A stretch of 64,000 nt of DNA from assembly GCA_007376445.1 (NCBI GenBank), contig VMGF01000002.1, positions 13,673 to 77,672 on the forward strand, read 5' to 3'. The DNA comes from Parcubacteria group bacterium Gr01-1014_3 (GTDB lineage Bacteria > Patescibacteriota > Minisyncoccia > UBA6257 > WO2-44-18). The notes below the pieces were generated by a model. The model was not told the origin of the DNA and ran no database searches. It saw only the letters and a program-made list of their open reading frames with translations. Positions 1 through 64,000 of the stretch are shown piece after piece. Positions within the stretch are counted from its first letter, which is position 1. Each line of letters begins with the position of its first letter. The translations under genes were made by a program, and so were the position numbers.

Positions 1-123
1 CCGCGAGCGCAGTTTTCCGCTGAAGACCTGGAAAAAGAAAAACGGCTGGTTAAGGATTTTGACTGGGTGAACACATTTATTGAGAAAGAAGTCAGGGACA
101 TAGAGAAATATGTAGGCAACTAA
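1..123 (+). CDS. partial CDS (3' end), unknown product
   Basis: Frame 1 is open from the window edge to TAA at 121-123 (PRAQFSAEDLEKEKRLVKDFDWVNTFIEKEVRDIEKYVGN*). Confidence 0.55.
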   Translation, partial: PRAQFSAEDLEKEKRLVKDFDWVNTFIEKEVRDIEKYVGN

Positions 124-127
124 AATA

Positions 128-236
128 TAATTTTAAATGCTAAATTTTTAATTTTAATTTAATGACCAAATGTTAAATTTCAAAAATTAAGTCATTGAAA
201 ATTAATTTAAAATTTATAATTAAAAATTTAAAATTA
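128..236. repeat. AT-rich ~110 bp imperfect palindromic heptamer repeat, copy 1
   Basis: Near-identical to 13414-13521 and to the reverse complement of 46072-46180; built of AAATTTT/AAAATTG-like units. Confidence 0.85.
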
Positions 237-241
237 CTTTT

Positions 242-1027
242 ATGACTTTCTGGGATCTAATTTTGGTCTGGTTCGCGCCGATAGCGATTGGTATCGGCAT
301 CGCTTTTTACTACGCGAAAAGAAAAAAAGATCCTTCGGCTGGCGGAGAAGAATCTCACCCAGAACTTTTATCTATGATCGCGCACCAGCTCCGGTCTCCG
401 CTTACTTCCGTTAAATGGATCAGTGAGCGGCTGGCTACTACAAAATTGGAAGCCGATCAGCGGGATAAAGTTTTAGAAATCCAAAAAGTTAATCAGCATC
501 TGATCGATCTCCTGGAAAATCTGAAAAAAATCGGCAAGGAGAAGCTGAACGGCGAAGCTGAAGGCCGCGAGTATTTTTTAGCGAATCTGGTTAATGAAAT
601 TACAGGTTTATTTAAATCTCCAGCCGAACGTAAAAATATCCGCATTGTTCTCGGCGTTCATCCCGGCATCGGCAAGATCAGGACGGATAAATTTCTGCTC
701 ACTGAGGCTATGAAAAATATCCTTGAGAACGCTATCGATTACTCTCCGGCTGGTTCGACTATCGATATTTCGGTTCGCCAGGACGGAGGGCGCTATGCAA
801 TCGCTATCAGTAACGACAAGGCTTGTCCTGAGCAATTCGACCTTGCTCACTGTAAACTTGCCGAAGGAGGAGGTATTTCGGAGAAAGACGGGGGAGGCTT
901 GGGTTTATTGATCGCGCAAACTGCTATTCGGGCGAATCGAGGAGAGTTAGCGATGAAATCTCCAAATGGACAGGGAGCGTCGTTCGTTATATCCTTGCCA
1001 GGCAGTGAAAATTCGACTGCTCGCTAA
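242..1027 (+). CDS. membrane-anchored sensor histidine kinase (HisKA + HATPase_c), G1 box interrupted
   Basis: N-terminal TM helix, H-box AHQLRSPLT, N-box NILENAIDYS, G2 GGGLGL. Confidence 0.85.
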   Translation: MTFWDLILVWFAPIAIGIGIAFYYAKRKKDPSAGGEESHPELLSMIAHQLRSPLTSVKWISERLATTKLEADQRDKVLEIQKVNQHLIDLLENLKKIGKEKLNGEAEGREYFLANLVNEITGLFKSPAERKNIRIVLGVHPGIGKIRTDKFLLTEAMKNILENAIDYSPAGSTIDISVRQDGGRYAIAISNDKACPEQFDLAHCKLAEGGGISEKDGGGLGLLIAQTAIRANRGELAMKSPNGQGASFVISLPGSENSTAR

Positions 1028-1069
1028 TGCGAGCCCAGCAACACGGTCGAATTTCTACTTCCTGGCTTG
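994..1069. repeat. inverted-arm repeat GCCAGG(C/A)AGTGAAAATTCGAC...GTCGAATTTCTACTTCCTGGC, copy 1
   Basis: Arms match 46957-47027; loop sequences are unrelated. Confidence 0.85.
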
Positions 1070-1159
1070 CCAGTGAACTAAGTGCGGGGATACTAAATTC
1101 AATTTTAAATTTTGTAATTAATTCATTAAATTAAAATTGAAAATTTAGATTTTAAAATT

Positions 1160-1873
1160 ATGAATATTCATTACCCGGTCCGAATTAACCGCTACCTCGC
1201 GCTTCAAAATATTTGCAGCCGAAGAGAGGCGGATAAGTTAATTTCGGCCGGGCAGGTAAAAATCAATAATAGGATCGCCAAGCTGGGGGATCTGGTAAAA
1301 GAAGGCGACGAGGTCAGCCTGAGTGAAGCCGCAAAGAAGCGGGAGGAGTCGTTGGTTTACATCGCGTATAACAAGCCTTTTGGCGTTGTAACTCACAGCG
1401 CGCAAGACGATGAGTCCGAGATACTTGATGATCCGGCGCTTCAAAAATTTGGCCGACTTTTTCCCGTGGGCAGGCTGGACAAGGAGTCTCATGGCCTGAT
1501 CATACTGACCAACGACGGCAGGATCACTGGAAAATTACTGGAGCCGGAGCGGGAGCATGAAAAAGAGTATCTGGTAAAAACTGATCGGGATGTTGCTGAA
1601 GGTTTTTTAAGGAAAATGGGGAAAGGAGTGCAGCTAGAGGACTTTCGAACAAAAAATTGCGAAGTAGAGCCGGCCGGCCCTAAGTCTTTCCGGATCATTC
1701 TTACCGAAGGCAAGAAGCATCAGATCCGGAGAATGTGCGCGGCGCTCGGTTATCAGACGGTGGACTTAAAAAGGATCCGGATAATGAATATCAAATTAGA
1801 CGGACTCAAAGAAGGAAAATTCAGGATAATTATCGGACAGGAGCTGAAGACTTTACTAAATAGCTTAAAATAG
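1160..1873 (+). CDS. rRNA pseudouridine synthase, RsuA/RluB/RluF family
   Basis: S4 domain (SRREADKLI), catalytic GRLDKES, EGKKHQIRRM. Confidence 0.93.
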   Translation: MNIHYPVRINRYLALQNICSRREADKLISAGQVKINNRIAKLGDLVKEGDEVSLSEAAKKREESLVYIAYNKPFGVVTHSAQDDESEILDDPALQKFGRLFPVGRLDKESHGLIILTNDGRITGKLLEPEREHEKEYLVKTDRDVAEGFLRKMGKGVQLEDFRTKNCEVEPAGPKSFRIILTEGKKHQIRRMCAALGYQTVDLKRIRIMNIKLDGLKEGKFRIIIGQELKTLLNSLK

Positions 1874-1887
1874 GCATAATTGGGTCT

Positions 1888-3363
1888 ATGACCGCGAATT
1901 GGGGAGACGTCGTTTTGAAATTTAATAAAGTCAGCTTTGCCTATGGACCGAAGAAAACCATTTTGGATTCGGTTGATTTTGTTATCCGCGAAAGAGCCAA
2001 GCTTACCCTGATGGGGCAGAACGGCGCCGGCAAGTCCACTATTTTTAAATTGATCTCTAAAGAGATTCAGCCGGAGGAGGGTTCGATCAATATTAAAACC
2101 GGCGCCACGATTGCTACTTCGATGCAGGTGATACCAAAAGATTGGATGAATGACACCGTGATCCAGTACTTTGAGCGCGCTTTTTCTAAAAAAGTTTATG
2201 ACATTGAGCCTCGCATCAATAAGATATTGAATGTAGTTAACCTGAAAGCGGACCTGAAGAAAAAAATGAATCAGTTCTCCGGCGGCCAACAGGCTCGTTT
2301 GCTTTTGGCTTTCGCCCTCATTCAGAACCCAGACATTCTTTTATTGGATGAGCCTACTAATAATCTCGATAAAGTCGGCATTGAGCATCTGACCAAATTT
2401 TTGATTGAGTATTCTAAGACCTGCGTGGTTATTTCTCACGACGCGCACTTTCTGAACTCATTCACCCACGGAGTTTTATATTTAGATAATTTTAGCGGTA
2501 AGGTTGAGCAGTATGTCGGTGACTATATGAAAGTAGTAGCGGAAATCGCTATACGAATCGAGCGTGAGCGGAAAAAGAACGCGATGTTAAAAAAGGATAT
2601 AGAGAACCGCAAAGAGCAGATGAATTATTTCGCGCAAAAAGGTGGAAAAATGCGTGATGTCGCGAGGAAAATGCGGGAAGCTATCCAAGAACTCGAATCC
2701 CAGCTGGTGGATCTCCGTCAAGAAGATAAAACCATCAAAGATTTCATTATTCCAGTGCAGTCTTTTGAGGGATCGGAGCGTCCGGACTGGAAGATTGTGG
2801 AGATAAAGGCGGTGAATATCATGACGACCGGCAAGCCGTCGGCGAAGAAGGTAAATATCGTTTTAAAGCGGAAAGAGAAGCTTTTGATATCTGGCCCTAA
2901 TGGTATCGGCAAAAGCACTCTACTGGAGGCTTTAGCGAGTGGTAAGGCTAAGGGTATGGGTATCTCCGATGACATTAAGATCGGATATTATAAGCAGGAC
3001 TTTTCCGGTCTGGATTTTGACGAGACGGTTTACAAAACCCTCTCGGACGCGATGACCGGCGGTTCGGATCAGGAACTACGTTCGGCGGCCGCCCAATTTT
3101 TACTGGACGCTGATCTATTGAATAATAAAGTGGGCTCGCTTTCCGAAGGTCAAAAAGGACTGCTTTCTTTCGCACGATTTGTTCTGCAGCGACCTGGCTT
3201 ATTGATCATGGATGAGCCGACTAATCACATCAACTTCCGCCACTTGCCAGCGGTCGCCAAGGCTTTAGATAAGTTTGAAGGCGCGTTGATTCTCGTTAGT
3301 CACTCGCCAGAGTTTATCAAGCAGATCAATATTGATCATAAATTGGACCTTGGGGATTTATAA
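1888..3363 (+). CDS. ABC-F family ATPase
   Basis: Two ABC cassettes (GQNGAGKST, GPNGIGKST; LLLDEPTNNLD, MDEPTNH), no TM segments. Confidence 0.92.
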   Translation: MTANWGDVVLKFNKVSFAYGPKKTILDSVDFVIRERAKLTLMGQNGAGKSTIFKLISKEIQPEEGSINIKTGATIATSMQVIPKDWMNDTVIQYFERAFSKKVYDIEPRINKILNVVNLKADLKKKMNQFSGGQQARLLLAFALIQNPDILLLDEPTNNLDKVGIEHLTKFLIEYSKTCVVISHDAHFLNSFTHGVLYLDNFSGKVEQYVGDYMKVVAEIAIRIERERKKNAMLKKDIENRKEQMNYFAQKGGKMRDVARKMREAIQELESQLVDLRQEDKTIKDFIIPVQSFEGSERPDWKIVEIKAVNIMTTGKPSAKKVNIVLKRKEKLLISGPNGIGKSTLLEALASGKAKGMGISDDIKIGYYKQDFSGLDFDETVYKTLSDAMTGGSDQELRSAAAQFLLDADLLNNKVGSLSEGQKGLLSFARFVLQRPGLLIMDEPTNHINFRHLPAVAKALDKFEGALILVSHSPEFIKQINIDHKLDLGDL

Positions 3364-3495
3364 AACCGAAACTAACTCTTTTTCAGAACCAGAATAACCG
3401 GCCTCCAGCGGGCCGGTTTTCTTCTCTCTCGGTGGTTTTTAAACCAAGCAAAACCGCCTCCGAGATGTTCCGAAAAAGAGTTAGTTTCGGTTTTT
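3364..3495. ncRNA. candidate structured RNA / dispersed element, copy 1
   Basis: Three-way junction with long closing stem; homologous to 39577-39722 with compensatory changes. Confidence 0.55.
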
Positions 3496-4437
3496 TTATT
3501 TAAGCAGTCCTTTAAGATTTTCCAGCGCGGATTTTAGTGCGTCGAGAAGCGAGGCGGTGGCGTTTTGAGTATTTGCAGAAGAGCAAAGACTGGCGAAGTT
3601 GGTGCCGCCGGATTCATCGTACCAGTACCGATAATGCAGAGTTCCATCCGGGTCCATAAGCTCCGGATCGAAACCGCCATACATCCCTCCTTGCTTAAAT
3701 AGCAAAATATCTTTATAGCAGACGGCGCCTGGCGCGTTGGAGTTAGACGCTGTTTTATCATAGAACCTAATTGGCTTGGTATGATCCGTGAAGGTGTATT
3801 TAGCAGGGTCTGTGAATTCGCAGATGTTTTTAATGCCAATATAATTCAATTCATTAATATCCTCACAAGGTGAGTAGCCAGTGATCGGGTTAACATTAGC
3901 TACTGTATTAGCTGGATCTCCGGCATAAAGAAAGGCGCGTTTGTCCCTGGGCGATACTCCAGCATACAAGAAACTGCCGGTGCCAAAGTTAATGTATCGG
4001 TTAGGAAGAACGGTGCCGGTACCAGTTTTAATGACCGGCTTTGGGGCTGGAGCGGGCGCCGGAGCTGTAGCTGGTGATGGAATCGGCGTTGGCGTTGGCT
4101 GAGGCGCTGGAGCTGGCGTACCCGCCTGGGCTCGAATTGTGGTGAATTTTGCCCTTGTTATTGGCCCAACTATACCAACGGCTTCAATTCCATTTTTAGC
4201 CTGCCATCTTTTAACGGCCGCTTCAGTCAGTAAGCCAAAGTATCCGGTTACCAAACCTTCTGGATAAACATCTTTATACTGCGCCAAGAAAGTTTGGAGC
4301 AGGCGAACGTTCTCGCCGCGGATGCCTACGTATAATGGAGTGGTTAATACTGGTGGCAATATTGATGAAGCAGTCTGCGCGGAGGCTATCGTGGCCAAAC
4401 CCAAAAACAACGAGCTCAAAAGTGTTTTTTTTACCAT
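3496..4437 (-). CDS. secreted peptidoglycan-binding domain protein with Pro/Ala/Thr linker
   Basis: Signal peptide MVKKTLL..., PG_binding_1 motif GENVRLLQ...TGYFGLLTEAAVKRWQ...GIVGPITR; start moved to ATG 4437. Confidence 0.8.
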   Translation of the reverse strand: MVKKTLLSSLFLGLATIASAQTASSILPPVLTTPLYVGIRGENVRLLQTFLAQYKDVYPEGLVTGYFGLLTEAAVKRWQAKNGIEAVGIVGPITRAKFTTIRAQAGTPAPAPQPTPTPIPSPATAPAPAPAPKPVIKTGTGTVLPNRYINFGTGSFLYAGVSPRDKRAFLYAGDPANTVANVNPITGYSPCEDINELNYIGIKNICEFTDPAKYTFTDHTKPIRFYDKTASNSNAPGAVCYKDILLFKQGGMYGGFDPELMDPDGTLHYRYWYDESGGTNFASLCSSANTQNATASLLDALKSALENLKGLLK

Positions 4438-4528
4438 AGTTAAATTATAGCATCCCATACATAATTTGTTATGTGTGGGATAGCAAATTGAATAAAAATA
4501 AGCCGCTGATTGCGGCATTCGGTCTTGT

Positions 4529-4602
4529 TGGCTGGGGGGCTAGGAATCGAACCTAGATCTGCTGCTCCAAAGGCAGCCGTGTTACCATTGCACTACCCCC
4601 CA
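4529..4602 (-). tRNA. tRNA-Gln(TTG)
   Basis: Minus strand TGGGGGGTAGTGCAATGGTAACACGGCTGCCTTTGGAGCAGCAGATCTAGGTTCGATTCCTAGCCCCCCAGCCA: 7-bp acceptor stem, TTG anticodon, GTTCGA T-loop, encoded CCA. Confidence 0.96.
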
Positions 4603-5268
4603 ATAATTACAGATGTGGTCTACCCAGGCGGAAATTTTTCTATTTAGATTCGTGCTTTTCCGCACTATGATTCTCAGTAATCCATTATAGGCGATTCCCG
4701 TATTTTTTCGACCAGTCTTTAGTTTATGCTCCTTGAAATATACTTTAATTTTTCTCTTATCGCAAGACACTGTTTTTGCCCAAAAACTCAACGCCTTTTC
4801 GATATCCGCGGTGTTATGTATATATAAAGCGAAGGCGATTTCATTTTTCGGTATTTTTATAATTGTTAACAACCAGCCTAAAAATACCTTTATCATTTTT
4901 GGATCAGAATTATTAAAATTTACTTGCTGGCTGACCAGGTGTTCCTTTGCTTTTGAGCCCTCAGCCCAATAGAGCATAATACCGGCAAGCCATAAATGAT
5001 CATTGTTGAGTTCTCGCATTTCTTGAAAAGCCTCATTTTTAATTTGATCCATAAGAGTAAGGCGTTGCTGATGTCTGGCAATCGCGCCCCTTTGTTGAGC
5101 AAGAATTTTCTTTTTAGTTAGGCGCCGATGTGTTTGTTTTGCTAATGCAACCGAATGTAGCCATGACGATAATGTTGATTTTGCAACCGGAATTTGCGCC
5201 AAAATTTCGGAGTAGGTTAGCCCCCGCCTTCTTAGGATTATTGCCTGCGTTTTTGGATCACTTTTCAT
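4582..5268 (-). CDS. HTH + LAGLIDADG-like domain protein overlapping the tRNA-Gln 5' end
   Basis: N-terminal HTH (GLTYSEI...VAKSTLSSW), LAGIMLYWAEG helix and FNNSDP motif; stop codon lies inside the tRNA. Confidence 0.7.
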   Translation of the reverse strand: MKSDPKTQAIILRRRGLTYSEILAQIPVAKSTLSSWLHSVALAKQTHRRLTKKKILAQQRGAIARHQQRLTLMDQIKNEAFQEMRELNNDHLWLAGIMLYWAEGSKAKEHLVSQQVNFNNSDPKMIKVFLGWLLTIIKIPKNEIAFALYIHNTADIEKALSFWAKTVSCDKRKIKVYFKEHKLKTGRKNTGIAYNGLLRIIVRKSTNLNRKISAWVDHICNYWGVVQW

Positions 5269-5336
5269 ACTGACATGAACACCAAACGTCTTTTTTAGTA
5301 TAACATACCGCTATTCAATTTAAAACACTTCATTTT

Positions 5337-6233
5337 TTACTTCATAATCAAATAAAGTCCGATACCCATGATCGCGAAGAGAATTGTCTTTTTTATAATA
5401 CTAAAAGCATCCGTTTTCTCTCGAAACATCCCGTCAGGAGATTTTTTCGAGAAAATAACCGCGTTTAAAAGAACAAAAAATGGCTGGATTGAAACAATAC
5501 CGGCAATCACAGTTACCGGCGCCATGGAGAGCGCGTAAGTGCCAATGAGCGATCCAATAATACTTAACAAATCTTCCAGGAATATCCATTTAAAAGATTT
5601 TTTAAAGTTGGGGTAATCTTCGGCAACATCCCTTCTAAATGCCGGAATTACGAGAAGCGTGAAACAAAATACGATAGCTATTAACGAGGTGCCGATATAT
5701 CCGGTCGTCCAGCTAACGTCATTTAAAATAAATTTGTACATTACCCAATCAATGGTGCCGATTAACGAGGCTAAAATCATGTAAAAAAATGACTTATTCA
5801 ACCGCAGCTTTCCTTTGGCGCCGTTAAGCGAAAGGAGCACGCTGCTTAATATTATGGTGAAAAATCCCACGTATTGGGTAGTTTTCAGAGTTTCTCCAAT
5901 GATAAAGTAGGCGAGAATTGGTATAAAAATTTTTCCGATCGAGAAAAGAGAACTAACCACGGCGGTATCTTCATTTTGGAGGGCCTTATAATAAGGGAAT
6001 ACATAAAGCACTTCGGCCAAACCGACGATTAAAAATGCCAGCAAAAGCCCCACCGGCGGAATAGACGGTTTTTCCAGTAGCGCGACAAAAGGAATAAATA
6101 TCGGCGCGATTAAAAATCCATAAAAAATACCCGCGTTAATCTTTTTAAACAACTTTCCGGCTATGTAGTTATCTACAACATACGCCCAGGAATGAAAAAC
6201 CGGATTGAGAAGGGTTAAGAGAAGAAGCCCCAT
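5337..6233 (-). CDS. EamA/DMT family transporter
   Basis: About 10 TM helices in two repeats, YYKALQ...IIGETL motif. Confidence 0.8.
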   Translation of the reverse strand: MGLLLLTLLNPVFHSWAYVVDNYIAGKLFKKINAGIFYGFLIAPIFIPFVALLEKPSIPPVGLLLAFLIVGLAEVLYVFPYYKALQNEDTAVVSSLFSIGKIFIPILAYFIIGETLKTTQYVGFFTIILSSVLLSLNGAKGKLRLNKSFFYMILASLIGTIDWVMYKFILNDVSWTTGYIGTSLIAIVFCFTLLVIPAFRRDVAEDYPNFKKSFKWIFLEDLLSIIGSLIGTYALSMAPVTVIAGIVSIQPFFVLLNAVIFSKKSPDGMFREKTDAFSIIKKTILFAIMGIGLYLIMK

Positions 6234-6235
6234 AA

Positions 6236-7345
6236 TTATTTCTTCAGATTTTCAATAATGGCGATCTCGAGAGGTACGATCGCGAAGGGGGAGTAGCGCA
6301 TCTCTCCGTAAGCGCGAATCAGGGATTTTATAAAGGGAAGATGTTTTTCCGGAATGATCTGACCGCTTTGACTTTTAATCTGCTCTAATTCTTTTTTTGT
6401 TAATTCATGTTGAAAAAGTTCTTCGAGCTTCGGATCAAATTTTAAACTCAATATCCGCCGCCAATAATGAATAAGTTCTTTGGCGAAGTCCACCAGGTTA
6501 TATCCGCCCTCATCCAACTTGGAGATATAAGCCAGAGCCTCACTTAAATTAGAATCCAAAATCAATCGGGAAAATTCCGAGGTCCGGGTAAAGCCGACTT
6601 TACCGATGATCTTTTCCACATTCTCCACTTCTACCTTTTCTTCCAGGCTAGCCAGCTGATCCAGCAGAGATTCCGCGTCACGCGCGCTACCATCGGCGGA
6701 AGCGGCGATAAGTTCGATAGCTTCCTCCGAGACATTCATTTTTTCTTCTTTGACCACTCGCGTGAGTTTCTGCGCGATCGATTCTACGGACAATTTTTTA
6801 AAATGGAATCTTTGCGCGCGAGAACTGATGGTCGACGGAATTTTTTCGTATTCGGTTGTGGCGAGAATAATGATCGTGTACGCCGGCGGTTCTTCCAGGG
6901 TTTTGAGAAGCGCGTTGAAAGCTTCCCGGGTCAACATGTGCGCTTCATCAATAATAAAAATTTTATACGGATAGGAGCTAGGGGAGAGGCGGATGCTTTC
7001 TTTGAGATCGCGCATTTCATCGATGCCCCGGTTGGAAGCGGCATCAATTTCCACCACGTCCAGCGCTCTGCCGGCGTCAATATCTTCGCATCGGCCGCAT
7101 TTATTGCAGGGTTCGCCTTTGTCTTTAAATTTTTTATCCTTGATCCGGGTTTCGCAGTTAGCGATCTTGGCGAGCAGTCGAGCAGTCGTGGTTTTGCCGG
7201 TGCCCCGAGGACCATAGAAAAGATAAGCATGCGCCAACTTGTCCTGGCGGCCGGCGTTTTTTAATATTTCGGCCACGGACTGTTGGCCTAAAACCTCCTC
7301 GAAATTCTTCGGACGGTACTTTCGGTAGATAGCTAATGACATCAA
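6236..7345 (-). CDS. dnaX: DNA polymerase III subunit gamma/tau (short form)
   Basis: YRKYRP, GPRGTGKTT, EIDAASNRG, IIDEAHML, FNALLKTLEEPP. Confidence 0.97.
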   Translation of the reverse strand: MMSLAIYRKYRPKNFEEVLGQQSVAEILKNAGRQDKLAHAYLFYGPRGTGKTTTARLLAKIANCETRIKDKKFKDKGEPCNKCGRCEDIDAGRALDVVEIDAASNRGIDEMRDLKESIRLSPSSYPYKIFIIDEAHMLTREAFNALLKTLEEPPAYTIIILATTEYEKIPSTISSRAQRFHFKKLSVESIAQKLTRVVKEEKMNVSEEAIELIAASADGSARDAESLLDQLASLEEKVEVENVEKIIGKVGFTRTSEFSRLILDSNLSEALAYISKLDEGGYNLVDFAKELIHYWRRILSLKFDPKLEELFQHELTKKELEQIKSQSGQIIPEKHLPFIKSLIRAYGEMRYSPFAIVPLEIAIIENLKK

Positions 7346-7386
7346 CTTTATTTTAGCCCAGTTTTGGCATAAAATGTATATATACG

Positions 7387-8607
7387 ATGCGCCGATATAT
7401 ATTCCTTACTCTTTTAGCCTGCGGTTTAGTAGCGGCGTTTTTATTTATTAGCACGAGCAATATCATTGAACTTCCAATACTAAGAAGCATCGCCAGCTTC
7501 GCGGATCAGGCGCCGGTCAATTTTGACATAGAACCCCAGCGACCACTTGTCATACCCCCGGAACCGATCAAGGCTATTTATCTTACGAGTTATTCTGGCG
7601 GGAATGCCACGAAGATCGCTTCGGTTATTAAGCTGATCAAAGAAACAGAGCTTAATGCGGTGGTAGTAGATATGAAGGATTACTCCGGTTTCGTGGCTTA
7701 CAATACTGACCTGGAACTTCCGAAAGAATATAAAGCGGTGGATCCAAGGATCCCGGCCTTGAATAAACTGGTTAAAAAATTCCACGACGAAAATATTTAT
7801 ATCATCGCGCGCGTGTCGGTTTTTCAGGATCAGCAGCTCGCGAAGGCCAGGCCGGACCTCGCGCTGATCAGTTCTAGCACGCAACAATCCTGGAAAGACT
7901 ATAAGGGTTTGATGTGGATGGATACCTCCTCTCAAGAAGTCTGGGATTACAACATCGCCATCGCGGAAGAGTTGGCGGCTCGCGGCGTGGACGAGATCAA
8001 CTTTGATTACATCCGCTTTGCCTCCGACGGAAACTTAGCGGATATCAAATACCCATTCTGGGATGGCAAGACTTATAAAACCGCGGTATTAAAAAGCTTC
8101 TTTCAATATCTGCGCGAGAAATTAGCTGACGCGGTTCTGTCCGCCGATCTTTTTGGTCTGGTCACAGTGAATACGGACGGACTGGGAATAGGTCAGCACT
8201 TGGAATACGCTTTGCCGTATTTTGACGCGATCGCGCCGATGACTTATCCGTCGCATTATTACAAAGGCTTCATTGGTATTGAGAAACCAGCCGAAGAGCC
8301 ATACAAGGTGATTAAATATTCCATGGATTCCGCCTTGCTTCGCGTTAAGGCGCATGAAAACGCCTTACGAGCGGCGATTGGCAATAGCACGACGACTCCT
8401 ATGCCAAGAATTGCCAAGCTTCGGCCATGGTTCCAGGACTTTGATCTCGGGGCGGATTATGACGAGAAGAAGGTGCGCGCGCAGATCCAAGCTTGGTACG
8501 ACTCCTCGGCCAATCAAGGATATACGAGCGGCGGCTGGATGCTCTGGAATGCTTCCAACAACTACACCAGGGCGGCGCTAGAGCCAGCATCATTCGTAAA
8601 CAACTAA
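7387..8607 (+). CDS. putative glycoside hydrolase (DUF4015-like), secreted
   Basis: NAVVVDMKD, DEINFDYIRF, PMTYPSHY, RPWFQDF motifs; N-terminal anchor. Confidence 0.75.
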   Translation: MRRYIFLTLLACGLVAAFLFISTSNIIELPILRSIASFADQAPVNFDIEPQRPLVIPPEPIKAIYLTSYSGGNATKIASVIKLIKETELNAVVVDMKDYSGFVAYNTDLELPKEYKAVDPRIPALNKLVKKFHDENIYIIARVSVFQDQQLAKARPDLALISSSTQQSWKDYKGLMWMDTSSQEVWDYNIAIAEELAARGVDEINFDYIRFASDGNLADIKYPFWDGKTYKTAVLKSFFQYLREKLADAVLSADLFGLVTVNTDGLGIGQHLEYALPYFDAIAPMTYPSHYYKGFIGIEKPAEEPYKVIKYSMDSALLRVKAHENALRAAIGNSTTTPMPRIAKLRPWFQDFDLGADYDEKKVRAQIQAWYDSSANQGYTSGGWMLWNASNNYTRAALEPASFVNN

Positions 8608-8611
8608 ATTG

Positions 8612-9367
8612 ATGTTTGAAGTTAAACTAGAAAAATTCGCGGGTCCGATGGAGAAGCTTCTCGAACTGATCGAGGAGCGTCAGCTAGAGATCACCCAGCT
8701 TAGTCTTTCACAGGTTACGGACGCCTTTTTGAGTTATATAAAATCTTTGGATAAGCAGATCGAGTCCGGCGTGCTGGCGGATTTTTTGGTGGTCGCGTCC
8801 AAGTTAGTTTTGATAAAGTCCAAGACTTTATTGCCTAGCCTAGAGCTCACCAAAGATGAAGAGACGGAAATTCATGACCTTGAGACTCGGCTTAAAATAT
8901 ATCGCGAGTTTTCTTGGAAAGGTCAGTCCGCGGATGGAGGAAAAACTGCCAGTCAGCACATTCTCTCGCTTTGGAATAAAAAATCGCCGGCCTTCTCCAG
9001 GCAGTTTTTGGCTAATTTTGAGGCCAAGATATTTTATCCGCCGGTGGGATTGGCGATCAGCGATTTGACCAGGTCGGTTATGAATTTAATTTCCGTTTTA
9101 CAATCGATTACGCCGGATACAAAAGAGATCAAAAAAGCGATAATTTCTATCGAAGAAAAGATGCAGGAGTTGGTTAAACGATTTAGCGAATCGGCATCAC
9201 ACAGTCTTCGGTCTTTGGCGAAAACCGGTAATAAATCGGAGGTTATCGTGGTTTTTCTCGCCATCCTTCATCTTCTCAAAGATAAAATGATCCAGGTTAA
9301 ACAGGGGGAGCGGTTTAGTGATATATTAGTAGAAAAGGCAGATGCCAAAAATAATTATGCCAACTAA
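8612..9367 (+). CDS. scpA: segregation and condensation protein A
   Basis: FAGPMEKLLELI, FLVVASKLVLIKSKTLLP, FLAILHL; adjacent to scpB. Confidence 0.92.
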   Translation: MFEVKLEKFAGPMEKLLELIEERQLEITQLSLSQVTDAFLSYIKSLDKQIESGVLADFLVVASKLVLIKSKTLLPSLELTKDEETEIHDLETRLKIYREFSWKGQSADGGKTASQHILSLWNKKSPAFSRQFLANFEAKIFYPPVGLAISDLTRSVMNLISVLQSITPDTKEIKKAIISIEEKMQELVKRFSESASHSLRSLAKTGNKSEVIVVFLAILHLLKDKMIQVKQGERFSDILVEKADAKNNYAN

Positions 9368-9893
9368 TAAGCAACTTAGCGCCAAAATTGAAGCCCTTCT
9401 ATTCATCTACGGAGAGGCGATGACCTATAAAAAAATGGCCGAGACCTTGGATTGTTCCGAAGTGGAGTTAAAATCCGCTATTCAAGAACTGGAGGAAAGT
9501 ATTAAGTCGGACCAACGCGGTTTAATTTTAGTTTCGGACAAGGACAAGGTACAGTTGACGACCAAGCCGGATTTTGCCGGCCTTTTTGAACAGCTAATTA
9601 AGGAAGAGATGAGCGAGAATCTTACGCCGTCGGCGCTGGAGACTCTTTCGATCGTTACTTACGCCGGGCCAATCTCTCGGGCGGAGGTTGATTATATCCG
9701 GGGCGTAAATTCGAGTTTTACCCTGCGCAATCTATCTATCCGCGGACTCGTAGAACGTCTTATCGATCCGCATCGGGCCAATGCCTATATTTATTCTCCG
9801 AGTATGGAATTCTTAAAACTTCTCGGTATTTCCAAGAAAGAAGATCTGCCGGAGCACGAAAAATTTAGCCAGTTGGTTAAAAAACTCCACTAA
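9357..9893 (+). CDS. scpB: segregation and condensation protein B
   Basis: IEALLF, LETLSIVTY.GPISRAEVDYIRGVNS. Confidence 0.95.
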   Translation: MPTNKQLSAKIEALLFIYGEAMTYKKMAETLDCSEVELKSAIQELEESIKSDQRGLILVSDKDKVQLTTKPDFAGLFEQLIKEEMSENLTPSALETLSIVTYAGPISRAEVDYIRGVNSSFTLRNLSIRGLVERLIDPHRANAYIYSPSMEFLKLLGISKKEDLPEHEKFSQLVKKLH

Positions 9894-9982
9894 TATGGCT
9901 AATCTAGCACTAATATACCAATATACAGATACACGAATTAGTATATTCGCGCTCGATTCGTATATTGGTGGAGTATAAAACT

Positions 9983-10867
9983 ATGACAAAGTTTAATTTG
10001 CAAAGCTTCGCTTTTGCCGCGGTCGTTTTATTTGCGGTTTTAGTTAATTTTTCCGGACGGGAAAATACCAAAGAGACAATATCCGCGGCCGAAATTTCCG
10101 ACACCAATCTCACCGCCAATATCGCGGTGATTTCTGATATCGATCCCACGCCGCCAATTTTCAAGGTTTTACCGAATGTTAAGGCGGTTACGGCTTACGC
10201 CAAGGAACTCTTTGGATCGCAGGTATTTTTTGAAAAGAATATTCATCAGCAATGGCCGGTTGCTTCACTGACTAAATTGATGACCGCCGCGGTTGCGCTG
10301 GAAAAGATCGGAATCAATCAAGAAGTTGTGGCGAGTGAAAATGCCGTCGCCACCGAAGGTATCGCTGGCGGCTTGCTGGTAGGAAGATCGTACCCGGTCC
10401 GCGAGCTTATAAATGTATTGATGGGTGTTTCCAGTAATGACGCCGCGGTCGCGCTGGCCGAATCTTATGGCGTTAAGCGTTTCGTGGCCACGATGAATTC
10501 TAGGGCGGGGAATATCGGAATGCTGGACACGGTTTTCGCCGATCCAACCGGACTCACTTCTTTGAACCAGTCCAATGTTTTGGATCTGGAAAAATTAGTG
10601 AAGCACGTCTTTAATAATTATCCGGAAATTCTAACTGCCAGCCGCCAGCCCGATGTAAAAATCGCTGGGCAAGTGTTTAAAAACATCAACGCCTTCGCGG
10701 GCCGACCGGATTTTCTCGGCGGTAAAACTGGATTTATAGATGAGGCGAGTGGTAATCTTATTTCATTGTTCAATGTTGGTGGTCAGCCTGTTTTAATAAT
10801 CGTTCTTGGGAGCGACGACCGCTTCGGCGACACGCGAAAAATCTATGATCACATTACAGGCAGTTAG
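9983..10867 (+). CDS. D-alanyl-D-alanine carboxypeptidase (peptidase S11)
   Basis: SLTK (SxxK), SSN (SxN), KTG motifs. Confidence 0.9.
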   Translation: MTKFNLQSFAFAAVVLFAVLVNFSGRENTKETISAAEISDTNLTANIAVISDIDPTPPIFKVLPNVKAVTAYAKELFGSQVFFEKNIHQQWPVASLTKLMTAAVALEKIGINQEVVASENAVATEGIAGGLLVGRSYPVRELINVLMGVSSNDAAVALAESYGVKRFVATMNSRAGNIGMLDTVFADPTGLTSLNQSNVLDLEKLVKHVFNNYPEILTASRQPDVKIAGQVFKNINAFAGRPDFLGGKTGFIDEASGNLISLFNVGGQPVLIIVLGSDDRFGDTRKIYDHITGS

Positions 10868-11891
10868 AATTATCGGACTTTCCATGGCCGCTTTTCTGGT
10901 GGCTTTCGCGGCTACGCCGTTAGTCAGTAAATTACTGACGCGATTTAACGCGAACAAACAGCTCCGTTCCAGCGAACAGGCGCCGATCTTTGCTAAGTTG
11001 CATCAAAAGAAATCTGGCACACCGACGATGGGCGGCGTGATCATCTGGGGCACCGTGCTGGGCCTGGCTTTATTGTTCATGCTGTTGGATTTCTTTTTTG
11101 ATGGATTTTGGAGTTATTTGAATTTCGTGGATCGCGCGCAGACCTATCTGCCGATCACGGCAATGTTAGTCGCGGCTCTGATCGGACTCGCGGATGATAT
11201 TCTGGGCGTGTTAAAGATCGGTCCAAATGGCGGCGGTCTGAGGATCAGCCAGAAGCTGGTGGTTTATATGGTTATCGCTCTTGTCGGCGCGCTTTGGTTT
11301 TATTATCGGCTAGGCTGGGATACGCTTTCCGTGCCATTTATCGGCAATATCACGATCGGTTGGTGGTACATTCCGTTATTTATTTTCATAATCGTGGCTA
11401 GCGCTTTTTCCTCCAATGAAACTGATGGCCTGGATGGTTTGGCGGGTGGAGTTTTGCTTTTTGCTTTCGCGGCGCTGGTGGTAGTGGCTTTCGCGATTGG
11501 CCGGTATCACTTAGCCGCTTTCGGCGGCATGACCATCGGCGCGCTACTGGCCTTTCTCTGGTTCAATATCTATCCGGCCAGATTTTTCATGGGGGACACT
11601 GGCTCAATGTCCCTGGGCATTACCATGGGCGTGATCGCTATGCTGACCAATACGACCTTACTCTTGCCGTTATTCGCGCCGATCTTAGTTTTAGAATCCC
11701 TCTCGGTAATTATTCAGATCGCCAGTAAAAAATTGCGTAAAGGCAAAAAAGTATTTTTATCCGCCCCTATCCACCATCATTTTGAGGCGATTGGCTGGCC
11801 GGAGACGCAGATCACGATGCGCTTTTGGATTATCTCCGTGGTCTTCAGCGCTCTTGGCTTGACCATTTTCTTCTTGACGAAATATCTATAG
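10845..11891 (+). CDS. mraY: phospho-N-acetylmuramoyl-pentapeptide transferase
   Basis: KSGTPTMGG, NETDGLDGL, FMGDTGS, APIHHHFE. Confidence 0.97.
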   Translation: MITLQAVRIIGLSMAAFLVAFAATPLVSKLLTRFNANKQLRSSEQAPIFAKLHQKKSGTPTMGGVIIWGTVLGLALLFMLLDFFFDGFWSYLNFVDRAQTYLPITAMLVAALIGLADDILGVLKIGPNGGGLRISQKLVVYMVIALVGALWFYYRLGWDTLSVPFIGNITIGWWYIPLFIFIIVASAFSSNETDGLDGLAGGVLLFAFAALVVVAFAIGRYHLAAFGGMTIGALLAFLWFNIYPARFFMGDTGSMSLGITMGVIAMLTNTTLLLPLFAPILVLESLSVIIQIASKKLRKGKKVFLSAPIHHHFEAIGWPETQITMRFWIISVVFSALGLTIFFLTKYL

Positions 11892-11936
11892 AGACGATAA
11901 TTAAATACAGTTGTTTGAAAGGAAAGGAGCACAACA

Positions 11937-13070
11937 ATGCGTACTAGGTTTTTGATTTTCGCGACGCTGATGACTTTTAGTTTGATTGGAAGTAATTCCT
12001 TTGTTATCGCCCAGGAGAAGAAACAGGAAGAGCCGTCGAAGAGCGGTAAAGAAATTGCCGAGATGTTTGAAGACGCGGTGGTTCAGATCGAGACGACTGC
12101 CAAGTGGGATAATGGCATGGAGACTGGCGGATCCGGCAGTGGATTCTTTATTGATGACAAGGGGCATATTTTGACCTGCGCTCACGTGGTCAAGGAAATG
12201 GATGAGGTTATGAAAAATCCGTTTAACGGCCAGAGCGCTAAGGTATTGAGCTACTCTTACTGGGTCATCCTGCCGGAAAAACAAAAAAAGATTCGCGCTG
12301 AAGTCGTTGGTTGGAATAAGCATGTCGATATCGCGCTGATGAAGGCTAAGATCGACGCGCGTGATTATAAATACGCGAAGCTCGGTGATCCGAACAAACT
12401 CAAGAGGGGTGATAAGGTTTACGCGATCGGCAGTCCTTATGATCTCCAGAATACTCTTACCGCGGGATCCGTGAGCGGATTGCACCGTTATCTCGATATG
12501 AATTATGTTGAAGATTTCATTCAGACTGACGCGGCTATCAATCCCGGAAACTCCGGCGGCGTCCTGATCAATGATCGGGGCGAGGTGGTCGGGCTTACGG
12601 CGGCCAAGTACATGATGGCTGATAATCTTGGATTCGCGATTTCTATCGAGCTTGCGAATATCGATCGGCTGATGAAAGGCGAAGTAAAACTTGGAGAACT
12701 TGGAGCTGGCGTAATGTTGGATAATTTCCCGCGGACCAGCGGATTTGAAGATTTGCGGCGACTGAATGAAATTACCGATATTGATGATCTGGAATCTTTG
12801 ATGACCCTGGCTCGTTTGACGAAAGACAACTGCTCGCTGGTTACCAAGGTTGATAGAGAATCTCCGGCCGCTAAGGCGGATCTCCAGCGAGGTGACCTGA
12901 TAAATTCCGTTAACGGCAAAGTTGTGAAGAATGGACGTGAAATCCGGATTCATTTACTGGCCACGGAAATCGGAAAAGAAGTCGCGGTTAAGATCACCCG
13001 CCTAGAGAAGGGCGTGGCAAAGGAGCTGACCGTTACGGTCACGCTGGCTGAACCTAAGAAGGACAAGTAA
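11937..13070 (+). CDS. HtrA/DegP-like serine protease with PDZ domain
   Basis: GSGF, TCAHVV, DIAL, QTDAAINPGNSGG; signal peptide; GGAG SD. Confidence 0.93.
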   Translation: MRTRFLIFATLMTFSLIGSNSFVIAQEKKQEEPSKSGKEIAEMFEDAVVQIETTAKWDNGMETGGSGSGFFIDDKGHILTCAHVVKEMDEVMKNPFNGQSAKVLSYSYWVILPEKQKKIRAEVVGWNKHVDIALMKAKIDARDYKYAKLGDPNKLKRGDKVYAIGSPYDLQNTLTAGSVSGLHRYLDMNYVEDFIQTDAAINPGNSGGVLINDRGEVVGLTAAKYMMADNLGFAISIELANIDRLMKGEVKLGELGAGVMLDNFPRTSGFEDLRRLNEITDIDDLESLMTLARLTKDNCSLVTKVDRESPAAKADLQRGDLINSVNGKVVKNGREIRIHLLATEIGKEVAVKITRLEKGVAKELTVTVTLAEPKKDK

Positions 13071-13343
13071 ATGTGGAGATGGCTACCATGCTCAAGCGTA
13101 GATGGAATTCTGCCAAGAATGCCTTTACTAGATTGGTCGTGGTCAGTTCGCGCTTTTCTTTCTCACTTTGCGTTGGGTTTTGGTGTGGGGTTATCGCTCT
13201 GTGCGTTGATCTGGATCATATTACGATGCTGTGGGGCCACCCCCATGGAAGAGTGGCGCATACGCCGCTCTTTGTTCTGGCTTGCCTTGTCTGTATCTAT
13301 TATGGTGCACGTCTTGGAAGACTACTTGTTGGGTTGGTTTTGA
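13071..13343 (+). CDS. small membrane protein, frame A of an overlapping pair (SHxxxG and HxxED motifs)
   Basis: ATG directly after the htrA stop; two hydrophobic helices; SHFALGF and VHVLEDY. Confidence 0.55.
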   Translation: MWRWLPCSSVDGILPRMPLLDWSWSVRAFLSHFALGFGVGLSLCALIWIILRCCGATPMEEWRIRRSLFWLALSVSIMVHVLEDYLLGWF

Positions 13344-13378
13344 GAAAAATACGCAAAAATAATCAAGGACCGTCTTAA
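13073..13378 (+). CDS. small membrane protein, frame B of an overlapping pair (DLDH and GRxxHT motifs)
   Basis: GGAG at 13075-13078 lies 9 nt before ATG 13088; hydrophobic helices; VDLDH and HGRVAHTP; stop lies within a downstream hairpin. Confidence 0.55.
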   Translation: MEMATMLKRRWNSAKNAFTRLVVVSSRFSFSLCVGFWCGVIALCVDLDHITMLWGHPHGRVAHTPLFVLACLVCIYYGARLGRLLVGLVLRKIRKNNQGPS

Positions 13379-13413
13379 TTGATGGTCCTTTTACTTTATA
13401 CGCTCGTATACTC

Positions 13414-13521
13414 TAATTTTAAATTCTAAATTTTTAATTTTAATTCAATGACCAAATGTTAAATTTCAAAATTAAATCATTGAAAATTAATTTAAAATTT
13501 ATAATTCAAAATTTAAAATTA
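13414..13521. repeat. AT-rich heptamer repeat, copy 2
   Basis: Near-identical to 128-236. Confidence 0.85.
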
Positions 13522-13616
13522 TTCTGAATTAGGTTAATTTATTCGACCGACAGGATCCTTCGCTGCGTTCAGGATGACAGGATGGTAGTTGTCAAAATGG
13601 TATAATAAATGTATAA

Positions 13617-15125
13617 ATGGTTCTCATTAAAAGCGCACAAATTATAGATGGCACCGGCAAGCCGGCGTATAAGGCTGATGTTCTTTTAAGAGGCGATAAG
13701 ATTTCCGCCATCGGAACTTTTCCCAATAAAAAAGCTGATATCGTGATCGATGGGCTTGGGTTGTTTTTGACCCCGGGGTTTATAGATGTGAACACCGACT
13801 CTGACCATTATCTGAGCTTGTTCACGGAACCATATCAAAAAGATTTCGTCCGTCAGGGCGTCACCACGATTTTCGGCGGACATTGTGGTTCTTCATTAGC
13901 GCCGTTACTTTATGGCGGTCTGGAGTCAATTAGAAAATGGAGTGATATCAATCAGATCAATGTTGACTGGCACAGTGTTGGAGAATTTTTAAAAGTTTTG
14001 GACCGTCGCGGGCTTGGCGTCAACTTCGGCACCTTGATCGGCCACTCCACCTTGCGCCGCGCTTTGATCGGAGAAGGACTTCGCGATCTTACGATCAGCG
14101 ATCTGGAGATTTTTAAAAAATACATCAATGACTCTATGAAGGAGGGAGCCTTCGGTATTTCCACCGGATTAAGTTATGCTCACTCCCGCCAGGTTCCGTA
14201 TTCAGAGATCAAAGAACTGGTTCAGGTCGTGGCTGAGCATAAGGGAGTTTACGCTACGCACCTTCGCAATGAGAAAGAGGGTCTGCTTCCATCTATTTAT
14301 GAAACGTTGAAGGTCGCGGAGGAAACGGGCGCGGAAACTTTGATCAGCCACTTTAAGCCGATCTATGGCTATGAGCGCGACTACCAAGCGAGCTTGGAAA
14401 TACTAACCCCGGCCAATGTCCACTATGACACCTATCCATTCGATACCAGCGTCATTCCGATCTACACACTTCTGCCGGATTGGGCGCAGGTTGGGGGTTT
14501 CGAGGTGATCCGCACATATCTGACCACTCCCGGAACCAGGGAAAATGTGGTCAAAGCTATTAGCGCCACTAAAGGTGATGAGATCGGAGACATTCGTATC
14601 GCTCAAGCTCCGGGGTTTTCTCACCTGATCGGAAAAACTATCCGGGAACTCGCCGAAAATGAAGGGTTATCGTTGCCGGAAACCTTGATCAAAATGATTC
14701 TTCTGACCAATTTCCGAGCAGTTGTATTTTATAAAAATATCGCGCTTTCACTGGCGATCGCCGCTTTGATGAGAGAGCAGGCGATGGTGTCGTCAAACGG
14801 AGCCAGTTTGCCGGACGATCCGGATATTTTGAAGCAGGAAAGATTTTACAATACCTTTCCGAAATTCCTTGAAGTAGTGAATTCACAGAAGCCGATATCG
14901 CTGGAAAAGGCCATCAAAAAGATCACTTCCGATGCCGCCAAAAAATTCGGTTTGAAACAGCGCGGAATTATCCAGGCGGATAATTTTGCGGATCTGACTA
15001 TGTTTTCTTTCACGCCAGCCGGAAAGATGAAAGTTGATTTTGTTTTTGTGAACGGAGAGATGGCGGTCCAGGAAGGGGAGGCGCGATCTAGCTTAAGTGG
15101 CACGATATTGCGTCACAATCACTAA
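13617..15125 (+). CDS. N-acyl-D-amino-acid deacylase-like amidohydrolase (atypical active site)
   Basis: IIDGTG, PGFID, QGVTT..GHCG, HLRNE, ISHFK, ADLTMF, VFVNG. Confidence 0.82.
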   Translation: MVLIKSAQIIDGTGKPAYKADVLLRGDKISAIGTFPNKKADIVIDGLGLFLTPGFIDVNTDSDHYLSLFTEPYQKDFVRQGVTTIFGGHCGSSLAPLLYGGLESIRKWSDINQINVDWHSVGEFLKVLDRRGLGVNFGTLIGHSTLRRALIGEGLRDLTISDLEIFKKYINDSMKEGAFGISTGLSYAHSRQVPYSEIKELVQVVAEHKGVYATHLRNEKEGLLPSIYETLKVAEETGAETLISHFKPIYGYERDYQASLEILTPANVHYDTYPFDTSVIPIYTLLPDWAQVGGFEVIRTYLTTPGTRENVVKAISATKGDEIGDIRIAQAPGFSHLIGKTIRELAENEGLSLPETLIKMILLTNFRAVVFYKNIALSLAIAALMREQAMVSSNGASLPDDPDILKQERFYNTFPKFLEVVNSQKPISLEKAIKKITSDAAKKFGLKQRGIIQADNFADLTMFSFTPAGKMKVDFVFVNGEMAVQEGEARSSLSGTILRHNH

Positions 15126-15127
15126 CA

Positions 15128-16225
15128 ATGTTGCGTACCCGCTCCGGCACCCCGGATTATCTGATCATGTTTTGTTTGATTTTCCTGGTGGTTTTCGGCT
15201 TGGTAATGCTGGCAAGCAGTTCTTCATATCTTGGCCAGGCTAAGTTTGGCGACAGTCTTTTTTATCTGAAGCATCAGATCTGGTATGGATTACTGCCTGG
15301 TTTGATCGGGTTTTTCTTGGCGTACTTCTTTTATTACCGGCATTGGGAAAAGCTGGCGATCATTCTTCTACTAGTCAATATAGTTTTTCTGATCTTGATT
15401 TTTACGCCACTTGGCTTGCAAGCTGGAGGCGCGGATCGCTGGCTCTACCTTGGCCCTCTGCGATTTCAACCGGCTGAATTATTAAAATTAACTTTCGTGG
15501 TCTATCTGGCCGCCTGGCTTTCTGGCCGGCTTGAGCGTCGGAAAACTTTTTGGCAGGGATATGTGCCATTCCTGATATTATCCGGCATTGTTTCTGCCCT
15601 AGTCGTATTGCAACCGGCTACTACTATCGTGGTTATTTTGATGCTAACCGCGCTGACGGTTTATTTTGTGAGTGGAGCCAAGCTTAAATATATCTTTGGG
15701 ACGATTTTACTTGGAGCGCTTATCCTAGCGACGATTGTTTATATAACGCCATATCGCTGGCAAAGAATTCAAAGCTTTTTGAATCAGACAGCCAACCCGC
15801 AAGCCGGCGGTTATCATTTAAATCAGGCGAAGATCGCGATCGGATCTGGCGGATTAACTGGCGTAGGGTATGGTGAGTCGACGACCAAGATCGGCTATCT
15901 GCCGGAACCAATTGGCGACTCGATCTTCGCGGTAATCGGCGAAGAGTTGGGGTTCATCGGATCAATGGGTTTGATAACGGTATTTTTTGTTTTAATTTTG
16001 AAAATATTTTTACTCGCGAAAAAATCTCGGGATCATTTCGCTAGGTTCTTGCTGGTTGGCTTTGGTACGCTGATCGCCTTGCAGGTTTTCATCAATATCG
16101 GAGCTATTTCCGGACTTTTACCTCTGACCGGTGTTCCGCTGCCGTTTATTAGCTATGGCGGCACCGCCTTGGCCACCTTTCTCACGATAAGTGGGGTTAT
16201 CGCGAATATCTCGAAATATAATTAA
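15128..16225 (+). CDS. ftsW: peptidoglycan glycosyltransferase FtsW (SEDS)
   Basis: GADRWL, FQPAELLK, IGEELGF, PLTGVPLPFISYGG; upstream of murG. Confidence 0.93.
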   Translation: MLRTRSGTPDYLIMFCLIFLVVFGLVMLASSSSYLGQAKFGDSLFYLKHQIWYGLLPGLIGFFLAYFFYYRHWEKLAIILLLVNIVFLILIFTPLGLQAGGADRWLYLGPLRFQPAELLKLTFVVYLAAWLSGRLERRKTFWQGYVPFLILSGIVSALVVLQPATTIVVILMLTALTVYFVSGAKLKYIFGTILLGALILATIVYITPYRWQRIQSFLNQTANPQAGGYHLNQAKIAIGSGGLTGVGYGESTTKIGYLPEPIGDSIFAVIGEELGFIGSMGLITVFFVLILKIFLLAKKSRDHFARFLLVGFGTLIALQVFINIGAISGLLPLTGVPLPFISYGGTALATFLTISGVIANISKYN

Positions 16226-16274
16226 ACATGGTATCTAATTTTCAATTTTGCAATTTTCAATTTACAATTAAGGC

Positions 16275-17414
16275 ATGGCAAAGATTAGAATCGCGATGGT
16301 TGGCGGGGGAACCGGCGGGCATATTTATCCGATCGTTTCTGTCGCGGAAAAACTGAAAACTTGGTCTCAAAAGAGCGGAGTGGATATGGATATCCGCTAT
16401 TTTGGTCAGCCCGAGTCGTACGGCCAGCTTCTGGATATTTATGGTGTTCGCGTGGTGAAGATCGCCTCCAGCAAGCTTCGCCGGTATTTTTCTGTATTGA
16501 ATATCCTGGATTTCTTTAAATTTTTCATCGGCTTCGCGCAGAGTTTGGTTAAATTATATTTTTATATGCCGGACGTGCTTTTCTCCAAGGGCGGCCCGGG
16601 ATCTTTTTCGGTGATTTTGGCAGCCCGATGTTATTTTATTCCGATCGTCGTGCATGAATCTGACGCTATTCCTGGCTTGGCGAATAAATTGGCGAGCCGG
16701 TTCGCTAAAGTCATTGATCTGGCTTTCGCGAACGCCCGGCCACATTTTCAAGGCCGTAAGGCCCAGGTCAATCTGGTTGGAAATCCGGTCAGAGAGGATG
16801 TCTTAACAGAAATGCCCCGAGAACAAGCAAAGGTAGCCTTTGGGTTTGATCCGCAAAAACCGCTGATCTTCGTGATCGGTGGTTCGCAGGGCTCTACGAG
16901 ATTAAATGAGTTCATTTTAGATAATCTGGAGCCGCTTTTATTTAAATTCCAGGTATTGCATCAAGTAGGAAAAGATAATTTGAATGATTATCAAAAACAG
17001 TATAATTTTGTTACCAAAAACTTTTCTCCAGCTTTGACGCAAAACTATAAATTTGTTGGGTATTTGGAAAAAGATCAGTCTAAGGCCTTAGACGCGGCCG
17101 ATATGGTGATCTCGCGAGGTGGAGCTGGGGCAATTTTCGAGATCGCCGCTAAGGGTAAGCCATCTATTTTAGTTCCGCTTCCGGAATCCGCGGCGGATCA
17201 TCAACGACAGAATGCTTATGAGTATTCAGAAAAAGGCGCCGCCATTGTCATCGAAGAGAGTAATCTTTTACCGACCGTTCTCATCGGCCAGATCGAAAAG
17301 ATATTGCAAAATCCGGAACAAATCGCCAGAATGTCGGCAGCGGCGAAAAGCTTCTATCAACCGGAGTCCGCTAACCAGATCGCCATGCATATTTTGGAAC
17401 AATGGGTGGAGTAA
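16275..17414 (+). CDS. murG: UDP-N-acetylglucosamine--lipid I transferase
   Basis: GGGTGGHIYP, HESD..PGLAN, GNPVR, GGSQG, HQRQNA. Confidence 0.97.
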   Translation: MAKIRIAMVGGGTGGHIYPIVSVAEKLKTWSQKSGVDMDIRYFGQPESYGQLLDIYGVRVVKIASSKLRRYFSVLNILDFFKFFIGFAQSLVKLYFYMPDVLFSKGGPGSFSVILAARCYFIPIVVHESDAIPGLANKLASRFAKVIDLAFANARPHFQGRKAQVNLVGNPVREDVLTEMPREQAKVAFGFDPQKPLIFVIGGSQGSTRLNEFILDNLEPLLFKFQVLHQVGKDNLNDYQKQYNFVTKNFSPALTQNYKFVGYLEKDQSKALDAADMVISRGGAGAIFEIAAKGKPSILVPLPESAADHQRQNAYEYSEKGAAIVIEESNLLPTVLIGQIEKILQNPEQIARMSAAAKSFYQPESANQIAMHILEQWVE

Positions 17415-17452
17415 TCGCGAATATACAAATAAAAGATTAATATTGCGAATAA
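17408..17452 (+). repeat. ~46 bp repeat GGAGTAATCGCGAATATACAAATAAAAGATT(T)AATATTGCGAATAA, copy 1
   Basis: Also at 30198-30243 (+) and 63542-63587 (-). Confidence 0.9.
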
Positions 17453-17461
17453 TATATAGAA

Positions 17462-18907
17462 ATGGTGGCTAAAAAGATAAAACCTGTACGTGTAAGAATT
17501 GCCCCGAGTCCCACGGGGTATTTGCATATCGGCACGGCCCGGACGGCGCTTTTTAATTATCTTTTCGCGAAACAAAATAATGGCAGTTTTATTTTGAGGA
17601 TCGAAGACACCGATCTTGAGCGCTCGGAGAAAAGATTTGAGGAAGATATTATCAATAGTTTGCAGTGGCTTGGTTTGGATTGGGATGAAGGCCCGGTTGC
17701 CGGTAAAAAAACTTATAAGGGAAAGTTTAAGCCTTATCGGCAAACTGAGCGGCTGGACACGTATGAAAAATATATTAATAAACTCTTAGAAGATCACGCG
17801 GCGTATTATTGTTTTTGCACCAAAGAAGAGCTGGAAAATCAGCGTCAGGCGGCCTTAGCCGAAGGCAGGGCGCCGAAATATAGCGGAAAATGCCGATCTT
17901 TAAGCGCTGAAGAGGTGAAGCAGAACATGGCCATCAATCAAGGCCATGTGATCCGTTTTAAAGTTCCGGAAGTCACCGTGTCCTTTAAAGACCTGATCCG
18001 CGGCGAAATATCATTTGATGCCACCCTGATAGGGGATATCGTGATCGCGAAAGATCCAAGAGTCCCGCTTTATAATTTCGCGGTGGTAGTGGACGACTCG
18101 GAGATGGAGATTTCGCACGTAATTCGCGGCGAAGACCATATCGCTAATACCCCCAAGCAGATCTTAATTCAGCGGGCCCTGGGTCTTGATCAGCCTGAGT
18201 ACGCTCACTTGCCGCTGATCTTAGATCCTGACCGAAGCAAGATGTCCAAGCGATATTCCGCGACCTCGATCAATGAGTATAAAGAGCAAGGATTTCTACC
18301 CGAAGCCATGGTTAATTTTATGGCGCTTCTAGGCTGGCATCCGCAAGGGGATAAAGAGACCTTCACGATCGAAGAATTGGCGAAAGAATTTGATCTTACT
18401 AGGATTCAAAAAGCCGGCGCGGTTTTTAATATCGCTAAATTAAAATGGGTCAACGGGCAATATATCAAAAAACTCCAGCCCGAACAGTTAATGCTTCGTT
18501 TGGGTCTTCCAGAAACGAAAGAAAACCTACGCGTTGGCGCTATTGTAAAAGACCGGCTCGAGACTTTGCAGGATTTTGCCGCTCTGACCGATTTTTTATT
18601 CAAATTGCCGGAATACGAAGCTGGGTTGCTTGTCTGGCAAACCAACACGAAAGAAAAAACTAAAGAAAACCTGGAGTCCGCGCGAAAGATCCTCTCAAAT
18701 ATCGAGGAGGCTGACTATAATAAAAAATATCTTGATGAAGTATTAATGCCGACAGCGATCGCGCAAGGAAAAGGGGATTATCTTTGGCCGCTTCGGGTCG
18801 CGGTTTCCGGACAAAAAGCTTCGCCTGGTCCATTTGAGATCATTGAGGCCTTAGGCAAGGAAAAAACCCTGGAGAGGATTCAGATCGCGATAGACAAGCT
18901 TATCTAA
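17462..18907 (+). CDS. gltX: glutamate--tRNA ligase
   Basis: APSPTGYLHIG, LRIEDTD, RGEDH, KMSKR. Confidence 0.97.
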   Translation: MVAKKIKPVRVRIAPSPTGYLHIGTARTALFNYLFAKQNNGSFILRIEDTDLERSEKRFEEDIINSLQWLGLDWDEGPVAGKKTYKGKFKPYRQTERLDTYEKYINKLLEDHAAYYCFCTKEELENQRQAALAEGRAPKYSGKCRSLSAEEVKQNMAINQGHVIRFKVPEVTVSFKDLIRGEISFDATLIGDIVIAKDPRVPLYNFAVVVDDSEMEISHVIRGEDHIANTPKQILIQRALGLDQPEYAHLPLILDPDRSKMSKRYSATSINEYKEQGFLPEAMVNFMALLGWHPQGDKETFTIEELAKEFDLTRIQKAGAVFNIAKLKWVNGQYIKKLQPEQLMLRLGLPETKENLRVGAIVKDRLETLQDFAALTDFLFKLPEYEAGLLVWQTNTKEKTKENLESARKILSNIEEADYNKKYLDEVLMPTAIAQGKGDYLWPLRVAVSGQKASPGPFEIIEALGKEKTLERIQIAIDKLI

Positions 18908-18911
18908 AAAA

Positions 18912-20147
18912 ATGACGAAGCCGATCAAATTCTTATCAGTAGCCATTCTGCTGATGTTGGCTTTAGTCATCGCGCCGGATTCGCGCGCGGCATCCGTGGA
19001 TCTCCTCAAGGAAGCCATCCAGGCTAAAACCAAGTCGCTTCAGGAGATAAACAATCAGATATTGGCGGTTCAAAGGCAACTAGAGCTTAAGCAGGGCGAA
19101 AAAAGCACGCTCGAAAAAGAACTGAAGAAGCTTCAATATACCGCTAGCCAGCTTGATCTCAGCATCAAGGCCAGTCAAATTTCTATTGAAAAGCTCGGGT
19201 TGGAGTTAGGCTCACTCAGGTCAGACATCGATAAGACTCAAAGCTCCATAGGAATTAAAAGAAGCTCGGTGCTTCAGCTGGTCCGGGAAATGGCCGAGCG
19301 GGCCCGGAGCGGACTTCTTTTGGCGCTTCTCCAAAATAAAAATCTTTCGCAGGCGGTCGCCAAAAGCCAAACTATTAAAAGTCTGAATGGTCAGCTGGCA
19401 CTAGAGGTGGTGTCTCTGAAGGAGTTGAATAGCAAGCTGGATGGACAGTTCAAACAAACCAATTCGAAAAAACAGGAGATCGAATATGAAAACAAGAATC
19501 TTAAGAATCGCCGATCGATCCTGGAGAATGTTAAAACCGAACAGCAAACTTTATTGGCTCAGACTAAAAATCAGGAAAAGCTTTATCAGCAGCAGCTGAC
19601 CGACCTTGAGAAAAAACAAGCTGGAATCAGCGATGAGATCGATGTGATCGAAGACGAATTAAGAAAAAACTTTGATCCGACCCTGCTTCCGGTAAAGCGT
19701 CCCGGCGTGCTTGCCTGGCCGGTAAGAAGTCCGATCATTACTCAAAAATACGGTGAGGTTTCTTATCTATATCGTGGTAAAGCGCACAATGGCATGGATC
19801 TTGGTATGCCGATCGGCACGGAAATTGTGGCGGCCGATGATGGTGAAATCATGGCGGTTGGCAATAACGGCCGCTATCAGTACGGAAAATATGTCCTGAT
19901 AAAACACCCCAACAGCCTCGTGACGCTTTACGCCCATCTTTCTAATAATCTGATTGTGAAGGCTGGCCAACAAGTAGAGAGGGGGCAGTTGATCGGTTAT
20001 AGCGGAAATACCGGCTACACGGTTGGCCGCGGGCATCTTCACCTAGGATTATATTGGGAGCCGAGCGTTCGCTTGGAGAATTTCCCGGCTTGTAACTGTG
20101 GCTTAGTGCCTATTGGCATCACCTTAAACCCACAGGATTATCTGTAA
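18912..20147 (+). CDS. coiled-coil M23 family peptidase (EnvC/NlpD-like)
   Basis: Signal peptide, long coiled coil, HNGMD, YAHL, HLH. Confidence 0.9.
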   Translation: MTKPIKFLSVAILLMLALVIAPDSRAASVDLLKEAIQAKTKSLQEINNQILAVQRQLELKQGEKSTLEKELKKLQYTASQLDLSIKASQISIEKLGLELGSLRSDIDKTQSSIGIKRSSVLQLVREMAERARSGLLLALLQNKNLSQAVAKSQTIKSLNGQLALEVVSLKELNSKLDGQFKQTNSKKQEIEYENKNLKNRRSILENVKTEQQTLLAQTKNQEKLYQQQLTDLEKKQAGISDEIDVIEDELRKNFDPTLLPVKRPGVLAWPVRSPIITQKYGEVSYLYRGKAHNGMDLGMPIGTEIVAADDGEIMAVGNNGRYQYGKYVLIKHPNSLVTLYAHLSNNLIVKAGQQVERGQLIGYSGNTGYTVGRGHLHLGLYWEPSVRLENFPACNCGLVPIGITLNPQDYL

Positions 20148-20180
20148 TACTTAGCCTCGTTAGAGTGTTATAATAGGTGT

Positions 20181-20348
20181 ATGGAGCTATTAGGCCAGGT
20201 TTGGAGCGTATTTTTAGCCGTGGCGGCTAAATTAACCCACTGGGTGTTGGTTTTAGTGGGGCCTATTTATGAAGGAATCGCCGGCCTAATAATCGCGTTT
20301 TTGAAACTTTTATTGTCGATTGGTAAGACTTTATTAACACTTTTGTAA
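20181..20348 (+). CDS. small hydrophobic protein (55 aa), absent from the ORF track
   Basis: MELLGQVWSVFLAVAAKLTHWVLVLVGPIYEGIAGLIIAFLKLLLSIGKTLLTLL*; TATAAT at 20169-20174; stop is 1 nt before the next ATG. Confidence 0.6.
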   Translation: MELLGQVWSVFLAVAAKLTHWVLVLVGPIYEGIAGLIIAFLKLLLSIGKTLLTLL

Positions 20349-20349
20349 T

Positions 20350-21078
20350 ATGGCTAAACCTTTTTTGTCGGTTATCATTCCGGCTTACAACGAAGCGGAT
20401 CGTTTGCCCATCACCCTGATCGACATAGATAAACATCTTTCCCAGCAGGAATATGACTACGAAATTATCATAGTTAACGACGGATCAAAAGATCAGACCG
20501 CGGAAGTGGTGGCCAAGTTCGTGAATCTTATAAACAATCTACGGATCATCAATAATCCGGACAATCGTGGCAAGGGCGCGGTGGTGCGGCAGGGGATGCT
20601 CGCGGCCAAAGGAAACTGGCGGGTGTTTATGGACGCGGACAATTCAACTTCGGTCATCGAATTCAATAAAATGCTGCCGTATCTGAAAGAAGGTTACGAG
20701 ATCGTGATTGGTTCTCGCGGCGTGCGGGGCGCTAAGCTGCAACCGGCTCAGCCGATCTATCGGCAGATCTTCGGAAAACTGGGTAATATCTTTATTCAGC
20801 TGGTTCTTTTACGGGGTATCTGGGATAGCCAGTGCGGATTTAAATGTTTTTCGGAAGAATCGGCCAACCGGATCTTTCCGAGAATGAAGATTAATCGGTG
20901 GGGGTTTGATGTCGAAGCTTTGGCGCTGGCACGAGCGATGGGATATAAAATCAAAGAGTTGCCAATAACTTGGGCTAATGATCTGCGTTCGCACGTTACC
21001 ACCAAGGCGTATTTCCAGGTTCTGTGGGACACTGTGAAGGTTAGATGGTGGCTCAAGAAGAAGAGGTATCAAAGTTGA
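20350..21078 (+). CDS. GT2 glycosyltransferase (dolichyl-phosphate beta-glucosyltransferase-like)
   Basis: SVIIPAYNE, NDGSKD, GKGAVVRQG, FMDAD, DSQCGFK, GFDVE. Confidence 0.9.
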   Translation: MAKPFLSVIIPAYNEADRLPITLIDIDKHLSQQEYDYEIIIVNDGSKDQTAEVVAKFVNLINNLRIINNPDNRGKGAVVRQGMLAAKGNWRVFMDADNSTSVIEFNKMLPYLKEGYEIVIGSRGVRGAKLQPAQPIYRQIFGKLGNIFIQLVLLRGIWDSQCGFKCFSEESANRIFPRMKINRWGFDVEALALARAMGYKIKELPITWANDLRSHVTTKAYFQVLWDTVKVRWWLKKKRYQS

Positions 21079-21146
21079 CGATTTTGTACATTATCGAGTA
21101 TCATTTATACTTAATACTAAATAAACACAGAACAATTTTAAGTTTA

Positions 21147-21232
21147 CAATTTTAAATTTTAATTTAATGTTCAAATTACAAAATTTAGAAATTAATCATT
21201 AATTAAAAATTGATAATTAAAAATTGAAAATT
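21147..21232. repeat. AT-rich heptamer repeat, diverged copy upstream of greA
   Basis: Same unit structure as 128-236. Confidence 0.7.
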
Positions 21233-21244
21233 TCTTAAAAACAT

Positions 21245-21700
21245 ATGCCTTACTATCTGACACCAGAACGTTTTGAAGAATTGAAAAGTGAATTGAATAA
21301 TTTAAAGACTGTCCGCCGCATCGAAGTAGCGGATCGTTTGAAGCGCGCCAAAGAACTTGGTGATCTTTCTGAAAACGCGGAATACACCGAAGCTCGCGAG
21401 GAGCAAACGGCTATTGAGACCCGTATTGTGGAGCTGGAGGAGATGGTGAAAAATGCCAGCGTGATACAGGGTGGCGTCGGCAAGGACAAGGTCCGCATTG
21501 GTTCAACCGTGGAAGTAGAGAAAAATAAGCAGCCGGCAAAATATAAAATTGTCGGTCCCGAAGAAGCAAACCCCGCGAGCGGTTTAATTTCCAATGAATC
21601 TCCGCTTGGTAAATCCTTTTTGGATAAAAAAGTTGGCGACACAGTTAAGGTCAAAACTCCTTCAGGCGAGGTTGCCTATAAAATACTCAATATTGAGTAA
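21245..21700 (+). CDS. greA: transcription elongation factor GreA
   Basis: GDLSENAEY, ISNESPLG. Confidence 0.97.
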   Translation: MPYYLTPERFEELKSELNNLKTVRRIEVADRLKRAKELGDLSENAEYTEAREEQTAIETRIVELEEMVKNASVIQGGVGKDKVRIGSTVEVEKNKQPAKYKIVGPEEANPASGLISNESPLGKSFLDKKVGDTVKVKTPSGEVAYKILNIE

Positions 21701-23037
21701 TGTTAGACGATATTCTCAAAGAACGTTTTAAGAGAAGGGAACAGCTCATCGCGGCTGGCAGTGATCCATATCCGGCTACTATAAAACGCACAGCTTTAGC
21801 CGAGGCTGTGTTAAAGGATTTCGCGGCGCTTCTTAAAAAGAAAACGAAACTTACTTTAGCCGGTCGTGTCATCGGTTCGCGGGATCAGGGCAATCTGATC
21901 TTTGCTGACCTTTCCGATGCTTCCGGAAAGATTCAGATCATTCTCAAAAAAGATAATCTGAAAAATTATAAAGAGATAAAAGCCGGGATGGATATCGGAG
22001 ATTTTCTGGAAGTTTCCGGCATTGCCTTTAAGACAGCTCGGGGTGAGAAGAGTCTGGAGGTTAAATCCGCTCGGATTATCACCAAATCCATCCGCCCTCT
22101 TCCTTCGGGATGGCATGGATTTAAAGATGTCGAGGAACGCTTCCGTAAGCGTTATTTGGATCTTTTATTTAATCCAGACGTAAAAGACAAGGCGATCCGC
22201 CGTTCAGAAATTATCCGGGAACTGCGCGATTTGTTGGCTAAGGAAGGATTTTTAGAAGTAGAGACGCCGATACTTCAACCGGTTCCTGGCGGGGCGAAGG
22301 CTAGACCATTTGTCACGCATCACAACGCGCTCGATACCGATCTTTACCTTCGGATCGCTCCGGAGCTTTATTTAAAACGTCTATTGGTTGGCGGTCTGGA
22401 AAAGATCTTCGAGATAGGCCGGAATTTTAGAAATGAAGGCATGGATCGGGATCACAATCCGGAGTTCACGATGCTGGAGATGTACTGGGCCTACCAGGAC
22501 TATAAAGGCCTGATGAAGTTCGTCCAAAAGATGCTTAAAAAATATATTCCGGGCAAATGGAGCGTGGTAACTTTCGCGGAAATTTTCAAAAAACATTCCG
22601 GTAAAGATTATAAATCGGTTGACGCTAAAATCCTGGATGAAGTTTTTAAACACGAAGTCCGGCCAAAGATCATAAGTCCAACTTTTGTTATCGATTATCC
22701 GGAGTCGATTATGGCTTTAGCCAAGCTTAAACCAGAAAATTCCAGCCTCACGGAAAGCTTCCAGCTGATCGTGGATGGCGCGGAGATCGTAAAAGGCTTT
22801 TCGGAGATGAATGATCCGGTGATTCAACGCGCGCAGATGGAGAGGCAGGAAAAGGCTTTCCGGGCAGGAGATCAGGAATCAACGCGCGTAGACGAAGATT
22901 TTTTAGAGGCTCTGGAATATGGGATGCCGCCGGCCGCTGGTTTGGGTATTGGCATTGATCGTCTAATCGCGGTAGCCACGAAGACCAACGCGGTAAAAGA
23001 GATCATTCTTTTTCCGATGCTTAAGCCGAAGGAATAG
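21700..23037 (+). CDS. lysS: lysine--tRNA ligase (class II)
   Basis: RKRYLDL, YLRIAPELYLKRL, FRNEG, HNPEFTMLE, YGMPPAAGLGIGIDR. Confidence 0.97.
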   Translation: MLDDILKERFKRREQLIAAGSDPYPATIKRTALAEAVLKDFAALLKKKTKLTLAGRVIGSRDQGNLIFADLSDASGKIQIILKKDNLKNYKEIKAGMDIGDFLEVSGIAFKTARGEKSLEVKSARIITKSIRPLPSGWHGFKDVEERFRKRYLDLLFNPDVKDKAIRRSEIIRELRDLLAKEGFLEVETPILQPVPGGAKARPFVTHHNALDTDLYLRIAPELYLKRLLVGGLEKIFEIGRNFRNEGMDRDHNPEFTMLEMYWAYQDYKGLMKFVQKMLKKYIPGKWSVVTFAEIFKKHSGKDYKSVDAKILDEVFKHEVRPKIISPTFVIDYPESIMALAKLKPENSSLTESFQLIVDGAEIVKGFSEMNDPVIQRAQMERQEKAFRAGDQESTRVDEDFLEALEYGMPPAAGLGIGIDRLIAVATKTNAVKEIILFPMLKPKE

Positions 23038-23097
23038 CTCTTGCTTTTTATTAGGAAGTTGCTATAATATAGCTCAGTTCTTTTATGGAGGTGGCGA

Positions 23098-23442
23098 ATG
23101 CCCAGTGAGCGGCAGAAGCATCTTTTGACTCTTTTTATGACGCAGAATATTTTATCCGCGGAAATTGCCGAAAAATCTAACGGCACCATCCTTATCAAAT
23201 TCGAGGACGGATCGTTTGTGGTTTTGCCTGAAGGAACGGAATACAGTTTATCTGAAAGATTCCTTAAGGCAATGCTCCCTCAACCGGTTGATAGGGTCGC
23301 CCATGCCGGACACTTGATCAATCCGTTCGAAATGCCAGAAATGAAGCTGGGAAAAGAGGCGTCATCGACACCAGCCTGCCTTGGCGGAGGCAATACCTGC
23401 CATCCCGAAGCCACGGAATCATATCCTGGCCCCGGCGTCTAA
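23098..23442 (+). CDS. hypothetical protein (self-contained unit)
   Basis: TTGCTT-N16-TATAAT upstream, GGAGGT SD, hairpin terminator after the stop. Confidence 0.65.
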   Translation: MPSERQKHLLTLFMTQNILSAEIAEKSNGTILIKFEDGSFVVLPEGTEYSLSERFLKAMLPQPVDRVAHAGHLINPFEMPEMKLGKEASSTPACLGGGNTCHPEATESYPGPGV

Positions 23443-23448
23443 AACACC

Positions 23449-23474
23449 AAAACCCCGAGCAATCGGGGTTTTTT
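23449..23474 (+). terminator. intrinsic terminator
   Basis: AAAACCCCGAGCAATCGGGGTTTT followed by a T-run. Confidence 0.75.
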
Positions 23475-23502
23475 TATTTCCAGCCTCTGATATAATAGAC
23501 CT

Positions 23503-24804
23503 ATGCTCGACGTTAATTTGTTAAGAACTAATTCCGAAGAACTTAAGAAAAAACTTGCCACAAAAAACGTTGACCCGAAGATGGTTGATGATTTTTTAGG
23601 ACTAGATACAAAATGGCGCGAAGCGGTTAAGGCTACCGAAGCCTTGCGCGCTCAATTAAATAAATTAAGCAAAGAAAGGAAAATTGATGAAGCTAAAGTC
23701 GTTAAGGAAAAATTAAAAGCCTCAGAGCAGTCCTATCCGGAGTTAGAAAAGCAAAGATTGGCCGCGCTAAAAGCTTTACCGAATCCACCGCTTCCGGATG
23801 TTCCGGTGGGTGACGAATCTAAAAGCGTGGTTTTACGAGAAGTTGGCGATAAGCCCAAATTCGATTTTCCAGTTAAAAATTACATCGAGATCGGTCAGTC
23901 CTTGGATATTATCGATACTGAAAGAGCCGGAAAAGTCTCCGGAAGCCGCTTTGGCTACCTAAAAGGCGCTGGCGCCCTGCTCGAATTCGGTCTAATCCAG
24001 CTGGTGGTTGATTTCGTGACTAACGAGAAAAATATCGCGAAAATTATTAAAGAACAGAAGCTTTCCATCAAGCCGTCGGCTTTTGTGCCGGTCATTCCGC
24101 CGGTGCTTATTAAGCCGGAATCTATGCAGGCGATGGGTTACGTGGAAAGAGGGGGCGATGAGATCTATTTCCTAGAGAAAGATCAACTCTACCTAGTTGG
24201 TACTTCGGAGCAGTCTATTGGCCCAATGCACATGAATGAGACGCTAGATAAAGAAGCCTTACCGGTTCGCTACCTAGGCTTTTCTACCTGTTTCCGCCGC
24301 GAAGCCGGGTCTTATGGTAAAGACACAAAGGGCATTCTCCGTGTTCATCAGTTCGATAAACTGGAGATGTTCACTATCTGCCTTCCGGAAAATTCCGGAG
24401 AGGAGCATAAGCTTTTGTTAGCCATCGAGGAAAAACTGATGCAGATGTTGGAACTGCCTTATCATGTGCTTCACATCGCCACTGGTGACCTCGGCGATCC
24501 CGCGGCGGCAAAGTACGACATCGAAGCCTGGTTACCAGGTCAGCGGGAAGGCGCTGGTGAGTATCGCGAGACCCACTCCACTTCCAATACCACCGACTAT
24601 CAAGCCCGAAGACTAAATATAAGAATTAAGAATCAGGAATCAGGAATTAAGAATGAGTACGCCCATATGCTTAATGGCACCGCCTTCGCGATTGGCCGTA
24701 TTATTATCGCTATTTTGGAAAATTATCAGACCAAAACTGGTTCGGTTAAGGTTCCTAAGGCTCTGCGGGATTATTTGCATCTTAAAGAAATCGGCGTAAA
24801 GTAG
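23503..24804 (+). CDS. serS: serine--tRNA ligase
   Basis: LVGTSEQ, FRREAG, RVHQFDKLE, YDIEAW, HMLNGTA. Confidence 0.97.
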   Translation: MLDVNLLRTNSEELKKKLATKNVDPKMVDDFLGLDTKWREAVKATEALRAQLNKLSKERKIDEAKVVKEKLKASEQSYPELEKQRLAALKALPNPPLPDVPVGDESKSVVLREVGDKPKFDFPVKNYIEIGQSLDIIDTERAGKVSGSRFGYLKGAGALLEFGLIQLVVDFVTNEKNIAKIIKEQKLSIKPSAFVPVIPPVLIKPESMQAMGYVERGGDEIYFLEKDQLYLVGTSEQSIGPMHMNETLDKEALPVRYLGFSTCFRREAGSYGKDTKGILRVHQFDKLEMFTICLPENSGEEHKLLLAIEEKLMQMLELPYHVLHIATGDLGDPAAAKYDIEAWLPGQREGAGEYRETHSTSNTTDYQARRLNIRIKNQESGIKNEYAHMLNGTAFAIGRIIIAILENYQTKTGSVKVPKALRDYLHLKEIGVK

Positions 24805-24828
24805 AAAAGTACCTTCAAATAAAAAGAG

Positions 24829-25182
24829 GTGGCCGTGAGAAAGATGCTTCACTGGCTTTTTTCCCGAAAAGTAGTCATCTTCTGGGTGTGTTTTTCGACG
24901 ATCTATGACCTGATCTTCACTTACGTGGTTTTTCGCCTGCATCCGGAGCTTCTCCAGAATAATGGAGAATATAACACTTTCGTCCGCGACCTAATTCAGA
25001 CCTACGGACTGGACTACGCCTTGCTGGTGATCATGCCGCTGATCATGGCGTTCGTGATCTTGATGGGATACCGGTTCTGGAATTTTAAACTCGTAAGATT
25101 TTATATGTACTTTCTCTTCGTGGCTAGAATCGGACTCTTTATTTATAACTTCTTCGTGATCTATACTCTCGCGAAATATTAA
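24829..25182 (+). CDS. small membrane protein
   Basis: Three hydrophobic helices, DLIFT...GEYN motif. Confidence 0.6.
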   Translation: MAVRKMLHWLFSRKVVIFWVCFSTIYDLIFTYVVFRLHPELLQNNGEYNTFVRDLIQTYGLDYALLVIMPLIMAFVILMGYRFWNFKLVRFYMYFLFVARIGLFIYNFFVIYTLAKY

Positions 25183-25208
25183 AGCCCTGCTAGTTAAAGC
25201 AGGGCTTT
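25181..25208. terminator. bidirectional terminator between convergent genes
   Basis: AAAGCCCTGCT-AGTTAA-AGCAGGGCTTT. Confidence 0.65.
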
Positions 25209-25819
25209 TTATTCATCCTATACCAATCAATCAAACCTTCCACGGCGATCCAGGCGTCTGTCGCGTACTTCTTGCCAAACCGGACAGGAATCATCAGGTT
25301 CACCAGATTCTGAAAGACGACCAGCGAAAACGCGAGGACCAGTGAAAGCGGCGCCTCGATTCCGGAAATGGCTTTCAGGGTCTGATAGCCCAGCCAGATC
25401 ACTAGGCAAGGGATCAGCACCGCTAACGGACCGGCGATGGCAATAATAAACCGCTCACGAGGATGTCGCCGTGGGTAATAAAACGCGTCCGCCCGGTTTT
25501 TCTCATCTTCGGAATCGCCCAGCTCGCCGACACTTCTCGATTCCGCCATAAGGGTCGGAATACCGAGGATAAGCCGAGTGCCATTCGAAAGAACGCGGGA
25601 ATAGAGGTTCAGGAAACCAAACTTTAGGAAGCGAACCCCAACCCCGAATTTCCGCTGAAAGTAGAAGTGGCCCATCTCATGAATCAGCATCTCCAGCATC
25701 ATAAAAAACACAATATAAATAAAAACCGCTTCCCAGTAATAAGGGGACACACCGTCCCACCACTTGCAAAACGCGTCGAGCAAGCGAAATAGCGGCGTGT
25801 TGAGAGTGAGCATAGGCAC
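25190..25819 (-). CDS. site-2 protease (M50) family membrane metalloprotease
   Basis: HEMGH, IAIAGP, NLMIP...TD. Confidence 0.8.
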   Translation of the reverse strand: MPMLTLNTPLFRLLDAFCKWWDGVSPYYWEAVFIYIVFFMMLEMLIHEMGHFYFQRKFGVGVRFLKFGFLNLYSRVLSNGTRLILGIPTLMAESRSVGELGDSEDEKNRADAFYYPRRHPRERFIIAIAGPLAVLIPCLVIWLGYQTLKAISGIEAPLSLVLAFSLVVFQNLVNLMIPVRFGKKYATDAWIAVEGLIDWYRMNKKPCFN

Positions 25820-25888
25820 CTTTCCAAGTTAGGGGTTTTGTGAGATTATTAAGGAACTTAGCGATAAATATACCATAAAATAAGTAAA

Positions 25889-27007
25889 ATGTCCACACCA
25901 AATCTTAAAGTCTGGGTTGAGATCGATAAAGCGGCCGCGAAACATAACTATCAGAAAGTCCGCTCGCTGATCGATAAAAAAACCAAATTATGGTCAGTAG
26001 TTAAGTCCAATGCTTATGGTCATGGCCTGGCGGCTTTCGCGTCTTTAATAAATGAGCTTGGCGCGGATGGTTTCTGTGTTGATAGCGTGATCGAAGGCGT
26101 GAAGCTCCGTGAGCAGGGGATTCGAAAGCCAATTTTAGTACTTGGACCGACCTTCCCGGGTCTTTTGGCTGATGCTGTGGCAAACGATATCATGATCACA
26201 ATTTCTAACTTTGATGCGCTCGACGAGCTAAACAAGAGCAAGTTCAAACCGAAGTTTCATTTAAAGCTTGATACCGGCATGCACCGCCAAGGATTCTATT
26301 TAGACGAATTACCGGAGGTAATTTCCACAATTAAAAATTTAAAATTTAAAATTGAAAATTGCCTGACGGGTGCCTACACGCATTTCGCTTCTGCCAAGGA
26401 CATTAACTACCCAACCTTTACCGATCTTCAATTCGCGGCTTTTCGCGCGGGAATTGAACAGCTAGAAAAAGCTGGTTTCAAAAATCTGATCAGGCATTGC
26501 GCGGCCAGTGGCGCCACTGTGATAGATAAAAAGTATCACCTGGACGCCGTACGTACCGGTATCGCTCTTTATGGTCTCTGGCCGTCAAAGGAGTTGGATG
26601 TCCAGCTTAGCGATGAGATTGAATTGAAGCCAGTATTGTCCTGGCATGCCTTAGTCAGCGAAGTTAAAGATGTAGAGGTTGGAGATTATGTTGGTTATGA
26701 CCTGACAGAAAGAATGGTTAAGGATGGTAAAATCGCGGTTATCCCGATCGGTTATTGGCATGGTTTTCCGCGCGCGCTTTCGGGTGTCGGTGAAGTTTTG
26801 ATCAATGGCGATAAAGCTAAAGTGCTTGGTCGCGTCTCGATGGATATGATCGTGGTGGATGTGAGCGATATTAAGTGCGAAAGAGGGGATGTGGCAACCT
26901 TGATCGGAAAAAACCTCCCTGTTTATAAGATGGCTGAGAAGATTGGCGCCTCCCATTATGAGCTTATTACCCGGATAAACCCGCTTATCGAAAGAGTGGT
27001 ACAATAA
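25889..27007 (+). CDS. alr: alanine racemase
   Basis: VVKSNAYGHG (PLP lysine), KLDTGMHRQG, GRVSMD. Confidence 0.96.
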   Translation: MSTPNLKVWVEIDKAAAKHNYQKVRSLIDKKTKLWSVVKSNAYGHGLAAFASLINELGADGFCVDSVIEGVKLREQGIRKPILVLGPTFPGLLADAVANDIMITISNFDALDELNKSKFKPKFHLKLDTGMHRQGFYLDELPEVISTIKNLKFKIENCLTGAYTHFASAKDINYPTFTDLQFAAFRAGIEQLEKAGFKNLIRHCAASGATVIDKKYHLDAVRTGIALYGLWPSKELDVQLSDEIELKPVLSWHALVSEVKDVEVGDYVGYDLTERMVKDGKIAVIPIGYWHGFPRALSGVGEVLINGDKAKVLGRVSMDMIVVDVSDIKCERGDVATLIGKNLPVYKMAEKIGASHYELITRINPLIERVVQ

Positions 27008-27013
27008 TGGTGA

Positions 27014-27805
27014 GTGGACTATTCATTCCTCAAAAACAGGCAAAAAGCACGCCGTAGGCTTAGGATAAAGCTATATTTATGGATTGGGGCAGCTGTTTTA
27101 GTCCTGGTTTTAGGCGTTTGGGCTTTTTTAAAAGCGCCTTTTTTTATTATTAAAGAAATTGAGGTTACGGGCCTTACTAAGCTTACCAGCGAGGATGTTT
27201 TGGACGAACTCCAGGCGTCTATTTTACAAACCGGATGGGCCAGGGCACTAGGCGTACGGCACTTCGCGGCTTGGCCGACTCAAATGCAAATACCTAATCC
27301 ATTGATCGCGAAAGTTGATATAGCGAAGCACTATTTGAATAATCGCCTTGAAATTAAAGTTCAGGAGCAGGAATATTTTTCGGTTTGGTGCCGTATTAGC
27401 CAGAATAATGGAACTAACTGCTTCTGGTTAAATGAAAATGGTGTCACGGTGGCTCCCGCGCCTGATACTGAAGGCGCATTGATCTACCGGGTCGTTGAAA
27501 AAAACGAAAATGAAGCCGCGCTTGGTGAAGAAATCATTAATCAGCGCGAATGGCCAAATATTAAAAATATTTTAGAAAGTTTGTCAGATCTTTCGTTAAA
27601 AATTAAAGAGTTTGTTTATAATGGGCGTCTGCAAGAACTGATTGCTTACGGCACGGCCGGAGAAAAGCTGATTTTTAGCACTCGCTTAAACTACGGCGAA
27701 AAAGTCTTAGGCTACATCAAAACCTCCGCCGAGAAAGGGGATTTGAAGCGTTCCGAATATCTCGATCTGACGGTGGAGAATAGGATTTATTTAAAACCTA
27801 GATAA
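27014..27805 (+). CDS. ftsQ: cell division protein FtsQ/DivIB-like
   Basis: Basic N-terminus, TM helix, POTRA-like IKEIEVTG, C-terminal EYLDL...NRIY. Confidence 0.75.
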   Translation: MDYSFLKNRQKARRRLRIKLYLWIGAAVLVLVLGVWAFLKAPFFIIKEIEVTGLTKLTSEDVLDELQASILQTGWARALGVRHFAAWPTQMQIPNPLIAKVDIAKHYLNNRLEIKVQEQEYFSVWCRISQNNGTNCFWLNENGVTVAPAPDTEGALIYRVVEKNENEAALGEEIINQREWPNIKNILESLSDLSLKIKEFVYNGRLQELIAYGTAGEKLIFSTRLNYGEKVLGYIKTSAEKGDLKRSEYLDLTVENRIYLKPR

Positions 27806-27860
27806 CCCACTACCCTACTTGTCATTGCGAGGGTAAACCCGAAGCAATCTTACTTTGAAG

Positions 27861-29714
27861 TTATAGTTTATAAATAAAGATCGAAGTTCCGGCTCGAGCA
27901 AAAGGTTCGTCCGGATTTAGCAGCCAACGATATTCATCTTCGGGTTTACGGGTTGATCCGTCGGTAAGTTCACCCTTGGATACCTGGAGAGTATTCGCGG
28001 AAAGAGCCAGCCATTGAATGCCCTGAACTCGTGGATTGCCGCGAGCTGACCACCAGTTTTCTGCAAGATCTCCAAGATAATATTTCGGGTCTCCGCCGCC
28101 GAAATAATCTACTGCGATCCGATCAATATCGTTTTCTGGATCATCATCGCGATTAACATTATCTATATAGGTAGCGAGACGGCGGAGATCCTGCCCCCAG
28201 TCATAGTTAGAATCCACCACATTTTTATAGCCATTAGTTAAACCGCCACCGGCAAAATTAAAATAGGATAGGTAGCTTGGAGTAGCCAAAATTACCGAGG
28301 TGGCATACCAAAGCAGGAGGACGACTAGAATGGTGGTTTTTAGAGAGAGGCTGAATAATTCTTTTGATACGATAATAATTTTTAAAACTAAATTGCTTCC
28401 ACGCGCCATATTCTCAGAGCTGAGCCAGCGCTTAATCACACCAGCGGTAAGAATGTAAATAAACGGCAGGGTAGGGAGAATGTGGCGGAAGCCGATATTT
28501 AAATTTCCAAGCATCGCGTAAGTCCAATAAATAACCACGAACGACCCCATCGCGAACTCGGTGAAGTGAGTAGTTAAATACTCTTTGATCTTTACTGACA
28601 AGCTACTGCCCGACTTGAAGGTGGAGCGCAGAAGATCCCAAAACGCCAAAGCTCCGGCTAAAATAATCAAAACGAGGGAAGCGATTGGTTCCTTCAAGAG
28701 AAAAACAACTGGGAAATAATACCAGTAAGCGCTACCTGTGGTGAGCGTAGCCGAACCAGTGGAGGTTTCGCCGAGGAAATAGAGCGTGTTTCCATTCATA
28801 GACCGCTCATAGGTCATAAAAAGGCCAAGCAAATAATGACCAATCGGCCGTAAAACCGGATTTTGAATGATCCAGGCGGGGAATGAACTTAAGATGTGTT
28901 GGGTGTCGGCTAACTGGCGATCTACCGGATAGTGGAGTGTGGTGATGAAATAAGCCACATAAACGACTAATAAGGCCACTAAAGCCAACAGAATCCCGAG
29001 TTTGAAGTACCGGCCACGATCTCCGCGCCAGGCTTCCACGCTGGTATAAACCAAGGCTAAAAATAAAAAATAAGGAATTAAAATAACTGCCGAGAATTTC
29101 ATCAATAACGCCAAACCCAAAACCAAACCGGCCAACGCGGCCATTTTTTTAGTTGGGTGAAATAAAAATCGCAGAAACATCGCGGTGGCCCCGACAATAC
29201 CAAGTGTCGCCCCGATGTCGGTGGTCACATAGTGACCATGCGAAAGTACCAGCGGTGATAACCCAAATAGAAAAGTTGGCAGTAAAGCCCACCAGCGGCC
29301 GATAATCTCCTTGGCCCAAAAATAAATTATTAAAATTAACAGAAGCGTAAGGAGGATCGGCCCAAGCCTAGCCCATAGCAATATCTGATCGGCGTTATTT
29401 CCGGACTTATATAAAAACTCATCACCCAGATTCCATTCATCGTTAGCGCCCTGATTCCAGGCTAAAGATTGGAGAGGAAAATTGATTGGCTGAAAGAGTA
29501 GGGGCGCCGCGGCCAACATTTTAACCAGCGGCGGGTGTTCTGGGTTTAGCCGGTAGTCTAAAAACTTAAGATAACTATAGCCAGCGGAAATATGGGCCAC
29601 CTCATCCACAATCGCGGAGTCACTGATAGCGGCGTTAAGCATTAATACGGCCGATACAATGACTATAACCATGACAATTGACCAGCGAGCAAGGGAAATG
29701 AGCCTATCAATCAT
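27861..29714 (-). CDS. GT-C fold glycosyltransferase (GT39/PMT/ArnT-like)
   Basis: DE..H, NPEHPPLVK, many TM helices, DSNYDWGQD. Confidence 0.85.
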   Translation of the reverse strand: MIDRLISLARWSIVMVIVIVSAVLMLNAAISDSAIVDEVAHISAGYSYLKFLDYRLNPEHPPLVKMLAAAPLLFQPINFPLQSLAWNQGANDEWNLGDEFLYKSGNNADQILLWARLGPILLTLLLILIIYFWAKEIIGRWWALLPTFLFGLSPLVLSHGHYVTTDIGATLGIVGATAMFLRFLFHPTKKMAALAGLVLGLALLMKFSAVILIPYFLFLALVYTSVEAWRGDRGRYFKLGILLALVALLVVYVAYFITTLHYPVDRQLADTQHILSSFPAWIIQNPVLRPIGHYLLGLFMTYERSMNGNTLYFLGETSTGSATLTTGSAYWYYFPVVFLLKEPIASLVLIILAGALAFWDLLRSTFKSGSSLSVKIKEYLTTHFTEFAMGSFVVIYWTYAMLGNLNIGFRHILPTLPFIYILTAGVIKRWLSSENMARGSNLVLKIIIVSKELFSLSLKTTILVVLLLWYATSVILATPSYLSYFNFAGGGLTNGYKNVVDSNYDWGQDLRRLATYIDNVNRDDDPENDIDRIAVDYFGGGDPKYYLGDLAENWWSARGNPRVQGIQWLALSANTLQVSKGELTDGSTRKPEDEYRWLLNPDEPFARAGTSIFIYKL

Positions 29715-29835
29715 ATAATCAAATTATACATCCTTGTCATCGTTATCGTCATTTGCATACCAGGTAGTGAAAACTCGAGTGATGCATGGTGGTCTTGCTC
29801 GAGTTTCTACTACCTGGCATAGTTTCCGTATAATG

Positions 29836-30204
29836 ATGCGCTTTCCAAAGAATAGTCGGGAATACCACTGGACCAGCCACATCAAGGGCAAGATGGTTTT
29901 TTACCAGATCTCCGAGCAGAAAATTAAGACTATTTTAAAGTCTCCTAGCCGGAAAGAGATCGGCATCGCGCCGGAGACTTCGGCCTTTATGAAAAGAAAT
30001 GATACTCCAAAGCGAAAGCAAGAGATATGGGTGATGTTCGCGAACAATAAAAATTCCAAGCTGGAAAAAGTTAGCGCCAAAACTATTATGATCAGCGCTT
30101 GGCGGTATCCGGGCATTAGCAAGGCAGGCGATGCGATTCCTGTGCCGGAAGATATTTTGGCGGAATTAAGAGATCAGAATACTTGGCTTGGGCATCTGGA
30201 GTAA
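29836..30204 (+). CDS. hypothetical protein
   Basis: WTSH.K.KM..Y, EIWVM, ISAWRYPG; start uncertain (track gives 29734). Confidence 0.7.
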   Translation: MRFPKNSREYHWTSHIKGKMVFYQISEQKIKTILKSPSRKEIGIAPETSAFMKRNDTPKRKQEIWVMFANNKNSKLEKVSAKTIMISAWRYPGISKAGDAIPVPEDILAELRDQNTWLGHLE

Positions 30205-30243
30205 TCGCGAATATACAAATAAAAGATTTAATATTGCGAATAA
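30198..30243 (+). repeat. ~46 bp repeat, copy 2
   Basis: Matches 17408-17452 apart from one extra T. Confidence 0.9.
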
Positions 30244-30282
30244 TAATAAAACCGCTCATTTCTGAGCGGTTTGTGTTAATTG

Positions 30283-32298
30283 TCACAGATCCTTTTGATT
30301 ATCCTTTGTTTGTTCGTATCCCTTTTTTATAGAGTCTTCCACATCTTTCTCGAACTTTTCTGATGCTAGATAGGCCTCTCGGTCGGATTTCGACTTCTCC
30401 AGTCCGAGCTGATCAACGAGCGAGATAATATCTTTCTTCAGCCAGTCGTCGTAGGTGTTTTTCAGCAGGTCTTCCGCGACCTTCCGAGCCTGGTCGTCAT
30501 TGTTGCGACCAATCTCCTTGAACCAGCCTGCGATCCGTAGACGAGCTTCGGCGCAGTAATAATCGGCGAGATGGATGAAGCGATGCTTGTTGGGATTCTG
30601 CTTCAGCGCGTCAACCATATTCAAATCGTTCGCGTAGAAGCAGGCAGCGGTCATGGCGTAAAGTTCGGTAGCGATATTCGCCAGCCGCATAAAGAGCAGC
30701 TGCTTGTGCGGAAGCTTCGCGCGGTATTTGGCCGAAGACCAGATGACGGTTTTGGCTAGCTTACGAGCCATGCCGTCCACATAATCGAGGTGTCGCTTTA
30801 GTGTTCTCGTGTGAATCTGTGTATCGGTCTTGCGGCGGAAGGTGAGTCGGAATAGATCCCAGCCGAAGCCAAGAGCCGCGCCAAACTTCTTAAGCCACTG
30901 TCCCTTTTCCAGGAACACTTCGCCGCGCTTCTTATATTCATCGATACCTTCACGGATGATCCACTGACTCAAAATTTCAGACGAGCCTTCGAATATCCGA
31001 TTCGGGCGGAAATTCCGGTGAATCGCTTCGGTCGGAATCGGCGGTTCCCCGCGATTCTCCAGCGACTTCGCCGTTTCATACCCGCGTCCGCCGCGCATCT
31101 GCATCAGGTCGTCCACGATCTTCCAACCGCGTTCAGAGGCGTACACCTTGCAGGCAGCCGCTTCCATCCGGGCGTCGAGCTTATGGTCCACGCGATAAGT
31201 CGCGTACCAGCACATCGCTTCCATCGCGAAGGAATTAGCGAGACCGGGAGCGAGCATACCACTTCCAACTGCTTCGTGCTTTCCGATCTGCTTGCCCCAC
31301 TGACGACGTTCATTGCCCCACCACTTGCCGATCAGCAAGCACTGGCGGGAGATCGCCGCGCAGGATCCGGCCACCGCGAGACGTCCTGTATTCAGGGCCT
31401 CCATCGCAATCTTAAATCCGAGACCTTCCTTTTCACCAACGAGCTGTTCCTTGGGAACGTGCACGTTATTGTAGGTGATCTCGCTATTGTACATACCGCG
31501 AAGTCCTTCGAACTGACAACGCTCCCACGAAAGGCCTTCGCTGTTAGTCGGGATAATGAAGGCGCTGAAACAGGGCTTGTAGCCTTTTTCGTGAATTTCT
31601 TCAGGTTTATCGACGGTTTTCACGATCAGGCAGATGAGAGGGGAGACGCACTCCGAATCATTCTTCGCGCCGTTGGTCATCCACCACTTCTTTCCGGTGA
31701 TATGATAGCCGGTCACAACGCCGGATTCATCCTTTATCCGTACCGCGACTGTCTCCATATTTGCCGGATCGGATCCGGCACCGGATTCTGTGAATGAAAA
31801 TCCGGAGGGTGAGCTCGCGACCTTCGGCAAATACTTTTTCTTCTGTTCGTCCGTGCCGTAACCCTTGAGCGGCCATCCAAGACCGATAGAGTTCGAGGCC
31901 GAAAGCAGGGCCACTAAGGCGCCACAATAACTGGCAGTCAGCGACATTAGGCGCATGTAATCGCTCTGCGAAAGATTCTTGCCGCCGTATTCGACGGGGA
32001 TCTTCAGGCCAAAAAAGCCCTCTTCACAAAGCCACTCCATCGCGCGATTGGAAATACGATCGGTATCTTCGACGTTCTGCGGGTCAACTTCGGTCATCAA
32101 GAAATGACGAAGCTTCGCCAGCATCTTCTCGCCTTCTCGCTTTTCATCCGCGGTTTCGAAATTCTGACAAGAAGCAAAAAGTTCAAAGTTCGCTCTGCCG
32201 CGGAAAAGATCCGCCATAAAACCATCGTGCCGCTTCTTATCGCGCTGCTCTTCAGCGATCATTACGCCCTGTCCGAGCTTGGACATGTCCATGGCCAT
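30283..32298 (-). CDS. fadE: acyl-CoA dehydrogenase (long, VLCAD/ACAD9-like)
   Basis: FTESGAGSD, GKKWWMTNG, RRQWGKQIG, GGRGYE, RIFEGSSEI; AGGAG SD. Confidence 0.92.
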   Translation of the reverse strand: MAMDMSKLGQGVMIAEEQRDKKRHDGFMADLFRGRANFELFASCQNFETADEKREGEKMLAKLRHFLMTEVDPQNVEDTDRISNRAMEWLCEEGFFGLKIPVEYGGKNLSQSDYMRLMSLTASYCGALVALLSASNSIGLGWPLKGYGTDEQKKKYLPKVASSPSGFSFTESGAGSDPANMETVAVRIKDESGVVTGYHITGKKWWMTNGAKNDSECVSPLICLIVKTVDKPEEIHEKGYKPCFSAFIIPTNSEGLSWERCQFEGLRGMYNSEITYNNVHVPKEQLVGEKEGLGFKIAMEALNTGRLAVAGSCAAISRQCLLIGKWWGNERRQWGKQIGKHEAVGSGMLAPGLANSFAMEAMCWYATYRVDHKLDARMEAAACKVYASERGWKIVDDLMQMRGGRGYETAKSLENRGEPPIPTEAIHRNFRPNRIFEGSSEILSQWIIREGIDEYKKRGEVFLEKGQWLKKFGAALGFGWDLFRLTFRRKTDTQIHTRTLKRHLDYVDGMARKLAKTVIWSSAKYRAKLPHKQLLFMRLANIATELYAMTAACFYANDLNMVDALKQNPNKHRFIHLADYYCAEARLRIAGWFKEIGRNNDDQARKVAEDLLKNTYDDWLKKDIISLVDQLGLEKSKSDREAYLASEKFEKDVEDSIKKGYEQTKDNQKDL

Positions 32299-32338
32299 AG
32301 GCCATCTCCTTAAAAGAATTTGTTAAATAACCGAGTAA

Positions 32339-32367
32339 ATTGTACAACAAAAATTTAACTTTGACAA
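32339..32367 (-). promoter_or_regulatory. sigma70-like promoter for fadE
   Basis: Minus strand TTGTCA-N17-TACAAT with TG extension. Confidence 0.55.
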
Positions 32368-32503
32368 TATTCCGAAAGGGTTGCTTTTATGGCCATACGG
32401 TCATAAAAGCAACCGGGGGAAATAAACATAGAGAATAAAAAAATCCTGTTAGGTTTTCTAACAGGATTTATTGGCCACTAGTGGCTAGTCGCTAACTACT
32501 ATT

Positions 32504-34543
32504 TTAATGTTCAGCTCGGCCGATGACTCCTCGGCGATTGGGCATCATGCCACCACCGAGGATCAGGCTCAAGTCGATCATGTCAATTGATGCAATGCCA
32601 TTTTCATATATATCCATCGCCTCAAGCCACATCTTTGACAAAATAGTTTCTCTAATCGCGACTATTTCGCCGTGTAGTGAATGTTTCTTTTTTGGCATAA
32701 TATCGAGTCGCTTTGCGAATTCATAGTTAGGCTTCACGGGCTTGCCGTTCTTCCAAATATAGAATCCCTTGCCGGTCTTCGTTCCAAGCGTGGACTTATC
32801 ATCCGCGATCTTGAAGTCTTTCAGATCAGGCAAGCTCTTCGGATAAGCTGCCTGCATCATCTTCATTACATGAGCTCCCGTATCAAAGCCAATCAGGTCG
32901 AGGGTCTTAAACGGCCCCATCATCATGCCACACATCTCGAACGCCTGATCTAACATCCAAAGATTCGGTCTACTCGGCCAATAACTGACATTAAAGATGC
33001 TTTGCATCAGATACTGCGTCATCACGCGATTCACCAGAAGGCCGACGCATTCTTTATTCAGAACCACCGGCGTTTTGCCCATCGCTCGCGTCAGATTTAA
33101 AACCTTCGCGATAATTTCAGGATTCGTCTGCTTGATGCCGGCGATCTCTACCAGGTCCATTTTGTGGGCCGGATTGAAGAAGTGCATCGCGCAGAAATTT
33201 TCCGGATGCAATAACACCGACGCGATCTCGCTGGGAAGAAGCGAAGAGGTGTTGCTAACAAGTATCGCGCCAGGGCGAGTCAATTCTTCAAGCTTCGTGA
33301 ACAGTTTATGCTTTTCCGCCATATCTTCCACAATCGCTTCGATCACTATATCGCAACGACTCAGAAGGCTATGGAAAGTCTCGCCGTAACCGACCGTCAG
33401 CCGGTTGCGTGTTTCTTCTGCCACTCCCTTAATCATTTTTCCCTTCTTAACTTCACGCGCCAGCTCGTCTTCAATGAAGCGGACTGCTTTGTGAATCGAG
33501 GGGACATAGGTGTCGTGGAGATAAACTTGCTTGTTATGAGCGGTCAGCGCGGCATAAGCGATGGTGCTACCCATCACGCCCGCGCCGATAACTCCAACGA
33601 CATCCAGAGGATAAACCTTAGCCTCAAGTGGCGTCGCTTTCCTCGCGTCCTTACGGACAAAGAAAAGATCGATCAGATTTTTCGCTTCGGGGGTATTGGC
33701 CGCCTTGACGAAAAGATCGCTTTCCTCGTTCAGTCCCCGAGACAATGACTTAGAGCTAGCGCAAACCGCTTCAAGAGCAAGTAGCGGAGCAGGGTAAACG
33801 CCCTTCGTCGCTTTCAATGTCGCTTTGCGAGCCATTGAACAAACCAGCTTCTTTCCAAAAGGTAACCGTTCTAAGAATGAGACCTTACGCTTCACCGGAA
33901 GGAAAAAGTCCAGTATAACTGTTCCGAAATCGAGCTCTTCGATTGCTAATGCTTCCCATTTATCAACCAGAGAGTCGGCTAAGCCATACTGCTTCGCTTC
34001 CTTCGCCGAAAGCTTTTTGCCTCCGACGATCACCTTGATAGCATTTTGCATGCCAACGAGGCGCGGGAGAATTTGAGTTCCGCCAAAGCCAGGAATAATT
34101 CCCAGCTGGGTTTCAGGAAGTCCCAAACGAGTCTTCGGATGATCAATCACGAACCGGTAATGGCAAGCCATAGCCAGTTCCAAACCACCGCCCAGACACT
34201 CGCCAGCAATCAATGCGATGATCGGATAAGGAGCTTGCCGGATCTTCATCAGAATCTCATGCGCGCGATTTAGGAGTTGTTTGAGGTTAGAGGGATCATT
34301 AACGATCTCGCGTATCTCATCCACGTCCATACCGGCGCAAAAACTTTCAAACTTACTGGACCGGATAACCATTACTCTGGGATGATCCGTTAAGTTCACA
34401 TCCAGAACCTGATTTAGTTCCTCAAGAGCTTGCTTAGAAAGCGTATTTTGTTTTGCCTCCGGACCGCAATCAAGAGAAAGAATCCGTAGTCCTTCGCGTA
34501 TCGAAGTTCGGTATTGCCATTTCGTCAGCTTTAAGTCTTCCAT
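32504..34543 (-). CDS. fadJ: fatty acid oxidation complex alpha subunit (enoyl-CoA hydratase / 3-hydroxyacyl-CoA dehydrogenase)
   Basis: GGGLELAMAC, GLPETQLGIIPGFGG, GAGVMG, EAIVE, SNTSS, HFFNP, GTKTGKGFY. Confidence 0.92.
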   Translation of the reverse strand: MEDLKLTKWQYRTSIREGLRILSLDCGPEAKQNTLSKQALEELNQVLDVNLTDHPRVMVIRSSKFESFCAGMDVDEIREIVNDPSNLKQLLNRAHEILMKIRQAPYPIIALIAGECLGGGLELAMACHYRFVIDHPKTRLGLPETQLGIIPGFGGTQILPRLVGMQNAIKVIVGGKKLSAKEAKQYGLADSLVDKWEALAIEELDFGTVILDFFLPVKRKVSFLERLPFGKKLVCSMARKATLKATKGVYPAPLLALEAVCASSKSLSRGLNEESDLFVKAANTPEAKNLIDLFFVRKDARKATPLEAKVYPLDVVGVIGAGVMGSTIAYAALTAHNKQVYLHDTYVPSIHKAVRFIEDELAREVKKGKMIKGVAEETRNRLTVGYGETFHSLLSRCDIVIEAIVEDMAEKHKLFTKLEELTRPGAILVSNTSSLLPSEIASVLLHPENFCAMHFFNPAHKMDLVEIAGIKQTNPEIIAKVLNLTRAMGKTPVVLNKECVGLLVNRVMTQYLMQSIFNVSYWPSRPNLWMLDQAFEMCGMMMGPFKTLDLIGFDTGAHVMKMMQAAYPKSLPDLKDFKIADDKSTLGTKTGKGFYIWKNGKPVKPNYEFAKRLDIMPKKKHSLHGEIVAIRETILSKMWLEAMDIYENGIASIDMIDLSLILGGGMMPNRRGVIGRAEH

Positions 34544-35814
34544 TACTCACCCCTTTCCAGGCAAGCGGCGACACCCTGGCCGCCGCCAACACAAAGAGTA
34601 ACCAATCCGCTCGTCGCGCCGGTAAGCTCAAGTTCCTTGGCGCAGGTAAGCACCAGGCGAGCGCCACTCGCGGAAATCGGATGGCCAAGCGCGATCGCGC
34701 CGCCGTTCCGGTTAACTTTTTCCGGCGAAAGCCGGCCGAAGTTATCCTTAACCAATTCAAATTCTTTCTGCTGGGCCAAAACGACCGCGGCAAAAGCTTC
34801 GTTGGTCTCGATCACATCAATATCGTCGAGAGTGCTCCAGTCATGGCTAAAGATTTGCTTGATAGCCTGAACCGGGCCAAGGCCCATTCTTTCGGGCACA
34901 CATCCACCAATCGAAGAAAATCTTGAGTACATAGTCGCCAGGAGCGGCCAGCCATTTTTCTTGGCCAGCTCTTCGTTAACCACCATCAGCGCGACCGCGC
35001 CGTCCGTGATCTGAGAAGAATTTCCTGGCGTAACTGTGCCGCCCTTGTGGAGAGGTCGCAGTTTACTAAGAGCCGACAGATTCTGGTCGAAACGAATTCC
35101 GTTGTCCTGATCGATACCGCGGAACGGTACGATCTCGTGCTTCAGACGGCCGGAAAGCGTTGCCGCCTTCGCGCGCCGCTGAGATTCGAGAGCGAACAAG
35201 TCCTGCTCTTCGCGAGAAATCTTGTACTCCTCGGCAATCTGATCCGCGATCTCGTCCATACCCAGTTTACAAACCGGATCGGTCAGACCGATCTTGATCG
35301 ACCACTCCGGCTTATGCGGCATCATTTTCATTTTTGTCCACTCCTTCATTAAAGAAGGAAGGCGGCGCCACATCGGCGCCTTCTTGCGCGAAACCTCGTA
35401 AAGTTTCGCGAATTGGGCTCGCTGTTGGCGATTGTAGACCGCGACGTAGTCCGACATCACTTCTGATGCCACCACTAGGATGCATTTGTACAAACCAAGC
35501 TCAACATTCTTTACCGCGTCGAGCACGGCGTGAAGCCCGCTCCCGCAGTTAATGTTAACCGTCCAGGCCGGAATTCTTGGGTCGAGTCCTGCCTTGAGCA
35601 AGATCACTCGCGCCAGATTCGAGCCGTCCGGGTGAAGCACCTGATTGCCAATATTGGCGCCAACCACGCAATCACAAGATTCCTTCAGCTTCGGATAACG
35701 CTTAAAAAGCTCGCCAACCGGCGTCAAAGCCATCTCGCTCGCGGAAAGATCAGGAATTGTTCCCGCCTTCAAAAACGGCGTCCGCACTCCATCAACGATC
35801 ACTGCCTTGTTCAC
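34543..35814 (-). CDS. fadI: acetyl-CoA C-acyltransferase (thiolase)
   Basis: GVRTPF, NCGSG, NEAFA, GHPISASG, CVGGGQG; start set at GTG 35814 after AGGAG; stop overlaps the fadJ ATG. Confidence 0.9.
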   Translation of the reverse strand: MNKAVIVDGVRTPFLKAGTIPDLSASEMALTPVGELFKRYPKLKESCDCVVGANIGNQVLHPDGSNLARVILLKAGLDPRIPAWTVNINCGSGLHAVLDAVKNVELGLYKCILVVASEVMSDYVAVYNRQQRAQFAKLYEVSRKKAPMWRRLPSLMKEWTKMKMMPHKPEWSIKIGLTDPVCKLGMDEIADQIAEEYKISREEQDLFALESQRRAKAATLSGRLKHEIVPFRGIDQDNGIRFDQNLSALSKLRPLHKGGTVTPGNSSQITDGAVALMVVNEELAKKNGWPLLATMYSRFSSIGGCVPERMGLGPVQAIKQIFSHDWSTLDDIDVIETNEAFAAVVLAQQKEFELVKDNFGRLSPEKVNRNGGAIALGHPISASGARLVLTCAKELELTGATSGLVTLCVGGGQGVAACLERGE

Positions 35815-35935
35815 AAGGCGTCTCCTTAAATAGGTTTTTAAAATGTTAAAAAACCAGATAAATAGTACTAAAAATAACCCCTTTTGGCAAACCGGGAAAA
35901 TAGTGATATATTGTACTCGGTTCTTTAAGAGGTGA

Positions 35936-36427
35936 ATGATGACCGACCCAAAGCTTCGTGAGCTTGAGAAGAAGGTTAATGAACGCAAGAAGCTCGTTGA
36001 ACGGATCATGGTTTTTGTGGAAAAAGTCCTTGTAAAGCATGGCAAGGAGACATACCGCTATGAGGGGTCTTGCCATACCAACACGAAATACGAATTAAAA
36101 GCAGGGAAGTTTTTACTAAAGGGTAGTTTTGGCCAAACCCAAATGGGAGGTAATAATGTTTACATTCTTTATAAAGATAAAGAGGTTTTCCAGGTTTACT
36201 ATCAAGCCAACCTGGATGAATGTCGGGTTGATGTTTTTGAAAATGGAGCTTGGTTACCAGCCTTCCAGAAGTTGATGCATAATTTCAAAGAGGTGATTGC
36301 GAGAGTTAATAAGAAACAGAAAGACAGCGCCAGTAAATTAGAAAATAAATCGTTGATTGAAGAAAAGCGCAAGCAACTTCTAATCAAAGCTAAGCGACTT
36401 GGCTTGCCTACCGACGGGCAAGCCTGA
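35936..36427 (+). CDS. hypothetical protein
   Basis: 163 aa ORF with GAGGTG SD and a downstream CCGCGG hairpin terminator. Confidence 0.7.
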   Translation: MMTDPKLRELEKKVNERKKLVERIMVFVEKVLVKHGKETYRYEGSCHTNTKYELKAGKFLLKGSFGQTQMGGNNVYILYKDKEVFQVYYQANLDECRVDVFENGAWLPAFQKLMHNFKEVIARVNKKQKDSASKLENKSLIEEKRKQLLIKAKRLGLPTDGQA

Positions 36428-36497
36428 CCGCGGAATAATCCGCGGTTTTTTTATTTCAAAAATAAAACCGCCTACAAAAAGTAGGCGGTTAATTTTT

Positions 36498-36833
36498 TTA
36501 TTCCTTAATTCCGAAAAGTGTTTTAAATTCTTCTTCCGTTAAACCAAGCTTCTGCAGAATTTCTTTCTTCTTCCTTTTTATTTCAGCCGCTTTCTGCTCG
36601 GCGACAAGCTTCGCCTTGGCATCATCAGCCTCCGCTTTTTCCTTGGTCTTCTTATTTTCCTTATATTCGTCCCACCACTTCTTCAACCCCGGAGAAAACA
36701 GCTTTTCAAGTTTAAGTAATTCCAATTGTTCACAGAGAGGCGCTAGCAGATCATGATATTCCTTAGACAACTCCCGACACGCTTGGCCGACCGCGCGCCG
36801 CTCATTGCTTTCCCGACTAACACCGAAAGCCAT
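36498..36833 (-). CDS. hypothetical protein (KKWW..YK, LQKLGLTEEE motifs)
   Basis: SD AGGAG; terminator hairpin at about 36466-36490. Confidence 0.7.
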   Translation of the reverse strand: MAFGVSRESNERRAVGQACRELSKEYHDLLAPLCEQLELLKLEKLFSPGLKKWWDEYKENKKTKEKAEADDAKAKLVAEQKAAEIKRKKKEILQKLGLTEEEFKTLFGIKE

Positions 36834-36861
36834 ACCTGCTCCTTTCTGCCTTTCGGCTCAG

Positions 36862-37614
36862 TTAAGAACTAAACTCCGATTTGATGTAGTTTTCGAGAGT
36901 GGTCAAATCAAAGCTCGCGATTAATCTACATTCCTTACCATCCCAGCCGATAACTAAGGGGTCTATATTTAGACGACCCTCTTCCCAGGCGGCTTCTGTG
37001 ACGACAAAAACTTTATGCACATGCCATTTAGTATGTCCATTCGTTGTACACTCAGTAAAATCAAGTTGTTTAAATTCTTCTCTCGCAGTAAGAATTTTTT
37101 CACGAATTTCATATGGAATAAGCCCCTTGAATTCCATTGCCAAGTTCAATCCTCTACTTTTAGAGGGTACTATTTGAACTAAACCATCCAACATAGCCTC
37201 GCGGATAGCGTATGGCAGTCCCATGGGATATCTGATATAACTACTATTCTCTATTTGGCATACTGCTTCATAGTCATGTTCGGCGAATGGATCAAAAATC
37301 GCCAAACTTGGGAATCCCTTTTTATTTCTCCACTTAAAAACATGCGTGGAAAGCTTAGTGGGATACTTGAGTGAAATCTTTTGTTTAATTAGCTTCGGCA
37401 GGCGATTATCTATGGATTCAATACTCTTTCTGATTTTTGTTTTAGCGTGGAATTCAATTGCTAATAGCTGGTCGAGCTTCCTCTCTAAAAATTGCTTTTC
37501 TTTTATCAACTTATCGATTTCATCAATAACTTCTTCTAACTTCTCTTTCTGACTAACTTCTTTTGAGCAATACTTCAATGCCTCTTTAATAGGATTAGTA
37601 GTAATTTCGGTCAT
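36862..37614 (-). CDS. hypothetical protein with C-terminal DPLVIG...LIASFD motif
   Basis: ATG 37614 after GGGAG SD; coiled-coil N-terminus. Confidence 0.7.
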   Translation of the reverse strand: MTEITTNPIKEALKYCSKEVSQKEKLEEVIDEIDKLIKEKQFLERKLDQLLAIEFHAKTKIRKSIESIDNRLPKLIKQKISLKYPTKLSTHVFKWRNKKGFPSLAIFDPFAEHDYEAVCQIENSSYIRYPMGLPYAIREAMLDGLVQIVPSKSRGLNLAMEFKGLIPYEIREKILTAREEFKQLDFTECTTNGHTKWHVHKVFVVTEAAWEEGRLNIDPLVIGWDGKECRLIASFDLTTLENYIKSEFSS

Positions 37615-37659
37615 CGCTAGCTCCCTTCTGCCTTTCGGCATGTAAATGAACTTGCAATA

Positions 37660-37688
37660 AAATACCATTTTATATGGATTACGTCAAT
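37660..37688 (-). promoter_or_regulatory. putative promoter for the 37614 gene
   Basis: Minus strand TTGACG-N17-TATTTT with TG extension. Confidence 0.45.
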
Positions 37689-37692
37689 TCAA

Positions 37693-37730
37693 AGAAAACG
37701 CCCATCTCCACAAGGGGACAGGCGTTTTCT
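37693..37730 (-). terminator. hairpin terminator downstream of the SAM-I aptamer
   Basis: Minus strand AGAAAACGCC...GGCGTTTTCTTT. Confidence 0.7.
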
Positions 37731-37745
37731 AAGAATAAAATATTC

Positions 37746-37860
37746 ACAACGAGAAATTATCTGTCCCTAATGGGTTGGATTTAGCACCTTACGGTAAAGC
37801 AGGTTGCTGGAGCTTCATAGGGCCAAGACCCTCGGCTCACTCTTGATAATATTTCGTTGT
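37746..37860 (-). ncRNA. SAM-I (S-box) riboswitch aptamer
   Basis: Minus strand TTATCAAGAG-TGAGCCGAGGGTCTTGGCCCTATGAAGCTC-CAGCAACC...AAGGTGCTAAATCC...GATAA matches the SAM-I consensus (P1 ATC..GAT, kink-turn GAGGG/CCC.ATGA, GCAACC, GGTGC.AA.TCC). Confidence 0.88.
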
Positions 37861-37888
37861 CAAAGTTCAAGTGCTTATTACAACCGCT

Positions 37889-37945
37889 ATCCTATCAGAT
37901 TGGTTTCCTTAGGTCAATTGACAAACTTAGTTTATATGATATAAT
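37889..37945. promoter_or_regulatory. back-to-back divergent sigma70 promoters
   Basis: Minus: TTGACC-N17-TAGGAT (37917-37889) toward the riboswitch. Plus: TTGACA-N16-TATAAT (37918-37945) toward the 37990 gene. Confidence 0.65.
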
Positions 37946-37989
37946 ACACGGAGTTCAAAAAAAGAATCCAAAACACAGGAGGTGACGCG

Positions 37990-38358
37990 ATGGAATTATT
38001 CGAGAGACTTTGGGAAGAAATGCAGGAAGCATTTCGCCGTCGTAATCTCTTTGCGGCGATCAAGGTTTTGAGGTTTTCCACGCCAATAACGATGGGGTTA
38101 AAGGAAACCAAGAATTATGTCGAGCGCTATTGGAATATGGATGGTGGACTAGAGGCCATGAAAGCCGACCTCATGATCCAGCTCGGCATTGAGTCTCCTG
38201 CCACGGAAGAGAAGAAAAGTGTTGAGGAAATCGCTGCCATACTTCAGGGCATAAAGGTCGTACAAGATGAGAACTTCGCTCTGACAGTAAAGAAGGAAGT
38301 TTCCTGGGATCAGATGAACGAGTTTTTTGCCAAAGCAGCTCGAGAATTGGGATTCTAG
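37990..38358 (+). CDS. hypothetical protein with ribosomal L7/L12 C-terminal-like motif
   Basis: AAIKVLR...MGLKETKNYVE; AGGAGGTG SD; terminator at about 38364-38392. Confidence 0.65.
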   Translation: MELFERLWEEMQEAFRRRNLFAAIKVLRFSTPITMGLKETKNYVERYWNMDGGLEAMKADLMIQLGIESPATEEKKSVEEIAAILQGIKVVQDENFALTVKKEVSWDQMNEFFAKAARELGF

Positions 38359-38423
38359 CATCCAGCGGCGAAGATTAATCTTCGCCGCTTTTATTTTTCT
38401 AATTTTTTGGTATAATCAAGCGA

Positions 38424-39494
38424 ATGAAATTAAGTATCGGCATCGTGGGGTTGCCAAACGTCGGTAAGTCCACCTTGTTTAAAATCCTCACGAAAAACGA
38501 GGTAAATATCGCCAATTATCCATTCTGCACCATTGATCCGAATGTGGGTGTGGTTAGCGTACCCGATGAACGGCTGGATCAGCTCGCCAAGATGAGTAAG
38601 TCGGCTAAGATCATCCCAGCGATCGTGGAATTTTATGATATTGCCGGTCTGGTCAAAGGCGCTAACAAAGGCGAAGGTTTAGGTAATCAGTTTTTAACTC
38701 ACATCCGCGAAACCGACGCGATCGTAATGGTACTCCGGGTATTTAAAAATGAAGAAATCATCCACGTGGAAAATTCCGTGGATCCGATCCGCGATATGGA
38801 AATCATCAACACCGAGCTAGCCCTGAAGGACTTGGAATCGGTGGAAAAACTTTATAAAAAAGCGGAAGGCGAGTCTAAGATCGGCGGTACGCCGGCGCAA
38901 AAACAAGCAATTAAAGATTTTGAAGCCGTCAAAAAAATTAAATCAGTCCTGGAAGCCGGTCAAAATTTAAATACTCCGGAATTTGCCGAAGCCTTGGAGA
39001 ACGAAAAAGTTGCCGCGTTAAATTTGCTCTCCGGAAAAAAGCAGATCTATTTACTCAACGGAAAACTCGAAGATGTCTCCGAAGAATTAAAAAAGAAGAT
39101 CGCGGAGAGGCTTGCCCGCAGTAGCTTCAGCGAAGGCGGGGGAGGATATGTGATTATGGATTTATCTATAGCCACCGATATACCGGAGCTAGTTAAAAAG
39201 GCCTACGAAGTGCTCGGCCTAATCAGCTTCTTTACCACGGGCGAAGATGAGACCCGCGCCTGGACTATTAAGAAAAACAGCAAAGCTTCGCAAGCCGCTG
39301 GCGCGATCCATACTGATTTTGAAAAGAAATTCATCCGCGCGGAAGTAGTTAACTGGCAAAAATTACTCGAAGCCCATTCGGCGAGCTCAGGGCAAGCCGG
39401 TTGGTCCGCCGCCAAACAAAAAGGCTGGATGCGTTTAGAGGGTAAGGACTATATCGTACAGGATGGCGATGTTATGGAGATTAGGCATGGCTAG
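38424..39494 (+). CDS. ychF: ribosome-binding ATPase YchF
   Basis: GIVGLPNVGKST, NYPFCTIDPN, DIAGLV.GA..GEGLGNQFL, AAGAIHTDF, EGKDY.VQDGD. Confidence 0.97.
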   Translation: MKLSIGIVGLPNVGKSTLFKILTKNEVNIANYPFCTIDPNVGVVSVPDERLDQLAKMSKSAKIIPAIVEFYDIAGLVKGANKGEGLGNQFLTHIRETDAIVMVLRVFKNEEIIHVENSVDPIRDMEIINTELALKDLESVEKLYKKAEGESKIGGTPAQKQAIKDFEAVKKIKSVLEAGQNLNTPEFAEALENEKVAALNLLSGKKQIYLLNGKLEDVSEELKKKIAERLARSSFSEGGGGYVIMDLSIATDIPELVKKAYEVLGLISFFTTGEDETRAWTIKKNSKASQAAGAIHTDFEKKFIRAEVVNWQKLLEAHSASSGQAGWSAAKQKGWMRLEGKDYIVQDGDVMEIRHG

Positions 39495-39503
39495 ACTTAT
39501 TGG

Positions 39504-39566
39504 GTCTATAGGCTAATTCGCACGAATTAGCCTATAGACGGGGTAATGGAAATCCGTCATGGATAA
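39504..39566 (+). repeat. perfect hairpin followed by a recoded duplicate of the ychF 3' end
   Basis: GTCTATAGGCTAATTCG-CA-CGAATTAGCCTATAGAC, then GTA ATG GAA ATC CGT CAT GGA TAA (VMEIRHG*). Confidence 0.8.
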
Positions 39567-39576
39567 GGGCTCCAGC

Positions 39577-39722
39577 CAACTATTTTTTCGGAAACAGAAT
39601 AATCCGGCTCCAGCAGCCGGATTTTCTTCGCCCTCGGCACGCCGCTCCGACCTAATAGGTCGGAGACCGATTATAGGATAGTCCAGCCGGCGCGCCTCCG
39701 GGATGTTCCGAAAAATTAGTTG
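39577..39722. ncRNA. candidate structured RNA / dispersed element, copy 2
   Basis: Homologous to 3364-3495; shares the TCCAGC loop and CCTCCG(A/G)GATGTTCCGAAAAA. Confidence 0.55.
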
Positions 39723-39820
39723 TCCTCCGCCTTGTTAAATAAAGGAAAATTTTTAAATTAAAAAGACCCGCAAGGCTGTGATACAGCTAACCTTGCGGGT
39801 CTCACCGGGTTGGAGGCGGT

Positions 39821-40093
39821 TTAGGCGACTTGCCGGGTCGATTCGTCTTCGTCGAGAAGGCTCTTCACGTCCTCGACGCTCTTGAAATCGGTCACCAGAG
39901 TCGTCCAGCCTTCGAGTTCGGAAAGGGTGATCAACACCCTCTTGCCGAGCTTCTCTTCGATGTACGGCGGATACTCTCGATCCTTGGGCTTGCGGAACGT
40001 CATCGTCACCGGCCTCGACCTGTTGTCCTTGTCACCGGCGTCGCGGCCACCACAAAGTAGCACTTCCAGCGCGCCAAACATGAGCTTCTTCAT
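39821..40093 (-). CDS. hypothetical protein (GC-rich, self-contained unit)
   Basis: GGAGG SD; consensus promoter upstream; hairpin downstream. Confidence 0.7.
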   Translation of the reverse strand: MKKLMFGALEVLLCGGRDAGDKDNRSRPVTMTFRKPKDREYPPYIEEKLGKRVLITLSELEGWTTLVTDFKSVEDVKSLLDEDESTRQVA

Positions 40094-40122
40094 CTGAAAC
40101 CTCCAAAAAAAGTTCTGCCTGT

Positions 40123-40151
40123 ATTATAGACTAGAACTGTTATTCTGTCAA
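40123..40151 (-). promoter_or_regulatory. consensus sigma70 promoter
   Basis: Minus strand TTGACA-N17-TATAAT, perfect match. Confidence 0.8.
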
Positions 40152-40296
40152 GCGCCATTCTTACGGCCTAATTCGTGCAAATATGTCCTACGTCTTATGG
40201 TCTAATTCCCGCCAGAGGCGGGCAAGCGTACGAATGGGCGAATAAGGAGGGGATAGTGGAATTTCGACTTTACGAAGTTTCGATTATAATGAATAC

Positions 40297-40701
40297 ATGC
40301 CCAAAGAAGTTTCACCAGAACATTTAGCGATCGAACAGGATATCGCGGCTATATCGGCCGATCTTAAAGCCCGCCGCGGCGGGCAAGCTCGCAAAAACGC
40401 GGAGCAAGGAATATCAAAAGAAGATATGAAGTCCGCCGTGAGCACGAGGATTGAAAGTTCACCCGCCCCTGGCGCTAGTTCGTCCTCACAAAGCTCGGCC
40501 TCCACGCTTCCTTCATACACTCAAAACGCTCCGGAAGAGGTGCGTCTCAAAATAGAGAAGCTTATTGATCTCGCCTGGCATAAAGGAATCTGGCGGGCGG
40601 TTCAGGAAGCTAAGAACAGCGACCCGCTGACCTTGGACGCGTTGCACGACGCGTTAACGGATAAGATCTACGAAGAATTCAAAAAGCGGGGATTACTATG
40701 A
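40297..40701 (+). CDS. hypothetical protein upstream of the VirD4-like ATPase
   Basis: C-terminal LIDLAWHKGI..AV...LDALHDAL motif. Confidence 0.75.
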   Translation: MPKEVSPEHLAIEQDIAAISADLKARRGGQARKNAEQGISKEDMKSAVSTRIESSPAPGASSSSQSSASTLPSYTQNAPEEVRLKIEKLIDLAWHKGIWRAVQEAKNSDPLTLDALHDALTDKIYEEFKKRGLL

Positions 40702-40744
40702 ATAGTCGAAAGTTCGTAAAGTCAAAAGTCCTTAAAGCACATTA

Positions 40745-43075
40745 ATGTATAACGCACTTTTAATTTCTTTCGGAATTCCGCTGGTAGTTTTTCTGATCGG
40801 AATCGGCGTAGCCGTGGCGGTTAAAAATCACCGGAAAAGATTTCTTGGAGTTTTAAATTTAAAACCCCTGATTGTCACGCTACGTCAGAAAACCGATGGT
40901 GATAAAAAAGATCCACTCGCTGAAATCAGCCTTTCCAGTCAGCTTTTTAGTTTACTGACCAACCTCAAAAATCCCTTCTCACTCGAACTTGCCGTGCATA
41001 ATGTTGGCGAAGACATTCATTTTTATATTTCCGTGCCGGAAGATTCGATCGATTCGGTGAGCCGTCAAATTCAAGGACTATGGTCCGAGGCGGATGTGCG
41101 GAAAGCGGGGGATTACACTATTTTTAATTCCGGCGGAGTGGCCCGCGTGGCATTTTTAAAACAAAAGAATCATTACGCTCTTCCGGTCCGGACTTATACT
41201 GAAGCTGGTCTGGACACCTTTTTAACTATCCTGAATAATTTTTCCAAGGTAGAGATGGTAGGGGAGGGTTTGGCTCTCCAGGTAGTGGCGAAACCGGCTC
41301 AATCCAGCACGGTAAAAAATATAGACAGGATGATCATGGGGCTTAAAAAAGGCGTGAAGTTATCCGATGCCTTGAATGGCAAAGTTTCACTGCCAACGCC
41401 GAAAAAAGATGAAGTAGCGCCACAAATCATTGTTGATGAAGAAGCAGTCAAAAATCTGATCTCCAAGATCTCTAAACCGCTTTTTGAGGTGAATGTGCGC
41501 CTAGTCGCGTCCGCTATGTCGGCTTATCGCTCAGAGGAACTTTTAAATAACTTAAGCGCCGCCTTTTCTCAGTTTACCGCCCCAAACCGGAATGAATTCA
41601 AGGTTAATGAACCGGCCAATCCTTCCAAGCTGATTTTTAAATATATATTCCGCCAGTTCGATTCCTCAGAATCGATGACTCTAGGCGCCGATGAATTAGC
41701 GAGCATATTTCATTTCCCAACTTCCACCACCGAAGTTCCGAAGGTTAAATGGCTTAAATCTAAAGAGGCCCCACCGCCAGCCGTCTTGCCGGAAAATGGC
41801 GTGGTGATCGGCGAAAGCCGCTTCCGAGGCGAAGTTAAAACCGTCAGAATAACCGACGAAGACCGCCGGCGCCATGTTTATATCATCGGTCAGACGGGTA
41901 CCGGTAAATCCACCCTGCTTATCGAAATGGCCGCTTCCGATATCGCGGCTGGAAAAGGTTTGGCCGTCATCGATCCACACGGCGATCTGATTGATTCTAT
42001 CCTTGCCCACATCCCAAAGAATCGGGTGGATGATGTGGTGGTATTTGATCCGGGTGATACCGACCGGCCACTTGGTTTGAATATGCTTGAGTACAACCCA
42101 GCGCGACCGGAGGAGAAAACTTTTATCGTCAACGAGATGCAGAGTATTTTCAATAGACTTTTCACCGCTGAAACCATGGGCCCGATGTTTGAACAGTACA
42201 TGCGGAACGCGCTTTTGCTTTTAATGGATGACCCAAATGAAAAAGCGACCTTAATGGAAATTCCCCGCGTGTTTACCGATGCCGAATACCGGAAACGGCT
42301 GATCGCCAAGGCGAAAAATCCGGCGGTGATTGATTTCTGGGAAAAGGAAGCCGTGAAAGCCGGTGGTGATGCTTCGCTCGCGAATATGACGCCTTACATC
42401 ACTTCGAAATTCAACAATTTCACATCCAACGACTACATCCGGCCAATCATTGGCCAGCCGGTGTCAGCCTTTAATTTCCGGAAGATCATGGATGAAGGCA
42501 AAATCCTTTTAGTTAATCTTTCGAAGGGCAAGATAGGGGATATCAACTCCAATCTTCTGGGCATGGTAATCGTTGGTAAAATTCTGATGGCCGCGCTGTC
42601 CCGCGTGGATCTGCCACAAGAGCAGAGAAAGGACTTTAACCTGTACATAGATGAGTTCCAGAATTTCACCACGGATTCTATTTCCACGATTCTTTCCGAG
42701 GCCCGGAAATATCGTCTGAACTTGATAATCGCGCACCAATTTATCGGCCAATTAAATGAAAAAATCCGGAACGCGGTGTTTGGCAACGTAGGGGCGCAGA
42801 TAGTCTTCCGGGTAGGGGCCGAAGATGCTGATTTTCTCATAAAACAGTTCGAGCCGGTCTTTTCCAAGCAGGATCTGCTTAATATTGACAATTTTAATAG
42901 TTATGTTAAAATGCTCGTGAACGGTCAGACAACCAAGCCGTTCAACATAGCGCTATTGGCGCCTAATAAGGGAATCCCCGGTTTAAGCTCAAAATTAAAG
43001 GAATTATCGAGATTAAGATATGGTAAGCAAAGAGCGGAAGTAGAGGGGGATATCCTGGGGCGTTTAAGGGGCTAA
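40745..43075 (+). CDS. VirD4/TraG/HerA-like ATPase (type IV secretion coupling protein-like)
   Basis: N-terminal TM; DRRRHVYIIGQTGTGKST, IDPHGD, LYIDEFQNF, SEARKY.L....AHQ. Confidence 0.88.
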   Translation: MYNALLISFGIPLVVFLIGIGVAVAVKNHRKRFLGVLNLKPLIVTLRQKTDGDKKDPLAEISLSSQLFSLLTNLKNPFSLELAVHNVGEDIHFYISVPEDSIDSVSRQIQGLWSEADVRKAGDYTIFNSGGVARVAFLKQKNHYALPVRTYTEAGLDTFLTILNNFSKVEMVGEGLALQVVAKPAQSSTVKNIDRMIMGLKKGVKLSDALNGKVSLPTPKKDEVAPQIIVDEEAVKNLISKISKPLFEVNVRLVASAMSAYRSEELLNNLSAAFSQFTAPNRNEFKVNEPANPSKLIFKYIFRQFDSSESMTLGADELASIFHFPTSTTEVPKVKWLKSKEAPPPAVLPENGVVIGESRFRGEVKTVRITDEDRRRHVYIIGQTGTGKSTLLIEMAASDIAAGKGLAVIDPHGDLIDSILAHIPKNRVDDVVVFDPGDTDRPLGLNMLEYNPARPEEKTFIVNEMQSIFNRLFTAETMGPMFEQYMRNALLLLMDDPNEKATLMEIPRVFTDAEYRKRLIAKAKNPAVIDFWEKEAVKAGGDASLANMTPYITSKFNNFTSNDYIRPIIGQPVSAFNFRKIMDEGKILLVNLSKGKIGDINSNLLGMVIVGKILMAALSRVDLPQEQRKDFNLYIDEFQNFTTDSISTILSEARKYRLNLIIAHQFIGQLNEKIRNAVFGNVGAQIVFRVGAEDADFLIKQFEPVFSKQDLLNIDNFNSYVKMLVNGQTTKPFNIALLAPNKGIPGLSSKLKELSRLRYGKQRAEVEGDILGRLRG

Positions 43076-43199
43076 GGCCCGCCGAAGGCGGACAGGTAGA
43101 GATAAAAATCGCGACCTTGTGTGAGGAAGCGGTTAAAAATATAGGAAGTTCTTTTCAAAACAAAAAACCCACGCCGATGGCTGGGTAAAGGAGGAAGGT

Positions 43200-44297
43200 A
43201 TGATCACGTGCAGAGAGGCGCTGAGTACGCCTGGCTTCACTCACTGGTTGGTGAGAAACTTCGCGGACCACGCATCTCTGGATTACAGTAATCCAGCGGA
43301 TGAGGAGAGGATCGTGAAGTGGTTCCTGGCGCGCGTTGCCTGCAGAGAAGCAGCTCCGCTGATGCGCCAGATGTACCGCGAAATGTTCCTCGGCGACATT
43401 GGGCTTTGCCTGTCGAATTCCATCCTGGGATCGGTCGAGAAGTATCTCGATCGTCTGGCGATCGAGAATCCGGAAGGCGCGGCCTACTACTGTGAGCGGG
43501 CCAAGCGCTGGCATGAGATCCCGCGCGAGATCCAGAGGCTGACGGAAGAGTACGCGCAGGCAGGCGGTGAAGGCCGCCGCGACCAGGCGAGTCTCGACCT
43601 CGCTTCCACTCAGCGCGACTGCGAACTTCGCAAGCGCGTGGGTCGCTTCCTTCCCCTCTGGCGTTCTGCCGAAGAGAAAGAGGTGATGCAGTACCCGTTC
43701 GGCGCACTGGAGAGTTCGATCCAGACGTTCAAGGTTGAGTTGAACAGGTTCGCCCAAATCGAACAGCAGATCCCGGCTCTTCAAAAGGAGCGTTGGGATC
43801 TCAAGCGTGAGTTCCTCACGGTCATGGATATCGTAAAGGAACTGCTTGTTGAGATTCGCATGGAGGTGAGCTCCAAGCTCATTGAAATGGTGAGCAGGGT
43901 TCGGGTCAAGAAGGACTGGCGGGATCGCTCGGTTGAGGAACTCGAAGTGGCGCAGAGCTATCTCGAGAAGATGCAGGCGGCGGGAGCGGAGTTCGGATTG
44001 GATTACCTGGCCGATATCGACAATGTGGTGGGTTTCCAGAAAAATCTGGATGACGCCATCTCCCGGAGCCTGTATGAAGATCTGAAGAAGCGGATGGTCG
44101 CGCAAAACAAGCAGCCGGCCTCCGTTGCTCTTCCGGCCGTCGAGAACCTGATCAATCAGGCGCTCGCCCGCACTCAGTTGGGATCCCTCCGGGATTACCA
44201 AGCTCGCGAGGCCGTGGTCAAAACGCTGCAGGATCTCCACAGAGATGGAGCCATCAGCGGAGCTCACAAGCTCTTGTTTCGACCCATGGCCCGATAG
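43200..44297 (+). CDS. hypothetical coiled-coil protein (GC-rich)
   Basis: 365 aa ORF with GGAGG SD and GC3-rich codons. Confidence 0.7.
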   Translation: MITCREALSTPGFTHWLVRNFADHASLDYSNPADEERIVKWFLARVACREAAPLMRQMYREMFLGDIGLCLSNSILGSVEKYLDRLAIENPEGAAYYCERAKRWHEIPREIQRLTEEYAQAGGEGRRDQASLDLASTQRDCELRKRVGRFLPLWRSAEEKEVMQYPFGALESSIQTFKVELNRFAQIEQQIPALQKERWDLKREFLTVMDIVKELLVEIRMEVSSKLIEMVSRVRVKKDWRDRSVEELEVAQSYLEKMQAAGAEFGLDYLADIDNVVGFQKNLDDAISRSLYEDLKKRMVAQNKQPASVALPAVENLINQALARTQLGSLRDYQAREAVVKTLQDLHRDGAISGAHKLLFRPMAR

Positions 44298-44432
44298 CAG
44301 CCCCTCCTCCAGCCCTAGCCGCCAACAGGCGGCAGGGCAGCCCCTAGACGACACACATCGTTTAGGGGTTTTTTTAATTCCGGTCTGAATTTTCAAGCTG
44401 ATAAGCGTAGAAAATTAAGCCACCGGAATTAA

Positions 44433-44575
44433 ACCCCACACTAATTTTGCAGATATATAAGAAGCGCTACGCGGGCGGCGAATAGCCGTGATCCCTAGCG
44501 TATCGCTGTTTTAATTTAGAAAAGACTTAAAGATATAAAAATTTAAATATTGAAAATGCAAAATTAGTGCGGGGT
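44433..44575. mobile_element. MITE-like element with 19-bp terminal inverted repeats
   Basis: ACCCCACACTAATTTTGCA (44433-44451) / TGCAAAATTAGTGCGGGGT (44557-44575), one mismatch; no ORF inside. Confidence 0.6.
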
Positions 44576-44615
44576 AATCTAGCTATACTTTTAATGATTT
44601 TATATAATTAATAAT

Positions 44616-45131
44616 ATGAAAGAAGTAATGCCTAAAATACACCCAGAAAAGCAGGAAGTCATTGTCCGCCATCCGGAGCCGATTAAAATACCCAAAAGAT
44701 TCACGAAGCCGCCAGAAAAAAAGATGGCGCCAACGGTAGAGAAAAAAATGGAAAAAGACGCCCTGGATAAAGTCTTAGATATCCTAGAAGACGCGGAAAA
44801 TAAGCTAATAAAAGAAGGTCCGGTGAAATTAGCGGGCAAAGGCTTGCGTAAAAGTTCGGAAGTTCTTGTTGAAAGGCCCATTAAAAATATTTTCAGTGGC
44901 GTATGGGAAGGAATAAAAAAGATGTTTTCTTCCACTGAGTCGGAAACGATGGCAATGCCTAAAGGATCGACGATCGAGACCGAAGCCGAGAATGTTTTAG
45001 ATCTTTCACGCTCGGGAGCGACCAGAAAAGAATTGAAGGAGGAGGTAGGCAAGATAGAAAAGCAAGGGTTAACCACCAAAGAAAAGGAGGTGGTCGCGTT
45101 CAACCGGTTAAAGCAAAAGAAAGGTAAGTAG
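44616..45131 (+). CDS. hypothetical Lys/Glu-rich protein
   Basis: 171 aa ORF; TATAAT upstream. Confidence 0.65.
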   Translation: MKEVMPKIHPEKQEVIVRHPEPIKIPKRFTKPPEKKMAPTVEKKMEKDALDKVLDILEDAENKLIKEGPVKLAGKGLRKSSEVLVERPIKNIFSGVWEGIKKMFSSTESETMAMPKGSTIETEAENVLDLSRSGATRKELKEEVGKIEKQGLTTKEKEVVAFNRLKQKKGK

Positions 45132-45135
45132 TTAT

Positions 45136-45233
45136 TTATAAATAACCGATCTTCCGGAGCCAAAATTCGTTCTCCCACTCCCACCGAGTCAAACTCGGTT
45201 AGAGTTTGTGAGGTGAGCCGAGTCTGACTCGGC
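45136..45233 (-). repeat. recoded duplicate of the nuclease 3' end plus twin hairpins
   Basis: 45183-45136 reads WEWENEFWLRKIGYL*; hairpins CCGAGTCAAACTCGG and CCGAGTCTGACTCGG lie between it and the gene stop. Confidence 0.85.
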
Positions 45234-45240
45234 TACTATA

Positions 45241-46014
45241 TTATAAATAGCCAATTTTTTGTAACCAAAAAACATTTTCCCATTCCCACAATTTCTTAGC
45301 CGCTAAAAATGCCTGAAAATCCTCCCGCCAATAAGGGAATTCTTTTAATTCCACGATACCTTTGAGTTCTGACCAATCATGGCCATCTTCCGGGCAAGCG
45401 GGAACTGTGCCGCGCCAAGCGGTCTTAATCTTGTCCTGGCCGCCCTTTGGCCGAAGAGTAGCCTTACAGCGCTGACAATCTTTTTGCTGATCAATGCGCA
45501 GGATCCAGCGAGTTTCCAGACCGGCAAACTCCGGTTCGCGCTTTAAGGCGTCCATATAGGCAGAGGTTTGGAGATTGTAATCGCGATAGATTGATTGCGA
45601 TGTCTTAATATCCAACACGCCGAACTTACCACCAATCGTCGCCATCGCGTCGATCGTGCCGGAATACCGATGGGCAAAGTTAATGATCCGGCGCTCAACA
45701 TGCGGCGCCTCAACTTTAATATCGTTATTCTTTAAAAAATTAATCGTGGCTTCAACGGCTGGAGCAATCTCCGGGGGTATGACAGGGGATTCACCAACCA
45801 TGAATTTTTCCACGATTTCATGGACGAGCGTGCCTTCTTCGGCTGATTTTTTGGTTTTCGCTTCGGCTTCTTCAAAATTCTTCGCGGCGGCGTAATAGCG
45901 GTAAAGCGCTGGTTTGGATTTAATTTCTAAAATTTTAGTAACACGCGGGAGCCACTGACCATCAATTTCATATCCGGCCGCGGCTTTAAATTCTTCCGCT
46001 GTTTTGTAATACAT
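45241..46014 (-). CDS. PD-(D/E)XK nuclease superfamily protein
   Basis: PRVTKIL, GTLVHE, YSGTID, LDIKTS, LQTSAY. Confidence 0.85.
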   Translation of the reverse strand: MYYKTAEEFKAAAGYEIDGQWLPRVTKILEIKSKPALYRYYAAAKNFEEAEAKTKKSAEEGTLVHEIVEKFMVGESPVIPPEIAPAVEATINFLKNNDIKVEAPHVERRIINFAHRYSGTIDAMATIGGKFGVLDIKTSQSIYRDYNLQTSAYMDALKREPEFAGLETRWILRIDQQKDCQRCKATLRPKGGQDKIKTAWRGTVPACPEDGHDWSELKGIVELKEFPYWREDFQAFLAAKKLWEWENVFWLQKIGYL

Positions 46015-46071
46015 GAGAATACTATAAAGTATGCCATGCCCGCCGACGAGCGGGAAGCTAGAATGATAACT

Positions 46072-46180
46072 TAATTTTAAATTTTTGAATTATAAATTTT
46101 AAATTAATTTTTAATGATTTAATTTTGAAATTGAATATTTAGTCATTAAATTAAAATTAAAAATTTAGCATTTAAAATTA
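46072..46180. repeat. AT-rich heptamer repeat, inverted copy
   Basis: Reverse complement of 128-236. Confidence 0.85.
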
Positions 46181-46261
46181 TTAAAGATAGAGATGAATTA
46201 GTAATTCTTGATTCTGCGCTTACAGGAGAGTACAATCGAGACAGTTATTTGAAGGTGGCAA

Positions 46262-46930
46262 ATGGCTCTAAAGGGCGATGAAGTCGCGTATCTGATAGCT
46301 GATTTGAGAAAACAAAGAGAAGAGCTGGCGCTACAAGATTTTCACTATAAGATTGGCTGGAATGAAGCTGATCTTTATGATCTCTTCAAGCAGTTCGAGG
46401 ATACAATTATGCAAGTGGCTTACAGCGAATTATTTACGCTGACACCGGGCCGGTTGCCATTTTTGGTGGTCTTTCCGCCATCTAGCGCGGCAAACGAAGA
46501 CAAGCTCAAGGAGCGTCTGGCTATGCTTGGTTTTTCGGCAACAATGAATCAGATTCAGGTTAAGTTGTCTCAGATTGAAGACATAGAAAAAGAGGGGAGT
46601 TATCCTTATATAATTTTTGATGTTGACCCGGGATATCTCATGAAAGACACGCGCTATTCCGCGGTTGTTCTTCAACAAATGAAACCGGTTCGTAGGCGGC
46701 TAACATTCTTTGAAGCAGTTTCGATGGCGCCTAAAATCAAGGTGAACTTTCAAATCGTGATAACTGGAGCTCGTTACATAGACGAAGACACCTCTCCGGC
46801 AATTGATTTTGCCATGTCAAAAGCGGCGCCAATCATTAACCACTTCGATCTGAACAATACTAGCGCCCGCATCGGAATACCTTCTTGCGTGGAACCAGAG
46901 GTTTATAAATCCAAAACTGCCGTCTATTAA
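46262..46930 (+). CDS. hypothetical protein (possibly DUF5701-like)
   Basis: PYIIFDVDPG, RRLTFFEAV, GAR, C-terminal GIPSC; family assignment from recall only. Confidence 0.6.
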   Translation: MALKGDEVAYLIADLRKQREELALQDFHYKIGWNEADLYDLFKQFEDTIMQVAYSELFTLTPGRLPFLVVFPPSSAANEDKLKERLAMLGFSATMNQIQVKLSQIEDIEKEGSYPYIIFDVDPGYLMKDTRYSAVVLQQMKPVRRRLTFFEAVSMAPKIKVNFQIVITGARYIDEDTSPAIDFAMSKAAPIINHFDLNNTSARIGIPSCVEPEVYKSKTAVY

Positions 46931-46956
46931 CTGCCCCAATGGGCAGTTTTTATTTG

Positions 46957-47027
46957 CTTGCCAGGAAGTGAAAATTCGACTGTTTTGGACTCATTTCCGG
47001 ATGGTCGAATTTCTACTTCCTGGCTTG
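46957..47027. repeat. inverted-arm repeat, copy 2
   Basis: Arms match 994-1069. Confidence 0.85.
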
Positions 47028-47090
47028 AATCCCGATGTAAACCAGAGTAAGATTATCTTTATCCGTTCCTTGAAAATAAAGGAGAAACAT

Positions 47091-48884
47091 ATGAAGGAAG
47101 AGAAAATCATCTCTTTCGGCGAGTATTTGGATCGCGTTAAAAAGGATCCGCAAATCGTTACGACGGCGCATCAGCTAATCTATAACGCCATTATGAAGAA
47201 GGGTGTCGAGAAGGTGTTCGGAGAGCTTTACGGCATAGATTCGGTGATTGAAGAGGTCGTGGACTACTTCGGCAAGGCTAGTTTGGGTGGCGGACGATCG
47301 AAACGATTCTTGTTCTTGCTTGGCCCTCCGAGTTCTGGAAAGAGCACGATCGCGCGAGCGATTGCCTGGGCTATTGATGATGAGCCAATCTATTGCATTG
47401 AAGGCTGTCCAATCCGTGATCAGCCTATTTATCTTTTGAAGCGGCGTGATCGTTTGGCGCTGGCCAAAGAACTTGGCATCTATCTCCCAGAAGGGGATAT
47501 CTGCCCGGTTTGCCGGAAGCGGCTAAAAACCGAGTTCGACTATGATTACACGAAGTTCAAGGTTAAGATCGATAAAATTTCTGTCCGATCGTTCAATGGT
47601 TTTGCCTCGGTAGATCCCACGGATCCGATGTCATTTGATAAAGCGCGGCTGATCGGTTCGGTAACTCTTGGCGAAAAAGAAGGTAATCCGGACAACTTTG
47701 AGTTGGACGGCGCGATTCTTCGCGGTAATCGTGGCGCGCTTGAATTAGTGGAAATCTTAAAGAATCTGACTGAAGCTCTGTACGTTCTTATCGAAGCAAC
47801 CCAGAGTAAGACTATCGAATCTCCCGCGGGCCGCACTGAAAAGATCTATGTCGATCTCGCGATCATCAGCCATTCCAATGAAGCGGAGTGGGTAAAGTTT
47901 TATTCCGATAAAAAGAACGAAGCCCTGCTGGATCGCATGCACGTGATCAATGTGCCGCATAATATCCGGCTCGACGATCAGATTAGAGTTCTGAAGGGTA
48001 TGAGTATCGCGACACCACGCCAGAGCCTTAATTATCATGTTAATCCGCTTAGTCTTAAGTTGGTCGCGGCCTTTACGGTCATGACGCGCTTACAGATTGG
48101 CGGTGAAACTGATGCTGATGAAGCGTTAGCGCGGATGCTGGCCTACAACGGCTTGATTGCCGAAGGGTCGGATGCAACACCCGCGACGCTGATGAAGCAA
48201 TATCCTCGCGATGGCTGGCAAGGCATTTCTAACCGGGATGGCGCGGAAATCTTGGAAATGTCCCTGTCTATGAAACAGTCGGATAAAGAGATGTGCATTG
48301 ATCCGATCTCTGTCCTGGATGCAATTGATAAGTTCATCTCACAAGACACGAATAAGAAATTTTCAGTTAAAGAAAAGGCTAATTGGCCGCCTCTTGCTAC
48401 CATCCTCAAAAAGGACTTTGCGCGGGAAGCCGCCAAGCAATTCTGCACGATCGCTGAAGAATCTACCCAGCTTTGCACCGATACTTTTGAAAAGTATCTG
48501 GAAGCTATCCGTAATTTGCTGAATCGCGTTGAGCTGAATGATCAGCAAAAAGACCTGGTAACTTATGTCGAGAACGGCTGGCGCGATAAAAGTGACGACG
48601 AAAAAAACGATAAACGCTCTGATATCAGTCGCCATATCCACTCATTCACGGAAGCCTCCGAGGATATGAAAACCGGTGTTTATAACTATATCAACAGCAC
48701 CGTCATTATTGATGTCATCAGCCGGCTCCTCTTGAGCGAGCAGGAGCTGACCAGTTTAGATAAACAGAACGACTGGCTCAATCTGGATCAGTTCGTAAAA
48801 GAAAAGTTCGAAAAGCTGAACTATTGTCCGAAGTGCCTGCGCCGAGTAGCGCATTGGCTCAAGGATAATCAGAAGTTTCCTTAA
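47091..48884 (+). CDS. prkA: PrkA/YeaG family AAA+ protein (serine kinase annotation)
   Basis: TAHQLIY, LLGPPSSGKST, GCPI, CPVC, GNRG.LELVE, SHSNEAEW, NEALLDR, YCPKC; start ATG 47091 after AAGGAG. Confidence 0.88.
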   Translation: MKEEKIISFGEYLDRVKKDPQIVTTAHQLIYNAIMKKGVEKVFGELYGIDSVIEEVVDYFGKASLGGGRSKRFLFLLGPPSSGKSTIARAIAWAIDDEPIYCIEGCPIRDQPIYLLKRRDRLALAKELGIYLPEGDICPVCRKRLKTEFDYDYTKFKVKIDKISVRSFNGFASVDPTDPMSFDKARLIGSVTLGEKEGNPDNFELDGAILRGNRGALELVEILKNLTEALYVLIEATQSKTIESPAGRTEKIYVDLAIISHSNEAEWVKFYSDKKNEALLDRMHVINVPHNIRLDDQIRVLKGMSIATPRQSLNYHVNPLSLKLVAAFTVMTRLQIGGETDADEALARMLAYNGLIAEGSDATPATLMKQYPRDGWQGISNRDGAEILEMSLSMKQSDKEMCIDPISVLDAIDKFISQDTNKKFSVKEKANWPPLATILKKDFAREAAKQFCTIAEESTQLCTDTFEKYLEAIRNLLNRVELNDQQKDLVTYVENGWRDKSDDEKNDKRSDISRHIHSFTEASEDMKTGVYNYINSTVIIDVISRLLLSEQELTSLDKQNDWLNLDQFVKEKFEKLNYCPKCLRRVAHWLKDNQKFP

Positions 48885-48963
48885 TTATATAACCCCGATT
48901 TACATCGGGGTTATTTTTGTTAAGATTATGGCAGTCTTTTCATAACTAAATAAGAGGTGCTAA

Positions 48964-50067
48964 ATGACTCTCAAAGACAGCCGTAACGACAAAGTTACGC
49001 CGCAAACAAGCTGGGATATTCATCGCCATCAGTCCAAATTAAGACGCGCGCTACGTGAACAGATCGAGGAGATCATTCTAAGCCAACCGGTGATAACTGG
49101 TAATCCCGATAAAGTCATTCAGATACCAGTCCGATCGTTACAAGAATTTACTTTTCAATTCAAAGACGGCGGGGGAGCGGGTAAGTTCGTGGAAGGCATT
49201 CCCAAAAAAGCCGGCACTAAGGCTGGTCAGGAAATGATCGAAGCGGACATTCGTCTACAACTCGCGATCGAACTGATGATGGAAGATCTGGAGATCCTCG
49301 ACTTATTCCGCGCTATTGAAGAGGGAGAGCGGGTCCCTAGAAGCCGCACACGGCCATGGGGAAAGAAACATTATGGTAACCGGGCTCGTCTGATGAAGCG
49401 GGAAACCGTAAAAAATAAATTGGCCAGAGTACGAGCGACCAAGTCTCAATCCAAGGCATTCAAAGCGGAAGATAGCCGTTATCGGCACTTCAAAGAAACA
49501 CCAGACGGCGATTACCGCGCGGTGATATTCTATATTATGGATATTTCGGGCTCCATGGATGGCCGAAAACTCTATCTTTGCCGGGCGCTTAATTACTGCA
49601 TTAACCAGTATCTCAGGCAGATATATAGCGAAGTGCAGGCGCGATTTATCGTCCATGAAGCGAAGGCCGAAGAAAAGACTGAGGAAGAATTTTTCCGGAC
49701 AAAATCGAATGGCGGCACGCAACTATCCACCGGGACCGAAGAAGCCCTAAAAATCATCGATCGGGATTATTCTAATGGGGATTGGGACATTTATGCCTGG
49801 CATGCCACGGATGGCGATAATTCTTCGCAAGATAACCCCATGTTCGCGAAAGAACTTGGTAAACTATCAGAAAAAGCCCGCGCTATCATGCTTTGTGAAA
49901 CTGATACATCGATCGGATCGGCTAGTCAGTCGGATGCCCTGAAAGAACTGCGCGAAAAGGTTAACAACTTTTTTGTGTTCTTATTGGACCGGAAAGAAGG
50001 CATCCGCGACACCTTAAAAGGTATGCTGGAAGTCCTTAAAGAAAGGAGCGGGGTCAATGAAAGATAA
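48964..50067 (+). CDS. yeaH: YeaH/YhbH (DUF444) family vWA-like protein
   Basis: DIHRH, IPVRSLQE, AVIFYIMDISGSM, EEEFF...GGT.LS, HATDGDN. Confidence 0.88.
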   Translation: MTLKDSRNDKVTPQTSWDIHRHQSKLRRALREQIEEIILSQPVITGNPDKVIQIPVRSLQEFTFQFKDGGGAGKFVEGIPKKAGTKAGQEMIEADIRLQLAIELMMEDLEILDLFRAIEEGERVPRSRTRPWGKKHYGNRARLMKRETVKNKLARVRATKSQSKAFKAEDSRYRHFKETPDGDYRAVIFYIMDISGSMDGRKLYLCRALNYCINQYLRQIYSEVQARFIVHEAKAEEKTEEEFFRTKSNGGTQLSTGTEEALKIIDRDYSNGDWDIYAWHATDGDNSSQDNPMFAKELGKLSEKARAIMLCETDTSIGSASQSDALKELREKVNNFFVFLLDRKEGIRDTLKGMLEVLKERSGVNER

Positions 50068-51358
50068 TGAATTCAAGAAGCTCGATAAATGGATCATTAA
50101 GATCGAAGATCGGGCCAGGGAATTCGGGCTTAAATTCCGCGCCCAAAACTTCACGGTATGCAGCGCGGAAAAAATGTTGGAGAAAGAAGCCCAGCTCGGC
50201 GGCTACGATCTTTATTCGCATTGGAGCTTTGGTAAACGATTTGCGAAGAGCAAGACGCTTTACACGTATAAGTATCACTTCTTACCATATGAAATGGTCA
50301 TTAATACTGATCCTTGCGATGCCTGCTTGTTAGACAGCAATCCGCTGACATACAACCTGCTGGTTGCCGCGCATGTCTATGGGCACAACGATTTTTTCTG
50401 CAATAATCTGATGTTTAAGGATACGGAGCCAAAATACATTCAGATGTATCTCCGTGAAGGCGGCCGAAGGATCGAGGAATATATCCGGAACCCCAGGATC
50501 GGGCTCGAGAACGTGGAGAGCTTGCTGGACGCGGCTCACGCAGTTTGGATGATTAATGACTCGGCCGGAAGGAGTTTCTTGGACTTCGTGCTTCGTGATT
50601 TTGAGCATCTTAGCGATTATGAACGGGATATTTTAAAAACCGTTGATACCTGGTCCAGGCATGTCCGCGGGAATATGAAAACCAAAGTCATGAACGAAGG
50701 GTGGGCGACTTACTGGCACTGGAAGATCGTCGAAAGCTTTTCCAGCGAGATCAAGAGCGAATTCGGTCCGTCAGCCTATGTTGATGAGATGCTGGAGATG
50801 CATAGAGGGGTCGTCAGGCTTCCCAATAATCTCAAAAGCCTTAATCCATACCGGGTTGGGCTTCTCACTTGGGAAAAGATCTGGAATGATCTTATGTGGA
50901 ATCAAAAATTTTCGCCCGTGGATTTTTTCAACATCCGGGCCGGAAAAACGGATGTTGAGTTCATCTCGGAACATTTCCGCGGTGAACCACTGATCTACGA
51001 GAAATTCTTAAAACCGATCCTCAAGGCTAACGGAGTTAGTCAAAAGATTGATGTTGCCGGCGAAACAGAAAAATACCGTAAAATGATTATTGGATCCTGC
51101 GGAGAAATTCTGATCCCGAGATTCAATTTCTACATTGATAAAACACCTTCCGGAAGATCACTCATGCTGATTCATGTTTTTGATGGCAGAGAGTTGGAAA
51201 GGGGAGTAATACTCCATAATACCGTTAAATTGATCCATCGTATTTGGCCAGGGGAAATTATTCTCAAAACCGTTGGATCCGAAAAAGGCGGTAAAAAGAA
51301 CATCGCGCTGGTCTGGCGCAATGGAGAATTCCAGAAAATTGAAATGCCGGCGAGTTAG
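50057..51358 (+). CDS. spoVR: SpoVR/YcgB family protein
   Basis: YSHWSFGK, YEMVINTDPC, AHVYGHNDFF, TKVMNEGWATYWH, NPYRVG. Confidence 0.92.
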   Translation: MKDNEFKKLDKWIIKIEDRAREFGLKFRAQNFTVCSAEKMLEKEAQLGGYDLYSHWSFGKRFAKSKTLYTYKYHFLPYEMVINTDPCDACLLDSNPLTYNLLVAAHVYGHNDFFCNNLMFKDTEPKYIQMYLREGGRRIEEYIRNPRIGLENVESLLDAAHAVWMINDSAGRSFLDFVLRDFEHLSDYERDILKTVDTWSRHVRGNMKTKVMNEGWATYWHWKIVESFSSEIKSEFGPSAYVDEMLEMHRGVVRLPNNLKSLNPYRVGLLTWEKIWNDLMWNQKFSPVDFFNIRAGKTDVEFISEHFRGEPLIYEKFLKPILKANGVSQKIDVAGETEKYRKMIIGSCGEILIPRFNFYIDKTPSGRSLMLIHVFDGRELERGVILHNTVKLIHRIWPGEIILKTVGSEKGGKKNIALVWRNGEFQKIEMPAS

Positions 51359-51537
51359 ATAACGGCCGCGTAGCCCTAGGGGAGCGCGGCCTTTTAATTT
51401 TCCTACGGAAAATTACCCCGCCATAGGCGGTGGTTTCTCCTTATGTACCTGTCGCACAAGATATATTTTGCGACATATGTCATAGGGATGTTCGGGAGTA
51501 CTAAAAAGACCCCTTCTCAGGGGCCTCTTTAGTTAAC

Positions 51538-51984
51538 TTACGGAGTCTGCTGACCTTCCTTGTATCGCTTGATGGCTTGTACTACCTGGGAGTCGTCTAC
51601 TAGATTCTCCACGAAAATTATGTGATCTTTGTTAATTTTCATTAAGTCATCCGGACGATGTAATTCCACGGTGCCAAGCTTCACCAGGCTCAACTGCTGG
51701 GTCGGCTGAGGGGTCTTTTGGCCCTGAACCGGCTGCAATACCTGATTAACCTGCAGATAGTAGATATCGGTCAATCTTGGGAAATTCGAGTTCAGATCGG
51801 ATAATTTACCGAAATAAACCTGTCCATTAGACAAGAATACCGCCTGGAAACTGGATCCTGAACCGAGTATCGGTAAGGAAAAACCATTCTGCCAGAGATA
51901 ACCGCCTAAGGCGACCAAGAACACTACCGCAAGCAATAAAACGACCCAGAAAACCTTTTTTGAAGACTTTGCTGATGATTCCAT
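51538..51984 (-). CDS. conserved membrane-anchored hypothetical protein
   Basis: TM helix, AVFLSNGQVYFG, LVKLG..ELH.P, ENL..DSQV. Confidence 0.8.
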   Translation of the reverse strand: MESSAKSSKKVFWVVLLLAVVFLVALGGYLWQNGFSLPILGSGSSFQAVFLSNGQVYFGKLSDLNSNFPRLTDIYYLQVNQVLQPVQGQKTPQPTQQLSLVKLGTVELHRPDDLMKINKDHIIFVENLVDDSQVVQAIKRYKEGQQTP

Positions 51985-52165
51985 TGTAAAATATTAATTC
52001 AAAAAGCCGACCTTTTATTAAGTTTGTACCACTTAATTATATTACTCTGGCGCAAGCCGTCAAATCGGCCGTGTGAATAAGTTTATTGTTTTCTCTGAGC
52101 GAAGCTCAGTCAGAAACAATAAACCCCGCCTTTTTGCGCGCAGCGAAAAGGGAGGGGTAAATTCA

Positions 52166-52930
52166 TTATATTAGCGTTAAAATCTCAGCTCCATCATCTG
52201 TTATAACCACCGTATGTTCAAAGTGGGCCGACAAGCTGCCGTCTTCCGTGGAATAACTGTCATCGTCATTCATAACTATCTCGGATGTTCCGGCGCTGAC
52301 CATCGGCTCGATCGCAAGAACCATTCCAGCTTTCAATTCTAATCCCTTGCCTCTTTCTCCTTCATTAAAGACGCTCGGATCTTCGTGAAGTTCACGGCCA
52401 ACGCCATGGCCGGTCAAGCCCTCAACCACCTTAAATCCAGCTTTTTTTACAGTAGAGCTGATAGCCCAACCGATATCGCCAAGGTGATTGCCCGGCTTAA
52501 CCTGTTTAATACCCTCAAAAAGGGCTTTTTCGGTCGTTTTAAGCAGCTTTTGGGCTGTATTAGTAGTTTCACCAATACCTATCGTCCAGGCCGCGTCAGC
52601 GTAAAATCCTTCATAAATCACCCCAAAATCTAGCTTGAGTAAATCCCCGCTTTTTAATTTATAATTTATCGGCACACCATGGACAACGACATCATTTAAA
52701 GATGTACAAATAGTGCATGGATATGGTTTTTCCGCGCCGTATGGTTTGTATCCCAGGAAAGCTGGCCGGCCACCTTCTTTGGTAATCAATTTCTTGGCGA
52801 GAGCATCCAGGGTCTTTAAGCTGACGCCTTCTTTCGCTTCGGCTAACACAACCTTGGCGACTTTCGCCAAAATCTGCCCAGCCGCTCTGATTTTAGCTAT
52901 TTCGTCTTTGGTTTTTATGAGGACAGACAT
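52166..52930 (-). CDS. map: methionine aminopeptidase type I
   Basis: VVHGVP, D.G...D, GHGVG..LHEDP, AIEPM, AHFEHT. Confidence 0.97.
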   Translation of the reverse strand: MSVLIKTKDEIAKIRAAGQILAKVAKVVLAEAKEGVSLKTLDALAKKLITKEGGRPAFLGYKPYGAEKPYPCTICTSLNDVVVHGVPINYKLKSGDLLKLDFGVIYEGFYADAAWTIGIGETTNTAQKLLKTTEKALFEGIKQVKPGNHLGDIGWAISSTVKKAGFKVVEGLTGHGVGRELHEDPSVFNEGERGKGLELKAGMVLAIEPMVSAGTSEIVMNDDDSYSTEDGSLSAHFEHTVVITDDGAEILTLI

Positions 52931-52944
52931 ATAAAGTTATGGGG

Positions 52945-53051
52945 AATTTTAAATTTCCAATTTTAAATTTTAATTGAATGAATAAATTACAAAATTTGAG
53001 ATTTAATCATTGAAAATTAATTTAAAATTTATAATTAAAAATTGAAAATTA
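52945..53051. repeat. AT-rich heptamer repeat between adk and map
   Basis: Same family as 128-236; includes the adk stop codon. Confidence 0.8.
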
Positions 53052-53774
53052 TCTGTTTAGTAGTTTAATTACTTTCTTATGTACTTCGTACGGAGCCGGT
53101 TCGCCGTCGATTTCGTTAACTTTGTATCCCCGCTTTTTTATTTCGGAAATGATCGGCGCCGTGCGCTTTTCGTACTCTATAAGCCGAGCCTTGATAACCT
53201 CCGGATCATCTAATGTCCGCTTCCGTAAATGCCCGCCGCAAACTGGGCAGGTCGTGTGGTGATGAGTTGTGTCATTGTACATTATCACCGTCCCGCATGC
53301 CGAGCAGATCTTTCGGTTGCTATTGCGCTGAATCGAGCTGGCTGACTTAACCTTAAGTAAGATCACGGAAATATTTTTCTTCCCATAAACATTTTCAAGA
53401 AACGCGATCAGGCCACCAGTCGAAGACTTTGGAGAAGTTTTTTCTCCGGAATCCGGGTCATACATGCTCCCGAAAGCCTCATAGAGCGTCCTTGGCGAAC
53501 CGCTATAAACCACGCTAAAACCCGCCTTAGCTATCTCCCCTGTCTTTTCTTTAACGATTTTCAAAACCCAGGTTGGTGAAAGTAATTTACCGGTATCAAA
53601 TAATTTCGCTTCTTTTTTAATTTCCGGATTTTTTTGCTTGTCTTCGTCATGAACTATTAACTCCAGAAATTTCCCGGTATCAAAATGGATCAAGCCTTTG
53701 GCGGCTGATAGCAAATTCGCCTGTGTCCCCTTCCCTGCCCCAGGAGCTCCGTAGATTATGACCGCTTTCTTCAT
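53049..53774 (-). CDS. adk: adenylate kinase (Zn-lid type)
   Basis: GAPGAGKGTQA, G.PRT, CSAC...CPVC lid; position between secY and map. Confidence 0.9.
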   Translation of the reverse strand: MKKAVIIYGAPGAGKGTQANLLSAAKGLIHFDTGKFLELIVHDEDKQKNPEIKKEAKLFDTGKLLSPTWVLKIVKEKTGEIAKAGFSVVYSGSPRTLYEAFGSMYDPDSGEKTSPKSSTGGLIAFLENVYGKKNISVILLKVKSASSIQRNSNRKICSACGTVIMYNDTTHHHTTCPVCGGHLRKRTLDDPEVIKARLIEYEKRTAPIISEIKKRGYKVNEIDGEPAPYEVHKKVIKLLNR

Positions 53775-53836
53775 AAAAAAATTCTAACGTTTTAAAATTA
53801 AAAATACCAGCTATAAGCTGGTATTACGAAATTAGA

Positions 53837-54139
53837 CTAATCGATGGTTCTCACGGTGGCTGACTTGAAAAGCCAACCAGAAAACACATAGATCTTGACG
53901 CGCTTTCCCGCGGGGTTGATAGCATCAGCGGTAAACCGAACGACATCCTCTTTGCTCCCGCCTTTTAAAGGTACAAACCAGACATCTCGATCTAATATCT
54001 TGATATTAGTGAAACCGAAATTATCAAGCGCCTTAACAGCCACGCTCTCATCTACAAAAATTCCGGTCGGGAAAATGAACAGTACGAAGAAAATCAGCGT
54101 GATAAGCAAGTAAAACCACCCGACTCTTTTTTCGGACAT
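53837..54139 (-). CDS. hypothetical membrane-anchored protein inserted between secY and adk
   Basis: TM helix; GGGGGT SD; own TTGACA-N17-TAGTAT promoter and a hairpin at 53804-53826. Confidence 0.75.
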   Translation of the reverse strand: MSEKRVGWFYLLITLIFFVLFIFPTGIFVDESVAVKALDNFGFTNIKILDRDVWFVPLKGGSKEDVVRFTADAINPAGKRVKIYVFSGWLFKSATVRTID

Positions 54140-54206
54140 AACACCCCCCTATCAAGGAACACACTAAATACTAACAAAATATCTTAAGGTTGTCAATAAC
54201 GCTATC

Positions 54207-55475
54207 TTAGACTCCGTCGTATTCGCGGAGAGCTAGCTGGGCGTCAATCTGCTTCATCGTTTCTAAGACTACTGAAACCACGATCAACAAAGCCGTGCCA
54301 CCGATGGCGAGAGTTTGAACACCGGTTAAGTATTGCGTAATCGTCGGCAAGACCGCGATAAGACCCAAGAAAAGCGCGCCGAACAGAGTGATCCTGTGAG
54401 TCAGTTTCGATAAGAAATCCGCCGTCGGCTCACCGGGACGAATACCCGGCACGAACCCACCGCCTTGCTGAAGATTCTTAGAAATTGCTTTTGGATCAAA
54501 GGAGATTGAAGTGTAGAAGTAGGTAAAAACCACAACCAATCCAAAATAAACCAGTCCGTAAACCAGCTGATTACCCAGGAAGTTGGTCACGATGGTTTGC
54601 AAGCGGACGGAAAGATCCACGTTAAAAAGCGCTACGATCTGGCTGGCGAACTGCGGGAATAGTAATAGCGAAATCGCGAAGATGATCGGAATCACACCGG
54701 CCTGATTGATCTTCAACGGAAGATAGCTGGCCACACCACCGAAGACACGATTACCACGAATACGCTTAGCATAAGAAACCGGCACCTTGCGCTCGCCTTC
54801 GTTAATAAAGACTACGCCAGCGATGATCGCTAACGCTAACGCCAAGAAAGCTATGTAAATCGGTATTTGAGACGGGGTGTAGCTCAAAAACAAATTACGA
54901 ACCGCCGATGGAACTCCTTGGACGATGCCCGCGAAAATAATAAGTGAAATACCGCTACCGAGTTTTTGCTCGTTGATCAGCTCACCGATCCAGGTCAGGA
55001 TCATACTGCCAGTCGCGATGATTAAAACATTGTGAAGTAATTCAAAATTACTCAAGGTAGTCACGATCTGCTGGCTCTTCAAAAGATTTAAAAAGGCGTA
55101 AGACTGCAAGGCCGCGAGCGGAACAGTCAGGTAGCGGGAATACCGATTAAACTTTGCCCGGCCGGCCGAGCCTTCTTCTTGGTACATCTGCTTCAAAGAA
55201 GGAAAGATCATCGTCAAAAGCTGCATGATGATCGAAGCCGTGATGTATGGGCCGACACCCAACATCATGATCGAAAGGTTGCTCAAACCGCCGCCGGAGA
55301 ACAAATTAAAAAAACCGAAGATTTGGCTGGAGTTCAAAAAAGCCGCTAAACGGACAGAGTCGATACCCGGGATCGGAATCGCGGCCAGTAAACGAAAAGC
55401 CACTAGACCGAGAGCGATCAGGAGGACCTTATTCCGGATTTCTTTTACTTTAAAAAGCTGTGCGAGCTTATTCAT
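54207..55475 (-). CDS. secY: preprotein translocase subunit SecY
   Basis: LGVGPYITASII.QLL, GISLIIFAGI, AGVIPIIFA, PGIRPG, GGTALLIVV. Confidence 0.98.
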   Translation of the reverse strand: MNKLAQLFKVKEIRNKVLLIALGLVAFRLLAAIPIPGIDSVRLAAFLNSSQIFGFFNLFSGGGLSNLSIMMLGVGPYITASIIMQLLTMIFPSLKQMYQEEGSAGRAKFNRYSRYLTVPLAALQSYAFLNLLKSQQIVTTLSNFELLHNVLIIATGSMILTWIGELINEQKLGSGISLIIFAGIVQGVPSAVRNLFLSYTPSQIPIYIAFLALALAIIAGVVFINEGERKVPVSYAKRIRGNRVFGGVASYLPLKINQAGVIPIIFAISLLLFPQFASQIVALFNVDLSVRLQTIVTNFLGNQLVYGLVYFGLVVVFTYFYTSISFDPKAISKNLQQGGGFVPGIRPGEPTADFLSKLTHRITLFGALFLGLIAVLPTITQYLTGVQTLAIGGTALLIVVSVVLETMKQIDAQLALREYDGV

Positions 55476-55490
55476 GAGTAATGTCTAAGT

Positions 55491-55886
55491 TTACTCTACT
55501 TTACCACCAGCGGCGATAATTTTCTTTTTGGCCGACTCGGAAACCGGCAAACCCTTCACGGTAACGGCTTTTTTGATCTCTCCGCCACCCAATATTTTAA
55601 ACTTCGCGCCCAAAATTTCCTGGCTAATAATGCCGTCCACGGCCCTTTTTTCCAGATCATTCACATTCAAAACATCCAGTTTATCCGACTTCGGTTTATT
55701 TTTGTGACCGCGTAACTTCGGCAAACGCCTAATTAATTCACGTATGGCCGGACGGATCCTGTGACCGGAACGAGAACGCTGACCCTTCTGACCGCGGCCG
55801 GAAGTATGGCCTCGTTTACCGCCGCGGGCTACTCTCGGGGCTGCCTCCTTTAACGGATTATTTCGTTTTAATGTATGAAGCTGCAT
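55491..55886 (-). CDS. rplO: 50S ribosomal protein uL15
   Basis: GRGQKGQRSRSG, RLPKLRG, AAGGKVE. Confidence 0.95.
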   Translation of the reverse strand: MQLHTLKRNNPLKEAAPRVARGGKRGHTSGRGQKGQRSRSGHRIRPAIRELIRRLPKLRGHKNKPKSDKLDVLNVNDLEKRAVDGIISQEILGAKFKILGGGEIKKAVTVKGLPVSESAKKKIIAAGGKVE

Positions 55887-55890
55887 ATAT

Positions 55891-56400
55891 TTATTTGATC
55901 GTGATCTTATTTCTCTTCTCTTTTAATTGTTTCAAGGCTTCCATCGTCGCCATCGCGTTGGTCAGCTTATTCGGCGTACGGCCAAGACACTTCGCCGTCG
56001 CGTCTTTAATACCGGCCAACAACAAGACAGCTCGGACAGCGCCACCAGCCTTCAAACCATGACCGACGATCGCTGGCTTAATGACAACCTCCGCGGCGCT
56101 GAATTTCGCGTATACCTGATGAGGAATAGTGCGTCCTTTCAACTGCAGTGAAATGATGTTTTTCATGGCGTTATTTTTCGCTTTAGCCACGGACATAGCC
56201 ACATCGGCCCCTTTGCCGATACCCACGCCAACCCTCCCCTTCTCGTCACCAAGAATGATTGTTACCCGAAAACGCATACGCTTACCGCCGGCGACAACGC
56301 GAGTAACACGGCGAAGATCCAGTACCTTCTCCTTGAATCCGGTATCCTCTTTTTTAAACCGGCTAAACTTATTAAATTTTCTATCTCTCTGTTGTTCCAT
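55891..56400 (-). CDS. rpsE: 30S ribosomal protein uS5
   Basis: RVTRVVAGGKR, GRVGVGIGK, AGGAVRAVL. Confidence 0.97.
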   Translation of the reverse strand: MEQQRDRKFNKFSRFKKEDTGFKEKVLDLRRVTRVVAGGKRMRFRVTIILGDEKGRVGVGIGKGADVAMSVAKAKNNAMKNIISLQLKGRTIPHQVYAKFSAAEVVIKPAIVGHGLKAGGAVRAVLLLAGIKDATAKCLGRTPNKLTNAMATMEALKQLKEKRNKITIK

Positions 56401-56404
56401 GTTT

Positions 56405-56752
56405 TTATATCTTTAAACCGGCTTCACGCGCGGCTTCAGCGATAGCTTTCACCCGACCATGATAGCGGTAAAATGACCGATTGAAAACTGCCGCCTTAAC
56501 TCCAAGCTTTTTAGCCTTTTCAGCGATCGCCGCGCCAAGCTTCTTGGCAGAGTCGCTCTTTTTGCCCTTTTCTCCTTTGGTAGAAGCCGCGGCGAGAGTG
56601 TGGCCCTTGCTGTCATCGATCAGTTGAACATAGGTGAACTTATTGCTGCGGAATACGGATAAACGAGGACGTTCGGTGGTGCCAAAAATCTTCGCCCGGC
56701 TGCGCGCCTGCCTCAAAGTTCTATTTAAGCTTTTTTTATTTTTCTTTTGCAT
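56405..56752 (-). CDS. rplR: 50S ribosomal protein uL18
   Basis: [26 protein letters not shown]. Confidence 0.97.
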
Positions 56753-56754
56753 AT

Positions 56755-57330
56755 TTATTTAGCAGCTCCGGCGGCAGTTCCCGCGCCAGCGACTTTCTTA
56801 CCGGCCTTGCGGCGCACAACTTCGCCGCGATAACGGATGCCCTTGCCTTGGTATGGTTCCGGTTCTTTAACCTTACGGATCTGCGCGGCAACTTGACCAA
56901 CTAAGGCGCGATCAATACCGGAGACCTTAATAGAGCTCTTCTCAACGACGATCTTGATACCGGCCGGAGTAGTGTACTTTACCGGGTGAGAGAAGCCAAC
57001 ATTCAACACTAGATTGTTACCATCCAGCGAAGCCTTAAATCCGATACCTTCGATATCCAAGGTTTTTGTAAAACCTTTACTGACACCTTCAATAGCATTT
57101 TTAATCAAAGCGGCCATCGTGCCCCAGTTGGAGCGGCCGTATTTATTGGTGGACTCAGTGGTAACCGCTAACTCTTTTTCCTTTATCTCTATTTTAGTGT
57201 GCTCCAAAACCGGAATTGATAAAGAACCTTCCTTGCCTTTGAAATCCAAAACCGCGACGTCGTCTTTCTGGCCTAACTTGACCTCGACGCCTTCCGGAAT
57301 AACTATTGGTTTTTTACCGATTTTAGACAT
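56755..57330 (-). CDS. rplF: 50S ribosomal protein uL6
   Basis: [26 protein letters not shown]. Confidence 0.97.
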
Positions 57331-57347
57331 AGTTTTGTTTTATTGAA

Positions 57348-57731
57348 CTACCAAATTTCGAATAATAGTTGACCACCGACTTTATCTTTGCGGGCCTGCA
57401 AATTAGACATCACTCCTTTTGGCGTGGAAAGCGCGGAAATACCATACCCCTGACGGACGGCTTTCAGGTCTTTATAGCCCAAGTAAATGCGGCGGGAAGG
57501 CTTACTGATAAATCGGACACCGCCGATGGCGCCTTGGCCCTTATCGTCGTATTTCAGCTTGATCTCAATAACCCTCTTTGGCATGCGGCCCTTCTTGGAC
57601 ACATTTTCCACAAAGTTATATTTACCCAATAATTCAGCCACGGCAAAATCCATGTTGGAAAATGGCAATTTCAACATTTCCTTCCGAGCCTTCTGGGCAT
57701 TCCTTAATTTTGTGAGTAAATCAGTATACAT
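57348..57731 (-). CDS. rpsH: 30S ribosomal protein uS8
   Basis: D.LT..RNA, ISKPSRRIY, STPKGVM. Confidence 0.97.
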   Translation of the reverse strand: MYTDLLTKLRNAQKARKEMLKLPFSNMDFAVAELLGKYNFVENVSKKGRMPKRVIEIKLKYDDKGQGAIGGVRFISKPSRRIYLGYKDLKAVRQGYGISALSTPKGVMSNLQARKDKVGGQLLFEIW

Positions 57732-57740
57732 GTGTTTGTT

Positions 57741-57926
57741 TTACCAGGAAGATTTCTTAACACCCGGAATTTCACCACGACCGGCTAACTCGCGGAAGCA
57801 AATACGGCAGATTCCGAACACTCGCATAAAACCGCGTTTCCGGCCGCAACGAAAACATCTCCGGACAATCCGGCTAGAAAACTTCGGTTTCTTTTGTGAG
57901 CGCGCTATGACGGAATCTTTTGCCAT
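57741..57926 (-). CDS. rpsN: 30S ribosomal protein uS14 (type Z, Zn-binding)
   Basis: RCFRCGR...CRICFRE...PGVKKSSW. Confidence 0.97.
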
Positions 57927-57953
57927 ATGTTTATTTATAGTGAGTTTATCGAA

Positions 57954-58463
57954 CTATTTCTTAGACTCTTCCTTTTGGAAAGGAATTCCTAATTCTTTAT
58001 ATAATTCGACGGCTTCTTTGTGATCCCGGCCACGCTTCGGAACTATAGTGATCTCCATGCCGAAAGTAACCTTGGAATGCTCTGGGTTAATTTCCGGAAA
58101 GACCACGTGATCCTTTATCCCGAAATTCAAATTGCCACCTTTGTCGATATTGCGCGGGTTGATGCCACGGAAATCACGAACGCGAGGCAAAGCGACGCGA
58201 ACCACTTTTTCCAGGAATTTCTGCATGCGAGTACGACGTAATGTGGCTTTCAAACCAACAACCGTGCCGGCGCGAAGTTTGAATCCGGAAATAGACTCGG
58301 TAGCCGGACGGCCCGCCGGTCTCTGGCCAACGATCGCCGAAAACTCTTTGATGACTTCCGGCAAAACCTTGTCGGAAAAATTTGGCTGTGTGGAAAGTTT
58401 GCCAATGCCGGTATTGACCACGATCTTTTCCAACTCTTTAAATTTACTTACAGCTTTAGTCAT
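57954..58463 (-). CDS. rplE: 50S ribosomal protein uL5
   Basis: KIVVN.G, GFKLRAG, LPRVRDFRG, FPEI. Confidence 0.96.
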   Translation of the reverse strand: MTKAVSKFKELEKIVVNTGIGKLSTQPNFSDKVLPEVIKEFSAIVGQRPAGRPATESISGFKLRAGTVVGLKATLRRTRMQKFLEKVVRVALPRVRDFRGINPRNIDKGGNLNFGIKDHVVFPEINPEHSKVTFGMEITIVPKRGRDHKEAVELYKELGIPFQKEESKK

Positions 58464-58467
58464 TGTT

Positions 58468-58773
58468 TTAAATTATTGCTTTGCAGCTACGGCAAATCCG
58501 ACGTTTAGCGGTGGCATCGATCTGGAAACCAACCCGAACTGGCTCTTTACAGCTAGGACATACTAACATAACTTTTGAAGCATTTAAAGGCCGCGGGAGG
58601 CTGACGATCTCGCCTTTTTCACCCTGTTTTTTCGGGCGCATGTGCTTTTTTACCATATTCAAACCATCCACCAATACCCTGCTTTCGGCGGTGTCCACGT
58701 TTAATACCTTGCCGTTCTTTCCACGGTCTTTTCCTACCATAACTTGAACTGTGTCGCCCTTGTGAATTTTCAT
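58468..58773 (-). CDS. rplX: 50S ribosomal protein uL24
   Basis: KGDTVQVMVGKDRGK KOW motif. Confidence 0.97.
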   Translation of the reverse strand: MKIHKGDTVQVMVGKDRGKNGKVLNVDTAESRVLVDGLNMVKKHMRPKKQGEKGEIVSLPRPLNASKVMLVCPSCKEPVRVGFQIDATAKRRICRSCKAII

Positions 58774-58777
58774 ATAT

Positions 58778-59146
58778 TTATACGAGTTCCTCTGCTAATG
58801 AGGCAATGCTCTCAAAGCCTTTTTCTTTAACTTCTCTTGGAATCGGCCCGAAAACACGGGTACCCTTCGGCTCGTTTTTTTCGTCAATCAATACGACCGC
58901 GTTTTCATCGAAGCGAACATAAGAACCATCCGACCGGCGCATAGCTTGGCGCTGGCGAACCACCAAGACCCTTACAATATCTTTTTTCTTGACCGGCTTT
59001 CTCGGCTCGGCAGTCTGCACGGAAGCAACGACAATTTCCCCTACTCTAGCATAACGCTTCTTGGAACCTCCAAGAACCCTAAAACAGCGAACGGTTTTCG
59101 CTCCGCTGTTGTCCGCTACTTTTAAAATGGATCGTTCTTGAATCAT
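58778..59146 (-). CDS. rplN: 50S ribosomal protein uL14
   Basis: VADNSGAK, RFDENAVV, GTRVFGPI. Confidence 0.98.
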   Translation of the reverse strand: MIQERSILKVADNSGAKTVRCFRVLGGSKKRYARVGEIVVASVQTAEPRKPVKKKDIVRVLVVRQRQAMRRSDGSYVRFDENAVVLIDEKNEPKGTRVFGPIPREVKEKGFESIASLAEELV

Positions 59147-59196
59147 ATATTTGTTTTATTTATAGTGAGCTTGTTTGGTTTATTAAATAAGTCGAA

Positions 59197-59514
59197 CTAT
59201 TCGGCGTCCTGCAAAGTTACCGGAACTTCCGCGACCGGATTCGTCGACACGATCTTGCCGATCACAACCCACCGCTTGTCGCGGGAGATCGGACGAGTTT
59301 CCTGAATAGTGACTTGGTCGCCAGTTTTATATTCCCCTTTCTCATCGTGAGCCTTTAAGCGGGTTGAAAGCTTGTAATATTTTAAATATTTTGGGTGTTT
59401 GCGGGTGTGATCAACTTGAACTACCACGGTTTTTCTCATTTTGTCGGAAACGACAACGCCGCTCAACTTCCGGCCCATTTTCGGTTTTTCCTGAACTGGT
59501 TTATTCATAGACAT
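59197..59514 (-). CDS. rpsQ: 30S ribosomal protein uS17
   Basis: [25 protein letters not shown]. Confidence 0.97.
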
Positions 59515-59714
59515 TATTTAGTTCCCATATTATTCAATAAAGTAAGCATTTGCGCAATGTCCTTCTTGACCGAGCGGATCTCGCGGACATTCTTAACCTT
59601 TCCCGAAGCAAGGTCGGTTTTTAAGGTCCAAAGCTTATCCTTCAGCTCTAAAACGCTCTTTCTGAGAGCTTCCGGCTGCTGAGTCTTCAATTGAGCGAAT
59701 TCTTTCTTTTTCAT
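59514..59714 (-). CDS. rpmC: 50S ribosomal protein uL29
   Basis: [13 protein letters not shown]; operon position. Confidence 0.92.
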
Positions 59715-59715
59715 A

Positions 59716-60126
59716 TTATTTAGTAACCATCCTGGTTCTTACTGGTAACTTGAAGCCAGCCAATCGCAAAGCTTCTTTAGCGACTTCCGGTTTTACACCG
59801 TCCATTTCAAATAAAATGCGGCCTGGTTTAACCGGAAAAACATAGTGATCCACTGGGCCTTTTCCGCCACCCATGGTGAGTTCCGGAGGACGCTTAGTGA
59901 TCGGTTTATCGGGGAAAATGCGGATCCAAAGCTTGCCTTCGCGCTTAATGAAGTTGCTGATGGTCTTTCGAGCGGACTCGATCTGCCGGGAGTTAACCCA
60001 AGCGGCGCTTTCGGCTTTCAAGCCATAAGAACCGTACTCCAGCTTGGTGCCGCGGGTTTCCACGGTACGGCTCAAAGAACGTCCCTTGTGCCACTTTCTA
60101 TGTTTTACTTTCTTTGGTACTAACAT
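59716..60126 (-). CDS. rplP: 50S ribosomal protein uL16
   Basis: MLVPKKVKHRK, WIRIFPDKP, MGGGKG; start moved to ATG 60126. Confidence 0.97.
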   Translation of the reverse strand: MLVPKKVKHRKWHKGRSLSRTVETRGTKLEYGSYGLKAESAAWVNSRQIESARKTISNFIKREGKLWIRIFPDKPITKRPPELTMGGGKGPVDHYVFPVKPGRILFEMDGVKPEVAKEALRLAGFKLPVRTRMVTK

Positions 60127-60134
60127 ATATTTGT

Positions 60135-60863
60135 TTATTTGCTCCTGGGGCCCCCTTCCGAAACTTTTCCTCCGAAGGAGGATCCGCCTCCGGCGGAAAA
60201 GACCATACCTTTGAATATCCAAACTTTGACGCCAACCGTGCCGTAGGTGTTAAAAGCGGTGGCTTCACCATAGTCGATATTCGCGCGAAGAGTCGACAAG
60301 GGAAGCTTGCCCTTCGCCAGCCATTCCCGGCGGGAAATTTCCGCGCCATCTAAGCGGCCGGAAAGCCTTATTTTCGCGCCCTTAACTTCACGGTTCTGCA
60401 TTGCCATCTCCAGATACTTTTTCATCGTCCGGCGCATCGGTAAACGCTTCTCCAAGTCCCAAGCGGCCAATTGAGCCACATACTGGGCGGAAACATCGGT
60501 GCGCTTCAACTCTTCGATATTCAAACTCAAAGAAACTTTCGGCACGGCTACACCGCGCTTTTTAAGCATCTTTTTGAGAGATTCATTGATTGCTTTGGAA
60601 AGCTCCTCGATACCCTTACCGCCACGGCCGATGATCAAACCCGGCTTCGCGGCCTTAATGAACACTTTAAAAGAATTATCCGTGCCGCGCTCGATCTCGA
60701 TCTTCACGATACCGGACAAAGCGATCTTGGCCTTGACGATCTTGCGGATCAAAACATCCTCCTGGAGCTGATCCTTGAAGTTTTTCTTTTTCGGGAACCA
60801 TCGTGAACTCCAATTACCGATGATGCCTAAGCGGAATGAATCTGGTCTAATTTTATTTCCCAT
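60135..60863 (-). CDS. rpsC: 30S ribosomal protein uS3
   Basis: KPGLIIGRGG, SGRLDGAEI, PLSTLRANIDY, GVKVWI. Confidence 0.98.
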   Translation of the reverse strand: MGNKIRPDSFRLGIIGNWSSRWFPKKKNFKDQLQEDVLIRKIVKAKIALSGIVKIEIERGTDNSFKVFIKAAKPGLIIGRGGKGIEELSKAINESLKKMLKKRGVAVPKVSLSLNIEELKRTDVSAQYVAQLAAWDLEKRLPMRRTMKKYLEMAMQNREVKGAKIRLSGRLDGAEISRREWLAKGKLPLSTLRANIDYGEATAFNTYGTVGVKVWIFKGMVFSAGGGSSFGGKVSEGGPRSK

Positions 60864-60889
60864 GGTCGTAGTTTAATATATTAAATGTT

Positions 60890-61405
60890 TTAAGCGCTCT
60901 TGCGTTGGAACATTTTCTTAAAGAAACCGCCCTTTTCCCGCGCCTTATTTGCCTGGGATTCCTCTCCGGGCATTTTTGGCTTCTTGATTTCGGTAGATTT
61001 CTTAGTAGTGGATTTTTTAGCTTTCGGCACGAACACAAACCGTTCCTTTCTTGAGGTGGACTCAGCTAAAGTAATGGTGACATGGCTCATCTTTTTCAGG
61101 AGCGGAGTAGCTCGGCCTTGGGCGCGAGGCAAAAATCTCTTCAAAACTGGGCCCTGATCAACCCGGATTTCCGAAATAACCAAGGTCTTTGGATCCATTT
61201 TCTGATTGTTTTTCGCGTTGGCGATAGCGGAACGCAATAACTTTAAAAGAGGCTTGGCGGAACGCTGAACACGCATCATCAGCTGAGCCTCGGCTTCCTG
61301 GACGGACAACCCGCGTAAAGTACCCGCGACTAGGCGGACTTTTCTAGGCGCTATGTGGAGATAGCGCAGAATAGCTGTTTGAGTTTTTACGTTGGTCGTA
61401 TCCAT
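60890..61405 (-). CDS. rplV: 50S ribosomal protein uL22 (Lys-rich C-terminal extension)
   Basis: APRKVRLVA, SAIANA, PRAQGRA. Confidence 0.96.
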   Translation of the reverse strand: MDTTNVKTQTAILRYLHIAPRKVRLVAGTLRGLSVQEAEAQLMMRVQRSAKPLLKLLRSAIANAKNNQKMDPKTLVISEIRVDQGPVLKRFLPRAQGRATPLLKKMSHVTITLAESTSRKERFVFVPKAKKSTTKKSTEIKKPKMPGEESQANKAREKGGFFKKMFQRKSA

Positions 61406-61414
61406 ATAATTGCT

Positions 61415-61759
61415 TTATTTTTTGCCGGCTACCGGAGCGGTTTTCGCGGCCTGAGCCTTGGTGACCTCTGCCTGAGCCTGCGCGGTCTCCAATTCACGCT
61501 GCATCTTACCGCCGTGTTTGGTGAACTTACGGGTCAGTGAAAATTCTCCAAGACGATGTCCGACCATCTCTTCCTTGATCAAAACTTCATTGAAAACTTT
61601 GCCGTTGTGGACGCCAAATTTATAACCCACCATCTCAGGTGAGATTTCGGAAGCGCGAGACCAAGTTTTAATAACCGTGTTAGAACCAGACGGTAATTTA
61701 GATATCTTTTTGAGTAATTTTGGGTCAACGAATGGCCCTTTTTTTGCTGAGCGTGACAT
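61415..61759 (-). CDS. rpsS: 30S ribosomal protein uS19
   Basis: [25 protein letters not shown]. Confidence 0.98.
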
Positions 61760-61792
61760 ATTTTTATTTTTATTTATAGTGAGCCCGTCGAA

Positions 61793-62629
61793 CTATCTGA
61801 CTTTCGGACGGCGCTGTAAAATAAACTTGGTCGACCACTTCTTGTGATGACGAGTCTTATGACCGCCGGTAACTTTACCCCAGATGGTCTTCGGACGCTT
61901 CGTGCCACGAGGCTGCGCGCCTTCACCGCCACCGTACGGATGGTCTACCGGGTTCATGGCGCTGCCACGAACGGTCGGGCGGATACCCAAATGCCGGGAT
62001 CTGCCGGCGCTTCCGACGTTCACCAAATTATAGTCAGGATTGGAAACTTGTCCAATTGAAGCCATACCAGACGAAGAAACGCGGCGGACTTCTTTTGAGC
62101 CGAGTTTAATGTCGGTCATACCGCCATCGTGCGCCAAAACCTCAGCGGAAGAACCGGCCGAGCGGGCTAATTTACCTCCACCACCGCCACGAATTTCTAC
62201 GTTATGAACCAGCTGACCAACCGGAATATTCTTTAACTTCATGCGATTACCCGGCTTGAGCGGAGCATTTTCAGCGGTAACAATCTCATCACCAACCTTG
62301 GTATCTTTAGTAGCCAAAACATAACGGCGATCGCCATCTTTGTATGAAATAAGCGCGATGAAACCGCTGCGATACGGATCGTATTCAATGGTCTCCACGC
62401 GTCCCGGAACATTCATTTTATTTTGTAAAAAGTCCACTTCGCGATAACGCTTTTTATTACCGCTACCCTGATGACGCATAGTAATAACACCGCGGTTATT
62501 GCGGCCAGACTGGGTCTTCAACCGGCTGGTTAATGGCTTATGAGGACGAGCGCCGCGCGTCAAAAGCGACCGGTATTCTACCACGGTCATTGCTCGCCTC
62601 GATGGACTTGTTGGTTTATAGGATTTCAT
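61793..62629 (-). CDS. rplB: 50S ribosomal protein uL2
   Basis: GRNNRG, IEYDP.RS, RPTVRGSAMNPVDHP.GGGEG. Confidence 0.98.
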   Translation of the reverse strand: MKSYKPTSPSRRAMTVVEYRSLLTRGARPHKPLTSRLKTQSGRNNRGVITMRHQGSGNKKRYREVDFLQNKMNVPGRVETIEYDPYRSGFIALISYKDGDRRYVLATKDTKVGDEIVTAENAPLKPGNRMKLKNIPVGQLVHNVEIRGGGGGKLARSAGSSAEVLAHDGGMTDIKLGSKEVRRVSSSGMASIGQVSNPDYNLVNVGSAGRSRHLGIRPTVRGSAMNPVDHPYGGGEGAQPRGTKRPKTIWGKVTGGHKTRHHKKWSTKFILQRRPKVR

Positions 62630-62633
62630 ATGA

Positions 62634-62921
62634 TTAAGATGAATGCGGCATTATATCCAATTTTTGGCCTTCTTTCAACTGAACATAAGCTTTTTTGTAG
62701 TTCGAAGTCAGCGCTTCATGGCCCTTAACCCGGCGCGGCTTTCCTGGATTGTTGGATACATTTACGTCGGTCGCGTCCACTTTATAAATCTCTTTTAAAG
62801 CTTTTTTGATCTCCGGCTTAGTAGCGCTTTTTTCAACCAAAAACACATACTTACCCATCGCGCTAAGATCGTGGGCTTTTTCGCTGATTATTGGTCGTTT
62901 GATTAAAAATTTATTTGCCAT
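62634..62921 (-). CDS. rplW: 50S ribosomal protein uL23
   Basis: PIISEKA, ATKPEIK, KKAYVQL. Confidence 0.96.
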   Translation of the reverse strand: MANKFLIKRPIISEKAHDLSAMGKYVFLVEKSATKPEIKKALKEIYKVDATDVNVSNNPGKPRRVKGHEALTSNYKKAYVQLKEGQKLDIMPHSS

Positions 62922-62925
62922 GGTT

Positions 62926-63537
62926 TTATTTTATTTCCACGAGAGCGTTCTTATCGATCACGACGGTTTTGTGTTTCAAAACATCCGAGACGTTCAAAGA
63001 AGTGGCTGGCAAGCTGGCAACCTTCGGAATATTCCGGGCGGCGCGGGCGGCATTCAGATTCTTCGCGGCCGGCACGATCAAAGAGCTGACGTTTTTACCG
63101 AGCAACATCTTCAAGCTGGCAAAAAACTGCTTGGTCTTTCCGGACATTTCCAACGAATCCACTATACGAACCTCGCCATCGGCAAGTTTCTTAGAAAGCG
63201 CGCTATGCACCGCGACGCGGGCCATTTTCTTGTTAACTTTTTGAGTAAAAATACGCTCTTTGGTTGGACCATGAGAAACACCGCCGCCTTTCCAGATCGG
63301 AGAGCGGATAGAGCCATGACGAGCGCGGCCAGTATGCTTCTGCTTCCACGGCTTTTTACCGCCGCCACGCACTTCACCGCGGCCCTTAGCATGCGCCCAT
63401 GGGTGATGTTGATTAGCGTCCTGAGCCAAAATAACCTGGTGAACCAAGTCCGGATTCCAAGGAGTAGCAAAAATCGCGTCCGGCAGATCAACTTCTCCGA
63501 CGCTCTCCCCTTTTAGATTGTATAGTTGAGTTTTCAT
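62926..63537 (-). CDS. rplD: 50S ribosomal protein uL4
   Basis: RGEVRGGGKKPWKQKHTGRARHGS.RSP.W.GGG. Confidence 0.98.
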   Translation of the reverse strand: MKTQLYNLKGESVGEVDLPDAIFATPWNPDLVHQVILAQDANQHHPWAHAKGRGEVRGGGKKPWKQKHTGRARHGSIRSPIWKGGGVSHGPTKERIFTQKVNKKMARVAVHSALSKKLADGEVRIVDSLEMSGKTKQFFASLKMLLGKNVSSLIVPAAKNLNAARAARNIPKVASLPATSLNVSDVLKHKTVVIDKNALVEIK

Positions 63538-63541
63538 TTTG

Positions 63542-63587
63542 TTATTCGCAATATTAAATCTTTTATTTGTATATTCGCGATTACTCC
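63542..63587 (-). repeat. ~46 bp repeat, copy 3 (rplC-rplD spacer)
   Basis: Reverse complement of 30198-30243. Confidence 0.9.
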
Positions 63588-63588
63588 T

Positions 63589-64000
63589 TTATTTTTTATA
63601 AATTTCAACTCTGCCGCCAGGATTACCCGGTACGGCGCCCCTTAGCCAGATCATTTTTTCTTCCGGCTTGAGTTCAACCAAAGTTAAGTTCTTGATGGTC
63701 GCGCGAACCACACCCATGTGACCGGCCATTCTGCGGCCAGGCAAAACACGCTGAGGGGTAGTGTTGCCGATAGAACCAGGAGCGCGCTGACGGTTTTTCT
63801 GACCGTGAGTCGCCGGACCGCCGTGGAAACCATGGCGTTTGACCACACCGGCAAAGCCTTTTCCTTTGGTAATACCGCTGACGCGCACTAAATCACCGGC
63901 CTTAAAATCTCCGGTCTCTCCAGATACTAATTGCACGGGTGTAATTGGGACGACTTTGTCACCCTTATACATCTGCGTCATCCTCATTTTTTTACCAATC
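63589..64000 (-). CDS. rplC: 50S ribosomal protein uL3 (5' end beyond window; internally shortened)
   Basis: IGKK.RMTQ, KGKGFAGVVKRHGF, RAPGSIG, RMAGHMG, GAVPG. Confidence 0.96.
   Translation of the reverse strand, partial: IGKKMRMTQMYKGDKVVPITPVQLVSGETGDFKAGDLVRVSGITKGKGFAGVVKRHGFHGGPATHGQKNRQRAPGSIGNTTPQRVLPGRRMAGHMGVVRATIKNLTLVELKPEEKMIWLRGAVPGNPGGRVEIYKK

What the first reader, a model, noticed from the sequence alone, without database searches (positions are those of the whole stretch)
13071..13378. Dual-frame overlapping gene pair that splits the motifs of a YdjM-like membrane metal hydrolase between two reading frames
Seen: two same-strand ORFs (13071-13343 and 13073-13378) overlap over about 270 nt. 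Both are hydrophobic and both have a plausible start (ATG coupled to the htrA stop with AAGGA upstream; GGAG 9 nt before ATG 13088). Known: YdjM/DUF457 membrane hydrolases carry four motifs in order: (T/S)HxxxG, PDxD(H), HRxxTH, HxxxD. Seen: frame A has motifs 1 and 4 (SHFALG, VHVLED) and frame B has motifs 2 and 3 (VDLDH, HGRVAHT), collinear along the DNA. Inference: either two peptides from one DNA stretch assemble a composite metal site, or a double programmed frameshift (A to B to A; a G3T4G slippery run lies at about 13175-13183) yields one chain. Neither frame has a stop where the other carries the motifs, which argues against simple decay.
Basis: partly seen in the sequence, partly recalled or inferred. 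Interest (0 to 1): 0.85.

Follow-up and report, generated by a model that had tools for sequence, protein, structure and literature searches.

The report
One enzyme, two overlapping reading frames
A 270-base stretch of DNA in tiny-genome bacteria keeps two overlapping reading frames open and conserved, and the two small membrane proteins they encode likely interlock into one metal-binding enzyme that close relatives make as a single chain.

Summary
The overlap is real and selected. Frames A (13071-13343) and B (13073/13088-13378) are both open, with fixed motif spacing, in 23 of 23 distinct homologous loci (mean 63% DNA identity). The third frame has stops in 22 of 23. Single-chain homologues read A-start, B, A-end and fold as four helices (pLDDT 92.5): A supplies helices 1+4, B helices 2+3. 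A double frameshift is not supported: it would drop half the helices, and the slippery run is in 7 of 23 loci. In 16 of 21 readable loci both frames start at one NTGTG (start codons 2 nt apart), a site shown in E. coli to translate both frames. Charge bias gives opposite membrane orientations with all ligands outside. One clade of single-chain genes arose from the dual-frame locus by duplication. The link to YdjM is distant (profile probability 73%, below Pfam cut-off). An earlier, unchecked note of this scan (e1-8388454) describes the same arrangement in archaea.

The parts
13059..13063 (+). Shine-Dalgarno-like AAGGA ahead of the staggered starts (aligned spacing 13/15 by the metric of PMC9841429); lies in the last codons of the htrA-like gene
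   Evidence: sequence
13071..13075 (+). ATGTG: start of A (ATG) and start of B (GTG) 2 nt apart; NTGTG in 16 of 21 readable homologous loci
13075..13090 (+). GGAG and ATG 13088, a second possible start of B in this genome (the same ATG is present in L061)
13071..13343 (+). ORF A, 90 aa helical hairpin = helices 1 and 4 of the four-helix unit; His at 13164, HVLED at 13308; predicted N-out/C-out
13073..13378 (+). ORF B, 101/96 aa, frame +2 = helices 2 and 3; DxDH at 13208, R-x-x-H at 13250-13261; basic N- and C-tails, predicted N-in/C-in
13365..13390 (+). Terminator-like hairpin followed by a T run; it contains the stop codon of B, 35 nt past the stop of A
   Evidence: consensus scan, not proof of function
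10806..13070 (+). Upstream context: mraY (10806-11891) and an htrA-like protease gene (11937-13070). In 10 of 12 family genomes with the dual locus, and in G019, it follows mraY directly; the htrA gene lies between them only in G000 and G003 (also in contig L061)

Best explanation
Two overlapping same-strand reading frames are both conserved as protein-coding, and their two helical-hairpin products likely pair in the membrane into one four-helix, YdjM-like metal site that probably acts as a hydrolase. Shown: both frames are under selection. A is homologous to helices 1+4 and B to helices 2+3 of single-chain relatives. The two start codons usually share one NTGTG site. Inferred: ribosomes start in either frame from one ribosome-binding site, so both peptides are made from the same message. 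A inserts N-out/C-out and B N-in/C-in. The His of A helix 1, the DxDH and RxxH of B and the HxxED of A then meet at the outer face and bind two or three metal ions. The substrate is probably a lipid-linked phosphate or phosphodiester; this last step is a guess (about 0.35) from YdjM's predicted role and the envelope-gene neighbourhood.
For: Both frames are open over at least 222 nt in 23 of 23 distinct loci, and all length changes between the four motifs are multiples of 3. The third frame has stops in 22 of 23. Eleven of the 23 were fetched with frame A alone. Synonymous-recoding nulls reject either frame as a by-product. Leave-one-out z for the overlapping frame is 6.9-10.1 in 5 dual loci and -0.5 to 1.2 in 6 single-chain genes. 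Profile matches to the single-chain family: A 99.4%, with a gap where B fits; B 99.2%. Single-chain P0034 folds as four helices, pLDDT 92.5; A alone folds as two long helices. Charge bias over 23 loci (K+R/D+E): A N-term 24/35, loop 82/34, C-term 3/46; B N-term 104/33, loop 26/59, C-term 118/32; B tail beyond A's stop 74/22. NTGTG occurs in 16 of 21 loci, against a TGN second codon in 3 of 383 long ORFs of this genome. Ten of the 16 have aligned spacing 12/14 to 14/16, overlapping the range in which such sites gave both frames in E. coli (PMC9841429, section read). The genome-wide search found 37 further stand-alone B-type cluster representatives, 32 of them with the sequence trace of an overlapping HVLED. 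YdjM: hhalign probability 73.5%, E 3e-5, all four motifs in register.
Against: There is no direct evidence of translation, binding, metal binding or activity. YdjM similarity is below the family cut-off: 12 of 41 single-chain members match at E up to 1, best 7.6e-4; A alone scores 1.6% and B alone 36%. The P of PDxD, the H of HR and the C-terminal G..WP part of YdjM are mostly missing. In E. coli AUGUG at spacing 13/15, as in this window, favoured the AUG frame; here B may rely on ATG 13088. Three of the 16 NTGTG loci have no Shine-Dalgarno match in range and three lie outside 12/14-14/16. Only 46 of 383 long ORFs of this genome have GGAG/GAGG before the first ATG, and no 16S 3' end was found to check the anti-SD. 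The genome also has an ordinary YdjM gene and a PAP2 phosphatase, and 8 of 20 family genomes lack the locus in these searches, so it is not obviously essential. Related loci are not independent samples.
Confidence: 0.8

Rival explanations
1. Double programmed frameshift (A to B to A) gives one short chain with all four motifs.
For: The motifs are collinear along the DNA in the order 1-2-3-4. GGGTTTT is present in the window and in 7 of 23 loci at that place.
Against: The chimera would have 15-19 and 16-20 residues between motif pairs, against 37-92 and 32-78 in 41 single chains and 32-51 and 31-47 in 18 YdjM proteins, so one helix where two are needed. The skipped segments stay open beyond chance. 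B has its own conserved start and a basic tail outside the overlap.
Confidence: 0.04
2. Both peptides are made but act separately, or each as a homo-oligomer, with no shared site (for example one regulates the other).
For: Binding is untested. B tails carry CxxC motifs in several loci, which hints at added roles.
Against: Each peptide holds only half of the ligands that are invariant in single chains. Single-chain relatives join exactly these halves in the order A-B-A.
Confidence: 0.08
3. The heterodimer forms as proposed but is a metal-binding, sensing or transport unit, not a hydrolase. This rival shares the architecture of the best explanation and differs only in function, so its odds overlap with it.
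For: The unit is truncated relative to YdjM. No solved structure is similar. Small zinc-ribbon-like ORFs follow in several loci. YdjM's own hydrolase role is only predicted (PMC11442139, passages read).
Against: The H, DxD, RxxH and HxxxD set aligns with the YdjM set, and an invariant Arg beside a His/Asp cluster suits phosphate binding (own knowledge).
Confidence: 0.25
4. Only one frame is a gene; the other is a shadow, decayed copy or assembly error.
For: Gene callers usually record one of the two frames per contig. T-rich membrane genes often have hydrophobic alternative frames (own knowledge).
Against: single-chain genes show no such shadow signal.
Confidence: 0.02
5. A single full-length chain is made by reading the same RNA twice (backward ribosome jumps, or RNA-level duplication).
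For: The single-chain order A-start, B, A-end needs the same bases to be read twice; G019 has exactly that as DNA.
Against: I know no precedent. Two start codons and two stops are conserved, which such a mechanism would not need.
Confidence: 0.02

Closest known systems
YdjM inner membrane protein family (Pfam PF04307)
   Same: Four-helix membrane unit with His, DxD, RxxH and HxxxD in the same order and register; weak Pfam and language-model hits to YdjM and DUF6122 (leads only).
   Different: Below the Pfam cut-off; DxDH instead of PDxD, no His before the Arg, no C-terminal extension; here split over two overlapping frames. G000 has a separate ordinary YdjM gene.
Phage lambda Rz/Rz1 embedded two-component spanins (PMC6139136; abstract, passages and section 11 read)
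   Same: Same-strand gene embedded in another frame of its partner; the products form a complex; embedded genes are missed by gene callers; duplication and deletion are proposed to change the architecture.
   Different: Rz and Rz1 are unrelated proteins in different membranes, and unimolecular spanins are described as a separate type with their own families. Here the partners are helices 1+4 and 2+3 of one domain, homologous single chains exist, both frames run almost fully on the same DNA, and the loci are chromosomal.
Ambiguous initiation at AUGUG/GUGUG in E. coli (PMC9841429; abstract, passages and section 14 read)
   Same: Two start codons 2 nt apart under one Shine-Dalgarno sequence give both frames at aligned spacing 12/14 (GUGUG also 13/15 and 14/16).
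   Different: In E. coli the alternative frames are short peptides of unknown function and such sites are mostly resolved to one frame. Here the site is conserved in 16 of 21 loci and both products are conserved proteins.
Opposite-topology membrane pairs such as EbrAB or YdgE/F of the SMR family (recalled, no call)
   Same: Two small membrane proteins with opposite charge bias that assemble into one unit.
   Different: Those are paralogues from separate adjacent genes, not non-homologous halves in overlapping frames.
   Same: Describes two overlapping frames each encoding half of a YdjM-like enzyme, with single-chain relatives.
   Different: Other DNA; no shared words with this locus. I could not see its sequence, so membership in the same family is untested.

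Membership tests
YdjM (PF04307) | Score above the Pfam gathering cut-off (29 bits) | tested here: not met
   A and B: no family. Single chains: 12 of 41 at E up to 1, best 7.6e-4. The profile search of G000 found only the separate gene on C2.
YdjM (PF04307) | Four motifs in order on four helices: H..G, DxD, R..H, HxxxD | tested here: met
   Invariant in 41 single chains, aligned to an 18-sequence YdjM profile; split between A and B in dual loci.
YdjM (PF04307) | Pro of PDxD, His of HR, and C-terminal G..(W)P segment | tested here: not met
   Invariant or nearly so in the YdjM set; Pro only in L076, L077, P0039, P0041 and P0067 (PDH) among sequences read; the family ends shortly after HxxED.
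YdjM (PF04307) | Same three-dimensional fold | tested here: inconclusive
   No solved YdjM relative was found by sequence or fold (best Z 7.6, generic bundles); no library of predicted cellular structures was available.
YdjM (PF04307) | Metal-dependent hydrolase activity | not testable with these tools
   Only predicted even for YdjM (PMC11442139).
Embedded gene pairs with interacting products (Rz/Rz1 type) | Both frames conserved as coding on one strand | tested here: met
Embedded gene pairs with interacting products (Rz/Rz1 type) | The two products bind each other | not tested
Programmed ribosomal frameshift genes | Conserved shift site and a trans-frame product with normal domain spacing | tested here: not met
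Ambiguous AUGUG/GUGUG initiation sites | NTGTG with a Shine-Dalgarno at aligned spacing 12/14 to 14/16 | tested here: met
   NTGTG in 16 of 21 loci; 10 of the 16 in that range, using the E. coli anti-SD. Actual dual initiation is not tested.

The most novel reading that the evidence does not exclude
A widespread, overlooked family in which one membrane metalloenzyme domain is folded onto itself in DNA: helices 1+4 in one frame and helices 2+3 in the +2 frame of the same bases, both made from one staggered NTGTG start and assembled with opposite topology. The dual-frame state is ancestral for this subfamily, and single-chain members arose from it repeatedly by local duplications that unroll the overlap.
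Probability: 0.55. Interest if true: 0.95.

Novelty: categorically new. Interest (0 to 1): 0.9.

Why it matters
Long same-strand overlaps are considered rare in cellular genomes (own knowledge), and known interacting pairs such as Rz/Rz1 are unrelated proteins. Here one protein domain, probably one active site, is divided between two frames of the same DNA, with natural single-chain versions as controls and at least one traced transition from dual to single chain. It gives a testable natural use for AUGUG/GUGUG dual initiation, whose products in E. coli have no known role. It is a model for how overlapping genes arise and are undone by duplication. It also shows a blind spot of gene callers, which record one half as a hypothetical protein. 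I found no description in the ten literature searches run, which cover open-access papers only.

Tried and rejected
Complex prediction of A+B with Zn was not available; there is no result. No RNA holder was listed for the locus, so nothing can be said on expression. No match in viral contigs or 50,697 phage records. No significant structural match in PDB or BFVD. NCBIfam gave only scattered weak hits. Idea that it replaces the undecaprenyl-pyrophosphate phosphatase: BacA was found in 0 of 21 family genomes, but PAP2 in 20 of 21, with or without the locus, so there is no support. A residual second frame at synonymous sites of single-chain genes is not detectable, even in G019 (combined z 1.2); the direction dual-to-single for that clade rests on segment homology and the tree. 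The first tree had weak support and some mis-anchored rows; five rows (P0083, P0043, P0025, P0014, P0060) were dropped. Range: besides G000, found in 17 of 400 order genomes (two families), 1 of 400 class and 1 of 400 phylum samples, and 0 of 120 relatives of G798, so it is patchy in those searched. The DNA of the 37 distant B-type proteins could not be fetched, so their overlap is inferred from sequence only. Loci L063, L064, L069, L072 and L080-L088 were treated as repeats of loci already counted (same identity and contig size) and not translated separately; L062, L065, L066, L068 and L070 were translated and repeat counted loci.

Full report
Observation. The window lies in an 808-kb genome; named homologous contigs are Parcubacteria/Patescibacteria. 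Two same-strand ORFs overlap by 271 nt: A, 13071-13343 (90 aa), and B, 13073 or 13088 to 13378 (101/96 aa), in frame +2. A carries SHFALG and HVLED; B carries DLDH and RVAH. Neither has a Pfam hit. A contig of run X1, which may be the source sample, is identical over 12900-13443, and a contig of another study covers the core with 26 substitutions and no gap.

Both frames are conserved. Each frame finds its own homologues among predicted proteins. Of 20 other genomes of the family, 12 match both queries; in 11 the two matches overlap on the same DNA, and in one (G019) they lie in a single ORF. Scans with the A alignment alone added more distant loci, down to about 40% identity, including a Nealsonbacteria contig and loci inside sugar-modification clusters. 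In 23 of 23 distinct dual-type loci (mean core DNA identity 63%, minimum 43%) both frames are open over at least 222 nt. The motif-1 to motif-2 distance is 44 nt in 20 loci and 53-56 in 3; motif 3 to motif 4 is 49 nt in 22 and 61 in 1; every change is a multiple of 3. The third frame has stops in 22 of 23. Recoding A synonymously keeps B open with its ligands in 0.02-2.6% of trials; recoding B keeps A with its ligands in at most 0.02%. Leave-one-out scores for the overlapping frame give z 6.9-10.1 in 5 dual loci and -0.5 to 1.2 in 6 single-chain genes, a natural negative control. These loci are related and are not independent tests. A profile search of 1.84 billion representatives returned 78 proteins. 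By reading them, 37 are stand-alone B-type proteins, and 32 of those carry the residue pattern that an overlapping HVLED codon run leaves in frame B. Their DNA was not seen.

Single-chain relatives show how the halves fit. I aligned 41 proteins of 121-237 aa that carry all motifs in one chain, with H, D, D, H, H, D invariant. Profile comparison places A on the first and last helix, with a gap where B fits (99.4%), and B on the two middle helices (99.2%). AlphaFold2 gives four helices for P0034 (pLDDT 92.5, pTM 0.86) and two long helices for A alone (pLDDT 75). So in the dual locus helix 1 lies on the same bases as helix 2, and helix 4 on the same bases as helix 3. Against 18 YdjM proteins from the same phylum the single-chain profile scores 73.5% (E 3e-5) with all four motifs in register. 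Pfam YdjM is the commonest weak hit (12 of 41, best 7.6e-4). Language-model neighbours are YdjM and DUF6122 clusters at scores under 0.9, which are leads only. It works like a minimal YdjM but does not pass as a member.

Two peptides, not a frameshift. An A-B-A chimera would have 15-19 and 16-20 residues between motif pairs; single chains have 37-92 and 32-78, and YdjM 32-51 and 31-47. The parts a chimera would skip are open in 23/23, 22/22 and 23/23 loci (expected 6.6, 14.3, 15.7), and GGGTTTT is present in 7 of 23. Charges follow the positive-inside rule (own knowledge) for two separately inserted hairpins: A has a basic loop and acidic ends, B has basic ends and an acidic loop, and B's tail beyond A's stop is also basic (74 K+R against 22 D+E). 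This is the topology the four-helix chain requires, and it puts all ligands on the outer face (inference).

How both are made. In 16 of 21 loci with a readable 5' end, A's start codon is followed by TG, which creates B's GTG 2 nt on (ATGTG, GTGTG or TTGTG). Only 3 of 383 long ORFs of this genome have a TGN second codon. The other five loci have separate starts 5-19 nt apart. Kohl et al. (PMC9841429; abstract, passages and section 14 read) showed in E. coli that AUGUG gives both frames at aligned spacing 12/14 and GUGUG at 12/14 to 14/16. Ten of the 16 sites fall in 12/14-14/16, three have no match in range and three lie outside. In this window the spacing is 13/15, which in E. coli favours the ATG; A's start also abuts the htrA stop, and B has a second start at 13088 with GGAG 9 nt upstream. 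Whether these ribosomes use Shine-Dalgarno pairing is not shown: no 16S 3' end was found in the assembly. A terminator-like hairpin contains B's stop in the window, and similar hairpins (-12 to -17 kcal/mol) surround B's stop in 7 more loci.

Evolution. The single ORF of G019 is a mosaic of three overlapping pieces of the dual-frame DNA of its own genus: about -90 to +80 read in frame A, -100 to +150 read in frame B, and +70 to +177 read in frame A, at 59-71% identity. Its N-terminus and its long linker are both homologous to the same dual-coded segment, which requires a duplication, so this clade went from dual to single chain. Seven more proteins share this build. They keep, in register, the residues that in dual loci are dictated by the other frame (mean scores +8.6 to +9.7 in 3 of 4 segments against about -12 when shifted). 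The other 33 single chains show a weaker in-register peak in all four segments, and YdjM shows none; that is suggestive but could reflect shared structure. In a 59-row, 98-column tree the dual/single label changes 6 times, at least 3 forced by well-supported branches, and one clade of all dual loci is rejected (p-AU 0.002; five rows dropped; unrooted). Two tandem duplications, each shifting frame, would unroll the overlap through working intermediates; two frame-shifting deletions from a YdjM-like gene could have created it. Both paths are inference.

Function. In family genomes the locus follows mraY in a cell-wall gene region; three distant loci sit among glycosyltransferase-like, epimerase and nucleotide-sugar genes (named by eye from the sequences). 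YdjM is only predicted to be a metal-dependent hydrolase, possibly a phospholipase (PMC11442139, passages). My best guess is a lipid-linked phosphoester hydrolase at the outer face (about 0.35). PAP2 is present in 20 of 21 family genomes and G000 has an ordinary YdjM, so no missing function points to it.

Comparison and verdict. Rz/Rz1 shows that embedded genes can encode partners (PMC6139136), and AUGUG sites can feed two frames, but ten searches of open-access papers found no case of one domain divided between overlapping frames with homologous single chains. Dual coding is as good as shown by comparison (about 0.97); assembly into one metal site is likely (0.8); chemistry is open.

Noticed in passing
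window 13414-13521: About 110-bp AT-rich, imperfectly palindromic element that matches both strands; 72 matches at roughly 35-40 places in G000 and very high contig depth in metagenomes. Looks like a dispersed MITE/REP-type repeat.
   Followed up: partly
window 11937-13070: htrA-like protease gene between mraY and the dual-frame locus in G000, L003 and L061 only; its stop directly abuts A's ATG here and lies 1 nt before B's ATG in L003.
   Followed up: partly
L005, L006, L010, L011, L012, L067 (downstream of B): Small CxxC-rich, zinc-ribbon-like ORFs follow the locus, and B's own tail carries CxxC in L005, L010, L011, L012, L067 and P0051.
   Followed up: no
L031 (G096:C38), about 880-930: Single-chain gene whose last motif (HPIEDY) lies in another frame: a frameshift or assembly error; P0040 is an intact close relative.
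   Followed up: no
L012 (G018:C6), about 1270-1500: The 5' part of the dual locus appears twice around a run of N, probably a scaffolding artefact; the first copy has GAGGT followed by ATGTG.
   Followed up: no
proteins P0047, P0075, P0080, P0086, P0096: Chains that join B's front part to A's last helix without helix 1; may be frameshifted variants, assembly errors or evolutionary intermediates. DNA not seen.
   Followed up: no
G000:C2:279470-279844 (L119): Separate ordinary YdjM-family gene above the Pfam cut-off.
   Followed up: partly
L075, L076, L077: Distant dual-frame loci inside glycosyltransferase/epimerase/nucleotide-sugar dehydrogenase clusters; B starts first, at or next to the upstream gene's stop, and A 7 nt later; two keep the YdjM-type PDxDH.
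   Followed up: partly
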